Shown here: one piece after another, positions 1-64,000 of the stretch | Layout: each line of letters starts with the position of its first letter | How positions within the stretch are numbered: the first letter of the stretch is position 1 | Origin: Octopus sinensis | Lineage: Eukaryota | Assembly: GCF_006345805.1 (NCBI RefSeq) | Contig: NC_043015.1 | Location: 36,456,001 to 36,520,000, forward strand | Length of the DNA stretch: 64,000 bases | Reading direction: 5' to 3' | Program-made: the position numbers and the translations under genes | The notes under the pieces: model-generated | The model's input: only the letters and a program-made list of their open reading frames with translations | Databases searched by the model: none | Told to the model about the DNA's origin: nothing

Positions 1-165
1 AAGAGAAGAAAAGAGAGAAAATAAAGGAGGAGGGAGCAAAAAGGGGGGGGGAGGGGGACTAAAAGAGAAGAGAAAAGGAAAAAGAGAAGAAGAAGAAGAA
101 AAAGAAAAAAGAGAAAAGAGAAAGAAATAGGGCAAGAAGGGAAAAAAGAAAAAGAAAAAAAAGGG
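1..165. repeat. Near-pure purine (A/G) low-complexity tract
   Basis: Almost exclusively A/G on + strand, with short GAA/GAAA runs and one G run. Confidence 0.85.
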
Positions 166-859
166 TTCTAGTTATACAGAAGAATTAGTAGACGGCAAGT
201 CTGGTTTTAATTTACAGGCATCTAGGAACTAGAGGAGAATATTATTCTTTGACCAGTAAAACAGCTAATTTATTGCTGTTGAAATCAGCTATGAATTTAA
301 AGAGAATCTAAAGAGATAACACGGTCAGGGGTTTAGGGGTCAGAGGCTAAAATCAAAAGAAAATACATTAGGAAAATCTAAGTATAATCTTATCAAAAGT
401 CATTAAAATTTATTTATTTCATTTATTCATTTTATTGTCTTAAGGAGTTGCCGTTATTATTCATACATTGACGGACTACAGGTCAAATCTTAGAAGATCA
501 TTTACAGGTGTTAGGGAATTGTCTATCATAATGAAGGTAATCATATTATCACCGAGGGAGTAGCCTTATTTATTTAATTTTGAAATAGAATTATGGGGCT
601 TTAGTAACTCATTTTATTTTATTAAAGTTATGCTACTTAAATTAGATTAAGTTAAGAATTAAAATTAAAAATTACAATTAAGATTTAAAATTAAGATTTA
701 AAATTATGAGTTTGAAATTAAATAAAGCCTCAATTAAGCAGCGTATAAGTAATATTCATTTCCCTGTTCTCAAAAAACTGATGCAGATATAAGGAAAAAG
801 ATAACTGTAGTGTGAGAACTCTTAGTTATCTACTTAAAGCAGTGCTGTACTAGTAAAAA

Positions 860-971
860 TCAAGTTATATCTATCTATCTATCTAGTTACGAATATTCTA
901 ATCATTTAATCATTTAATCATTTAAATGATTAGAATATTCGTAACTAGATAGATAGATAGATATAACTTGA
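860..971. repeat. Perfect 50-bp inverted repeat (foldback palindrome) with 12-bp spacer
   Basis: 860-909 (TCAAGTTATATCTATC...CTAATCATTTAA) is the exact reverse complement of 922-971; the centre holds three tandem ATCATTTA copies. Confidence 0.95.
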
Positions 972-985
972 ATCTTTATTGCTTT

Positions 986-1052
<67 letters not shown>

Positions 1053-1248
1053 ACAGGTTTCTTTCAGTTTCAGTTTCAGCCTGATTTTCATTAATGTACA
1101 TTAACTAGAGCATTGGATAATTTTAGCTCTTATTTCTAGCAATATAGGTGTTTCTTAACACCCTGGTCAAATTTAGTGACAATTATAATTCTTTTTCGTG
1201 AAACATTGTAACCTACTGTTGATTATAATTTTATGCATTTATATATAT

Positions 1249-2385
1249 ATATTCGTTTGTTTCACATGAAATATCGCATTTGAAAGGTAAAAATAAAATG
1301 TTCCAGAAGTGTTAGAGAACTGATTTAATTACTCAAAGTATGATCCATGTTAATTTATGACGTTTACCCAACGTTTCTCTATGTCATATATTCCATCATT
1401 AAAAAGAAAAAGAATTCATCTTTTGCTGTGATAAACTCTCTGAATGCTTCAATTACCTCTTCTCTATTTAAGAATATTTTATTGCTTATGAAAACCTCAA
1501 AATGCTTTAAAATAAGGGATGATCAGTAAGAGAGATATCACGGGGAATAGGAAGGATGTTCCAACTCATAATTCAGGATTTGCAACTTTTGGACCGTAAC
1601 TTGTGGAGTGTGAGAATGTGCATTGTCGTGAAGCAAAATTTGGCCATCTCTGTTCACAACTCTGGATTGCTTTCTTTCAAATTCTCATGCATACAATCAA
1701 TTTCCTGGCAATACGATGTTGCTGTTACCGCTTTCCCTTGTAAAAAGGAATAATGTATAACCCCCTTCGCAGACCACCATACAGTGACCACTAATTTTTT
1801 AGGGTGCAATGGTGGGTTTGAGTAATGTTTAAGTGACTCTCCTGCATCTAATCACTGTCCTGTACTCCTATTGTTGTCAAAGAGTATCCATTTCTCTCAC
1901 AAGCAATGATTTAATGCAAAAATGAACTTTTTCCAGTCGAGAAAGCAATAAGGAGCACACTTCGAGGCGTCTATATTTTTTTTATGTCGTTCAATCGATA
2001 AGGAACAAACCTATCCGTTTCCTTGACTTTTCCAATTTTTTACAGGTGTCCAAAAACAGTTGTGTAGGATGTTTGGAGATCTGATGAAAGTTTTCGAACC
2101 TTTATTCTCGAATTTTATTCAGCCAAAGCATTTAATCCATCATGCTGAATAAATTATTTTGACCTACCCCTTGGTTTATTTTCAAGGCTATCATTTCCTG
2201 AACGAGAGATTTGGAGTCATCTCTGAACAGTTCTGATGTCAACAAAACCATTACCAAAGGCCCGCTTGATATTCCGTAGAGCTTCTACGATAGTGTGACA
2301 CAGACTGCACTCAGTTTTGGACTAAGAAGTACCAGAATTTCTATGAGCGCGGAATCATGAATCAGAAAAATGTCAAAATGTAAGC
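1249..2385 (-). mobile_element. Decayed mariner (Tc1/mariner, D,D34D) element, cecropia/Hsmar1-like
   Basis: Minus-strand translation (about 2358 to stop at 1329, with stops and frameshifts) gives EALRNIKRAFGNGFVDIRTVQR..SLENKPRGR, FVPYRL (WVPHEL), IAC-EKWILFDN, ILLHDNAHSH, LEHPSYSP and GIYDIEKRWVNVI..GSYFE*. A TIR-like end lies at about 1249-1280. Confidence 0.88.
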
Positions 2386-5300
2386 ATGTATGTATGTATG
2401 TATGTATGTATGTACGTGTGTGAATATGTACCTCAATGTGTTGTATATGTATTATTTGTATGTTTTTGTAGTATTCGCCTTACCCTCAGGCTATGTTCTG
2501 TTTATTCTATTTCCTTCTTCATATGTCCATTTCCGTATTCCTTTTTCATCCATGTCTGTTCGTCTTCTTTTGTTCTGTTTTGATTACATTCTAGTAATTT
2601 TCCTTAGTGGTTGCCTCCAGCGTGGATATCGATAACGGTACGAAATTGCGCTCGAAACATCCTCGGCCGATAACTGATGAGTTGACCTTCTTTGCTTCTC
2701 CTCCGTTCGTCTCTGCATTCGATGCAATTCCTATTTGTCTTTCCGTCCGTTTGTTTATTATTATACGTGTTTGACTGCTGCAAAAATATATACATGTATG
2801 TATGTATGAATGAGGAAACTTTTTATACAACCATAAAAAGAACTGGGAAATCAACCAAGCTGCGTCAGGGAAGTGGTTAAATTTTGGAAACATCGCATTA
2901 TAAGGACCTCACCTGTTTATGCAGCAACAATTGCGGTGTCATAATGCTCATCTGATCATTTGCGCGTATACATTTGCACGCGCAGACAAACCCTCACACA
3001 CATTAATTCCCTTTAAATAAATTACATAAATGCCAACTGGGGAAGAATGCCTTCACTGAAACCAGCGATGTTTGTTGATGTCTATTTTTCTCTATTTCTT
3101 GTATATCTATATTATTTACTAATAAAATCTCAAGACTTTTGAGAACAGTGCTCGTATGGTACTAACGCTTATCATTTGTCACTCTAACATTTTTGCCATG
3201 GAAACGCGTTTGTGCGCTCATGTCTCTTTTCTCTCTTTGCAGCACAAGTAAAGATTCCAACTTGTTTCAAGCACAAAGAGACGAACAACTTAATGTTGCT
3301 TCTACGCAATATCAGAATTATTTGCCATAAAATAAAACCCTTCTTTACTTTCCTACCATTTAAAGGAGCAATTAAATCGACGAACAATATGCAATCCTTG
3401 ATAAATCATGTGGCTACATTCTCCTTTAAATTCTCCGTTAATTTTTGTTTACTATTATTATACGTATGTTTTTTTTAATCTCTTTCCCGCAGACCAACTC
3501 TGATCGATCCGTTCTATGATTAAAACTATCACACGTGTAACCAAATTATTTCTTTCTCAGGCATAAATTCTCTGACATAAATTCTCCAAAATGTCCTTTT
3601 TTTCAGAGTACAGTGTGATGTTTTGAGAAATATTTGGGAGCTATTATAGCAAGCAGGTTAAGCAATCATGTGTGATCTTCTTTTTAAGCTTAATGTTCGG
3701 GTGTTTCTTTTTGTTGCTTTTGTTGCTGATGTTGTTGCTGTCGTGCTTTCCTTGTTTTGCTCAAAATCAGCTTTGATCGTGCAGATTTGGATCAATGACA
3801 TTCTTGTGCGTGGAAGTCTTTCAAGAAATTAATGGTGGTAATTATTATTATAAATTCATGCTTCACCAGTTCTATGACAGAGAAATGATTAAACACAGCC
3901 TTCCTGAAATATTTTTTTAAAATATATAGAAATGGAAAAGAAATGAAGGCTAGTTGGTTGAAAAAAAATTATGATCAAATATATTTTTGTACAACATTTT
4001 TTAGACACTGCAATATGGAACCTGACCGTAGTTTTGAAAACAATTACACATAATTGAACTAGTTTTTTTAGAATGGAGAGAGTCATGTATAGATTCATTG
4101 TTTAGATTGTTTTATGCCTTTGTCTTGGGATTGAAATTTTCAGTAATTTCTTCCTTGGAATCCTATATATAATAATCAAAGAAAAAAAATTATTGTGTTA
4201 ATTTCTTGTGTGTGTGTGTGTGTATATATCTAATTTGGATAAACAAGTTTTACACTGCAAGTAACTTCATCTAAATTTCATCATTTACATGGCTTCTGAA
4301 AACATTTTATTAATTCTGAAGTATATTTTATGTGTTTGGTGCCTATGCGTCTAAATGTACTGACTGATTGAAGCCACTGTTCATCAGCGCTAATTCATTT
4401 AGTTTTCTATTATTTCGTTGTGTGTGTGTGTGTCTGTGTGTGTGTGTGTGCGTGTATGTGTGTGTGTGTATGTGTGTGTGTGTGTGTATACTCAGAACAA
4501 CGTATTCTATTACAAAATTAATTTAATTTCAAAAATTTGAAGGGTAATTGTAGTAATATAAAGAAATTATTTCTACATTATCTGCTTTCACAAACGTCCC
4601 TCTTCAACTTCCTGATTGAAACGAAATCATTTCTACCAGTCGCCGCCCTCTGCATCTTTCGTCTTCGACGCGTGAACTCAGAGATCTTGAAACTTACGTT
4701 TAATATCAAAGCAATACGAAAGCTGTGGTTTCTCATTTCCCCTATAAATGTGCAAGAATTCTTGGGATCGGAAAGTGACTTGGTATAATCGGTAAAGCAT
4801 CACAGAAAACAACTTGTGATCGTAGATAAAAGCTATTTCGGCTGACAGTTCAATTTCTGCTCAGAGTAGTTAAGCTCTAGCGGCTTAATAGTTTCTTTCA
4901 GTTCAATATAGAAGCGAAGAAACTTGTGACACGTAAGAATTTTCGAACACATTCATAGATCATCGAAGGACAGTATATGAAACCTACGCCAAAAGGCTGT
5001 TTAATGCTTATTAATTTTGCTTATTAGGTTCTCCTCGCCACCCTCACGAACTCAATCTTCTGGCCAATGATATGCTTTAGAGGAGTCTAATGTATAACTG
5101 ATTGGGATCGGCTAAACAGTCTGATGGCAACTTCCTTCCTTTTTCGTTTTTTACTCCTGTGAGTATCGAGTATTCGTAGAAAGATCAAGTTTCCTTTATA
5201 TTTCCAATATGTTTCATTAAACAAAATGGCCATAGTTTCTTTCTTACTTACACCAGTTGAGAGAAATATCAAGTATGACGATCTAACGTAACCTCAGTTG

Positions 5301-5689
5301 AGCGGCTAGACCTTACCATATATTACCAACATATTGGCAATCCTAGTATTCCGCTCGATAGAAAGAGACATGCTCTGCCCATACTTGGGTCTGAATGGTT
5401 GCAATGCATTTATTTTGTTAAATTCTTTAACTTGATTGATTTTGCCTGGAACTAGAGGAAATTATTGACGACAGTCTCACACGAGTTTTTGTGTCTTCTG
5501 AATTCACTATAATTTATTGAAGTCTGTAGGACGGGTTATATGTGACATTTACCCTTATATCATTGACTCGACTGATTGCATTGAGGCCAAACTGCAGCAC
5601 CATTTCCAATATATTACCCAGTTTCATATTTCCAACATGTCTTTGTTGTTTAATTTACCAATCTCAAGAGCTGTGTATGTAGTTTTTTT

Positions 5690-6130
5690 TTTAAATTTGG
5701 GGGTCAAACCAGAAATTTTAAGGTTAGGGAGTGAGTCGATTACCTCGTCCCCAGAACTAAAGTTAGAGCTGACCTCGGCAGGATCTACCACAACATAAAG
5801 AGTCGACAGATATGTTTCGAAGCATTTTGACCAAATATGGCAACGGTTCTGCAGTTGACCGCCTTAGTGTTAACAACAACAACAACGACGACGACTATGA
5901 TGTTGATGATGATGATGATGACGACGACGACGACGCTAAGGATATTAAATCTGTCTACTCTAGGCAGAAGTAGTGTAATTCGAGTGACAGGGGAAAGGCG
6001 GTTACATACATCCCAGTGTTGGTGCCTAGTTTATGGCCACCCAAAAAGATGAAGGGCAAAGGTGGTCTCTAGAAAACATGAATTTAATATATAGAGCTTT
6101 TGCCCGGTGTGCTAACGGTTCTGCTTCTCC
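5690..6130 (-). mobile_element. Two degraded copies of SINE family A separated by trinucleotide repeats
   Basis: Reverse-complement similarity to 26819-27040 (e.g. gtcgattac..cccag, gcattttg.cc..tg.taacggttctgc). Confidence 0.55.
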
Positions 6131-6173
6131 CAACAAACTTCGTGGTGGTGGTGGTGGTAGTAGTAGTAGTAGT

Positions 6174-6212
<39 letters not shown>

Positions 6213-6249
6213 AAAATTAATAATGATAATTAGCCATACCAGTCTTACA

Positions 6250-6640
6250 TTTTAGCTTCAACTGGAAGATCAGACGAAAGAGAAAACTGTTGACAGCATG
6301 CCGAACTCATCACACCTAAACAAACACAGACACAATATATGTACCCTGCTCAGAATGGTACACATAGACAGAGAGAGAGAGAGAGAGAGAGAGGGGGGAA
6401 ATACTATAAGATTATAACCGCTGGACTAGAAAAATATTTATAAACAGAAAGTAGGAAATAACTGCATGAAATAAATTGAGACAAGAAAGTAAGTATGCTT
6501 TTGTCTATACGCAAGAAACAAACTACTCTGATGCACTGACCTCAGAAAACAACATCCTGGAAATGGGGAAAGAGACAAAATCAACAGGAAAAGAGAACAA
6601 CAAAACATACTGAAGAAGAAACGCTATTCAACCAGATAGG
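6250..6640 (+). mobile_element. Possible degraded RLE-LINE reverse-transcriptase C-terminal fragment
   Basis: RKLLTACRTHH-like peptide resembling the RK..T...HHPK motif of R4/Dong RTs; interrupted by (GA)n and lies just upstream of the 6789 fragment. Confidence 0.3.
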
Positions 6641-6788
6641 AAGTTAGTAACGATACATAACAATGATAAACAAGGGAAATTGAAGTCGCTTACTTGTCGA
6701 TCCTTCATGTCCGTTTGACAACAGTAGAGAAAAGAAAGAGGGTGAAAATTATTTTTAAATTCCCCTAAAAGTTGCAAGAATTTCGTGT

Positions 6789-7165
<377 letters not shown>

Positions 7166-7565
7166 TCATCGTCATCATCATCATCATCATCATCATTATT
7201 ATTATAAGCGTGTTGTCTATATTTCCTCATGTTCAATCAAATCTGTTACCATGCAACTGAACATATTTACAACTTCGAACACGAAATTAGAGATTTTCTA
7301 AAATATAAAAATATAAAAGCAGAAAGAACTATGAAGAGGAAAAGAACCAAAGTCAGTTCATTTCAATCATAGCAAATATATAAATGAGAATTCACAAGGG
7401 AAAGAAAGAGGGAGAGGAGAGAGAGAGAGAGAGAGAGAGATAAAGAGAGTGAGAGAGAGAGAGACAGAAACACAGAAACAAGGATACAGAGAGGAAGAGA
7501 TAGAGAGAAAACAAGAGTATGAAACAGAGACAGGAAGTACGAAGCTCGAGAGAGAGAGAGAGAAT

Positions 7566-7664
<99 letters not shown>

Positions 7665-10600
7665 TATTTTTATATGTATTCACGTACGAGTACGTGTGTG
7701 TGGTGCGTTGCGCATGAAGAGAGAATATGGCAAGGAGACTATAATCAAGAGATATGAAGTTTAATATAGTCATTTGTGTGTGTATATGTATGTGTGTGCG
7801 TGTGTGCCTATGAATGTACATACATATAAATCATACAGACGAGGAGAGACAGAGACAGAGAGATAAAAAGAGAAAGAGAATGAATGAATTAATGGGAAGA
7901 GATATGGAGAGAAATGACATAGAATCCAAGAAAGGAATGTAAAATAGAAAAGAAGGTAAAAGTATCGAATAATGTTGGAAATATCGAATTTGGAATGGAA
8001 TCTCATTAGAATTTATGAAAATGCAATGCAATCTTGATGACCTTTCAAGTTACATTAAACTTCGAATCCTGTTCGATTATGGTCTAACGAAGAAATATAT
8101 TCCAAAGTTTTATATCAATACCATACAAAGCGCTATCAGGTTCAACGGACGCATAATATCTTTAGTAATTGCTATGCATTTATGCATATATTTGTCAGCT
8201 ACTTACACGCATCTACACAACAATTGGCGAGACTCTCAGCTTACTGAGTTAATAGCTTTCCCATCGATCAGCGAGTTGAGTTGATGTGTCGTTGTTCCGT
8301 GTTCGTTCACTCTTGGCTGCACCGGTTGATGTGTTTTCTTTCAAGTTTATTCAGTTTCTCTGCTTTTTTTTTATATTTCTTTATAATAAAGATATTTGCA
8401 TAAATTGGTTTTAGTCCATCTTGGAGTAAATAGTTTCTATTTAATTGAGTTTTTTTTTTTTTAGTTACTCTTATATTTTTGTTGTCATTGAATGTTTTCG
8501 TATAAAAATGTTGATGCACAACAAAATGAGCGTATATAATATTGATGACAGTCGTGATCAATTATGTAAATTTGTTTAAATTTTAATACCTTCCTTCATC
8601 GGAATGACGACCTAGAGTAGTCATTAGCAATTTGTAGCCCGCGGGACTTACTGAATGGCACGCCTAATTTCACAAGAAAATCATGTTTATTAAGTTTTGT
8701 TTAGTCTTGGAGCACATCTGCCTACGAGCAATGCCTCGTGCAGCCCACTTCTCGAAAATAGATTGCTTATGAGTGACCTAGAGCATATAAAGGGTAACTT
8801 GATTTGCTAGAAATAGTACAGAAATTCACCTATTTTACATGCTACCATTATTACAGACAGGTGGGATTGCTTCGCTATGTGTCAGTATTTCTGTTACCTG
8901 TGAATCTGTGCAGGAATACTGCGTCGGTTGGCGCTGTTCCGGCTTTTAAAAAGTTTCCTGTGATTCTAATATACTTTGCTGCTGCTGTTGGAAGAATCCA
9001 ATCTTTCAGTCACCACAAAGACAATATTATTGAGGTATGGCCACAGACCTCTGTCCTGTAGGTCATTCTCTAATCTGGTTTGACAGCAGCTAAGATAGCA
9101 GGTCCCGAACTCAATAGATTTCAACTATTTTACAAATGTGTTAATATAAGCGTGATGAGCAACCCCATTTCCTGAAATAGGAATTTGTTACTTGTGACTT
9201 CCGGGTAGACTCATATTCATCTCAGGTCACAGGATGAAGCTATTTGACATAGGGTTTAGGGTACCGGTTTATTAATGATCGTGAGATTATGCTTTCGATT
9301 CCTGGAACAAAAGTTGTGTTCTTCAACAAAACATTTTATTATCTGTGGCTCTACTTCACTCAAGAGTAAAAGAGTTCCCGCAATGACGAAGAATTAAACC
9401 CAGCCATGGACGGGTGTCCAGTTAAGGAAGAAGCGGGTGCTGAAATATCATTGATTTGGGCGCCTTCGAACCGAGTTAAGCTTCGGTCTTATAGCCTTAG
9501 GACCCACACGGGAGCAAGAAAAAGGGGGAATTTAAAGTATAAATACTCTGTTGCATGATTCTGCAGTTGCTCTTCTACTGATTCTTGTCTTATCATTCTA
9601 TACTCAATGGTGGAGGCCATGTAATGTTGGCCGATATCAACTACTGGGCTGCCTCATTGTGTTAAGTTCTGAGAATCTTTTCCTTTGCCTTAATGCAGAT
9701 TTAGATTATTCACTGTTTTTAGAGATTCCAATGTAAATTCCAGTCCCTCCGTCATTTTGGCACCATGCTCTAGATACACGGTTCACAATATCTGGTCGAA
9801 TATTCCTGAGCATATTCCCACAGACCATGTTTGGAGTTTAGGTTTTACTGTAGTTCCTCGAATGTGACTCTTAAAAAATCCAACACCGGTCGTCAAGCGA
9901 TTTCAAGGAAGAAACACAAATAAAATGACACCCCCCACACGCACACTCTCACGTATTTCTCTCTGCTACGTTCCCTCATAAAGCATCGTTGGTCATCTTG
10001 ATGTGCTATAGAAAAAAGATACTTTCACTAAGTGTTGAAAAGCAGTAGGATTTGAACCCGAAACGAAAATGAGCATCTTAACTCAATCCTGCGCCTGTAA
10101 CATGACACACATGAAGTTAGAGATGACAGACTATGACGAATACCAATATGTACACGCACGCACACACACACACACATACACACACACACACACACTCACA
10201 TACACACACACACATATGTATATTCGCATATTTACAGTACACGAGACGCTCTGCAAAATTTTGCGTGAATCTATCAACACAAAACTTATGATACCGTTGT
10301 TATTGGAACCTTTGCAGTAGAATATGAAGAAATAGATTTCCAGCATGCATGAATAGATTGAAGAATCTGGTATGAAAGGAAAAGATAGGAAAAAAAGAGA
10401 AGGAAATAATAATTATATTTGAAATAAATAGGATAGGTTGAGAGCAATGTCAACAATAATGAACAAGAAGTCTTCGTACGAGGTGAAGTATTTATTCAGA
10501 AAACGCTGACATTTTATGCTCAGAGGGAAACATCTGCAGCGACATGCTCCATCATGATTCTCTATGCATTTGCCTCTCTCTTCGCTCTCTCTCCTTCTCT

Positions 10601-10970
10601 CCGTCTCTTACAATCCTTCTATTTCTCTCTCACTCCCTCTCTTCCCCTTTTTCTCTCTCATTTTCTCTCTTTATATATATATATATAAAGATATATATAT
10701 CTGTACATATTTATATCTGCTTCTCTCGTTCTCCCTTTCACTCTCACTGGCTGTCATGTTATTTTTCTATACACATCTGTGTTCTCTTTCTATCTTCTTG
10801 TACTGCCTCTCGTTCGTATATTTTCGGTAAATACACACAGACGTTAGTCATACACAAAAGCATACATGAGATATGTCAATTAAATACATACATTTATGCG
10901 CGTGTGTGCGTGCGCCTGCACGCGTGTAGAGATCAAGCATATATTTGTGTGTATATATACATATGTTTAT

Positions 10971-11026
<56 letters not shown>

Positions 11027-11144
11027 ATATATACATACATATATATGTATGCACACACACGCACATATATATACAAGAATATACTAATATATTATAGCAA
11101 GATATACGTATAGATGCATATAAAAATACGTATATATACATAAA

Positions 11145-11242
<98 letters not shown>

Positions 11243-12194
11243 TATGTACGTATATACATACAGTTATACATTCCCACACCACAACTACACACACCACACC
11301 ACACGTGCATACCCAGGGGTAGGGAAGAGAAACGTAAACGATAAAAATTGAGATTGAGAGTGGGAGAGGAGTAGTAAGAGAGAGTGAGCGAGAAAGATAG
11401 AAAGAGAGTCAGAGACAGACAGAGAGTCAGAGAGATTGTTTGTGACAGACAGATTCACATGCACACACACTTTTGCGCATATTTCCACCCACACACGCAC
11501 ACGCACACACACACACACACTCACAAATACGCTCATGGAAATATACGTACACACACACATATATTCCTATATTCTCATATAAAGAAATAGGTACTGCAAG
11601 GAGAAGAGAAAAAAGAAAAAAATTTGAATAAGAGGGTGAAAAAAAATTGAGACTTTTATATAATGTCGGTATAGAAGGTAAAAATGGCGGCGGGTAGAGA
11701 CCCAGGAAGAAGAAAAGTGCGGCGGCGGTGATAAGATATAATAAGATAAAGCAAGATTTAAAGAAATTGATGAAATGAAATACAATAAGACAACAAAAAA
11801 TATCAAAGAGAATTAAATAAAAATGATTTTCTGTGGATTAAAAGGCAAAAAAGACGTATCCAATGGTATTTTGTAATATATTTTTTGTCCTTTCTTCTTG
11901 CTTATTTTTCCCTCCGATTTTTACCATTTATAATAATTTTTGCATTACTTCTGTAATATATATTTTCATCTTTTTTTTCTTCCTCTTTTTGATAGTCTTT
12001 TATATTCTGTATGCCACTAAACTCCCTGGCTGTGTATGAACATATGTATATATATTCATACATACGTACATACACACACATTCACTCACATATATATACA
12101 CATACATATATATACATACATATATGTACACATACATATACAATATATATATGTATACACACATGCTTATAAATGTATATATACACACGCAGGG

Positions 12195-12250
<56 letters not shown>

Positions 12251-13029
12251 GCACACACACAAAGTAACATATACGTAAAACGTTTTTATTACTTCCGCTT
12301 TACACATACACATATCTATACACATGCATATGTGCGGCGTGGTGCTGTGTGTGTATGTGTGTGTATATATATATTTATGTATGTGTGTGTGTGCGTCAGT
12401 TTATGCATTACCTGTCTGTATTTGCCGTTGATCTCACTGTAGATTTCTCTTCTTTGAATTCATATTCCTCTACATTTTTTATTCCCCTTTTTTCCTCCAC
12501 ATCGAATAACTTGACGTTTTTATAATGTCACATCATATCACACAAGAACACACACACATAAACACACACATACACATGCGTGTGTATATGAACCATATGT
12601 TTCTGCAAGCATAGAGGCATGCTTACATGCATACATACATAAGAGATATGTATATATATATATACACACATATACACATATATGTGTGTATATATATATA
12701 TTTATATGATATCTTCAAATTCTATTTATATATTCGATTCTTTCTGTAAATCTTCCATTTATATTCCTGCTATTGCTGCCGTTGTATGGTATTTTCTTGA
12801 AAATATCTTTGCAACAAATCCGTGATGCCACATTCCAGAAGGAATCTGTGGTTCTTCCATTTTGTTCAACGTAAAGCAAAATAGGGTTCTAAATATAAGG
12901 ATGAAAATGAGGATGATGATGATGACGACGACATTCGACTTCGTTTTAATGTTCTGGTAAATTTGTAATATTTAAGTTTTGATTATTTTAAGAATATCTG
13001 ATTTCTATTTGACAATATTTTTCCAATGA

Positions 13030-13765
13030 AGGAGGCTGTACGCATGAGAACAACCATTTGCAGTTCTGAAACTCTGGAGGTTTCCTGGCATTTGGTCACC
13101 GTGCTGAAGTATGCTAAACTCCGATGATCGCCGGAACATTTGTTATTCATTGACGCCACATTAATGAACGCTCTGTTTCAACGTCCGTCTATTTAGATAA
13201 CTTTTCATAAGTTTTTCTAAAAAGAAGCCACAATCTGCTATGTTTGAGATAACAATGAACAGACATGGTTTGTCGAATTGAAATTGTTAAGATATCTTCT
13301 CTATTGTCCTATCTGGAATGATCCGTTTGAATAATATACGCCCAAAGAACTTTAATACCCTTGTTTAATTTAGTAGTGTTGTATTCAGAGCAGATCTTTT
13401 TAAATGGAAGTTCAGCTTTAGGTACGTGCAAATACCGGCCAATACTTCAATGGCAATTAATATAGACATCTAAGGCTACGAAATAGAGGTTGTCAATTTC
13501 TTCTCGGGCTGCACCAAATAAGTACCAGACAGGATTAGCACTATCTTAAAGAGTGGTTGTTTAGTAGTAGAAGGTCAGACGACATTATTTTTGAGCAGCG
13601 GCAATGGCGCCCTTTGTTTCTAATGTAAGCAAAGATATTGCTAACCATTGATGGGTTACATGTCGATCTACATCAGGATCGCTGGTCCTTATAGGCTATT
13701 ATTCATGCCATGCCTCACTTTTTCATCTATTTCACCGTTCTCAGATTCCATTTGATTTGGCTTTT
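13030..13765 (-). mobile_element. Degraded R4/Dong-like RLE LINE fragment
   Basis: Minus strand gives DVDRHVTHQWLAISLLTLETKGAIAAAQK, ..PDRTIE..KPCLFIVISNIAD and PGN...SELQMVVLMRTA. Confidence 0.65.
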
Positions 13766-13770
13766 CTGTT

Positions 13771-13977
13771 TCAACACATGGCTATGATGCCCCCCCCCCA
13801 CTACTTCTGCTCGTGATCAGAGATGCACATATCGTCAGCCACGAAGGGACATGGTCAACTGGTTAAGGTCAAACAACTGTCAAGCAAATCTGTGGTATTG
13901 AGCAGAATATTTGCTGTAGCCCATCTTTTATATCAAGACAAAACAATGTACATGATAACGCTTCTAATCAGTTAAGA
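13771..13977 (-). mobile_element. Partial copy of the 554-bp element at 49316-49869
   Basis: High-identity reverse complement of about 49357-49560. Confidence 0.9.
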
Positions 13978-14145
13978 GTCGAATACCTTGACCCAAGTGC
14001 ATAACTGGTACTCATTTCATCAAACACGAAATCATGAAAGACAAAGTCGACTTCGGTGGTGTGAGAACTCAAAATGTATGGACGAACGAAATGCTGCAAA
14101 GCATTTTGCCTTGCGATACTAAGAATTCGGCCAACTCGCCGTCTT
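13978..14145 (-). mobile_element. SINE family A, partial
   Basis: Reverse complement of the ggcgag.tggc.gaat..ttag head and the gtcgactttg.ctttcat domain. Confidence 0.7.
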
Positions 14146-14146
14146 G

Positions 14147-14241
14147 GTAGTAGTAGTAGCAGCAACAGCAGCAGCAGTAGTATTATTATTATTATTAGTA
14201 GTAGTAGTAGTAGTAGTAGTAGTAGCTGCAGCAGCAGTAGC

Positions 14242-14321
<80 letters not shown>

Positions 14322-14329
14322 TAGTAGTT

Positions 14330-14367
<38 letters not shown>

Positions 14368-14368
14368 T

Positions 14369-14418
<50 letters not shown>
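14147..14418. repeat. Compound (TAG)n/(CAG)n microsatellite
   Basis: Direct reading of sequence. Confidence 0.95.
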
Positions 14419-14419
<1 letters not shown>

Positions 14420-14883
14420 ATAAAGCTAAGCAGCAGGATGGAAAAGTAACGATACTCTGGGACTATGGTTTTCAGACGGAGCCTGTAATCGAACACTGTC
14501 CGCCGGATATTGTCATGTGGAATAAGAGAGACAGATACTGTCAGATCACTGATGTAGCCATACCAAATGACATGAATGTTGTGAATAAAGAGGTTGAAAA
14601 AAAACACCAAGTATTTCGAATTGAAAGTGGGAATGGTAAGATTGTATGGAATGTGAGAGGGTAATGTAAAAGTGGTGATCAGAGCGTTGGGCTCAATCCC
14701 ATTAAAACTTCAAGACTTCTTAAGGATGTCTTGCAAAAAGCAGCCTTAGTGGGCACAGCACACATCTTAAGAAAACTATTATCTGTCTAAAATTATGGTT
14801 GTTACTTGACAAAGAGTACAAAACCCCGGTTGACTCAATATCTTCAACCAACAACCTCATGATATTGGATAATCTGCGACAGC

Positions 14884-14884
<1 letters not shown>
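14419..14884 (+). mobile_element. 5'-truncated R4/Dong-like LINE: RLE domain plus 3' UTR
   Basis: KVTILWDYGFQTEPVIEHCPPDIVMWNKRDRYCQITDVAIPNDMNVVNKEVEK (PD..D..K motif), VVIRALGSIP, and LQKAALVGTAHILRKLLSV* (stop 14788-14790); (TAA)n tail starts at 14885. Confidence 0.88.
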
Positions 14885-14952
<68 letters not shown>

Positions 14953-15021
14953 AAGAAGAAGAAGAAGAAGAAGAACAAGAACAACAACAACAACAACAAT
15001 AATAATAATAATATAATAATA

Positions 15022-15079
<58 letters not shown>

Positions 15080-15143
15080 AAGAAGAAGAAGAAGAAGAAG
15101 AACAACAACAACAACAACAACAATAATAATAATAATAATAATA

Positions 15144-15201
<58 letters not shown>
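14885..15201. repeat. Compound (AAT)n-(GAA)n-(CAA)n microsatellite, block duplicated
   Basis: The block (AAT)n G (AGA)n (ACA)n (AAT)n-ATAT occurs twice, at about 14885-15010 and 15030-15145. Confidence 0.9.
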
Positions 15202-15203
<2 letters not shown>

Positions 15204-16497
15204 ATCTTCCATTGGAAGATATAAGGAATGTGGTCTTATACATGTCATCTTGAAATCAGAGGACAGAGTGAAAGGGTAAGCCCAACTGGTGGCCAATGCA
15301 TCTACGCGTAAACCGTCGTCAGCCGCACTATTTACGAAATGAATAAGTTCAACACGCGAAGCAACGCGCCTGAGGTGATCTTTTGTTAGTCAACTTCGTA
15401 GCAGAATTTGCGTTGGTGATGGAAGGGAAAGAGGGACAGTGATAAAAGAAAGATAAAGAAGTAGAGATCGAAGAAGAAAAGAAGTTGGTGGAGAAGAGGG
15501 ATCAGGTGAAGGATGAAGCAGCGGAGGAAGGATGAGGAAAAGACGGGGAGAAAAAATGACGATGTGGGAGAGAATGAAGAAAGAGAAAGGAGCAAAAGAC
15601 GGAAAAGAAAATCCAAATGGAGGAAGAGGAGAATAAGAAGACATGCTAGATGCATAAAGAGAATAAAGGAAAGAATGTCAAGTAAAAAAAGAACGTAAAA
15701 GAAAAGGAATAAAAAGCATTAGAAGGAGAAAAAGAAAAATGAAGCAAAGTAAACAAAAATTATTAACCGTTATTTTTTATGCCTTTTTTTGTATATTTGT
15801 ATGTGAAAGTGTGTGAGCGTATGCAAGATTGCGGGTGTTTGGAGGATGTCTGTCTGCTGCCTGTCTGTCTGTGAGTCTGTGTATACTTAATTCAAGACTT
15901 AACGAATCTCAATGTGAAACTTAAAGCTATCTTATTAATTGTTGTCTTTGCTGTGATAGCAGAGAATGGGAAAAAGGTGGTTATTTACTATCATCGAGAA
16001 AACATAAAGATCTTTAACCGTTTTTCTAATGACATTTATAGCCAGGAATTTCAACTGCGATTTACACACTTTATGACACATAAATGCAGTTCTGTGTAAT
16101 TTGTAATTACCAACAGCTCGATATATATGCATATATATATATATATATATATAATATATATATATATATAATATATATATATATATATTATATATATATA
16201 TATATTATATATATATATATTATATATATATATATACATACATATATAAACAAATATATGTCTATATACATATATATATATACATACATATACATATATA
16301 CATATAGATACATATATATACGTATGAATATGTATAATATATGTATATATATGAATGTATGTATATATATATACACGTATATATATATATATATACATAA
16401 ATATATATATATACATTTATATACATAAATACATATAGTCATATGCCCACATGTGCACTCTTGAATATGCATGTATATGTGTATGAGTGTATTTGAC

Positions 16498-16792
16498 TGT
16501 GTATGTGAGTGAATGTACGAATGACTGTGTACGTGTTCACGCACATATATATTTTCTCATAGGCGCATGCAGAGACATACCCACGCTCATATGCAAAGAA
16601 AGACATGTCTATAAATGTGCGCATCTACTTATATGTATATGTCTGTGTCCGTGGCAGTGGTGTGTGTGTGTGTGTGACAGTGTGTATGTGAGTCAGTGTA
16701 CGAGTGAGTGTGCACGTGTACACGTACATATATGTTTTCTAATAGGCGCAAGGTCATATGCAAATAAAGACATGTCTATAAATGTGCGCATA
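16498..16792. repeat. Diverged local duplication (about 180-bp period)
   Basis: gtgtatgtgagt..gtacga..ttttct.ataggcgca..tcatatgcaaa.aaagacatgtctataaatgtgcgcat occurs twice. Confidence 0.8.
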
Positions 16793-17338
16793 TATCTATG
16801 TGTGTATATACATGTATCTACGAATGACTGCGTATATCCCACTGCTTGTACGCTTATGTATACGCGTGCAAATTACATCAGCACGAGCTGCTATCTTATT
16901 ATGCATGCTAGTGTGTACATTAGCGTCTATATAGATATGAGCTTGTGTATTTGCTCATGCGTGCATGGGTTATTTTCTTCGTAACTGCAAGTTAAACAAA
17001 GCTAGAGGCTTGAAAATTTTAATCTCTATTTTATTTCGGGATCTGCTATCTTGTCCCCGAATTCTTCCGAGTGTATTCCAACGTTCAGTAATGGCTTTTA
17101 TTGTATTTCGTTTTACTTTACCTGCAATAAATCTGTTGTAGTTTAATAAATTTTCCATTTAGAGTTATCTAAAATTAGTAATGTCTACGAGAAGACTACT
17201 TTTACGACTCCTACTGGAAAAGCATAGGCATTATCTGCAAAGACGCTTACGCACCTCGAAAGAAAGCAGCCACCCAGATATGTACGTATACAAACATATC
17301 TATGTATCTCTCTATCTCTCTCCTTCTCTCTCTCTCTC

Positions 17339-17369
<31 letters not shown>

Positions 17370-17382
17370 ATGTGTGTGTTTG

Positions 17383-17437
<55 letters not shown>

Positions 17438-17565
17438 ATATAAAACATTATTGGTGAATTGAAGAAATGGAGCTGAACGCAGTTTACTGCTGTGATTTTT
17501 GCTACTAAGGTATCGGTTAAACTTTTGATTAATCTACTACAAGATTATTCATCTTTCTATTTCAC

Positions 17566-17606
<41 letters not shown>

Positions 17607-18544
17607 AAGTATATATTTTATATATGTACACATATTTCTCAATACATCTATGTCCATTACATAACGCCATTCAGTGACATGCAAACAGCAGTTAACTGCT
17701 CAGAATCAGATATTGGATGGCTTAAAATATTTCAAGAAAATGCCTTTGAGAAATTAAGCTCCTTACTATAAAATACCATAAACAACAAATTGTACTCTCT
17801 CCCTGTATACGGATTAGCAATAAGGAAATGAACACCCATGGCTGGCGCTTCTTTTCATATAATAATAGTGACAATAATAATAAGAAGAAGAAGAAGAAAA
17901 AGAAGAACAACAACAGCAACAACAACAACAACAACAACAGCAGCAGCAGCACTACTATAACAACATCTTGGTTATTAAAGACAAATATTTAAACATGTAT
18001 TACATCTGAATGAGATAAAGAAATTGTAACAAGATGTATATGTTTTTCCATATAAATTTCTAAACTAGATTTTGTGAAAAATATCTTTTGTCCTGTGGCT
18101 TATGTCGAACTACAGGATATGTGATTCGACTCGACTTTAGGGAACATTAAGTAAGTGTTTTAGTGACACCCACAGTGCAAATGAATTTAGTTTATTAAAA
18201 TCCATTTGGCTTAATGTACGGAAAGTAGTCTTTATTCTTGTTAACCGGTAGTAGAGAGCCCCCCACCCCACCCACACACACACAATTACTCTATATCGGC
18301 GTATCTTGGTATGCGTTGCCGAATCCTCTCTGTTGCCACCATTGGGACCCACTTTCTTTTCTGCGCTTTTACTTGTTTCAATCATTATACTGCGTCGATA
18401 CTGAGATCCCGCCATAAAGAAATTTTTTCCGTCCAAATAATTTTGAAAACTGCAGAATAAATGATAATCAGATGGGTCAATGTCCGGCGAATATGGTTTT
18501 CCATTGAAACTGCTCCAGCCTTTGGAATGTCATCCACTCTGTAT

Positions 18545-18870
18545 ACGGTCTTAAAGAATTTTAGTCTAACGAGTCCACCCCAGTGGTTAGTTTTGTTTAG
18601 CCGGGTACTTATCAATCACTTTTGCCGATCACTGCTTTATGGGGGACGTAGACACACCAAGCGCTACTGGAGGACACACCACAGACAGAAAAACACACAC
18701 ACATATATACACATATACGCCGGGCTTCTTTCAGTTTCCGTCCACCAATTCTAATCACAAGTTTTTTTCGATCCGAGCATGCAGTGGTAGACAACTAACA
18801 CGCAGTGGGACTGAACCCGGAACCATGTGTATAGGAACGAAACTTCTTATCACTTATAGCTACGCCTGCG
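18545..18870 (-). mobile_element. tRNA-derived SINE family B (CORE-SINE-like), degraded
   Basis: Minus strand reads gcgcaggcgtagct...cacatggttccgggttcagtcccactgcgtg...ggtggacggaaactgaaagaagcccg, then a tail with cgtcccc..agcagt.atcggcaaaag. Confidence 0.75.
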
Positions 18871-20162
18871 CTTGTATGCGGGTGACGTCCATTCGAACTG
18901 CCTACCCTCGAGTGAAAACTAGAAAAAGCTTTGCACAATGGTTTTTCTACCATTTTGTGCCGATGTAGGCAGATATTTGCTTTGTGTTCACATTCTATTT
19001 TTCGCCGCTGAGCATGAGTGTATTCTTGAGAAGAATCATGACGTATGTTTGTTCAATTAAGTGAAAAAAAAATAGAAATTCGAATTTATCTTGGAAACCG
19101 TCTATCTGTATACGTATGTTTTCCTTTGCAGGTTCGAAAGCAAATGTACGCGCGCACGCGCGCACGATTTAGAGCGAAAACTTGCCATAGATACTGCTGC
19201 TCTTTTAATGACTCAGTCACTTACACAAAATAAAAAAATAAAAAGAACAAATATAACAAAAATCCAATATTTATATGGTCTTCCATATAAGTTTCCCCGT
19301 TTTTTTTTATTGCAAAATAAATATATACCAAATAGTTTTTGTTTCCGGATATCGACTAAGAGATAAAAAGAATCACTTAGAATGTTGTGGAACTGGATAA
19401 TAATGATATTAATTTTGAAAAACAGTGATTAATATTGACAAAAACTTGTAATATTATGGTAATTTCAATATAAACACCTGACAATAAATACGCACGTTTA
19501 TGTTTATATATATATATATATATATACATATAAATAAATGCGTACACATATGTATATGTATTTGGTTATGTTATGGACAATTTGTATAAATTTAATAGAA
19601 GTTCATGTTTCTCTCAACTGAGTTTACCATTTGTGATGCAAAAGGTTTCACGTTTCTTTCAAAAATTTGTAAGTGTGAAGATAGAAGCCAGTGAAAAATT
19701 CAATGAGAATGAAACACTGTTGCTCTGAGTATTGAGTACATTTTAATGTAATTTTTATGTGAAAATTACATATGTATAAAAACTTGCTTTGAAATGCATG
19801 CGTGGCGTTCAATCATATAATAATATATATATGCATATATGCATACGTAAATGTACATATATATATACGTATATATATATGTATATATATATATATATAT
19901 ATACGTTACCAATTTTGACCCTCCTCAAAATTCCAATTTTATTTAATTTGCTTTGCGGCAGCAGTTGTTTTATCGAAGGCGTATCTTGTGGAGAATTGCT
20001 CACAATACGGATTAGAAAAACAGCCGACAACTTATGAAGAGTCGCTGCTTATGTTGCTTGCCCTGTTTTCCATTTCTTTCTTTCATTGTTTGCAAAACAG
20101 TTCATATTCCATGTTTTCGTACTTTATGTTGATTACGTTCTGCGCCGTCCTGTGCCTACATA

Positions 20163-20208
<46 letters not shown>

Positions 20209-21094
20209 AATATGTACATATACGTATGTATATATGCATATATATTATTTATATTATTACATTTATAATAATAATTATATATATATATATATATATATTT
20301 ATCGGGGCAAGTCGTATTTAGCTAGTTCATTGAATTGTAATAGGCCGTGCAATAGACTCACAAGAGAATCTCTTCACCTATATATGGATTTTTTGCTTTG
20401 AAGTGACTCATTACATGGTAGAGTAGGAGGTGTGTACCTCTTTGTCGCTCGGCTTCGTTATGTTTGGAATCTCCATCGGTCACTCACATCCCATTAAGTA
20501 TCAAGTTGCACCGATGAAAACATCAGACCGTATATCAGCAGGTGCACGAGCGGCATGATCAGGATTGCATTAAATATTGACGGTTGGAATAAACAGGTTC
20601 GAATGACACATATTCGTGTAAAGTTCTAGTTTTATATGTTCCACTTAAATCGGACGTGATAAAGCATAACGCTGCAAAAACGGTAAGGAATTCACACTTT
20701 AACATGTGCTTATTTGTAAACACTTTCACACACATACAAATACACAACAGGCACATTCACAAACTCAGGCAGAGACACGCACAAACAAATATGTGTGTGT
20801 ATGAATGGGTTTTGTGTGTGTGTGTGTGTTTGTGTGGTGTGTTATGAATAGTGGCTGTTTACTTAATAGTCTTGCAGATGATTGCTTCTCAAAAATCATA
20901 AGCACACAAACATACGCAAACACACTCATAGAATTACACATTCACACATGCGGACACATATATATATATACACACACAATCACATATAGGGATGTGTACA
21001 CACGTCTATCTGTACACATGAGTGAATATGCATGTATGTATGAATGTATCTGTGCATTATAATCTTTCTCTCTCTCTCTCTACACACACTAGAT

Positions 21095-21179
<85 letters not shown>

Positions 21180-21889
21180 ATATCCATATATATACATATA
21201 TATACATAGAGATCTACATGCATACGCGTATATCTATGACAAAAACGGATAAATACATAAATATATATACACACACACGCACACACACACATATATATTT
21301 ATGTTGTATATATATATATATACATACATATATGTGTGTGTGTGTGTGTGTGTGCATGCATGCGTATATGTATTTATATATATATATATATATATATATA
21401 CACTTACCCGTTATCCATCCCGATATATTTACGTAATTTAACAATTTCTATAATGAAAGAATGTAGCTTTGAACATTTATCAATAATTTACCCCCAATGT
21501 AGTTAATTCAATAATAAAGCTTTGCAATACACCTAATCGATTGTCAAGTGAAATGAAAGATATTGATTTTTTTTTTCTCTACCATAGCAACAAAGACAAA
21601 ATACAACCAGTTTTACACTCTTAACTATTACACTGTAATTTTCCGTTAGTAGCAATTTTTTTTTGATATTTTATTTATTCTACTTTATATTTTATATGTA
21701 TATTTTTGAAAATGGCAAGAATTATTAATTTCTTTTTGTTTTCTTCTTTTTAGTGGAAATAATTTTGATGTTCCTTCGTTCGTCTCATCTTTTTAAATTC
21801 TTTTGTTCTTTTATACTGTTGATCTTTCTTGTCACTGTTGTCTCTACTTTGCATTATGCATTGATTATTATTATTATTATTATTATTAT

Positions 21890-21935
<46 letters not shown>

Positions 21936-22166
21936 TGTTGTTGTTGTTGAAGTAGTATCATCATTGCGTTTCTTGTTGTTGTTGTGGTCATCGTTGTTAT
22001 TATCATATTATTATTTCTATTATTTTGTTATTGTATTATTTAGGCTTTAGTGACTGTTGCTGTTTCCCTTCGCGCTGTTGTTGTTACTGTTGTTGTTGTT
22101 GTTGTTATGTTGATATCTCCATGGTTGGTATACATATATTCGTCAGACTATTGTCAGCGGCATAAA

Positions 22167-22198
<32 letters not shown>

Positions 22199-23065
22199 TA
22201 CACACACACATGCACGCGCTCACACACTCGCATATACACTTGTTCGCGCGCATACTCACATACCCATGCACGTGATCACAGATACAGAGACAAGCTTACA
22301 CAGAAGGGCACACACACATATGCATATATATTACAAGCTCATACATGTAGATTTACAGTTAATTCCTATATATGTATACACATACCATATGTGCGTGTAT
22401 GTATATATATTATGTACATATATATAGATATGAATATGATATACATATATATGTATGTATATATCTGCACATAGATATATGTATCTATTTATTTGTATGT
22501 ATGCATGTATAATGTATATAGACAACGCAACACACCAGACGCTGTTTTCTGTAAAAGTACGAAATATTTCTCACTTCTAGATTGTTATGTAGACCTTCGT
22601 TTACACTCACCTCCATACACTCGTTCACACGTACATACACACACACACACACACACATACACATACATAACTTCACATAAATTCCACAGACGCAAAGCAA
22701 AAACGAAAATAAGTTGTCTGTGTATCACGTGATGTTTACCTTCAGTAAAATTATAAACCGAAACCTCTTTTTAGAAAAAATATATTCAAAGGCGTAATGG
22801 AACTTAATAATTCTTCATTCACAATAACGAAAACAATATTAACTTTACAGAACAATTAACGACAACATTGAAAACGAGGAAATGTGAGCTACAACACAGA
22901 AAAGGGAGAAAACCGTAGACGCTAAAATATCGATCGTTCCTAAATGTACCAAACAGTCAATTTCGGCAAACTGCATGAAATACACGAGTTTGTCGTCAAC
23001 GTCGATACTTGCATACGATCCCTACGTCACTGTCTGGAGGTAGCATAGTCTTAGCAAAGATGACT

Positions 23066-23172
23066 GCGAGCCAGGAGAATCGATAAGACGTCTGGCCAAA
23101 TGCTTAGCGGAATTTCTTCTGGTTCTTTAGTTTCTGAGTTCATATACTCCAAGGTCAACTTTGCCTTTTATT
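23066..23172 (+). mobile_element. SINE family A 5' part, truncated at the mariner
   Basis: gcgagccaggagaatcg..aaatgcttagcgg..tctgagttca..ggtcaactttgcctttta. Confidence 0.7.
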
Positions 23173-23206
23173 CTTGTTAATTTTTGTTTATTTTCAGATC
23201 ATTAAA

Positions 23207-24307
23207 ATGGAATGTCAAGTTAAGAAAATCGAACATTTTCGACGCCTCCTTCTTTTTTCTTTTAAGGTTCTAAGGCCACAGAAGTTGCTCACGACATTTG
23301 TGCGGTGTATGGAGAGGGTGCCATAGCTGAAAGTACTGCTCGTGATTGGTATGTCAAGTTCAAACATGGAAATTTTGACCTGAATGATGCACTTCATTCT
23401 GGCCGTCCAGTTGAGTTCGAGGAAGATAGATTAAACCAAATATTTCTCGTCAAACGACAACGGAACTGGCAGAGAAAATGGAATGCTCACTCACTGCTAT
23501 ACAGAAGCATCTTCACTCGATAGAAAAGGTTCAGAAGTATGGAGCATGGGTTCCGCATGCTCTAAGTGACAACAACAAAAACCAACGAGCCACATCTCTG
23601 CTGGTTCGCTTGTTCGCCATAGTTCAACTAATGGACACAAGCAACGGTTTTGTTTCTTAACGAATCGTTACTGGCGACGAAAAATATTGCCTGAGCCATA
23701 ATATGTAATGGTTTAGCCCCGGTAAACAAGCGACACCCCGCCTAAAACAAGGTCTTCGATCTCCGTAAAACGTTTTTGTGCCTATGGTGAGACTGGGAAG
23801 GGATTATCCATTAAGAATTGCTTGAACGGAACCAAACGGTCAACACGGAAACTCTATGTTCAACAGATGGAACGACTCAACACGGCTATTCAAGAGAAAA
23901 GACCTAATCGGTAGCATGGAGTTCTTCTGCTGAACGACAACGCCCGTCCTCACATAGCCAATATGACCAAGGAAGACATTCAAACGCATGGCTGGGAAGT
24001 GCTTCCACACCTGCCGTACTCTCCTGATTTGGTACCAACCGATTTCCACCTCTTTTGATCTCTTTCAAATGCTATGCGCGGAGTTTCGTTCAATACTGAT
24101 GCAGAATTGAGAGCTTGGTTGGATCAACTTTTCGAGTCGACACCGGGTGATTTCTACCAACGAGGTGTTGAAAATCTTGTTGAACGTTGGGAAGAAGTTG
24201 TAAACAACAAGAGTGAATACGTTATTGATTAAGTAGTTGCTATTTTTTTTATTACATTTTTGTTAAAATTTGAATTTTAAAAAAAACAGCAAGTTGCCAA
24301 TCCAATA
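23207..24307 (+). mobile_element. Decayed mariner transposon (mellifera-like): transposase pseudogene 23207-24232 plus right TIR
   Basis: MECQVKKIEHFRRLLLF, VYGEGAIAESTARDWYVKFKHGNFDLNDALHSGRP, YGAWVPHAL, IVTGDEK, LLNDNARPH, HLPYSPDLVPTDFHLF and ERWEEVVNNKSEYVID*, with several stops and frameshifts. The right end AGTTGCCAATCCAA-TA resembles mellifera TIRs. Confidence 0.92.
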
Positions 24308-24801
24308 TGTGCAACTGTGACGATAAAGCAGAGTAAAAAAAAAACTCACTGCACTTCTAGGGGAAATGGATGGACTCATTGAAATTGGAAAATGTTTGAT
24401 TTGATAAACTCTGATGTGTCTCTGATGTTTTGCAAACGTGTCAAAAAGAACCAAAAGATTTTATACAGAAACTGGGGTTCATTATTTTAGTTGTACCAGA
24501 GAAAATATGTAAAATAGATGAAAGAATAAGGTTTGTTAAAGATATTGCGGTTACCATTAAAGTCTGATTCTTCAGTACTAAATAAATGTCGATGGGTATT
24601 CACTTTGATTTAATTTCCAAATTGAAGAAATGAAATTAAAACTTTAATTAGTTTCTCAGTTTCTTCATATCAGTCCGAGGTCTCCACTTTATTTATGAGA
24701 CCAACACGCGAATATATGAGTGAAACACATAAAACAGGGTATTACATTATACAAAAATTTTACAGATATGTAAGTAGAGAGTGAATCAGAGAGAGGTGTA
24801 T

Positions 24802-24832
<31 letters not shown>

Positions 24833-24952
24833 GATATATGTGTGCGTGTATGTATATGGCGTGCACCAATATTTGGTCGAAACATATGTCTATACACACA
24901 AACACACACACACACACATATATATATATACATATATATGTAAATATATGGG

Positions 24953-24995
<43 letters not shown>

Positions 24996-25515
24996 ATGTA
25001 CATGTAAATGTTAATGCATATATGCATATGTATATATATATATATATGTGTGTATATATATATAACATATATATGTAATATAATATATTTGTATGTATAC
25101 ACACACACACACACATATATATATATAGATATATATACATGTATGTATATGTATCGATATGTATGTATTTGTATAAATATATATATATATGCATGTATTT
25201 GTATATCTATGTATATGTGTGTGTATGTTTGTGTGTGTGTATCAGTTGAATGTGAGAAAAAGAGAGAAAGGTAGAAAGAGAGAGAGAGAGAAAAAGAAAG
25301 TGATAGATAGATGGAAAGAGAGAGAGAGATAGAATAAAATAATATTCAAGCAATGCCTCTCGCCTCCCCCCCCCCGTATAAAACGATATAACTTGGGGCA
25401 ATTTCACATCTAAATGTAGCGACAACCAGAGTCAAATTTATCGCGTTTCCTGTTATGGTAACGGACAGATGATCATAGCTGAGAGGCAACTCGATCGAAA
25501 CATTGTAAATAACCA

Positions 25516-25831
25516 GAAGAACGATAACTGTAACAACAATAACAACAACAATAATAATAATGATAATAATGATAATAATAATAATAATAACAATAATAAT
25601 AATGATAACAATAATAATAATAATGATAATGATAATAATAATAATAAATAATAATAATAATAACAATAACAATAATAATAATTATAATAACAACAACAAT
25701 AATAATAATAACAATAATAATAATAAAATAAAAATAATAATAATAATAATAATAACAATAATAATAATAACAACAACAACAACAATAATAATAATAATAA
25801 TGATAATAATAATAACAATAATAACAACAAC

Positions 25832-25902
<71 letters not shown>

Positions 25903-25921
25903 TAATAATAATAATAAATAA
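25516..25921. repeat. About 400-bp interrupted (AAT/AAC/GAT)n microsatellite
   Basis: Direct reading; explains the poly-N/I/L/Y ORFs. Confidence 0.95.
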
Positions 25922-26025
25922 TGTCCCCCATAATAACAATATACGATTTTTTGCTAGGAAAACGATAGTAAATAAATGTTGATATAAGTTTATCTCTCTG
26001 TCACCCACCTCTCTCTCCCCTAAGC

Positions 26026-26059
<34 letters not shown>

Positions 26060-26146
26060 TCCTCTCTTTCTCCTTCTCTCTCTCTCTCTATATATATATA
26101 TATTATATATATATATATATATGTATATAATATATACATGTGTGTG

Positions 26147-26215
<69 letters not shown>

Positions 26216-26818
26216 TATAGATGGATAGATAGATAGATGGATAGATAGATAGATATACATATATATTGATATATCACTGCTAATTTGTATTACTGTTCTG
26301 TTGAATTAGATTTTCATATATTTCTGATTCTGGGCATGCTAAAGGCTGATCACGTGTTTCCGATTACACTCTCTCTTCCTCCATTTGATTTGTTTGTATT
26401 TCACACTCTTTTATTGTTTGTTTCACTGGAGTTTTCTTTGCTGTTGTTGTTGTCATTCTTGTTGTTGTTGTTTTTTTTCCTGTGTTCCCATTAAATTGTT
26501 TAAAATAAATTTCATTCGGTTTGATAGTTTATTACCTCAGGTAATATTTTATTTCTAACAATTAGTTTATTTATACATTATATCTAGATTATTTCATCGG
26601 TTAATGTTGAAGTAATAATTTTAAAGCAATAATAAATAGATATTTTCGAAATCGGTAGCGAATTCTCTTTCACTATTTCAGTATAAATGATACAGTTCAT
26701 GTTGCAGTAGCAAAATTAATACGATGTTAGGATTTTATTGTGTCTCTTTTTTATTTTATTATGTTTTGCGAGGTTTCTACTGCCGCAATGTGTTTTAATA
26801 TTCATTGCCTCATGCCAA

Positions 26819-27040
26819 GACGGCGAGCTGGCAGAATCGTTAGCACGCCGGGCGAAATGCTTGGTGACATTCCGTCTGTCTTTACTTTCTGAGTTCAAAT
26901 TGCACCGAGGTCGACTTTACCTTTCATCATTTCGGGGTCGATAAAATACGTACCCGTTGACATCTGAGGTTGATGTAATCAACTTAACTTCACCTCCAAA
27001 CTTGCCGGCCCTGTTCCAAAATTTGAAACCGATATTATTA
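26819..27040 (+). mobile_element. tRNA-derived SINE family A, well preserved (Meta/MESC-like central domain)
   Basis: A-box TGGCAGAATCG, B-box GAGTTCAAAT, central CTTTCATC..TTCGGGGTCGATAAA..TACC domain and ATT tail. Domain name is from recall. Confidence 0.85.
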
Positions 27041-28271
27041 CTGACGTCGAGGCAGAGTCCTCGTTCAATCGCTATCATTACGGGCAAAATCCTTAGCGAC
27101 ATTTAGGCCGTCTTTTCGTCCTTTCGGGGTCGTCAAAATAAATAACAGTTGAAACTGGAGTCGATGTAATCAAGTAAACCCTCCCTCAAAACTGCTGGCA
27201 TTGTGACAAAATTTGAAAGGTTGTATTATTTCATTATGCCTTCGCTGTTAATTTGATATGTTTCATCACAAAAGGACACGTTGGACTGGATAAACCTTGT
27301 TATATTGTGAATGTAATGAATATCGACGTTATGGTCATGTTAAGAACGCATTTCAGTAAATTTCTCTATTTCTGCTCTATATCAGTGTTGAGGTAAATTT
27401 AAGTTATCATAACAAAAAGAGCAATAACGTGAACAGCGACTATTTTTATGAATTCTAATCTATTAATCTTAAGAACAAGAAGAATGCATTGGATAACACA
27501 GTCCTAGATATACTGAGTTCAAATTAAAAACGAACGGTCTCGGTTCTTCTTCATAGACCTAGTGTAATAAGGATATCTTGAGGTTAACCTTCATACGAAC
27601 GTTATAGCTATGAGAACAATTTTCCAGTGAGAAACTTCAGCTAGATCACCGTCGTACAACATCCGACCATTTCAAAAGTGCGGGGTATACATTATCCTTC
27701 TATAATAACCTTCTATTGCAGATATAGTGCATAAGGTGTACCCTCCTTCTACGTTGTGAACTCTCTATCAGTAAAGACATCATTCGTGGCGAGCTTGATT
27801 AAATATTTGGGCGACGGAGAAAATGCTTTGTGGAATGACTTCCGGTAATCTTTGTTCTGGTTTCAAAACTAATTCATCTTTGCTTTTCACCCTTCCGTGG
27901 TCAATAAAATAAAATATCAATGGAACACTGGCGCCGATAGTATCTGGACTTGCGCATTAATGAGGAAAAAAAAAAGACTGGAAATCTTCAATTCAGACGT
28001 TAGAGGGCGGTGGATTGACAAAAGCATTAGGGAGACGGGATACGATTTGTGTTAGAAATCTTCAGAAGTCAAAATTGCCTGTCACCCGCCCCATTCCGGG
28101 ATCGATGATACAAGTACTTATCAAGCACTGGGTTGAGTGTTGTTGAATAACTCTCGTATTTCACAAAACCTCGCCTGACGTATAAATCAGAAAGGAAAAA
28201 AAATGCATGAATATTTTAGAAGTTTCCTGGTAATTTGAGTATTACGTGGAAATATCTGAGTAAATTATGTC

Positions 28272-28317
<46 letters not shown>

Positions 28318-28705
28318 TACAGACAGACAGACAGAGAGACCGAGAGACAGAGAGACAGAGAGAGAGAGAGAGAGGGAGAGAGAGAATGTAGGACTAGATG
28401 TGAAATGTCTACACATAAGATGAGATGGTCATTATTGTAGAGCAGTTGAGCATATTTTCTGTCTTATTATTATGACCTGAGGTTAAACAAGATCAACCAA
28501 GTACTTAAAGGTACGCCGACACATACAATGCCATTAGATTCCTTGTTTTGACTCACCGGAAGTTAATTCCTTCGTTTCCAATCTGACGGCACAATTAACT
28601 TCCATTGACATTTTTTTTTTAAATTGGAAACAAATTATTCGAAGAATGAAAGTGGAATCGAATAGATTCACGAAATTTATTGCTGCTCACAACAATCACC
28701 GTTCG

Positions 28706-28776
<71 letters not shown>

Positions 28777-29034
28777 CACACACACATACACTAACACACA
28801 CACACAAACGTAGCGAGAGTGTTTGTGCGTATTAGCTTTTTGTGATTGCCACACAATGTATGAAAGCTTACCGGCAAAAAAACCTGGCCACGGTCCAGTT
28901 TGAGATAATAATCAAGTATAAAAATATAAATACTTAGTTATATGACTTATATATTGTCCCATTCAGTGTTGCGTATCATATGTTAAGGTCTGTGTATTTA
29001 TCCTTGTCTATGTTATATTACAGCCTATCAACTT

Positions 29035-29295
29035 AAGCGGCGTTCTGGCAGAATCGGTAGCGCGCTAGGCGAAAATGCTTAACAATATATCGCCTGTTCT
29101 GAGTTCAAATTCCGCCGAGGTTCACTTTGCCTTTTTATCCTTTCGTGGTCGATTAAATAAATACCAGTTACGCACTTTGCCTTTTTATCCTTTCGTGGTC
29201 GATTAAATAAATAACAGTTACGCACTGGGGTCGATGTAATCGACTTAATCCCCTCCCCCATGCTGCTCTTGTGGCAAAAATGTGAAATTATTATA
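29035..29295 (+). mobile_element. SINE family A with internal 50-bp tandem duplication
   Basis: Same head as 26819; 29123-29172 is repeated at 29173-29222 with one mismatch. Confidence 0.88.
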
Positions 29296-31149
29296 ACATA
29301 TCAAATTGTTATATATTTCATTAGCTGTTTTCTGTATACATATAGAGACATATATGTGGGTGTGTATGTGTGCGTACGCGCGCGTGTGTGCATATTTGTA
29401 TGTGTGTGTGTGTGTGTGTGTGTGTATATAATCTCTGTGAATATTAAAGTTGTTTCAAGGCTCGATCAAATAACAATCATCCGTATTTTAGAGTCGCTGT
29501 AATGAATTGCCGACAGCGCTGAACACAACTGACTTTGCATATCGTCAAAGCGCATCCATAAAAATCCAACATTGGAACTTCAGTAAGAATGATGGCGATT
29601 AGGGCAGATTTCGTTCACAACATTTGGGGGGTATATTTCGATGAAATGAAATTAATTTCAATTTATGTTGGTCTCTAAATATAGCTTTTTCCCAATATTT
29701 ATAACTTGGCTCAATACCAGGGAATCTCTGTCACTCGAATCAAATAACCATTCCGTTTAAACTGAGTCACGATAAGAAACGCGTTAGTATTGGTATCCAC
29801 GGATTTATTTGAAACGAATTGACATTAAGATCTACTTAATTAGATACTATGCAAGTAGTGTTTATTGGTGGTAAGTAATTGTTCTATGTGAGATTTTTAA
29901 GGAATCAAGCTTTTAAATCTATGTTTTAAGTTAGAAATGACTACAGATTGATGTTTGCTGAGGAAAGATTATAAGGCCGAACCATGATGTGTGCACAATC
30001 AAGCTCTTAGACCAAATTACCATACTTTTCAAAACCTTCATCATGTCGGTATACTATTACTGTTAATCGTAAGTTTTCATGACACCTGATGACACATGTG
30101 AAACGGTATCGAATTTTTCTGTATTACGCTTCAAGTCTTCCTTAGTTATTTCTATTTCCCTTCATCGTTATTCTTATCATTCTTAATTAACTCCGCCCTG
30201 TATTTCCTCCATTTCTATACGTACTTATCGCTGTCAATCAAAGCAACTGGGGAGAATATATGATTCGTGGGTGACGGATCATAATTCTGAAACAAGTTGT
30301 CCTTTGTTTTCATTTGTTTCTTTTTACCCCAGTTGCTATCGAAACCCTATTTATCCAAACATTTCTATTGTATCTAAAAGATTCATGGATATATGTAGAG
30401 ACCGCGCCATCGGTGCGTCAACTGACAACAATACCAAACCGCAAAGTCGAGGATATGCCAGTCGCCTCATCACGATTGTCATTATTCTAATTACTAATTG
30501 TTAGAGACGGCAATACGTGTTGTATAAATGTGTCACTGTAATCCAATGACGTACCAATGTCCTATTCTACCTGATGTCTTCATTAAAGTCCAGTGACATT
30601 GGTTCAAATTACACAGACGTGGCAGTGATTATCGCAAATATGAGACAGCTTTCATTTGTAGTGGAGCAGTTATTATAATCATGATGGCAATGATGATGAT
30701 GATGATCATCATCATTATCATCACCAGCATGATCATCCCCATCGTCATCTATATGTGTCTATATGTATATATAAAATTCATGTAAGACAATTCCGTCTCC
30801 CATTCTCTCTGCATTACGGCTAAAGAGTCAAAGAGTCAGAGTGAAAAAGAATTCTAAAAGAAAACAAACATCAGATATATCTTTTGAACTCTTGAACTTT
30901 CTCCTGTCTTCCACCCCCACCCCTATGGCAGTTTGATTTTAATGTATTTAACATTATTAGCTTACGTCCAAAATGTTTGAAATAGCGTTAATTGTGGTTA
31001 TTAGGAACTGCAAGAAAAAAGAATAAGGCTTTTAACTTGAAAAAAGAAAACGAAAGAATTAAGAGACGTGTAAGTTAAGAATTAGATTTACAGGATTTTC
31101 AAGAGACTATTTCCACTGTTGGTGATATATTTCCTGTCAGGTGCATACT

Positions 31150-31174
31150 ATACATACATACATACATACATACA

Positions 31175-31208
<34 letters not shown>

Positions 31209-31238
31209 CATACATACATACATACATACATACATACA

Positions 31239-31269
<31 letters not shown>

Positions 31270-31300
31270 GTACATACATACATACATATATACATACATA
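31150..31300. repeat. (TACA)n microsatellite
   Basis: Direct reading. Confidence 0.95.
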
Positions 31301-31325
31301 CCACGTACGTACGTATGTGCGTGTA

Positions 31326-31655
31326 TACAGAGAGAGTTGTTCACTAAAGATTTTCCCTGAACCTCTTCCGTTTCTTGCAGGTAACAGAACTTGCCTATAT
31401 ATAAGCCTGCACGTCTCAACGTGTCACATTGTAAACTGCGGCATTTCACTAGTATTCGTTTGTCATTTACGGCTGCTGAAGTGGAATAAGGTGTTATAAT
31501 GGAGACAGTTGGATGCGGATCAGTTACCAGGTTCGTATACCTAGAAGGTCGTACACCAAAAGAGACTTTAGATGAGATGAAAGAAGTTTCTATTCGACGA
31601 GTCAAGATAAGTGTAGGGTCCGAGGGAAAATTTAATCACGAACATTTGCACACGT
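31326..31655 (+). mobile_element. Internally deleted mariner (MITE-like, irritans-type)
   Basis: Imperfect TIRs (GTTCACTAAAGATTTTCCCTGAACC / GGTCCGAGGGAAAATTTAATCACGAAC) flank METVGCGSVTRFVYLEGRTPKETLDEMKEV (31499-31590), a mariner N-terminus. Confidence 0.55.
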
Positions 31656-31872
31656 GGAAGTTATCTGCACGATGAACATCCCGGATGCTCACACCTTTTC
31701 GGAAGCAAGGAACGAGTGAGTTGCCTATGTTTGGGTCTGAGATATGAAGCAGGTGTGTATAAAATTTTAAAGAAATCGGATGAAAGATGTAGGAGTTACT
31801 CAGGCACATACAATTTTTGTACACATGCACACAGACACACACCCCAAAAAATTCAATTTTATAGATATTATT

Positions 31873-31925
<53 letters not shown>

Positions 31926-33282
31926 ATGTGTGTGTGTGTGTGTGTGTGTAATAACATGTGTGTGTGTGTGTGTGTGAGTGTATGAAGATTTGTGTAAGCA
32001 GCCAAAATTGCAGATGGTAGTTATGTCCGAGGTGTTTATTAATACCCTACAAAGCAGTAAATTGACAAAATAAAGAAAATTCTTGAATGTCACCTTCATT
32101 TTGACTACTGTTTTCCAATCACCGAAACATCTAAAATAACTTCCAGATAGATTTACAAACTTATTATTCTGTTTGTACAAAGCAATGATTATTTCGATGT
32201 CTTGATGGTATTTACTTAATGTGGGCTCTTTAAATTTAGACTACAACTAATTTTCCATTAGTTGGTGTTGAAACTGTAGCACCATTTAAACAGCTACACA
32301 TTCAACAGGTGAAATATTCAAAATGAAATTATTAGGATATAAGAACTCACTGCAGCCTGAAGTTATGATCGTATTAGAAGTTACTATTTATAGTATTGCT
32401 AGGTTGGATATTAAGTAATAATTCTACACTATATTGTATATAATATAAATTTTAAAGCGAGCGAAAAACATTGGAAACGTGCCAATCACTAAAGTAGACA
32501 CTATCTGTCTGGAAGTCTTCGCAAATTTGTATTCTACAGCTCGCTACACTACCGCAACTTTACACTTCATTAAACGACTGAAATACATTACTGAAGTAAA
32601 CCATTCCATAATGTGCAATTCTTCAGTCGACTGCTCAAGATTGCATGAACCAATAAATAAATAAATAAAGATACAAAGAGAAAAAAAAACCTGCTTCAAT
32701 AATATTTCAATACCTCGAGGGGTGTAATTCCTGAAACATCGACGTTTAAGCTATAAATCTGTTTGTAATAGCAATAACAACAACAAAAGCAACAACAACA
32801 ATAACTATAACACCAATAGTAACAACTACAACATCAGCCACGACTGCAACAGAAGGAACAACATCGTGATATACAATAAGAACGCAATAAATATAAAATG
32901 TTCAACATAGGCGCATGCGATACGATTAAGGGGAATGGTTCCAATCAACTGATGGCTGGCGAAATTCTTGACTGACGATTTGTTTACTGCGTTCCGGAAG
33001 GGGAGAAGACAAAACCACCAGCGACGGTATTTCTACTCAAAAACAAAATGGTTTGAGCAAAGTTCGCAAAAGGAAATCGCCGATCAGGCTAATGATTTGT
33101 ACAATATACCGATTTCGCAATAATGATAATTCTGTAATAGTAGAAATTTAGGAGTGGAGATCAGTGGATACCATCGATCGCAGTATATGACAGGCGTATT
33201 ATGTTATCGACCACAAAATAAAAAAAGAAAAAAGGAAAGCCGAGTTGACATCGCCGGAGTTTGAAATAAGAACGTCTCAATG

Positions 33283-33660
33283 ACAAATACCTAAAGAGCG
33301 ATAATAATGCCGATGTTGACAAAGCCCTTCACTATCCACTGGCTTAAAATCTGAAACGGAAGAGTTTATCATAGCAGCCCAAGATCATTGACTACCTACA
33401 AGGAACGACCAGGCCAACATACTAAAGACCGCCAGTAGCCCAACATGTCATATATGTAAACAACAAAATGAAACCATTGATCATGATTTCTTTACGTGCA
33501 GTCTTCTTGCGCCTACAGAGTATCGCAACAGGCATGATAGAGCAGCACAGTATATTCACTGGGTAAGTTGCAAAAACAAAAAACCCTGCCCCATAACAAA
33601 AACTGGAGGGAACACAAAGACCCTCAATGCCTGAAAAGGATCACATCTCACTCCTCATGC
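33283..33660 (+). mobile_element. R4/Dong-like RLE LINE fragment: CCHC zinc knuckle and RHD motif
   Basis: ADVDKAL..TGLKSETEEFIIAAQDH*LPTRNDQANILKTASSPTCHICKQQNETIDHDFFTCSLLAPTEYRNRHDRAAQYIHWVSCKN. Confidence 0.88.
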
Positions 33661-34196
33661 CCCAGGAAGGATTTGAACTCAAAGCGTAATGACGGGCGGA
33701 ATGTCGCTGTTTTGTTCGGCGCGGTGACGATCCCGCCATTTCACCGTTTTCAACGAATGCAAAGCATTAATAATTACAATAGTCCTTCCGGCTATAAGCA
33801 GAAGCCTTGAAATTTGGGTGGGGAGGAAAGCAGTTGATGACATCGATCTCAATGACAAACTGATGTCTATTTTATCGACCCCAAAACGAAGAGAACCCAT
33901 TTCGACGTCTTCAGAATTTGACCTCAGAACCTAAAGAGATGAAATAAATATTAAAAGACGTTTTGTCGCTTCTGACACGCCAACAGCTTAAGAGGAAATT
34001 CAACAACAACAGCATCATCACCATCATCATCATCAACGTAAACAAGGACAATGATAATAATCATAATCTTTCCTCTATAGGTAAACGGAATGAAATAGTA
34101 GGGTAGGGTATCAATCAGTCACATCAGTCTCATTGTTCAAGGAGTATTTGTTTCATTGACACTGAAACGATGAAATGCAAAGTCGGTTGGTGCAGC

Positions 34197-34264
<68 letters not shown>

Positions 34265-34774
34265 CTCAATGTAAGCAACAGTGTCTTGCTAAGCAAAACT
34301 GCAGTATTTAGAAACATTTTCATCAGAGAAATTAATCAATTAAACGTCTAGATTCTTCTACTGATAGAATAGGAGAGGAAGGTCCGGGTTTACGGGGAAC
34401 ACCAAAGCTAATCAGCTCGAAACCTCAGGGAGAGGATATTTAAAGGATATTGAGAGGCAACAAGGAACTTGGAAATTCCAAGGTAATTTAAGCCTCACTT
34501 AACTGAAAAGTCTAGCAAATTGAGAAGTTAATGTATCAGACAATTTCTTGGTAACTTTCTTAATCCAAGGGTCAATACAGACAATATATTCCCTCTCGAC
34601 CTCCACAATGTAATTTACATTACTTAACCGTGTTTATTTGATTGGAAAATAAAATGCAATTCCATCTTAGTTTTCATATCTTGTAGATATTCAATATTAG
34701 CTTCGTCATTAAGTTTCTTAATAATACTAATACCATTACAACTGCTGCTGCTGCCGCTACTACTACTACTACTA

Positions 34775-34807
<33 letters not shown>

Positions 34808-35187
34808 GTTCTGTATACAATTTTCGCCAAGGCAAAACAAATAACCGGTCAAGGACTGCGGTCGATGTTATCAGGTAATCCCTCCCCCAAAAGCTGCTGC
34901 CCTTGTCCCACAATGTAAACCCATATAAAATGGCTTCAAACGATGTTATGGTGAAATACCTGACCACGCGGCCAAGTCGGCACCATTTTTTCTCCTATAA
35001 AAATTCACCAGTTGTCATGGTAACTCATATTAACCACTTGTGTGGAAGAGCAGAACGTCTGATTAAAAACGATAATAAAATGAGACTGTCGTTTGCTTCC
35101 ATTCTGCAAATATTGGTAAAGACTGCAAAGTTAGCAAATATTTGTGAAACCGTTATTTTGCAAATGTGGTGAATATAAAGTCAATGG

Positions 35188-35392
35188 CTTTCATCTCTTA
35201 CTTGTTTAAGTCATTAGACTGCGACCATGATGGAGCACCACCTTGAAGCATTTGTAATCGAAAGAATCAACCCCTGTGCTTCATTTTTTAATCCTGATGC
35301 TTATTGTATCAATCACTTTGCCGAACCGCTGGGCTGTGGGGGCGTAAACACACCAACAGCGATTGTCAAGCGGTCAGGAAGAAACAAGCAAA
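35188..35392 (-). mobile_element. SINE family B 3' half
   Basis: Minus strand reads ccgcttgacaa..ggtgtgtttacg.cccc..agcggttcggcaaag..ggtgctcca.catggtcgcagtc.aatgact.aaacaagtaaga. Confidence 0.75.
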
Positions 35393-36142
35393 TACACACA
35401 CACACACACACACACATACACTCTCTCTCTCTCTTTCTCCCGCTCACACACACACTCACACAAACAAACACGCACATACACACACACACACGCCACGCCT
35501 GAAATGTTAATGGTCTTTGTACCAATATGAATGTGCATAATGGTTATGGATTAGTGATTAACGATTAGTGATTATTTGACAATGGCTAAGATTTAATGAT
35601 CAAGGAGTTAGACTCGTGGTCATAAAGTCAGGGACCGTTATCTTCCCCGAGCCTTGGGTTGTACTTCAATCAATGTGCTTCATTCTACTTAATTCACAGT
35701 GAATACTCATCTAGAACTTATGCGGCTTTCTGTCAGTCTGTCTGTCCCTCTCTCTCTCGCTCTCTCTCTCTCTCTTTCTCTCACTCACTCACTCTCGCTC
35801 TCTCTTTCTCTCACTCTCTCTCCTCTCTCTCTTTCTCTATCCCCGCGTCCAGCTGTCATATACTCAATGTTCCAATCCTGGCGGCGGGAGAGTTTGTTTT
35901 CGCCACAATATAGACAAACTACGCAATTAGGGAAATCATGTGAGTGTCACGTGGTAGAATCTACGGCATTGTGGTGGAATATACCTGGTATGTCTTTTGC
36001 AGTCAAAGATATATGACACCACCCCTCTATCTGTCTATGTCTGTCTGTCTCTCTTTCTCTCTCTCTCTCTCTCTCTCCCTCTCTATCTATCTATCTGTGT
36101 CTGTGTAATTACCTAGCAACATATAGATATATGTCCCAAAAA

Positions 36143-36175
<33 letters not shown>

Positions 36176-36178
<3 letters not shown>

Positions 36179-36842
36179 TCCAAAAAACGGAACACGAGCG
36201 TAACAGACGACAGTGCAGACATACGGACAGATGGACAATACAAAGACAGACAAGTAAAACCAGGCCGGAACATTCGTGGCTTTCTATTTATTAGTCAAGC
36301 ATCCAATAATCACTACAGTTTCAGCGTGTTCCACTTGAGATTGTTCAAAATAGGTAGACCCAAAAGTCCAAGAAAGCAGGCGAATATGTGCAGCAACACG
36401 GACAAAATTACAAGAGAACGAAGAAAATGTTACACTATTACAAATACAAACAAGAATAACTACACGTGTCTTTCGACTAAAAGGACAAGTTAAGCTGGCG
36501 TATATACATAGGCAAAGGTGTATGAATAAATATATATATATATTTTTATATGTGAGTGTGTTTGTGTGATTTATATAGCTGTGATGTCTATACGAATGTT
36601 CTTGGACCACAGTAATAACCGTCATCTTTATAACGATCGGTGAATTTTTATCTGACACAAACGATGTCAGCGCTATCTGTGTCTAGTGAAGATACGTGGC
36701 CAAGTGTTTGGCTGCTTGTCTAACGATCATTGGGTACAGGTTCAATGCTCTGGTCGGGCAGAGACTTACTGCCGCATTTAGTCGGTAGGTTTTATTGTGT
36801 GCGTGTGAGTATGTGTGTCTATACAAATATATTCATATACAT

Positions 36843-36923
<81 letters not shown>

Positions 36924-37623
36924 TATATATATAAGTCCAAAAAACGGAACACGAGCGTAACAGACGACAGTGCAGACATACGGACAGATGGACAATACAA
37001 AGACAGACAAGTAAAACCAGGCCGGAACATTCGTGGCTTTCTATTTATTAGTCAAGCATCCAATAATCACTACAGTTTCAGCGTGTTCCACTTGAGATTG
37101 TTCAAAATAGGTAGACCCAAAAGTCCAAGAAAGCAGGCGAATATGTGCAGCAACACGGACAAAATTACAAGAGAACGAAGAAAATGTTACACTATTACAA
37201 ATACAAACAAGAATAACTACACGTGTCTTTCGACTAAAAGGACAAGTTAAGCTGGCGTATATACATAGGCAAAGGTGTATGAATAAATATATATATATAT
37301 TTTTATATGTGAGTGTGTTTGTGTGATTTATATAGCTGTGATGTCTATACGAATGTTCTTGGACCACAGTAATAACCGTCATCTTTATAACGATCGGTGA
37401 ATTTTTATCTGACACAAACGATGTCAGCGCTATCTGTGTCTAGTGAAGATACGTGGCCAAGTGGTTTGGCTGCTTGTCTAACGATCATTGGGTACAGGTT
37501 CAATGCTCTGGTCGGGCAGAGACTTACTGCCGCATTTAGTCGGTAGGTTTTATTGTGTGCGTGTGAGTATGTGTGTCTATACAAATATATTCATATACAT
37601 ATACATACATACACACACACACA

Positions 37624-37673
<50 letters not shown>
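36176..37673. repeat. Near-identical 757-bp tandem duplication bounded by (TA)n
   Basis: 36176-36932 matches 36933-37673, apart from a 1-bp indel and microsatellite differences; ORFs 36284-36658 and 37041-37415 are identical. Confidence 0.97.
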
Positions 37674-37681
<8 letters not shown>

Positions 37682-38036
37682 TATCTTTATTGCTGAAAAG
37701 AAAGAAACTGCAGTCTGAGAATTACCGGTTTAGTAAATGTTTTTATCTTCATTTCACTTAATTTATCAAGCTTCTGTATTCCTAGCACATATTTCGCCTT
37801 AATGTACTGATATATGAAAAATATATGGCTTGTGTTAGTAATACCAGCGATTATAATTATTTTTATTTTATCGCAATTTGATTTGTTTACATATTTCTCG
37901 ATAAATTATGAGCGCCAGGCGATATACCAGAATTCCCTAGTGTTGTCGGGATGTTCGGAGTCTGCGCAGTGATATGATTAGTTAGGGAGAGTAAATCATT
38001 AGACGCACATGCTTCTAGTGAGTTAGGATCCCGGAA

Positions 38037-38127
38037 AAACAGGGTCTCACTGAAGAATTCTCCCTAAGCAAATAAATTATCTTTATTGATGAAAAGAAAG
38101 AAACTGCAGTCTGAGAATTACCGGTTT
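38037..38127 (+). ncRNA. Type I hammerhead ribozyme, copy 1 (predicted cleavage after C38111)
   Basis: Stem I TCTCA(38045-49)/TGAGA(38112-16); core CTGAAGA 38050-56; GAAAC-TGCA-GTC 38100-38111; long stem II. Confidence 0.75.
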
Positions 38128-38431
38128 AGTAAATGTTTTTATCTTCATTTCACTTAATTATCAAGCTTCTGTATTCCTAGCACATATTTCGCCTTAATGT
38201 ACTGATATATGAAAAATATATGGCTTGTGTTAGTAATACCAGCGATTATAATTATTTTTATTTTATCGCAATTTGATTTGTTTACATATTTCTCGATAAA
38301 TTATGAGCGCCAGGCGATATACCAGAATTCCCTAGTGTTGTCGGGACGTTCGGAGTCTGCGCAGTGATATGATTAGTTAGGGAGAGTAAATCATTAGACG
38401 CACATGCTTCTAGTGAGTTAGGATCCCAGAA

Positions 38432-38522
38432 AAACAGGGTCTCACTGAAGAATTCTCCCTGAGCAAATAAATTGTCTTTATTGCTGAAAAGAAAGAAACT
38501 GCAGTCTGAGAATTACCGGTTT
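38432..38522 (+). ncRNA. Type I hammerhead ribozyme, copy 2 (cleavage after C38506)
   Basis: Core CTGAAGA 38445-51; GAAACTGCAGTC 38495-38506. Confidence 0.75.
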
Positions 38523-38824
38523 AGTAAATGTTTTTATCTTCATTTCACTTAATTTATCAAGCTTCTGTATTCCTAGCACATATTCGCCTTAATGTACTGA
38601 TATATGAAAAATATATGGCTTGTGTAGTAATACCAGCGATTATAATTATTTTTATTTTATCGCAATTGATTTGTTTACATATTTCTCGATAAATTATGAG
38701 CGGCAGGCGATATACCAGAATTCCCTAGTGTTGTCGGGACGTTCGGAGTCTGCGCAGTGATATGATTAGTTAGGGAGAGTAAATCATTAGACGCACATGC
38801 TTCTAGTGAGTTAGGATCCCAGAA

Positions 38825-38915
38825 AAACAGGGTCTCACTGAAGAATTCTCCCTGAGCAAATAAATTATCTTTATTGATGAAAAGAAAGAAACTGCAGTCT
38901 GAGAATTACCGGTTT
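38825..38915 (+). ncRNA. Type I hammerhead ribozyme, copy 3 (cleavage after C38899)
   Basis: Core CTGAAGA 38838-44; GAAACTGCAGTC 38888-38899. Confidence 0.75.
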
Positions 38916-39219
38916 AGTAAATGTTTTTATCTTCATTTCACTTAATTTATCAAGCTTCTGTATTCCTAGCACATATTTCGCCTTAATGTACTGATATATG
39001 AAAAATATATGGCTTGTGTTAGTAATACAGCGATTATAATTATCTTTATTTTATCGCAATTTGATTTGTTTACATATTTCTCGATAAATTATGAGCGGCA
39101 GGCGATATACCAGAATTCCCTAGTGTTGTCGGGACGTTCGGAGTCTGCGCAGTGATATGATTAGTTAGGGAGAGTAAATCATTAGACGCACATGCTTCTA
39201 GTGAGTTAGGATCCCAGAA

Positions 39220-39309
39220 AAACAGGGTCTCACTGAAGAATTCTCCTGAGCAAATAAATTATCTTTATTGATGAAAAGAAAGAAACTGCAGTCTGAGAAT
39301 TACCGGTTT
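39220..39309 (+). ncRNA. Type I hammerhead ribozyme, copy 4 (cleavage after C39293)
   Basis: Core CTGAAGA 39233-39; GAAACTGCAGTC 39282-39293. Confidence 0.75.
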
Positions 39310-39614
39310 AGTAAATGTTTTTATCTTCATTTCACTTAATTTATCAAGCTTCTGTATTCCTAGCACATATTTCGCCTTAATGTACTGATATATGAAAAAT
39401 ATATGGCTTGTGTTAGTAATACCAGCGATTATAATTATTTTTATTTTATCGCAATTTGATTTGTTTACATATTTCTCGATAAATTATGAGCGCCAGGCGA
39501 TATACCAGAATTCCCTAGTGTTGTCGGGACGTTCGGAGTCTGCGCAGTGATATGATTAGTTAGGGAGAGTAAATCATTAGACGCACATGCTTCTAGTGAG
39601 TTAGGATCCCAGAA

Positions 39615-39705
39615 AAACAGGGTCTCACTGAAGAATTCTCCCTGAGCAAATAAATTATCTTTATTGCTGAAAAGAAGGAAACTGCAGTCTGAGAATTACC
39701 GGTTT
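39615..39705 (+). ncRNA. Type I hammerhead ribozyme, copy 5 (cleavage after C39689)
   Basis: Core CTGAAGA 39628-34; GAAACTGCAGTC 39678-39689. Confidence 0.75.
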
Positions 39706-41967
39706 AGTAAATGTTTTTATCTTCATTTCACTTAATTTATCAAGCTTCTGTATTCCTAGCACATATTTCGCCTTAATGTACTGATATATGAAAAATATAT
39801 GGCTTGTGTTAGTAATACCAGCGATTATAATTAGTTTTATTTTATCGCAATTTGATTTGTTTATATATATATATATTATATATATATATATATATATGGA
39901 GAGAGAGAGAGAGAGAGAGAGAGTTAGCAGTTATAACAATCGACTGAGGAATAAAAAATTCCGTATAACCATCGAAATCCGTTACTCATGTTATCTCTGG
40001 GCATGGGTATGCAGGCACACTGGTAGAGTGCAGGTAACAACAAAATAAACCAAAGTTTATCAGGAAACAAATATAAATGATCAGAAAATGTGGAAAACCT
40101 CAGATCAAGAAACTCGTCAATTGGTCCACATTAATACAAAACAACATTTATGTGTCAGAATAAATCTTGCGGCTGTTTCCACAGCCGATGCCAATCAATG
40201 TCTATAAATAATTCCTGAAATAAATTCATCATCTTCATAGGACATACGAACCAGGGCACGGAGCTTCATCAAACTAAAACAAAAGCATCCAAAATAAACG
40301 AAAGGAAGAAGGTGAAAAGAAAACATGGCCTAGAAAAGAATTCTGGAAGCCCGAAATATTTAAAGCATATAATCTAGTATCTTGGGGCTACGAATTTTGT
40401 AGGTAAGAGAGCGAACTAGTATTGTTCTAGGGAGCTAAAAAATATTTTTACGGGTAACCAAGATATTTTAAATGTTATGAAAAGAATGAAAAAACAAGGA
40501 AACTCGCTAACACGGCTATCAAATGGCGTTACCTCTGTAAACGAAAAAAACTCAGGTATAATGTATCCAAAACATTACCGTAGGGTGCTTAAAATAATGT
40601 ACCCAGAGAAATATTACAGAGAGCCCCACCTATTGTCCGAAATAGGACCGGTTTAAGTCCAGCGATCCCAACAATTGGTCAATTATATTTCAACCGAGGA
40701 CATAAGTTAAAACCGTTTCAACGGACAAAGATGAAAATAAATACCAAAATAAGAAAAGGGTACGATGGATAAGACAATGATATGAACAGTACAGGGTCAC
40801 CAGTGTCCTATTGCAGGCAGCTTATCGATATAACATGCATGGGAAAAAACGGTCAAATGGGCACAAGATTAAATTTATAGTTAAGGGGAGACAACTAGTA
40901 CAGGTATTACACCGAATCCATATAATCTGCTAGAAATAATATTGGACTTAACATCATATATAGCAAATTATGGTAATAATTTGATCCAAACAGGTAACAA
41001 AAATATTTCTGTCTTTTAGGCACACTACAATGCACAATCATAAAACCACTAACATTTAAGCGGTTAATATTTAAGACCGAATCTCATGTTATTTCTTATC
41101 ATGAATATAATTCTCAAGTTCAAACAGTATAGTAAATACGTCCAACAAGCATTATCATTATTGTTAAAGTTAGATGGTTGATATCATTTAATGATAGCAA
41201 CTATCCAACTTTAATGATAATGTAATACTTTTTATAAATATTTCAAAATTATGATGCTATGATACTAAGTGTTTACATTATTTTGTCTGAAATTTGTATA
41301 TATACGAATGTCTTTTGACAGTTGTATTTTATTTCCACAAGTATATATCAAATTTTTTGCCTCGTAGATACTTCTTTGTTGTTTTTCTTTCGTGTACTTT
41401 ATTTTCTCAAATAATAAAAGTTTCTTTTGTACCATATATGCCAACCCCTTTTCTTTTTTGCAGACTTTCAGCTCAAAACAACGACGTGAGAAGACAGAGG
41501 GAAAGAAATAAGAAAATGCGTCTTTAACGTAGAGAGTGTGATGACGTATGGATATGCAGAGCGACATATGTATATATATATATGCATGCACATAAACATA
41601 CACACACAAATTGGTATATTTATAAATATATTTATGGTTATATATATATATACGCATGTGTGTGTGTATAGGTATGAATATGTCTATATGAAATTAAATT
41701 TATATATGTTTATATATGTGTATATATATGCGTATGTGTGTGAGTGTGTGTATCTATATATAAGTAAATATCCATATATATATATAATATATATATATAT
41801 ATCATGTATCTTGAAAGATAAATATTGATACATACATACATACATATATATATATATATACATCTACAGGTATATATATGTATATATATGCACATGCACA
41901 CATATACAGGCACGCATACACACATAGATATATACATACATGCATGTATGTCTACGAGGTGCGCATA

Positions 41968-42050
<83 letters not shown>

Positions 42051-42302
42051 TGTGTATATATATACATACATATATATTCTTTATAGCAGTGCACATGTCC
42101 TAAACATTTTCTACCTATTTTGATGTTCTTCTGACACTTCCACTTGTTAATTTTTTACTTTTATTGCTTTCAATTTAATAAAAATAATTATAGAATATAT
42201 ATTTGAGACAGACGCAATTTTCTCTGTCGTTTAAATGTGTATTTTCCTAGTTACTATTATGTAATATTCCTTCTTTAGTACACACACAACCACACACACA
42301 TA

Positions 42303-42338
<36 letters not shown>

Positions 42339-42369
42339 TATATATATGTATGTATGAATATGTATATGT

Positions 42370-42402
<33 letters not shown>

Positions 42403-43524
42403 GCATATAGCATATACATACGTATATTTTCTTTTCTTTTATTTTTATTTCTTGTCTGAGAACGATTGTTTCAATTGAATTTGGTGAATCTTGAATCTAT
42501 CTTGTATGGTTTTGTGTAATATCTATTTTCTCTGTCTTTCCTCGGATTTTTCTCTCACATTATTCATCTTGCTATTCCTCTCATTTCTTTCTCTTTTTCT
42601 TGTGCTCAACCGCATAACACCTCACAGAACAACATTCAATGTTTACTCTCTGTGACATCCATTTAATTTGAAGAATTCAACAATAAAATACAAACGAACA
42701 TTTGCAACAATTTTAAATAATGTCACTGCGAGACTATTATGCTATTTCCTCACTCTCTTTTTCATTTCCTCTTTCCCTCTACGTCTGCACTATTTTCTAT
42801 CGTTTATTTTCTCTTTTTTTTCTCTTTGTTTCTAATTTTCTTCCTTTCTTCTCGATAAAATTCTTGCTTTTCTCTGCATTTTCTTTATTTATCTAATTAC
42901 TTCCGTTGGAATGTGAGTTGGTGTCGGCATATAATCTTGAAATTAACTTGGGAAAAGCATCGACAGAACAACTACGGTATCTGCCCCTTTTTCTACATTA
43001 TAGATCTCAATACAAATATATATATAAACTTAACCCTTCCTCATGGCTGTCATTAAACCGCTTGCTCACCATTTTATATGTTTATAATCTCATTATATAT
43101 ACTACATCAGCATTGCAAACAACATTTCACCATAACATCAAGTGACCAATTCGTTATGGCGTCAGATTTGGTTGTTTCGTGCGAAACAATCTGTCTGTCA
43201 GCGCTTGGAGTTCAATTCAAATCGAGTTGTGTTTTGAATTTTCATCCTTTTGATGTCGATATTGGACTTGTTTCTTCTATTATGTTACCGGATTCCTCTT
43301 TTCTTTCTTCTTGATTCTCATCAGACCTGGAAAGAGTTTCTGGTTCTCGTCAAACCGCGTAAGAGCAGGACAGTCTCAAGTCTAAAATTCTACATGATAT
43401 GCTGTAGTAATGACGACGACTTTGTCAATGGATGGGATTAGGGTCTCAAGAGAAGGCATGTTACCATGATACATCGCACAGTGGTCTGTGAAATATCAAA
43501 TATCTCTCCTACTACAAATATGAC

Positions 43525-43970
43525 ACTGATTTCGAAACTTTGACAGAAGGCCACAAATATCGGGCGAGGAGGTAAGTCGATTACATCGACGCCAATGCAT
43601 AACTGTTACTTATTTTTTCGACCCCAAAAGAACAAGAAGCGAAATCAACCCCAGCCGCATTCTGACGGAGAGGTCGGATCAGAAGAATTACCACAAACCA
43701 TTTTCTTCGGCACAATAACGACTTTGCCAATTCACCGCTTTACTGCAAACGTAATTCAAATTTAGGCACAAGACCATCAAGATCGTTGGGAGGGGTTATA
43801 TTGATTACATCCGAAACTCTCAACCCCACCCCACTGCTCGAAGGGACCTGACAGGATGCAAAAACGAAAGTAGACTTTGTCTAAATATGAATTGAGAATG
43901 TAAAGAGAAACGAAAGGCCTCGAAGGATTTTGTCCGGCGTGTTAACAATTCTGCCACCTTGTCGCCTTTT
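43525..43970 (-). mobile_element. Two adjacent degraded SINE family A copies
   Basis: aagtcgattacatcgac..tacttatttt.tcgacccc.aaag and attttgtccggcgtgttaacaattctgcca..tcgcc are reverse complements of family A segments. Confidence 0.65.
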
Positions 43971-44389
43971 GAGTGGCGTGGAATAACGCGAAATGGAAGA
44001 ATTTGCTGAAGAACACGACACGGTGTTCAGTCCATGATTCGAAACCGCATCATACGACCATCAGTGCAACATCTGAACCACTAACACACGCCCTTCCAAC
44101 CTTTGCTTAATTAATGCAAAGACAATTTAATTTGTACTTCCTTGTAAAGATACTACTTCCTACGTAAAGGTAGTGAAGATTTTTGAATATTGTAAAACCA
44201 TTTGCTTTTATTAAATATAAGAATTGCGCATGATCCTTACAATCAGCTGATGCTTCTCTAATTATTTCATGAATTAATCGATGAATCAGACCCAATTGTT
44301 TATGAGAGCCCTTTTCGCCGTCATCGGTAATGTCATCTAAGACTTATGCTCCTCAGCCGAGATCTGTCACGTTGTCTCCAGGACACCCA

Positions 44390-44740
44390 TGTTTTGTCTT
44401 GGAATAAAAGATGGGTTAGAACAAATATTCTGCTCAGTACACGAGATTTGCTTGTCAGTTGATTGACCTTAACCAGTCGCTGGCAATATGTTCATCGCCG
44501 ATTAAAAGCAGAAGTAGTGGGGGAGCATCATAACAATGTGCTGAGAGGAATCCTTTATGATTTGAATATTTCATCCGTGGAAACATGGGTGTTTCATTCA
44601 ACATCCTTAAGCAACACTTATTTCGCTTTTTAGTGGGATGGGCTAATCGGCATGAATAAAATTCTAACTGGGGCCCATCTGCAAGGTTAAGCACTGTTTT
44701 TATCTTCACGCGAGATCAGCATAGCACGCACATATGGTTT
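44390..44740 (+). mobile_element. Diverged internal copy of the 554-bp element
   Basis: Collinear with about 49388-49757 (gcagaagtagtgggggagcatcata, ggaaacatgggtgtttc, aaaattctaactggg). Confidence 0.85.
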
Positions 44741-45299
44741 ACATAGATAGATTGATGGATAAGAGAAAGGTTGATAGGAACACACGCACATATACACATA
44801 CGCACACACATGAAATGATGGGGTGAAAAATCTGGTTTTAAAACATTGCTTATGTTTTCATCGTTGTCTTCAACATGTTTTTCTGGATTCTTGTAGTTTA
44901 CTTCATATTCAGAATGAATTTAGAAAAATTTTAGAAAAACCGTGAACATTATTTTCCATTTGCAATGATAGAAATGCTTTTTTTTTGCTAATTAGAAGTT
45001 TTTATCAGTCTTATACATTGTGCAATTTTAAGCCTGCGTGTTTGAGTTGTCTGTCTCTATGTATGTATGTATGTATGTATGTATGTATGTATGTATGAAT
45101 GTATTTGTATGTACGTATTTACGTATATGTATGTTTGAATGAACATATCCATACATATGTATGCGTGTAGGCATGTAGGATGTGCTATTAAAAAGTTCCT
45201 GGACCAGTTCTGTAGCGCGCCAACAGGTGGCAGCTTCACAGTGGCGTGCACAGTGAGAGCTTTATCAGAGTAAGCAAATTCTTCTATACACACAAGTTC

Positions 45300-45720
45300 T
45301 CTGCTCAAAAGTCATGAGGGCAGAATCCTCTGGTACGTCCTCCAAAAGGTCATGTCAGAAGCAACCTCCATTAGACTTTACGATTAGATTTCCAAGCTGA
45401 GACCAGCTTGACTACAGATTTTATCCAGCTGAGACTACAGGTATTATCTAATCATTTCTTTCTTATATCTACCCACAACGACTCCTACCGGTTGAGGTGT
45501 CTTGATGTATCCGTCTTGCGATACTTCCCTGTGTCCCTCTAATCACATGTCCGTTGTGACCTGTCAAAGCTGAGATGTAACATCTCAACCTCGATATTCT
45601 CACTGATTTTCAAGGTGTGCTCCCTCTCGAATAACCTTATTCCAGAGACCCTTCCTAGGGATCCCTTTCCAGCTGCTTGTATTCGCGATCGGTCTCTTTC
45701 GGCCATTACAGAACATTCTA
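45300..45720 (-). mobile_element. RTE-like LINE 3' fragment
   Basis: Minus strand gives QGSIARRIHQ..GRS....K*LDN..SLSW..WSQLG...LMEVASDMTFWR...ILPS, resembling the RTE C-terminus (GRP...W.D....LG....E.A.DR..WR). Confidence 0.55.
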
Positions 45721-47202
45721 ATAATTATTTGTGTGACGAACCTTGATCGTTTGATCCGAAAGAATGCAATCACCTACTCGACATCAGTTCTGGCTTATTA
45801 AATTCAGCACTAATTTATCTAATTCATCAACCGATTTTGAAGACTGTCGAAACAATGCTAAAGTAAATTTGGCTGCCATTGCTAAACGATCGAGTGTATA
45901 GGGACTCTTTCCTGGGATTGTTGCCAGAGGATTTTAATTTGACAGCAAAGAAGACTTGTACAACATCTTGATACTGGGCACGACGCCATTTTGATATCGC
46001 ACATTTGTTTTTATTGTTATTTTCAATTATTCCAATACCAAGAAATTTTAACACGTTGCTTCTCTTTGGCAAATTGATGTATGTATTTCTTTTCCTTTAT
46101 CACTCCTTTTTTTTTTATTTCGCAGGTCTTTGGAAAAACGTTTCCATTAAACATCGTGTAACGTTAGATGTAGAAAATATAATATATATTAATTTAATTA
46201 ATTATCTTGAAGTCCACTTGAAGTAATCAGAATTTTTTTCAAGTTGTTTAATTGCTAATTCAGTGATCGGTGAGGAAGCCATCATGATAGTTGCAATGGC
46301 GGAACACGGAGTAAACAAATAATATTTTCTCATACAATTTCGCCTTTAGCTATTGATAACAATATCAGCCAGATTATTTCAAATATTAATTTTGATTAAA
46401 TAAAATATATAAAAGTAATGTCAGGTTTCTCAATATCACGTGGAATCAACGTGGATTATTTTTTAAAAAATGAATTTCGTGTATTTCAGAAATTACGTAG
46501 AGGAGATCCATTTTGTTTCATATATTTTTGTTCTGGTTTAAGCTCACATGCTCTCTATCTCTCTCGTTCAATTATGAACCCCACCACATCTATAATGTTG
46601 ACGTTGCTTTCGTCCTTGAAGCTGTTGTTGAAGTTAATATTGTTTTCATCATCAGAAAACGATAAGTTTGCAAGATCGATACAGAATGAGGAGGTATTTG
46701 CCGCGTTGTTTATTATTGGTGTTTATATCCTGAACTTCAATCCTACCAATATCGACCTTACATTTTATCCTTTCGGGGTCAATTAAATACTTTACCAATC
46801 AAGTACTGAAATAGATGCTGGTTTTGTGCCTCAAACAGAAACTATTTTCTGCAAAAAACTAGAAGTAACTTCAGAACGGCAGGCAAAACCTTTATCCTAT
46901 TTGTTCTAACCCTTTCGTTTCTCTGTTCAAAAACCAACGGTGTCATTGAGATTGAGTGCCATTCAGGTACGACGGTCGATTTAATTGACTTCCTCCTCCC
47001 CGAGAAAATTCTGCCCCTGGACTAAAATTTAAAAGAATATATTATTAGTATGGTTTTTATGGTTGTTAGTTTTCTTGCCGTTGTTGTTGTTGTGATTGTC
47101 TATTCTTGCTGTTGTTCAGTTCACTTATTTTAAATTCTCGTTTTCAATGCATTGCGTGGCGCAGATGAGCTTTGACTACACGAAATGTTTAGTTTTCGTG
47201 TC

Positions 47203-47315
47203 AAACGTGGCTGTTTGGCTAGGCTTTTGCTTCCCAACACCATGGTTCCTGATTCCCTGTCTTGTACAAACTTGTCAGTCGATTTGGTAGACGGAAACTG
47301 GAACACGACCGTCGT
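47203..47315 (+). mobile_element. SINE family B fragment
   Basis: cgtggctgtttgg..ttgcttcccaac.ccatggttcc...gatttggtagacggaaactg. Confidence 0.7.
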
Positions 47316-47340
47316 TTGTGTGTGTATGTCTATCTACCTA

Positions 47341-47410
<70 letters not shown>

Positions 47411-47513
47411 CACATAGATAGATACATAGATAGATAGATGATAGATAGATACATCTATCCCTTAGATGAGTATATTACCTCTAACTTATATTTTACACAA
47501 TCTATATATACAT

Positions 47514-47574
<61 letters not shown>

Positions 47575-48666
47575 GCTAATATATTTGTTTTGCAAGATTC
47601 TTCATGTGAAATCATCTGTTGAAACAGATATTGTTGTTTTTAGGGATGGTCATGTTGCCAGTTTAACCAATAAAAACACACGCACTATTGTTTATTGTTT
47701 GTGTTGTTTGTTCCTCTTTTTAGCATCCCATTCTGGTTACCTGTATATCCAGATCTCTATATGTCAGTAATAAAAGATGATAATGTACGTTACAATATCC
47801 CTTATATTGGATTTATATAATATATATGTGACATACATTCATTCTTATTATCTCAAAACCTACGAACTGAGAAACTCTGATGTGCTTTTATCAAACTTAG
47901 ATATTTGGTTAAATTTAAATTACGTTCAATTAAATGGTCTATGTTTCCTAGAAGGGTCTACATTCTTAGAAATTGGGACGATGCTGGTTAAAAAATCGGA
48001 AAATTATAGCAAAGTATGTGTTGTAATTCAGAACAAATCCATTGCCTTTTCTCTACCACAAAAGAAAAAAATACAATTTTTAGAAAATAGTTTTGCAACA
48101 ATAGGTTAATACGTCTGGTATTTTGGCTATCATCCTCTCAAGTTTCCAATAAAAAAAACATTCCAGTGACCGCAGTATTATGATTTTCCGCCAAACATAG
48201 ATTGAATATCTCTATATATGTGTGCATCACACAATTTAAGTCATTCAGTTGCCAACGACCGGTTCTGAGCTAAATACTATGGACGGCCTATGTCGATTAG
48301 GGAACATTTCAACACCACCTGAGCCATTTTCCTGTTCAGTTTACCGACAACCTCACTCCATGAACCGAGAGAAGTGGTCCCGAACTTGCTTTCTTTCCTG
48401 TAGACCTCTTTTGTTCCTATTTTAGTCAGATGAACCCCCAATAACAATTCCATGTTTATAAAATTTTGTTCTAGTTTTATATAGAAAAAAATTGGTAAAA
48501 TATTTTATTCACTGTAAATGTATAACCAAGAATCTTAGATGGACTCGAAAGGGTCATTTGCACAACCCGTTTAAAATCAATGGCCGAGAGTATTATTGAT
48601 GTTGCTGCTGTTCTGAAAATAATTCTGAAGACCCAGTGTATTGAGTACTGTTTACTTTTTTTTATT

Positions 48667-48667
48667 T

Positions 48668-48754
<87 letters not shown>

Positions 48755-48894
48755 CAACAACAATAATAATAATAATAATAATAATATGAAGAAGAAGAAG
48801 AAGAAGAAAAAGAAGAAGAAGAAGAAGAAGAAGAAGAAGAAGAAGAAGAAGAAGAAGAAGAGAAGAAGAAGAAGAAGAAGAAGAAGAAGAAGAA

Positions 48895-48926
<32 letters not shown>

Positions 48927-48945
48927 AGAAGAAGACGAAGAAGAA
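48667..48945. repeat. Compound (TAC)n-(AAT)n-(GAA)n microsatellite
   Basis: Direct reading; about 50 GAA units at 48788-48944. Confidence 0.95.
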
Positions 48946-48948
48946 CGT

Positions 48949-49195
48949 GGTGTCAGAAACATCTAGTTAATATCCCAGGAGATCCATGTCTCAGAGAAAT
49001 CCAAAAATTGTAGTGACAAGTCCCGCACATATCCTTAGAAAGCCGTATCAGTTTATATGTATGTGATGTATTACATGAAGATATATCGCTACTGACCCTG
49101 CCACTTTCAGTCATATTGAACATCTATTATCCTTTACTCGCTCTAGGACGTTTGGTGTGTCTCGGCAAATGATTGTCAAACAACATGCAGTTGAA

Positions 49196-49287
<92 letters not shown>

Positions 49288-49315
49288 CAACAACAACAAT
49301 AATAATAATAATAAT
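48949..49315 (+). mobile_element. Extreme 3' end of R4/Dong-like LINE with (AAT)n tail
   Basis: CQKHLVNIPGDPCLREIQK, then (frameshift) IVVTSPAHILRK; 3' UTR to about 49195, then (AAT)n. Confidence 0.75.
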
Positions 49316-49869
49316 GCCCTGATGCAGTACCAGGCAGTGGCTCTCATGCCTTCTGATCTTAACTGATTGGAAGTGTTATCATGTACATTGTTTTGTCTTG
49401 GTATAAAAGATGGGCTACAGCAAATATTCTGCTCAATACCACAGATTTGCTTGTTAGTTGTTTGACCTTAACCAGTTGAGCATGTCCCTTAGTGGCTGAC
49501 GATATGTGCATCTCTGATCACGAGCAGAAGTAGTGGGGGAGCATCATAGCCATGTGTTGAGAAGGATTCTTTGGGGTTTGAATAATTCACCTCTGGAAAC
49601 ATGGGTGTTTCGTTCAACGTCCTTAAATAACCCTTATTCAAGGACCTTTTGAGCGGGATGGGTTACTCGATCTGAAGAAAATTCTAACTGGGCTCCACCT
49701 GCAAGGTCATGTGCTGTTTATCTTGATATGAGATCACCATGTCGCGCACATATAGTTGTGATGCATGTGCCTGGTGTACCCTTATCAGACGGGTAGTCAT
49801 GATGGGTATACTGGGCTTCGTATATTTTACCCCAGTGTCACTTTGATGGCATGCTCTGCTCGCTCACTC
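49316..49869 (+). mobile_element. 554-bp non-coding interspersed element inserted in (AAT)n
   Basis: Sharp ends GCCCTGATGCAG...CTCACTC with (AAT)n on both sides; two other copies in the window. Confidence 0.9.
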
Positions 49870-49932
<63 letters not shown>

Positions 49933-52367
49933 TGGCTGTGGACAGCAGACACTCACTTTCCATCACAGCCAGCAAAATAAAACAGGAATATATATTAATA
50001 TATATATTAATATACAGCGTAATGTAATATTAATCAAAAGTCCAAAGACTCGCACGTGAAAGAAACACATAGAAGACACACATACGAAGACACAACAACA
50101 AAGTAGTATAAAACAGAATTCACACTCTAAAGACACCATTAAGATTGTACTGTTTGTTATAGGTGTGGGAGTCGAAAGTTTTGACTGCGATTGAGTCATG
50201 TCATGTCGTAGCAACATTGGTGAATATGAGTGACGAAAACCAGTGCATCATTTCCCGACAAATACATCCAAGAAAACGTTACTTAAAAGCAGACTTGGCT
50301 CTTTTCTTGAACATTATTTGCATTTTTATGTACATTTGTAAGATAAGTGAGGGGCGGCGTGTGCTTTCGTCATTTCTTTTCTGTGGTGTGTCACAATATT
50401 AGAAATAGCATAAAATTTAAATCAACAGTAAAATTTATAAACATAACATTTTTTTCCTGCTCAATTCAATTTGTTTCATATCATAGGCCGTTTCTGGAGG
50501 TAAGAATGTTAAAAATAGACACTAATTAGACCCGGGGTGATAACTATTTTAAAGAAACATAATTTTCGAATCTATTTGTACAAAAGTATGACTCTAAAGT
50601 CATTAAATTAAAAGAAGTATGGCAGATTGTATCTGTTTAAACGATTCCAAGACGGTAACATAACATTCTTGATAGTTATGTTGAACAGTATTTCTTCGAT
50701 AAACTAAAACATATTTAAAAATATGCAAATACAATTATCTATAAAAGCAGAGTCTTAAACTTAATTCTATTAAACGTATTAAACGTAAAAATCTAATCAG
50801 AGAATATGATCAGATATTACGATAACGTTTAAAATAATTTCGATTGAAAGAGCTGAATAAGTTGAGGTCAACTTAGTACGATAGTTAAAAATATCGATGG
50901 AAATACAGTAAATGTATTGTTGAAGAGATAGTAGTTCTGGTTGAGGTTGATGATATTTTCTGATTAGAAACTGATTAAAAAAAAATACTTACAGATGCCA
51001 GTTAATTGAATTTATTTTTTCAGTTTTTCCTATTATACTTTAACCATCTTACTCTCTCATAACATCTCGAATAACCTGAACTAGAAAAGCAGGAGAAGCT
51101 GCATCATCATCATCAGCAAGAACGACAACATGGTTTTACCTTAAGATGCTCTTAACAAGCTCAAAACTTTTATTCCATTAAACTAAATGGATAAAATATG
51201 AGTAATTTTTTGAAGTAGTAAATCCTGGATTAAAAATTATGATTAAATTCAATAAATTATGCAACTCCTAACAGTATCAAATTAATTTTACGGTATATGT
51301 GTGTGTGTGTGTATGTGTGTGTGTGTGTGTGTGTCTATGTGTGTGTGCTTGGGTAGACAACCTTTCTCACATATATACACATATACGTACACACACACAC
51401 TTGCGTACATGTACCTGAGACCAGTCTCGTTTGGTCCTGTGCGTTTTAATCTCCCATTCTTTTTCTATTTGTGGCGGGGTGGCATATTCTTGATAAAAGC
51501 CTTCAACCGAAGCATCGTTTCACTGTCTGGTTCTTTCTTTGGGTATTAGTATTCGGGGTAGACAATTTTGTTTGTTGGGGGTTTTTTTTTGCTCTATATT
51601 TATGCATTTTTTAATGTGGAACATTCCCTTGTCTTATACCACGTAAGATTTTCCAGTTATGTCGTTTTTGTTGCCTCATATATTATTCCTGTAATTCATG
51701 TAATTTATGTTCATCGCTTAATTATCGAATTAATTATTCTCATATGATATTTAGTCATCTTTAAGAAATAAATAACGCACGGCAAATTTATCATACGACT
51801 AAGGCTTGATGTACAACAAACTTTAAACTCCCATCGATACGTAATTCCTTTTATACAATTACAGAACTATGAAGTCCGGGTATAATGAGATACAGGAAGT
51901 GTGACATATAATGGAGATGGCCAGAGAGTTAATGATATTTCGAAAACGTCGATGCGTATGTTTCGATAATCTGTTGTACAAGATCTACATCGATTAGAAC
52001 ACTCACATACACAAAGACATATGCACACACAAACACTTTACTACGTGACACCGATCTACACGTATCCTTGACTTTTTCCAATATATTACATGTTACTTAC
52101 CTTTTGCTTGAAACAAAATAAAATTCTCAAATCAGTCACTCAGAGTTCTAGGTTATCGTGGTCTCATCTACAAGATGATGTGAATTTGTCGTTTGATACT
52201 GCCTCTTTCTAGTAGAAGAAATATGCTTTCTCTATATAACTCACCCTTGTATGTATATACATTTGTGTGAGTGTGTGTATGTGTGCGCTCGCATGCGTAT
52301 GTATGTGTATATACGAGTACCCCACCTATATATTTATATATATGTATATATACAAACACACGCACAC

Positions 52368-52434
<67 letters not shown>

Positions 52435-52792
52435 GTACGTATGTATTTATGTACAAGGAGTACTGAAGATTTGCATACTTTAAGTGTATCGTAAAAGGCC
52501 TGGCTGGACGCCCAAACTTCCGAGTTCTTAGTAAAGCTGAAAGACAGCAGCAATAAGTGTGTAAATCTGAGACAGGAATACATTGGATAAAAATCATAAT
52601 TACCTGATCATCCTCTATCTTCGTTTACCGAAAGCCAGGAACTTTTCATCAACCCCACGTTTATATATATATGTTATTATTATTATTGTTTTGTATTATT
52701 TTTCTATTCATATTCGTGTAACATTGTCCGTTTTCCAGTCCTTGTTTCGTATACATTCGAAGCTTTTTTCCACTAAATCTAATGCTTTTAGC

Positions 52793-52960
52793 TTAATTTT
52801 TCCTTGGGGCTGGCCAGATTGGAGCAATCTCAAGATTAATCAGCCGAAATTGCGAAGATGATCCGGTTCTTGCCTGAAGATTAAAGGCTTCGAATGACCC
52901 GTCTTTGTTTTTTGCATCTTCTATTTGGATGTTTTTCCTTCTTGTCACATTTTGTATTTA
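52793..52960 (+). repeat. (TA)n-adjacent repeat end related to the minus strand of 36176-36370
   Basis: Collinear CAATCTCAAG..GC.GAAA.TG...CTTG.CT.A..A..AAAG...CGAATG..CCG.C..GTTTT, followed by a pyrimidine-rich tail and (TA)n. Confidence 0.65.
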
Positions 52961-53178
52961 TATATATATATATATATATAAAATTATGTTACTTTGGTCA
53001 CTTGTATATTCAGATACTGAATATTCTCTGATAATAAAGTTCAAATAATCTCTTCTTTACTCTTTTAATGCTTGCAGAACTCTGTATCATTGCTCACCAT
53101 TTATTCCTCTAAATTTTGTTACCTCGATCCATTAAGAAACTTGCTTTTACCTTACATTTAGTAGAAGTGTGTTTAATT

Positions 53179-53224
<46 letters not shown>

Positions 53225-53227
53225 CAT

Positions 53228-53271
<44 letters not shown>

Positions 53272-54502
53272 GTATGTATGTATATTAATTAAGCCAATAA
53301 TGTTCCTGTGATGAACTCTCTTATATATATATTTACCTAGAATACGAGTCTCTATTCTTCTTCTTTCTTATCAGTATTTGGTGATATTTTCTATTCTCCT
53401 CAGGTGTGAAATTTATACTGCTTCTCTCCTTTCACTACATAATTAATTTAATTAACTTAAATCAAATTACAACATTACGATACACAGCACTCGTATACAG
53501 AATTATATTTAGAGCCATTGTAGTTCTTCCATCCATACAAAAATCATTTGACACAAAACTGGAAAATTCTCGACTAAATACTTTAGCACTTCACAAATTT
53601 CTGCTCGTTTATGGAACTGGATGTAAAGTTTCCCGGAGTTGGTGGTGCTAGTCGGATACACCGATCCCAGTGTTTTGACAACTCCTCTTTCCAGCGACTT
53701 CGAAACGGAAGAAGATGACATCGATGGCACTCGAATTCAGAACGGAAATACGGCCAAGTATTTTATACAGCGCACTAACGATTCTGCTTGCTCACCGCCT
53801 CTATTTATGTAGCAATAATTCTATGGAAGTGAATCTGTATGGCAAGACCGTGATTTCGATTTCCATACTGGACGGTGTGTTGTGTTCTTGAACATAACAA
53901 ATCCTCGTTCCTTCAATCCACTTTGTACTAAATAAGTAACCTTCCAACTGGTGTCCCATTCAATGGGGTCCCGTTAAGTTGTGACACCACCTGTGTCACT
54001 ACGCCATATATAGCGGTGTGCGGTGGCTATATAAGCAATGTGTTCAGAGGAAAGAATGGGTTAGACGGGTGCTGATGTAGGGGCAACAGCCCCCCGAAAT
54101 ATGGTATACACACTCATTACACATTTTTCTCTTCGATCTCATTGTTTGTTTACGTCTGACTTATCGATGCGAAACGTTGCGGCAAAAATCAATGCTGGTT
54201 ACAATTTCTAAAGAATACCTATACGAGCCATTGTAAGTGTTGTCTCCAGTCCTAAAATTCGCAGGAATTGTTACCTCGTTTGAACGGCGTAATGGCACAG
54301 GTTAACCCTTGTAAAATAATATCAAATTCCTGTCCTCTAAGGCGGATAATAACTTCACTGTTTCCTCTGCTCTTCTTATTATTTTTCTGCGTTTTGCATT
54401 CACAAAATCAAATTCAAACTTCAATGCTCCACTTCAAGTTTTCAAATCCATTTTACATCCGCTGAATGTATTATATATTCGTCTTTTCTTTCCAACTTTC
54501 CC

Positions 54503-54539
<37 letters not shown>

Positions 54540-55350
54540 TTCCCTCTCACCCTTTTATTCTTCGTCCTTCTAACTCTCTATCTGCCTTTCTCTCTCTCCT
54601 TCCTTCTCTCTCTCTCATCTTTTAATTCATCATCTTTCTAACTCTCTATTCGCATTTGTCGCATCATCTCTCTCTCTCTAAATTTCTCTTTCAGTGCCTT
54701 TGTCTCTCTCTAACACTCGGTCTGTCTTACCTTTCCTCCAACTCTTTCTCTCTTTGTCTGTCTGTCTATATGCATGTGCATGTGCGTGTGTGAGTGTGCG
54801 TGAGTTTCCTTCTGGCTTTAAGCATTGTTTCTAGATTGAGGGAGATGATTTCTCACAAAGAATTACGAATTCTATCGATAGAATTAAAAATAACAGCTAT
54901 TAAAATTATTGGTAGAGAAATTGAAGAAATTCTTGCATATGTTTACTGTTCCGCTTATAAACTCTATCTATAAACTTCATAATGGGTCACTTTATTTTCT
55001 TGAAAATTGTAGTTTCTTCGTACTGTAAGTTCGACACTTAGCAACCCAAAAGAATGCACAAATAACTGTTGTTATGAATGGAAGTTTCTGACCGGAGCAG
55101 AGGCGGTACATATTTTTGATTCTCTTTATCGCTTATTTTGGAACACCTGTACACATCTGCTAAGTAACTAACCTGAAAGACTTTACCGAACTTCTTTGAT
55201 CAGTCCCGAATAACTATATCCTCTTGAAATTTGTAGAAATGGAAGGAATGTTCCAACAATATTGCTTTTTGCTATGTGCAGGAGTGTTCCTCATATTCGT
55301 CCCAGGGTACTGTAGGTATGAATGCGAGTACTCGTGAATGCAAGTAAGTA

Positions 55351-55420
<70 letters not shown>

Positions 55421-55731
55421 AATTTCTGTTACGTTTTTGGTCCCCTAAAGAAAACGGATAGAACATGCTTTCTGTGTTATGTCCCAAGAAGAATTTATAT
55501 ATTTTTATATATTTTTTATGTATTTTTATATAATTTTTATGACGAAAAGTGCGAGCGATGTATAAGTACGCAGGCAAAGCAGAGTTATAACAGAGTAATT
55601 TCCCTTCATTTTTAACGGCATTTTTTCATAACGTTTTCAAATAGCCAGATAACCGATGAAATGGTGTTGTGGATTTCCACTTCGGCATCTGAAACTCAGA
55701 GTTTTATCTTGACTACCGAGTAATGTAACAT

Positions 55732-55800
<69 letters not shown>

Positions 55801-56606
55801 ATGTATGAATGAATGAATGTATGTATGTATGTATATATGTATGTATGTACGAATGTAAGTATTTGTGTATGCATATGTTCGTGATTGCGCGAAAGAGATA
55901 GAGTTTAAAAAGATGAAACCAGTCATCTAAATCCCATTTAATATCCATTTGCTTTTGTTTACACGGCTTGTTTGCTAGATATTCACATGTTTACCTTATG
56001 CTTTAATAACTGCTCTCTACTTCAGGTAACGCAGGATAAGATAATGTAAATGCTTGTTATGCATAATACATGATGAAGCTGATAATATATTTGCCGTAGC
56101 TTCGCCGTAAATCATATTTATCTGTGAATAGAATAAGTAAATATTTACTGTTCTATAATTTCTTCTTCATGAAAAACCCGAAGAAAAAAAATTAACATGC
56201 AAGGCATATTTACAGCTTTGAAATCTCTTTGGCAACACAATTGCTTCGAAAGTTCCTGTTAGAGTGTGAAGGGTTTAAATAAGTAATAAATTTGCTGCAA
56301 AAAATACAAAACAGAAACGAAACGACGAGAAAAGATTTAAATAAAAAACACGCGAAAATATTTCCAAAGGAGAAAATCAAAAATCTGAAACGAAATCAGA
56401 AAATGGAAAACCATGAGGGCAGCAATAGATTAACTCAACTTTACTGTTTCTGATTTATTTAGCAAAAAAAAAAAAAAATTATAACAGAGTAACATAGAAA
56501 AAGGCTTCTGTGTGTACATGCATACATACACACATACGACCATACGACCATTCATACATGCATGAATACGAACAAGCATAAATATATATCTATACATACA
56601 CACACG

Positions 56607-56676
<70 letters not shown>

Positions 56677-56971
56677 CACACGTATATATATATATATATA
56701 ATTCTGTACGCAACATATATGTAGATATATATACATATATACACAGACACCGCCACACACATACATATATATGTGTGTATTATATACGCATGTATATGTA
56801 CGTAGAAGCATGTATGTGTGAATATATATACATACGTAAATATGAATATATTTATATATATATATTACATTTATGAGTTGATACGATATAGTCAACATCA
56901 TCACCACCATCACCAGCACCATCACAACCATTCCTACTCCTACTACCACAGCTATACTACTGCTGCTGCTG

Positions 56972-57007
<36 letters not shown>

Positions 57008-58050
57008 GCATTATTGTTCTTCATTTATATTCTAAAAACCAAGCAGCCTTACCTCCGCTGAATGATATAAGAACTGTTTTAGCATTTATGCCTCCTGTGA
57101 GGCAAAATCCTTAACTCTTTCTTTCCCCTCTTGTTTTTACTCTTTTCCTTTCTTTCATTTTTCCTTCTTTCGACATTCTTCTTTTCATGAATCAAATGAT
57201 TATACGCATTTCGGTACAATTGCTCATCCTTTCTGCAAAAAGTTATAGCCACAATTCTTTCAAATCGCACTTTCCACTCTTAATCGAAGATGGAAAAATG
57301 TCACACAATACAAAGCCTTATATTCAAGCGAGGTAGTCTAGGATGGAAAGTCTGTCACCCTTGTCCTTCTGATCTATGCCTCATCAACCACTTCAGCAAC
57401 ACCAGACATTCTTTCGATGTTGAGGTAATTTCTGTTGCACAAGCAATAACATTTTCCTGTAAATTATTTTTCCTACGTAAAGCAAAAACCCAGCAATTAT
57501 AAGACGTTGAGATAATCAATAGTAACGATCCCCAGCAATACGCAGGTTCTTATCGGGTGGATCCTGGAAGGAAGAGAAACGCAACTGTGAGCGTCGGGAT
57601 TTGAACTCGGAATATAAAACTGTTGTAACAAATACTACAATCTGTGCTCTGGTATCAGAAATAAAGACTTAATGCCAACAAATGAGATGTAATGGTCTCA
57701 AACCTGGTGCTCTATTCACTCTTCCACCCAGGAATATCTAAAGACAACCAGCGACCTTCCGAAGAGTTATCATACTCATAAAGCGACTTATAGGACTATA
57801 TTAAATCTAAATTGAGCTAAAGTTATTCGATGCACGAAATACTCTTGACTGGAATCAAATCTGTAGCATGTTTACTAAACATTTCTCTTGAATTAATTTT
57901 TGAAATCAGATTTTCAGTGTTTATTTCACTCTTTGGTTCAGTAAATTTTCTGTATTCTTTTCCCTGGTTTCTCTTTTGATTATCTATGTTCGTGTACGTA
58001 TTTTAATCGTTAAGTTTGATTCCTGAAATCTTCATGAAAGTATCGAAGAC

Positions 58051-58462
58051 TGGTTTCCTGTTATTTGTTTTACCGTAATGAATCTTCTTCATTCAAGACG
58101 CTCTCCTGGGTTTCGCCCTCGCAATAAATTTCACATTTCAATCCGCAGGTGATTCCGATTATTTGCGTTCGCAGTTAATTTCCTTTTTGCTTATAATAAA
58201 TGTCATCGTTTCCTCACGTTTGTTTTGAATTAAACTTCTCTAATGACGGCTCTAGAGAAATTTCGACCATATTGATGTCTAAACGAATCCTTTCAATGTC
58301 CTATTTTGCTTGCAGTCATTAATGTTAGTACATTTTAGTCTCTTTCAATATTTACTCTAAATATTCTTAATTTGTGTCCACACGTTATCGAGTAATGACA
58401 GAAGCCATTTTCACTCTCAAATATTCACCTTTACGAGATTGTGATTTCTCGAAGTCTGCCAT
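58051..58462 (-). mobile_element. Highly degraded Tc1-like transposase N-terminal remnant
   Basis: Collinear fragments MADFEKSQ, LMTASK, RHQYGR, KEITAN..NHL and IHYGKTNNRKP resemble the Tc1 HTH region (DF.RGQ, KVMTA, SGRK, KITAELN.HL, GFHGR...RKP). Confidence 0.4.
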
Positions 58463-58559
58463 GACCAGATTCTTGCTAATAATAGCATTGGTGATAGGAG
58501 AGCGGCCGAATGAAGAGTGACCATAAAATGCATTCTAACATTCAGTTATGCTCCTCTAT

Positions 58560-58965
58560 GTTTTACTTTCGAGACTCGTCGAAGAACACGATTGTTAGCA
58601 CCCAGCAAAATGCTCTGCGGCGTTTCGAACATCCTTAAGTTGAAGTTCCACTGAGGTCCCAAATGCTTTTCATGATTTTGGGGCCGATAACATAAGTGCC
58701 ACTTGATCATTAGGGTCGATGCGTCTTACATCCACCCCCGAAATTCCTGGACTTGTGCCAATATTTGAAACCAATATTTATTCCTACTAAGGCGGCGAGC
58801 TGTTAGAATGCTTGTTCTGGGTTCAAATTCCAGCGACGTCAAGACTGGTTTAATTTTTTCGGGGTCGATCAAAGAAGTAGCAGTTGAACACTGGGGCCAT
58901 TGTAATCAACTTGCCCGCTTCTTTAAAACAGCTGGTCATGGGCCAAATGTTTTAAAAATCATTAT
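58560..58965 (+). mobile_element. Two degraded SINE family A copies
   Basis: ggcggcgagctg..gaat, gttcaaattcc, tcggggtcgat and ttgtgcca..atttgaaacc motifs. Confidence 0.65.
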
Positions 58966-59564
58966 TCCTTCTAATACATTGAAGAAAATTAATAAACCTG
59001 TTGAGTACCGGATTCAGTAGAATCAATTGTACGCACCAACCCAAAGAACTCTTAGACCGTTTCTAAGATAGAAGAATCAATATTATTGAACTTACATGAA
59101 TATTGAATTTACTTTTTTAAGAAAACAAAAATACTGCAGCAGATTTGATCTGCATTGATTATCTACAATATTCAAATATAAATTCCCAGAATTACTACAA
59201 ACTATAATCATCATTTATCATTTAATCTATGTTTAATTTACACATTGTGTTTATAAACAGCTACGGTGTGTCTCACTTTCCTTTTGAAGTTTGAACAACC
59301 AAATCATGTATGTTCTTCATATTATTTGTATTAGCATCGCTCATTGGACTGCGGTCATGGACCGGCAGCACATTCACGAGTTCTAATCGAACATAGATTT
59401 ATCAATTCATATTGGTATTTTTCTTCGATACCTGTTTATCCAAACGAAAGTTTATACTTCGTCATACACAGCTCCAATACGTAGAAAGTTACAGAGGTCA
59501 CATTAAACAAATCTATCTGCCAAACAGTAAAATGTATGTTAGTTAGTTAAGTATGTATGTGTGT

Positions 59565-59871
<307 letters not shown>

Positions 59872-60152
59872 CCTTGCTAATTAGCTAACAATCAGAGAAT
59901 ACATTCTTGATGTACACCATTTGACTATGTTAAAGATTTCGACCCGGATCGTTTTTACTAGGCTTCCCACCATCAGCTTTCCCCATGGGGCGATATTGTT
60001 GCAAAGAATTTGTGGCTAGAAATCAGAGATTGCTCTCTCCTCTTAGGTGAAGTAGTTCAATCTACCTGAAACCCTTTTGTTTTGCGCCGTCCTTCACCCA
60101 TTCGCCCTTCAAGACAAAAAGTTCCGCCGAACTTAGTGAACTGTATCTGTGC

Positions 60153-60194
<42 letters not shown>

Positions 60195-60196
60195 AA

Positions 60197-60279
<83 letters not shown>

Positions 60280-60291
60280 CATATATATATG

Positions 60292-60329
<38 letters not shown>

Positions 60330-60344
60330 TGTGTATACATACAT

Positions 60345-60405
<61 letters not shown>

Positions 60406-60408
<3 letters not shown>

Positions 60409-60720
60409 CGCGTGGCTTAGTGGTTAGGGCATTCGGCTCATGATCGTAAGGTTGTGAGTTCGATTCCCGGCGACGCGTTGTGTCCTTGAGCAAGACACTT
60501 TATTTCACGTTGCTCCAGTCCACTCAGCTGGCAAAAATGAGTTGTACTTGTATTTCAAAGGGTCAGCCTTGTCACTCTCTGTGTCACGCTGATTATCCCC
60601 GAGAACTACGTTAAGGGTACACGTGTCTGTGGAATGCTCAGCCATTTGCACGTTAATTTCACGAGCAAGCTTTTCCGTTGATCGTATCAGCTGGGACCCT
60701 CGTCGTCGTAACCGGCGGAG

Positions 60721-60726
<6 letters not shown>
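60406..60726 (+). mobile_element. Full-length tRNA-derived SINE family C (V-domain-like) inserted in (TA)n
   Basis: A-box TGGCTTAGTGG 60413-23; B-box GTTCGATTC 60458-66; GTGTCCTTGAGCAAGACACTT...TTGCTCCAGTCCACTCAGCTG V-type domain; ends in TTTT. Confidence 0.9.
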
Positions 60727-60770
<44 letters not shown>

Positions 60771-60857
60771 ATATTTCGGAATGGTCATATTGCCAGTTTA
60801 GACAATAAAACACACGACTTCACATAAAAAATCTTGCACAACAAATATTTAAACGTA

Positions 60858-60908
<51 letters not shown>

Positions 60909-61644
60909 TATATATACAGCGGTCTTCAGTAAAGTTTTCTCTTTGAAGTTATATGAGGCCGGCCAAACAAGGGTCGCCATGCAAAGAGAAAAATCCCCAA
61001 AATCGCAAACTGGAATTGAATCTGGAGCTAGACGTTTGCGAACACCGTTACGCGAGCGGATATTTAATTACCAAATGAATTTCGGTTCTCAAATTATCTA
61101 CTTTGGATATAGAAAAATGTTCCATATTTTCTGTATCTAAGTCTTCAAATATGCAAGCAAATAAGCCATTCACATCACATAGAAAACATGGTCTGAAATA
61201 GTTTACTTTGTATTTGTATTCAGTAAGTATTATCTCTTTGATGTGCTTATACCATATATGGATTTAGTTATTACAAAGCAACTAAGAACGCATACCATTT
61301 ACTATTTTAAGCCGCAGGAATTTGGTATTTATATAATTCCGTGAGTTGGATATGCTTCCTGATTCAGAGATTAGTGTCATGATGACTTTTGTCATGAGAT
61401 TGGATTCATAATCTTTAATCTTTAATCCTGCCTGCGGGGGATCCCAAAGCTTTTATTGTATCGATCTCTCTTGGTGTATGCACACATCTCCACCCACTCT
61501 CTCCCAATGTCTCTCTTTTCGTGTATATATATATATATATGTGTGTGTGTGCGTGTGTGTGTGTCTGCGTGAGTGTGTTTATCTATGTATGTGTATGTAT
61601 ATATACGCATATATATTTATATATGTATGTTTTTATGCGTATGT

Positions 61645-61832
61645 ATAATTATACATGTAAATATATACGTATGTATGTATGTGTGTACGTACGCACTCAT
61701 ACACACACATAGCACTCATACATGTATGTATCTGCATAATTATACATGTAAATATATATATGTATGTATATGTATGTGTGTACGTACGTATGTACTCATA
61801 CACACACGTAGCACTCATACATGTATGTATAT
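61645..61832. repeat. About 90-bp diverged tandem duplication
   Basis: ataattatacatgtaaatatata...actcatacacac..tagcactcatacatgtatgtat occurs twice. Confidence 0.8.
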
Positions 61833-62772
61833 ACATATTTTTGTGTGTGTGTGTATGTGTGTGTGTGTCAGTATGTTTATATATATATATATATCGGCAC
61901 GTTTTAAGTTTCACACGGATTTGTTGATGTGTATGTATATGTCGATAAGCGTATGTGTCTAAATGTATCTGTATGTTCGTGTGTGTGCGCTTGATTGTGT
62001 GTGTACATGTGCGTGTGCATACGCCTGTGTGTTTGTATGTGTGTGTACTTGTGTTGTATGGAACATATGCCAAACTAGTTTTGATTTGCGGCATCACAAA
62101 ATCCCAATCAATACAGCTCCATGAAATGAAATATCCCACAATTAAATCGATCGATTATTTTGTTTATCCTTTTGTTAAAATGTGGTGAGGTTTTAATGTT
62201 TTCTCGTTCTTTGAAGCAATTCCTATCATTTCTCATTCGAGCTACTAGTTTGCTCTATTAGAATTGTATAATGTAACAGTTCTACTGTAAAATCTCTGTC
62301 CATGTATATTTATACGTAACGTAATATATATAGATATATAAATTCCTCTTTCAATTTGTAATCGTAGGTTTTCCATTTACCCAAAACAATGTAATTCTGC
62401 GATCGTAGAAACAAACTTACATAGACGTCACCACATGCGAACAAAAACAAATTCACGCACACATATCTATACACACACACACATATCTATACACACGCAC
62501 ATATCTATACTCTATACCCAAACAAAGTGAATTAAATTAAATTTAACAACACGTCTTTTATTTTGACATAATTCGTTTTAAGCCTATTTACTGGATGTGG
62601 TTAAAAATATCGCTTTGCTGCCTTCTGGGATTTGGGTCCAGTTTTACAGGTCAGTAATTTGGTCAAGTGTCTTCTACTGCTGCCCAGGGCGGTCCAATGC
62701 TTTGCGAATGAGCGTAATTGACGAAGACTATGCGGAAGCCCGTCCTACATATATATATATATATATATATAT

Positions 62773-62931
62773 GTAGGTCCCGGGTTGAGTCGGGGTTAAC
62801 CACAGTTCTAGTCCTGTAGAAGCTCCTTCTATAAAATATATATATTATATATATATATATTATATATATATGTAGGTCCCGGGTTGAGTCGGGGTTAACC
62901 ACAGTTCTAGTCCTGTAGAAGCTCCTTCTAT

Positions 62932-62935
<4 letters not shown>
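62773..62935. repeat. Identical 64-bp module twice, separated and flanked by (TA)n
   Basis: GTAGGTCCCGGGTTGAGTCGGGGTTAACC...CTTCTATAAAA at 62773-62836 and 62872-62935. Confidence 0.95.
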
Positions 62936-62992
<57 letters not shown>

Positions 62993-63451
62993 AATATATA
63001 ACTACACATACACATATATGCATGCATGTATGTATGTATGTATGTATGTATATATGTATGTATCTATGTAGCTAAAGTGCGTGTCTTAGTGTTTACGGTG
63101 TTTCAGATTCTCAGAACGATCAGTCTGTTCTGTTTCCCATCTAATCTGAAGTTGTTCAGTGATCTCTTCGACTTGTTATTCGCCGTGCATTTCTATAGAC
63201 CGTGTTGATTTGATGGAACGAATGGCCCAATGCTGTGTACAATCATTTGGTCACTCTAAGCACACCATCCCTGTGATGCCGCAAATCAAGAAATTGCACA
63301 ACCATCTTTTTCAGACGCGAGAAATAACTATTAAATTCCGTATTGATGTATGGTTTTTCTTTGAGTTTTATTTAATTTCTAATTAATAGAGTTCGAGCCG
63401 GTCGCTTACAAAGCGACAAAACATTTTGAGAGTCTGGTGTTTGTTATTATG

Positions 63452-63564
63452 TGGTTGAGCTGGTGCGTTGGTTGAGCTGGTGCGTTGGTTGAGCTGGTGC
63501 GTTGGTTGAGCTGGTGCGTTGGTTGAGCTGGTGCGTTGGTTGAGCTGGTGCGTTGGTTGAGCTG
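63452..63564. repeat. Perfect 17-bp minisatellite (TGGTTGAGCTGGTGCGT), 6.6 copies
   Basis: Units start at 63452, 63469, 63486, 63503, 63520, 63537 and 63554 (partial). Confidence 0.97.
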
Positions 63565-64000
63565 TCGATGCACACACCCAAATATGTGCACTTATTCATC
63601 TAAATATTCTCAGATGGAGAAACTCTGGAATGTCTTACAAAAGTTCACTTTACTTTGAATTGATTGAAGTTGGAGAAAATTATTAATTTATTTTCCTATC
63701 TCTTCCAAAATCCTATTACGTCCACGTTTTTGTGTAACTTTGTTTGAACGTAACCAATGCGCAGCTATGATGATAGTCACACATTTTCATTTATAATCAC
63801 GCCACAAGAGCTGCAAAGTCCGTATTTATTCACCATAAATTTTCATTATTTAGTGAACATTTTATTGTACATTCACATTCGCTGTGCCACTGACCTCTAC
63901 ATCTGTCATTGCCTTCTTTTCAGGCATTTTATGCTTCGACAATACATTTGCAGAACACTCATATCTATTGGAGTGTTCCAACAGTATTGGTGGTATCTGA

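What the first reader, a model, noticed from the sequence alone, without database searches (positions are those of the whole stretch)
38100..38116. Minimal stem III with palindromic loop (ACTGCAGT) implies a dimeric hammerhead using adjacent units
Seen: stem III is only A-U plus C-G closed by TGCA, and ACTGCAGT is a perfect palindrome unchanged in all six occurrences (around 37707, 38103, 38498, 38891, 39285, 39681). Known: hammerheads with a very short stem III and a palindromic loop (newt satellite 2, Penelope-like elements, ASBVd plus strand) cleave as double hammerheads with an intermolecular stem III. Inference: the tandem organisation is functionally required, so multimers would cleave efficiently while released monomers would be stable.
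Basis: partly seen in the sequence, partly recalled or inferred. Interest (0 to 1): 0.75.

Follow-up and report, generated by a model that had tools for sequence, protein, structure and literature searches.

The report
Retrozyme array with dimer-type hammerhead
The palindrome lies in a predicted self-cutting RNA motif repeated in one copy of a scattered, protein-free jumping element of a known kind (a retrozyme); neighbouring copies likely pair through it to cut faster, a long-known trick, and the unusual part is that this young branch has spread after losing a base pair that such ribozymes nearly always keep.

Summary
Observation confirmed: six exact ACTGCAGT sites in a 5.6 x 395-bp array (37674-39868), but only five complete type I hammerheads; the first site has no catalytic half. 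The array is one insertion of a dispersed non-LTR retrozyme family: 39 of 40 arrays end at one unit position inside (TA)n, with scattered 5' ends. Compensatory changes between four subfamilies support the hammerhead fold. Dimer cleavage is likely: the double fold beats two single folds by 5.7-10.0 kcal/mol in 9 of 9 unit pairs. But this is textbook for animal type I hammerheads, and 'required' is not shown: 2 bp plus tetraloop is the ordinary invertebrate helix III, coral and mussel single copies cleave well, and the loop is no more conserved than background (P=0.22). The closest tested case is axolotl Amex2 (weak as monomer, better as dimer). No cleavage or RNA data here. This scan has already reported retrozymes of this kind on other DNA of this genome. 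New member of a known kind; interest 0.3.

The parts
37674..39868 (+). Retrozyme insertion: 5.6 tandem copies of a 395-bp non-coding unit, 5'-truncated, flanked by (TA)n on both sides (the last few bases run into the TA repeat)
   Evidence: TRF period 395, 98% matches; no stop-to-stop frame of 90 aa or more overlaps it; ends
37704..37720 (+). Half hammerhead of the truncated first unit: GAAA, palindrome (37707-37714), C17 (37715), helix I 3' strand; no CUGANGA, so it could be cut only by a partner
38045..38116 (+). Complete type I hammerhead 1: helix I 38045-38049/38112-38116, CUGAAGA 38050-38056, helix II 38057-38099 (A.A then 4 bp, internal loop, distal hairpin), GAAA 38100-38103, predicted cut after 38111
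38103..38110 (+). Palindrome ACUGCAGU: 2-bp helix III with tetraloop alone, or 8-bp duplex between two units
38440..38511 (+). Complete hammerhead 2, predicted cut after 38506
38833..38904 (+). Complete hammerhead 3, predicted cut after 38899
39228..39298 (+). Complete hammerhead 4, predicted cut after 39293
39623..39694 (+). Complete hammerhead 5 (A.G at 10.1/11.1), predicted cut after 39689
38112..38506 (+). Predicted unit-length RNA (395 nt) between two cleavage sites; candidate circle
   Evidence: inference, no RNA data
38040..38065 (+). Possible pseudoknot: CAGG(G) 5' of helix I with (C)CCUG in the helix II internal loop; invariant in all subfamilies, so no covariation support
39850..39868 (+). 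Fixed 3' end, about 172 nt after the cleavage site, where the unit's TA-like motif runs into (TA)n; inferred priming site
   Evidence: 39 of 40 arrays, 25 of 25 further arrays

Best explanation
The palindrome is helix III of a type I hammerhead motif in a dispersed, non-coding 395-bp tandem element (non-LTR retrozyme); in a multi-unit transcript neighbouring units likely pair through it into a double hammerhead that would cut faster than a single motif and release one unit, which is predicted to be circularised and then copied round and round into (TA)n sites by a borrowed, likely Penelope-type, reverse transcriptase. Dimerisation is best read as a strong enhancer, not as shown to be obligate. 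In this subfamily helix II begins with A.A, so single-motif activity is predicted to be low, as in axolotl Amex2. Shown: motif anatomy, covariation, dispersal, fixed 3' end, scattered 5' ends. Inferred: transcription, cleavage, dimer use, circles, identity of the enzyme.
For: Core CUGANGA/GAAA/UC with 5-bp helix I in five units. 540 genome matches to the core plus palindrome against 1 for the reversed control. Across 15 chosen variants of four subfamilies, helix I pair 2 is C-G in 8 and U-A in 7, the distal hairpin goes C-G/U-G/U-A, and helix II keeps 4-5 pairs in three unrelated letterings (99.1% of cells paired against 30-48% for slid controls; helix II was counted only in my own anchored table because MAFFT puts it out of register). 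Double fold 5.7-10.0 kcal/mol below two single folds in 9 of 9 pairs; 5.1 above with a non-palindromic loop. Palindrome has no propagated variant over 108 arrays 73-100% alike; 300 of 312 units exact; the one array-wide variant (L223, 2 of 2 units) keeps full pairing by G-U. Other hammerhead families here use other palindromes (92 of 100 listed rows palindromic, 87 of them one family). 39 of 40 arrays share the 3' end, and 38 of 40 5' ends tested fit a uniform spread (KS P=0.33). Units differ 0.6% within and 2.8% between arrays. RT plus GIY-YIG frames of 775-781 aa exist in the genome and several copies end in (TA)n. Axolotl Amex2 with 2-bp helix III and a U.U start of helix II: 22% cleavage in 1 h as monomer, much more as dimer (PMC7229834).
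Against: No cleavage was measured and no Rfam hammerhead model matches, even at E 10. Loop conservation is not significant: P=0.22 for the four loop letters, 0.048 for all eight of which four are constrained in a monomer too; 25 of 299 windows outside the ribozyme are equally invariant. In the three window pairs the double fold lies 17-21 kcal/mol above the free ensemble and 1.8-10.8 above one single fold (tertiary contacts are not modelled); the local minimum pairs the helix I 3' strand with the helix II 5' strand instead. Single coral and mussel copies cleave well. 8 of 13 rows outside the dominant family are not palindromic. No sequence link between this unit and any of the 48 GIY-YIG loci compared.
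Confidence: 0.62

Rival explanations
1. Monomer-competent ribozyme: the CAGG/CCUG contact or loop-loop contacts hold the fold, each motif cuts alone, and the palindrome is an inherited, optional feature; tandem form comes only from rolling reverse transcription.
For: Coral and mussel single copies cleave at about 0.8 and 0.1 per min. A 4-5 bp pseudoknot is possible in all 15 variants, and pseudoknots speed hammerheads (PMC3088659). Loop conservation not above background. One single fold costs less than the double fold in the three window pairs.
Against: Hairpin III alone is +2.9 kcal/mol; A.A weakens helix II further; the closest tested analogue needs the dimer for efficient cleavage; the pseudoknot shows no covariation.
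Confidence: 0.18
2. The window's subfamily is a nearly dead ribozyme: it spreads from uncut or rarely cut multimeric RNA, and the palindrome is a remnant.
For: A.A at 10.1/11.1 in 79 of 81 A-type rows among the first 100; PMC3088659 calls this the most conserved pair after 15.1-16.1 and names U-U as the best tolerated mismatch. Subfamily D spread with U4C plus A.C. Three-unit periodic variants in L036, L048 and partly L043 (lag 3: 9 against 4.1 expected, P=0.017 uncorrected over six lags) fit templates with uncut inner sites.
Against: The A lineage fixed compensatory changes in helix I, helix II and the distal hairpin, which points to selection on its own fold; array-wide homogeneity (127 fixed against 57 mixed variant cases) fits mostly single-unit templates; periodicity can come from DNA duplication or assembly.
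Confidence: 0.12
3. Cutting in trans: intact sister subfamilies (B, E) cut the weakened ones (A, D) in heterodimers docked by the shared palindrome.
For: Same palindrome in all four subfamilies while the catalytic half drifts in A and D. The B/D/E helix I 5' strand pairs fully with both 3' strands, the A 5' strand only with its own; the palindrome of another family does not cross-pair (-2.3 against -11.1).
Against: Compensatory change in A's own helix I argues for self-pairing; intermolecular docking must compete with the tethered neighbour; no evidence of co-expression.
Confidence: 0.08

Closest known systems
Metazoan non-LTR retrozymes (Cervera and de la Pena 2020, PMC7229834, parts 2-4 of 6 read; Li, Clavereau and Pollet 2026, 10.64898/2026.07.22.740005, part 1 of 5 and passages read)
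   Same: 150-450 bp non-coding tandem units with a type I hammerhead in each, GC under 50%, no LTR, dispersed, in a genome with Penelope-like elements; mussel units are 350-390 bp.
   Different: Expression, cleavage and circles were shown there and are untested here; here insertion is into (TA)n with one fixed 3' end and no readable target duplication; helix II is extended by an internal loop and hairpin.
Axolotl HHR_Amex2 (PMC7229834)
   Same: 2-bp helix III with tetraloop and a mismatch at the base of helix II; weak as monomer, efficient as dimer.
   Different: U.U there, A.A (or A.C) here; longer helix II and 5-bp helix I here.
Newt satellite 2, axolotl Amex1 and ASBVd plus-strand double hammerheads (PMC7229834; PMC6466107 passages; PMC4209133)
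   Same: Palindromic helix III that allows a double hammerhead.
   Different: Amex1 and the newt type have a single base pair in helix III; this one has two, so the case for an obligate dimer is weaker.
Hammerheads of Penelope-like elements (Cervera and de la Pena 2014, PMC4209133, parts 1-2 of 4 read; Lunse et al. seen only as a reference title)
   Same: Short helix I (5 bp), long helix II, small palindromic helix III; an alternative register with an extra A after position 9 is possible.
   Different: Those keep G10.1-C11.1 and flank an RT-endonuclease frame; this unit has no frame and no detected similarity to the PLE loci compared.

Membership tests
Type I hammerhead ribozyme | Core CUGANGA, GAAA, UH with open helix I | tested here: met
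   five motifs
Type I hammerhead ribozyme | Three helices supported by compensatory changes | tested here: met
   helix I, II and distal hairpin covary between subfamilies; helix III invariant
Type I hammerhead ribozyme | Paired 10.1-11.1 (usually G-C; highly conserved but with known natural exceptions) | tested here: not met
   A.A or A.G in the window, G-C in sister subfamilies B and E; U-U exception in PMC3088659
Type I hammerhead ribozyme | Match to an Rfam hammerhead model | tested here: not met
   none in the window, none among the 150 rows shown of 169 for B, D, E loci; the long helix II may explain it
Type I hammerhead ribozyme | Site-specific self-cleavage | not testable with these tools
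   only contigs of runs with guessed RNA status were available
Double (dimeric) hammerhead | Helix III of 1-2 bp with self-complementary loop, motifs in tandem | tested here: met
Double (dimeric) hammerhead | Double fold more stable than single folds | tested here: inconclusive
   better than two single folds in 9 of 9, better than one single fold in 2 of 9 and in 0 of 3 window pairs
Double (dimeric) hammerhead | Selection on loop self-complementarity within the family | tested here: inconclusive
   invariant but P=0.22; different palindromes in other families
Double (dimeric) hammerhead | Dimer cleaves much faster than monomer | not testable with these tools
   needs in vitro kinetics
Non-LTR retrozyme | Short non-coding tandem units, each with a type I hammerhead, two or more complete | tested here: met
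Non-LTR retrozyme | Dispersed copies with marks of reverse transcription | tested here: met
   40 arrays on many contigs, fixed 3' end, scattered 5' ends
Non-LTR retrozyme | Expressed as linear and circular unit-length RNA | not testable with these tools
   no raw reads offered
Non-LTR retrozyme | Mobilised by a Penelope-like element | tested here: inconclusive
   intact RT plus GIY-YIG frames with (TA)n ends exist; no shared sequence with the unit

The most novel reading that the evidence does not exclude
The palindrome is a family-specific docking code that lets ribozymes complement each other: subfamilies whose catalytic half has decayed (A.A in the window's branch; U4C plus A.C in branch D) keep spreading because intact sister RNAs cut them in heterodimers, a parasite living on another parasite's ribozyme.
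Probability: 0.08. Interest if true: 0.7.

Novelty: new member of a known kind. Interest (0 to 1): 0.3.

Why it matters
The dimer model itself is decades old, so confirming it here would add one more case. The family is useful as a natural test set: four subfamilies share one palindrome but differ at the base of helix II (G-C, A.A, A.C) and in the core (U4C), and the weakened branch is young and abundant. That makes it possible to ask how little ribozyme activity a retrozyme needs and whether dimer formation rescues weak motifs. The window's half site at 37715 is a built-in test of cutting by a neighbour.

Tried and rejected
Rfam: no hammerhead match at gathering score or E 10. Expression: no RNA holder listed; four runs with guessed RNA status gave contigs only, with no joints or end pile-ups; two contigs of unit length plus about 31 nt fit a circle or a tandem repeat equally, so no conclusion. 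Autonomous partner: PF26215 is not in the library; 48 GIY-YIG loci share nothing with units A or B beyond AT-rich matches of E 0.006 or worse; a search for a short-helix-II motif with the same palindrome gave 6 hits, four of one unrelated family with decayed helix II. Static satellite reading rejected: fixed 3' end over dispersed arrays. Minus-strand or type III hammerhead: none found in the array. Searches used structure strings that were one column off and are discarded; one search is the valid count. Per-array periodicity tests were mostly negative: 1 of 12 arrays at P<0.05. Circular monomer fold is only modestly stable (z -1.7, 40 shuffles). PMC5785218 and PMC147498 are not held, so I did not read the PLE dimer kinetics or the viroid core variant; that this variant is U4C is my recall. 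Figures and supplements of the papers were not seen, so I could not check the loop III letters of the coral and mussel motifs. A natural A.A at 10.1/11.1 did not turn up in one search (listing of 4 papers only) or in section 8 of PMC3088659; this is a weak negative.

Full report
1. The observation. The window is G000:C19:36456001-36520000 in a 2.7-Gb genome rich in simple repeats; earlier scan notes call it cephalopod, which I did not check. ACTGCAGT occurs seven times against 0.79 expected, six of them at the stated places inside a 395-bp tandem array at 37674-39868. Five sit in complete type I hammerhead motifs: 5-bp helix I, CUGAAGA, a 42-43 nt helix II region, GAAA, helix III of A-U and C-G closed by UGCA, UC. 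The first (37707) is in a truncated unit that lacks the catalytic 5' half. Sameness across six units that match at 98% is no evidence of selection.

2. What it is. A search of the genome with one unit gave 198 matches from 40 of 751 candidates scored. In these 40 arrays, 39 end at the same unit position about 172 nt after the predicted cut and run into (TA)n; L038 is the exception. All 25 further arrays end there too. 5' ends are spread over the unit: for 38 of the 40 (two left out because my query split them at the cut site; both start about 14 nt before it) a uniform spread is not rejected, P=0.33. None starts at the cut site, so the template ran through it: a circle or an uncut multimer. 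Units differ by 0.6% within and 2.8% between arrays. This is the footprint expected of target-primed reverse transcription and matches the non-LTR retrozymes of PMC7229834 and the 2026 preprint. Intact RT plus GIY-YIG frames are present and several copies end in (TA)n, but none of 48 loci shares sequence with the unit, so the partner is not identified.

3. Is it a hammerhead? Rfam finds nothing, but relatives settle the fold. Four subfamilies, 73-100% alike, were found: A (window), D, B and E. Helix I pair 2 is C-G in A and U-A in B, D, E; the distal hairpin goes C-G, U-G, U-A; helix II reads GCCU/AGGC in B, GCCA/UGGC in E and UUCU/AGAA in A and D. On 15 chosen variants 99.1% of cells pair against 30-48% for slid controls; these are few independent events. 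PMC3088659.1-11.1 the most conserved pair after 15.1-16.1 and reports U-U as the best tolerated mismatch. A CAGG/CCUG pseudoknot is possible in all 15 variants but never varies.

4. Does it work as a dimer? For: the 2-bp hairpin costs +2.9 kcal/mol, the 8-bp duplex gives -11.1. The double fold is nested and lies 5.7-10.0 kcal/mol below two single folds in 9 of 9 natural unit pairs, and 5.1 above when the loop is made non-palindromic. No propagated variant touches the palindrome in 108 arrays, 300 of 312 units are exact, and the one array-wide change keeps pairing through G-U. Other families in the genome use other palindromes (L225 and L226 differ by two loop letters and both stay palindromic). 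Against a strict requirement: the four loop letters are not more conserved than background (P=0.22), 8 of 13 rows outside the dominant family are not palindromic, one single fold is cheaper than the double fold in all three window pairs, and every active fold lies well above the free ensemble (17-21 kcal/mol for the window's double folds, 8-12 for B; tertiary contacts not modelled). In print, a 2-bp helix III with tetraloop is described as similar to invertebrate hammerheads, single coral and mussel copies cleave at about 0.8 and 0.1 per min, and axolotl Amex2, with the same helix III size and a mismatch at the base of helix II, gives 22% in an hour alone and much more as a dimer. Amex2 is the best model: dimer-enhanced, not shown obligate.

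5. Mechanism. Inferred chain: an array is transcribed; two neighbouring units swap strands through the palindrome so that each catalytic half cuts the other's site; one 395-nt unit is released and ligated (RtcB did this in vitro for other retrozymes); the circle has one weak motif and a competing fold and so persists; a Penelope-type enzyme primes at a nicked (TA)n on the unit's TA-like motif and copies round the circle until it stops at a random point. The tandem form is thus a product of copying, and two sites are needed for release whatever the fold, so genomic data cannot show that tandem form is required for the dimer's sake. Confidence 0.62 for dimer-enhanced cleavage within this cycle; about 0.9 for the retrozyme identity. 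Three-unit periodic variants in L036, L048 and partly L043 (pooled lag 3, P=0.017 uncorrected) hint that some templates held uncut inner sites, against 'multimers cleave efficiently', but DNA duplication or assembly could give the same.

6. Novelty and verdict. The dimer-with-stable-monomer idea is stated as the standard model in PMC4209133 and reviewed in PMC6765202 and PMC6466107 (passages). The scan has already reported retrozymes with the same insertion footprint elsewhere in this genome; a 404-bp one may be subfamily E, though a look-up by sequence returned nothing. New member of a known kind, interest 0.3. The boldest reading left open is cutting in trans of weakened subfamilies by intact ones through the shared palindrome (0.08; interest 0.7 if true).

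Noticed in passing
window 36146-36917 and 36902-37675: A near-perfect (99.5%) local duplication of about 770 bp directly 5' of the array, found nowhere else in the window; could be linked to the insertion, a segmental duplication or an assembly artefact.
   Followed up: no
L036, L048, L043: Unit variants recur every three units (L036 units 2, 5, 8, 11; L048 three variant sets plus a palindrome-breaking change in two units); possible trimeric templates.
   Followed up: partly
L178, L179, L187-L211: Subfamily D spread with a CCGAUGA core and A.C at the base of helix II; L206 has the normal core.
   Followed up: partly
L038 (G000:C3:29734112-29734762, minus): The one array of 40 whose 3' end lies one base before the predicted cut site instead of at the usual end; fits a cleaved linear template or chance microhomology.
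   Followed up: no
L082 5' flank, L113 5' flank: Retrozyme arrays sit right after the (TA)n tail of other elements: a minimal-hammerhead-bearing end in L082 and a tail like that of the PLE family L160/L161 in L113; shared target preference.
   Followed up: partly
L160-L172: Young Penelope-like families with 780-781 aa frames, a U3-A8 type hammerhead-like motif with CATG palindrome near the 3' end, and (TA)n tails.
   Followed up: partly
L225, L226: Two copies (88-93% alike) of another long-helix-II hammerhead family whose loops differ by two letters and are both palindromic.
   Followed up: partly
window 14450-14700: Short frame fragment resembling the endonuclease end of a non-LTR retroelement (my recall of the motif, no search run), interrupted by (GTA)n.
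   Followed up: no
window 34298-34305: Seventh ACTGCAGT outside the array, no hammerhead context; consistent with chance.
   Followed up: yes

What the first reader, a model, noticed from the sequence alone, without database searches (positions are those of the whole stretch)
52824..52889. Hammerhead-like strands in a non-circularly permuted order (A-C-B) at a (TA)n-adjacent repeat end, with covariation between copies
Seen at 52824 (+): GCAA-TC^TCAAGA ttaatca GCC-GAAA-TTGC [14 nt] TCTTGc-CTGAAGA ttaaa GGC. Seen on the minus strand of 36279-36344 and 37036-37101: ACAA-TC^TCAAGT ggaacac GCT-GAAA-cTGT [14 nt] GCTTGA-CTaATaA atagaa AGC. All three hammerhead strands are present: A = stem III-UH-stem I, C = stem II-GAAA-stem III, B = stem I-CUGANGA-stem II. 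Their order is A-C-B, which is none of types I, II or III. Pair-preserving changes occur in each putative stem (G-C/A-T, A-T/T-G, GCC:GGC/GCT:AGC). Inference: a pseudoknotted hammerhead topology, or assembly between tandem copies; the distal ends of stems I and II are close in 3D, so a 7-nt linker is plausible. Caveats: there are only two independent, decayed copies, each with mismatches. A 5-6-nt insert after A9 is non-canonical, and a simple hairpin (ATC/GAT versus CAC/GTG) also covaries.
Basis: inference. Interest (0 to 1): 0.72.

Follow-up and report, generated by a model that had tools for sequence, protein, structure and literature searches.

The report
Core-split knotted hammerhead in Naiad retroelements
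This stretch is a worn copy of an RNA fold, present in thousands of jumping-gene copies in this animal genome, that has every part of the self-cutting hammerhead ribozyme in a scrambled order with two extra helices set into its catalytic core; it likely cuts the element's RNA, and the same fold, read by eye, ends several published Naiad retrotransposons that were reported to lack the usual hammerhead.

Summary
The motif is real. It belongs to a dispersed, (TA)n-flanked, non-coding repeat, and its core order matches 14,149 times in G000 against 672 for the control. The order cleavage strand, GAAA strand, CUGANGA strand is the known type-SGC order (PMC10085705). A9 is therefore not joined to N10.1. 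The gap is bridged by a closing helix after A9 and a hairpin before N10.1, which covary in one family group but are only conserved in the window's group. A stem I-II brace helix also covaries. By eye, published Naiad consensus 3' ends show the same layout or intact type CSG. In the window's family 78 insertions start exactly at the predicted cut; two sister families do not show this. Cleavage is untested and the window copies are damaged. Verdict: a new hammerhead topology variant, probably the missing Naiad ribozyme.

The parts
52670..52958 (+). 5'-truncated copy of a non-coding repeat (window family) between (TA)n runs
   Evidence: (2,799 first-look candidates, 40 scored, about 91% identity)
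52754..52767 (+). 5' strand of closing helix IV (pairs with 52883-52896; 14 pairs, one G-U)
   Evidence: conserved but no covariation beyond shuffles in this group; covaries in the other group
52768..52807 (+). Hairpin V, ending right before N10.1; damaged in this copy (-1.9 kcal/mol)
52808..52813 (+). 5' strand of stem II (G10.1 at 52808), upstream of the cleavage strand
52814..52819 (+). 5' strand of the brace helix (equivalent of the stem I-II interaction helix of type SGC); one mismatch in this copy
52822..52823 (+). GA of a predicted kink-turn (partner GA at 52857-52858 after a 3-nt bulge) between stem III and the brace helix
   Evidence: both adenines invariant in 22 of 22 rows; the pattern is recalled from k-turn consensus
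52824..52835 (+). Cleavage strand: stem III 5' strand, AUC triplet (predicted cut after 52829), stem I 5' strand
   Evidence: insertion starts at this site
52840..52853 (+). Stem II 3' strand, GAAA (52846-52849), stem III 3' strand
52861..52866 (+). 3' strand of the brace helix
52868..52880 (+). Stem I 3' strand and CUGAAGA core (52874-52880); the pair next to the core is broken in this copy
52883..52896 (+).
36177..36500 (-). Decayed copy of a sister family; motif at 36279-36344 with two core substitutions and hairpin V deleted
36934..37257 (-). Identical duplicate of the previous copy inside a 757-bp duplication (motif 37036-37101)

Best explanation
The stretch is a decayed copy of a conserved, pseudoknotted RNA fold with all hammerhead core motifs in non-circular order and stem II supplied from upstream, carried by tandem non-coding repeats that are likely non-autonomous Penelope-like (Naiad-type) elements, and it likely self-cleaves after NUH. 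The 5'-to-3' order is: helix IV 5' strand, hairpin V, stem II 5' strand, brace strand, cleavage strand (III-UH-I), GAAA strand (II-GAAA-III), brace strand, stem I strand with CUGANGA, helix IV 3' strand. Shown by covariation: stems I, II, III and the brace helix; helices IV and V in one family group. Inferred: IV and V hold A9 next to G10.1 in place of the backbone link, and a kink-turn folds stem III back onto the brace. Inferred: cutting tandem transcripts gives unit RNAs; uncut or re-closed RNA primed about 100 nt downstream on (TA)n targets gives partial tandem copies, while cut RNA gives short copies that start at the cut. The protein is inferred to come from an autonomous Naiad.
For: Pattern excess of 14,149 vs 672. 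On alignment A3 (22 copies), the four-helix model has 89.0% of cells paired, 17 of 22 pairs with double changes, 0 of 500 shuffles, and slid controls 17-49%. On A5 (23 copies of distant families), 90.1% paired and 16 of 24 pairs; helices IV and V alone 84.7% vs 74.5% shuffled, 0 of 500. An upstream stem II partner of 5 bp or more in 22 of 37 families vs 8.6% of 1,180 swaps; brace helix -7.1 vs -3.9 kcal/mol. Both k-turn adenines invariant in 22 of 22. A non-coding 776-base unit in partial tandem between (TA)n, and an inverted 5' segment in L286, both hallmarks described for Penelope-like elements. Naiads target (TA)n, lack canonical hammerheads and are marked 'HHR_half_core'. By eye, 9 of their consensus 3' ends show this layout, and the octopus Naiad motif has 397 exact matches vs 0 in G000. 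78 copies begin exactly at the predicted cut. Counted by hand over C1 to C6:69.85 Mb: 22 at the cut vs 41 spread over 23 upstream positions, at most 5-6 at one position and 2 at the neighbouring TC.
Against: No cleavage assay. In two sister families 0 of 30 junction loci start at the cut, with only a weak step downstream of it (counted by hand; the pattern sees only junctions ending in T). In the window's group, helices IV and V are conserved but do not covary beyond shuffles (77.0% vs 76.1%, 116 of 500), and the duplex swap test is modest (-9.9 vs -8.2). Some families also offer a G-U-rich 4-5-bp stem II right after A9 (14 of 37 at 4 bp or more). No coding partner was found upstream of the window's family in my loci, so the Naiad link for it rests on shared topology and target, and earlier notes tie the same fold to HERO LINEs as well. 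Distant families were found with a pattern that demands the core, and alignment rows were picked by me from copies passing a stem I/III filter. In another Penelope-like element, hammerhead cutting was not needed for insertion in vitro (PMC11167929, passages).
Confidence: 0.76

Rival explanations
1. Ordinary type-SGC hammerhead with stem II formed by bases just after CUGANGA; the upstream strand is a competing, regulatory pairing.
For: The downstream helix is 71.6% paired with some covariation (1 of 500 for the score). 14 of 37 families have 4 bp or more directly after A9. Type SGC is proven to cleave.
Against: The pair next to G12 is broken in 13 of 22. Downstream matches are mostly G-U. The upstream strand follows every change of the 3' strand across unrelated families, and the brace strand follows it directly, as it follows stem II in type SGC. 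The downstream bases are used in helix IV.
Confidence: 0.06
2. A hammerhead-derived structure that no longer cuts on its own, or cuts only with the element's protein, and serves as the binding or priming signal for the reverse transcriptase.
For: No assay here. A Poseidon hammerhead cut only with its protein, and cutting was dispensable for insertion. Most long copies run through the cut site. No start peak in two families.
Against: All catalytic positions are kept across unrelated families and, by eye, across phyla. There is a start peak at the cut in the window's family.
Confidence: 0.14
3. The fold assembles between two tandem units or in trans, not within one copy.
For: Tandem units are common, and dimeric cutting is known for Penelope-like hammerheads (review passages).
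Against: All six helices close within one unit of about 145 bases with long stable stems. The known reason for dimers, a very short stem III loop, does not apply.
Confidence: 0.04

Closest known systems
Type-SGC hammerhead (HRIMA-1 and variants; Eckert et al. 2023, PMC10085705; read parts 1-6 of 8 of the main text, supplements not seen)
   Same: Order cleavage block, GAAA block, CUGANGA block; short link from stem I to stem II; a fourth helix bracing stems I and II; all core nucleotides.
   Different: There CUGANGA and the stem II strand are one unbroken block (the authors allow at most 1-2 inserted bases), and it was found only in metatranscriptomes. Here the block is opened, with two added helices, in an animal genome in thousands of copies.
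Type-CSG hammerhead (same paper; two metagenomic sequences)
   Same: Same cyclic strand order. By eye, six Naiad consensus records, including Naiad-1, -2 and -3_Nbra, carry an intact CSG form.
   Different: The chain is opened after the GAAA block and the A9-N10.1 link is intact.
Naiad Penelope-like elements (Craig et al. 2021, PMC8557442; passages, metadata table and search hits in the consensus file seen)
   Same: (TA)n targets, partial tandem and inverted copies, 'HHR_core/half_core' at the 3' end; the octopus Naiad 3' motif occurs in G000.
   Different: The window's family is non-coding (unit of about 776 bases) with no shown sequence link to a Naiad ORF. The paper found no fold for the half-cores.
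Non-LTR retrozymes (PMC7229834, passages; bioRxiv 10.64898/2026.07.22.740005, passages)
   Same: Non-coding tandem units with one hammerhead each, tied to Penelope-like elements.
   Different: They carry type I hammerheads in units of about 170-400 nt. Circular RNA was shown for them and is untested here.

Membership tests
Hammerhead ribozyme | CUGANGA, GAAA and NUH core | tested here: met
   All three intact in 25 of 30, 12 of 29 and 17 of 28 homology-collected copies; the majority in each family is intact. The minus copies in the window are mutated.
Hammerhead ribozyme | Stems I, II and III flanking the core | tested here: met
   (each 92-96% paired, with double changes)
Hammerhead ribozyme | Self-cleavage after NUH | not testable with these tools
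   Indirect only: start peak in one family, none in two others
Types I, II, III | Circular strand order, three-way junction without pseudoknot | tested here: not met
   The order is S-G-C
Type SGC (Eckert 2023) | Block order S, G, C | tested here: met
Type SGC (Eckert 2023) | Helix bracing stems I and II | tested here: met
   78.8% paired, 5 of 6 pairs with double changes; -7.1 vs -3.9 kcal/mol
Type SGC (Eckert 2023) | Unbroken block C (stem II strand directly after CUGANGA) | tested here: not met
Naiad Penelope-like element | ORF with N-terminal GIY-YIG and C-terminal RT | tested here: not met
   The window family unit is non-coding. Loci with the published Naiad motif hold only decayed frames, RT-end-like by eye.
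Naiad Penelope-like element | (TA)n targets, partial tandem and inverted copies | tested here: met
Non-LTR retrozyme | Type I hammerhead in each tandem unit | tested here: not met
   One motif per unit, but not type I
Non-LTR retrozyme | Expression as linear and circular unit RNA | not testable with these tools
   Only contigs of runs not on record as RNA were offered
Kink-turn (consensus recalled) | 3-nt bulge followed by tandem G-A/A-G pairs | tested here: inconclusive
   The pattern is present in 40 of 51, 22 of 34 and 23 of 25 copies of three groups, but in this register only 2 of 33 and 1 of 21 of two others; no 3D test

The most novel reading that the evidence does not exclude
A seventh natural hammerhead wiring, outside the six block orders thought possible: the catalytic core is opened between A9 and G10.1 and rebuilt by two extra helices, braced by a kink-turn. 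It is the general ribozyme of Naiad retrotransposons from corals to octopuses, active in vivo, and nematode Naiads keep the related intact CSG form, so one element clade records how the permutation arose.
Probability: 0.62. Interest if true: 0.88.

Novelty: new variant of a known kind. Interest (0 to 1): 0.8.

Why it matters
It would overturn the assumption that CUGANGA and stem II must be one strand, on which the list of six possible hammerhead permutations rests. It would explain why Naiad retrotransposons seemed to lack a hammerhead, and move non-circular hammerheads from rare environmental RNAs to thousands of copies in animal genomes. It makes testable whether these elements cut and circularise their RNA, and it offers a new place to insert helices for ribozyme engineering.

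Tried and rejected
A type I reading (upstream strand preceded by a decayed CUGANGA): no such core upstream in any family. A first test of helix IV was negative (-4.2 vs -4.1 kcal/mol) because it used only 20 upstream bases; repeated with 72 bases. A young RT/C-terminal GIY-YIG family near some copies is not the parent: none of 20 loci picked for long ORFs has the motif at the ORF's 3' end, and one has a motif about 2 kb upstream; Pfam gave no hit for two of its frames. A GIY-YIG fragment upstream in L286 is separated from the motif by unrelated repeats. Sequencing runs: no RNA holder listed; contigs of four runs were uninformative, since breaks near the cut site match sister-family sequence. 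A HERO-type ORF upstream of my loci was not seen in 53 frames, of which the 25 longest were read by eye and none family-scanned. Hammann et al. 2012 was not held. Rows dropped: 4 singleton clusters, 4 of 41 truncated or deleted families, 40 of 171 copies.

Full report
Observation. The described letters are present at all three places. The plus and minus copies are homologous; the two minus copies are one copy duplicated with its flanks. G000 is a 2.7-Gb animal genome, likely an octopus, judged from exact matches to a published octopus Naiad motif. Homology searches gave 2,799, 522 and 1,280 first-look candidates for three families, with 40 scored each. A core-order pattern matched 14,149 times against 672 for its control, and a shorter-spaced one 7,353 against 1,583. 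In homology-collected copies all three core motifs are intact in 25 of 30, 12 of 29 and 17 of 28.

Structure. Copies were picked by core plus stems I and III only: 171 distinct copies, 41 families after dropping 4 singleton clusters. The strand before GAAA finds its partner 19-27 bases upstream of the cleavage triplet, for example GGCUG/CAGCC, GGCCU/AGGCC, GGACA/UGUCC, GAGCA/UGCUC, GAAGG/CCUUC and GACAC/GUGUC. That partner has 5 bp or more in 22 of 37 families against 8.6% of 1,180 swaps; the downstream window reaches 8 of 37, mostly through G-U pairs. On a MAFFT alignment of 22 copies, the model with upstream stem II, a brace helix and stems I and III is 89.0% paired, with 17 of 22 pairs changing on both sides and 0 of 500 shuffles as high. 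A second alignment of 23 copies from distant families gives 90.1% and 16 of 24. These shuffles ignore relatedness, but slid controls fall to 17-49%.

The opened core. A9 is not followed by stem II. Folding 72 upstream bases with 26 downstream bases shows a hairpin (V) ending right before G10.1 and a helix (IV) that closes onto the bases after A9: 6 or more inter-strand pairs in 105 of 131 copies, and hairpin z<=-2 in 17 of 33 clusters. IV and V covary in the distant families (84.7% vs 74.5%, 0 of 500). In the window's group they are conserved but not beyond shuffles (77.0% vs 76.1%), and the duplex swap test is modest (-9.9 vs -8.2 kcal/mol). In the window's plus copy IV has 14 pairs, V is damaged, and the stem I pair next to the core is broken. 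A kink-turn pattern between stem III and the brace, a lead from earlier notes, has both adenines invariant in 22 of 22 rows and is present in three of five larger groups in the register tested.

The element. Copies share a 3' end about 100 bases after the motif at (TA)n and have variable 5' ends. L135 holds a truncated copy plus two near-identical non-coding units of 776-777 bases; L286 has an inverted 5' segment. These match the layout described for Penelope-like elements. A young family with C-terminal GIY-YIG does not carry the motif. Craig et al. 2021 report that Naiads target (TA)n, lack canonical hammerheads and often have an unexplained core or half-core. Reading passages of their consensus file by eye (54 records; only search hits seen), I found the split layout with IV and V in 9 records: three Acropora, two Octopus, and four identified only by file part (9, 12, 12, 19). 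It is weaker in 2 more. An intact type-CSG form appears in 6 records, including the three Nippostrongylus ones. Several other hits, in parts 16-19, fitted neither. These readings were not computed. The octopus motif has 397 exact matches in G000 against 0, with decayed upstream frames. No coding partner was found for the window's own family.

Footprint of cleavage. If cut RNA is copied to its end, insertions should start at the cut. In the window's family 78 copies join (TA)n directly to the first base after AUC. Over the same genomic span I counted by hand 22 such starts against 41 starts spread over 23 upstream positions, 2 of them at the neighbouring TC that has better microhomology. In a first list of 28 loci, 25 start at or just after the cut and 3 before it. 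The downstream bases are AT-rich, which favours joins there. In two sister families 0 of 30 loci start at the cut, 12 start after it (3 unclear) and 18 before. The footprint is therefore suggestive only. Read data were uninformative.

Comparison with what is known. Eckert et al. 2023 proved that type SGC and CSG hammerheads cleave, found them only in environmental data, and derived six possible orders by assuming CUGANGA and its stem II strand cannot be separated. This fold has the SGC order and brace but fails that feature, so it works like type SGC without being a member. One-base insertions after A9 occur in listed Hydra-clade hammerheads; that the site lies on the surface of the 3D fold is recalled, not tested. 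I found no description of the split form in searches, or in passages of PMC13725137, PMC10162972, PMC6765202, PMC7229834, PMC11167929, PMC13159263 and two preprints. Subscription papers, Repbase and the Eckert supplements were not seen, and PMC13725137 mentions variants with additional helices that I could not trace. Earlier notes of this scan reach the same reading in this and other genomes and add HERO LINEs as carriers; they are not independent evidence.

Verdict. A real, strongly covarying structure and a new variant of the hammerhead, probably self-cleaving and probably the missing Naiad ribozyme. The window's copies are decayed. Confidence in the fold is about 0.9, in the whole mechanism 0.76; interest 0.8.

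Noticed in passing
window 37674-39868: Tandem array of 5.6 copies of a 395-base unit, 98% matches, bounded by (TA)n; not the hammerhead family.
   Followed up: no
window about 36177-37690: A 757-base duplication with a 530-base identical run including unique flank: a very recent tandem duplication or an assembly artefact.
   Followed up: partly
L201-L220, e.g. L201 3213-5930 (+): Young retroelement family with open frames of about 860-920 aa; RT and C-terminal GIY-YIG motifs by eye, resembling the Hydra clade; 8,804 first-look candidates; no Pfam hit for two fragments.
   Followed up: partly
L286 about 3930-3980 (-): End of a Hydra-type element with a hammerhead-like motif matching the row listed for Hydra-1_oBim.
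   Followed up: no
L052 1500-2480 (+): Tandem chimeras in which the upstream half of one family is joined near the cleavage site to the downstream half of another, leaving stem II unmatched; may reflect a template switch or ligation at the cut.
   Followed up: partly
PMC8557442 supplement, Naiad consensus file parts 13-16: Six records, three of them nematode by header, carry intact type-CSG hammerheads by eye; this type was known from two metagenomic sequences.
   Followed up: partly
window 62749-62972 and 63452-63564: A 99-base unit between (TA)n runs repeated 2.2 times, and a perfect 17-base tandem of 6.6 copies.
   Followed up: no
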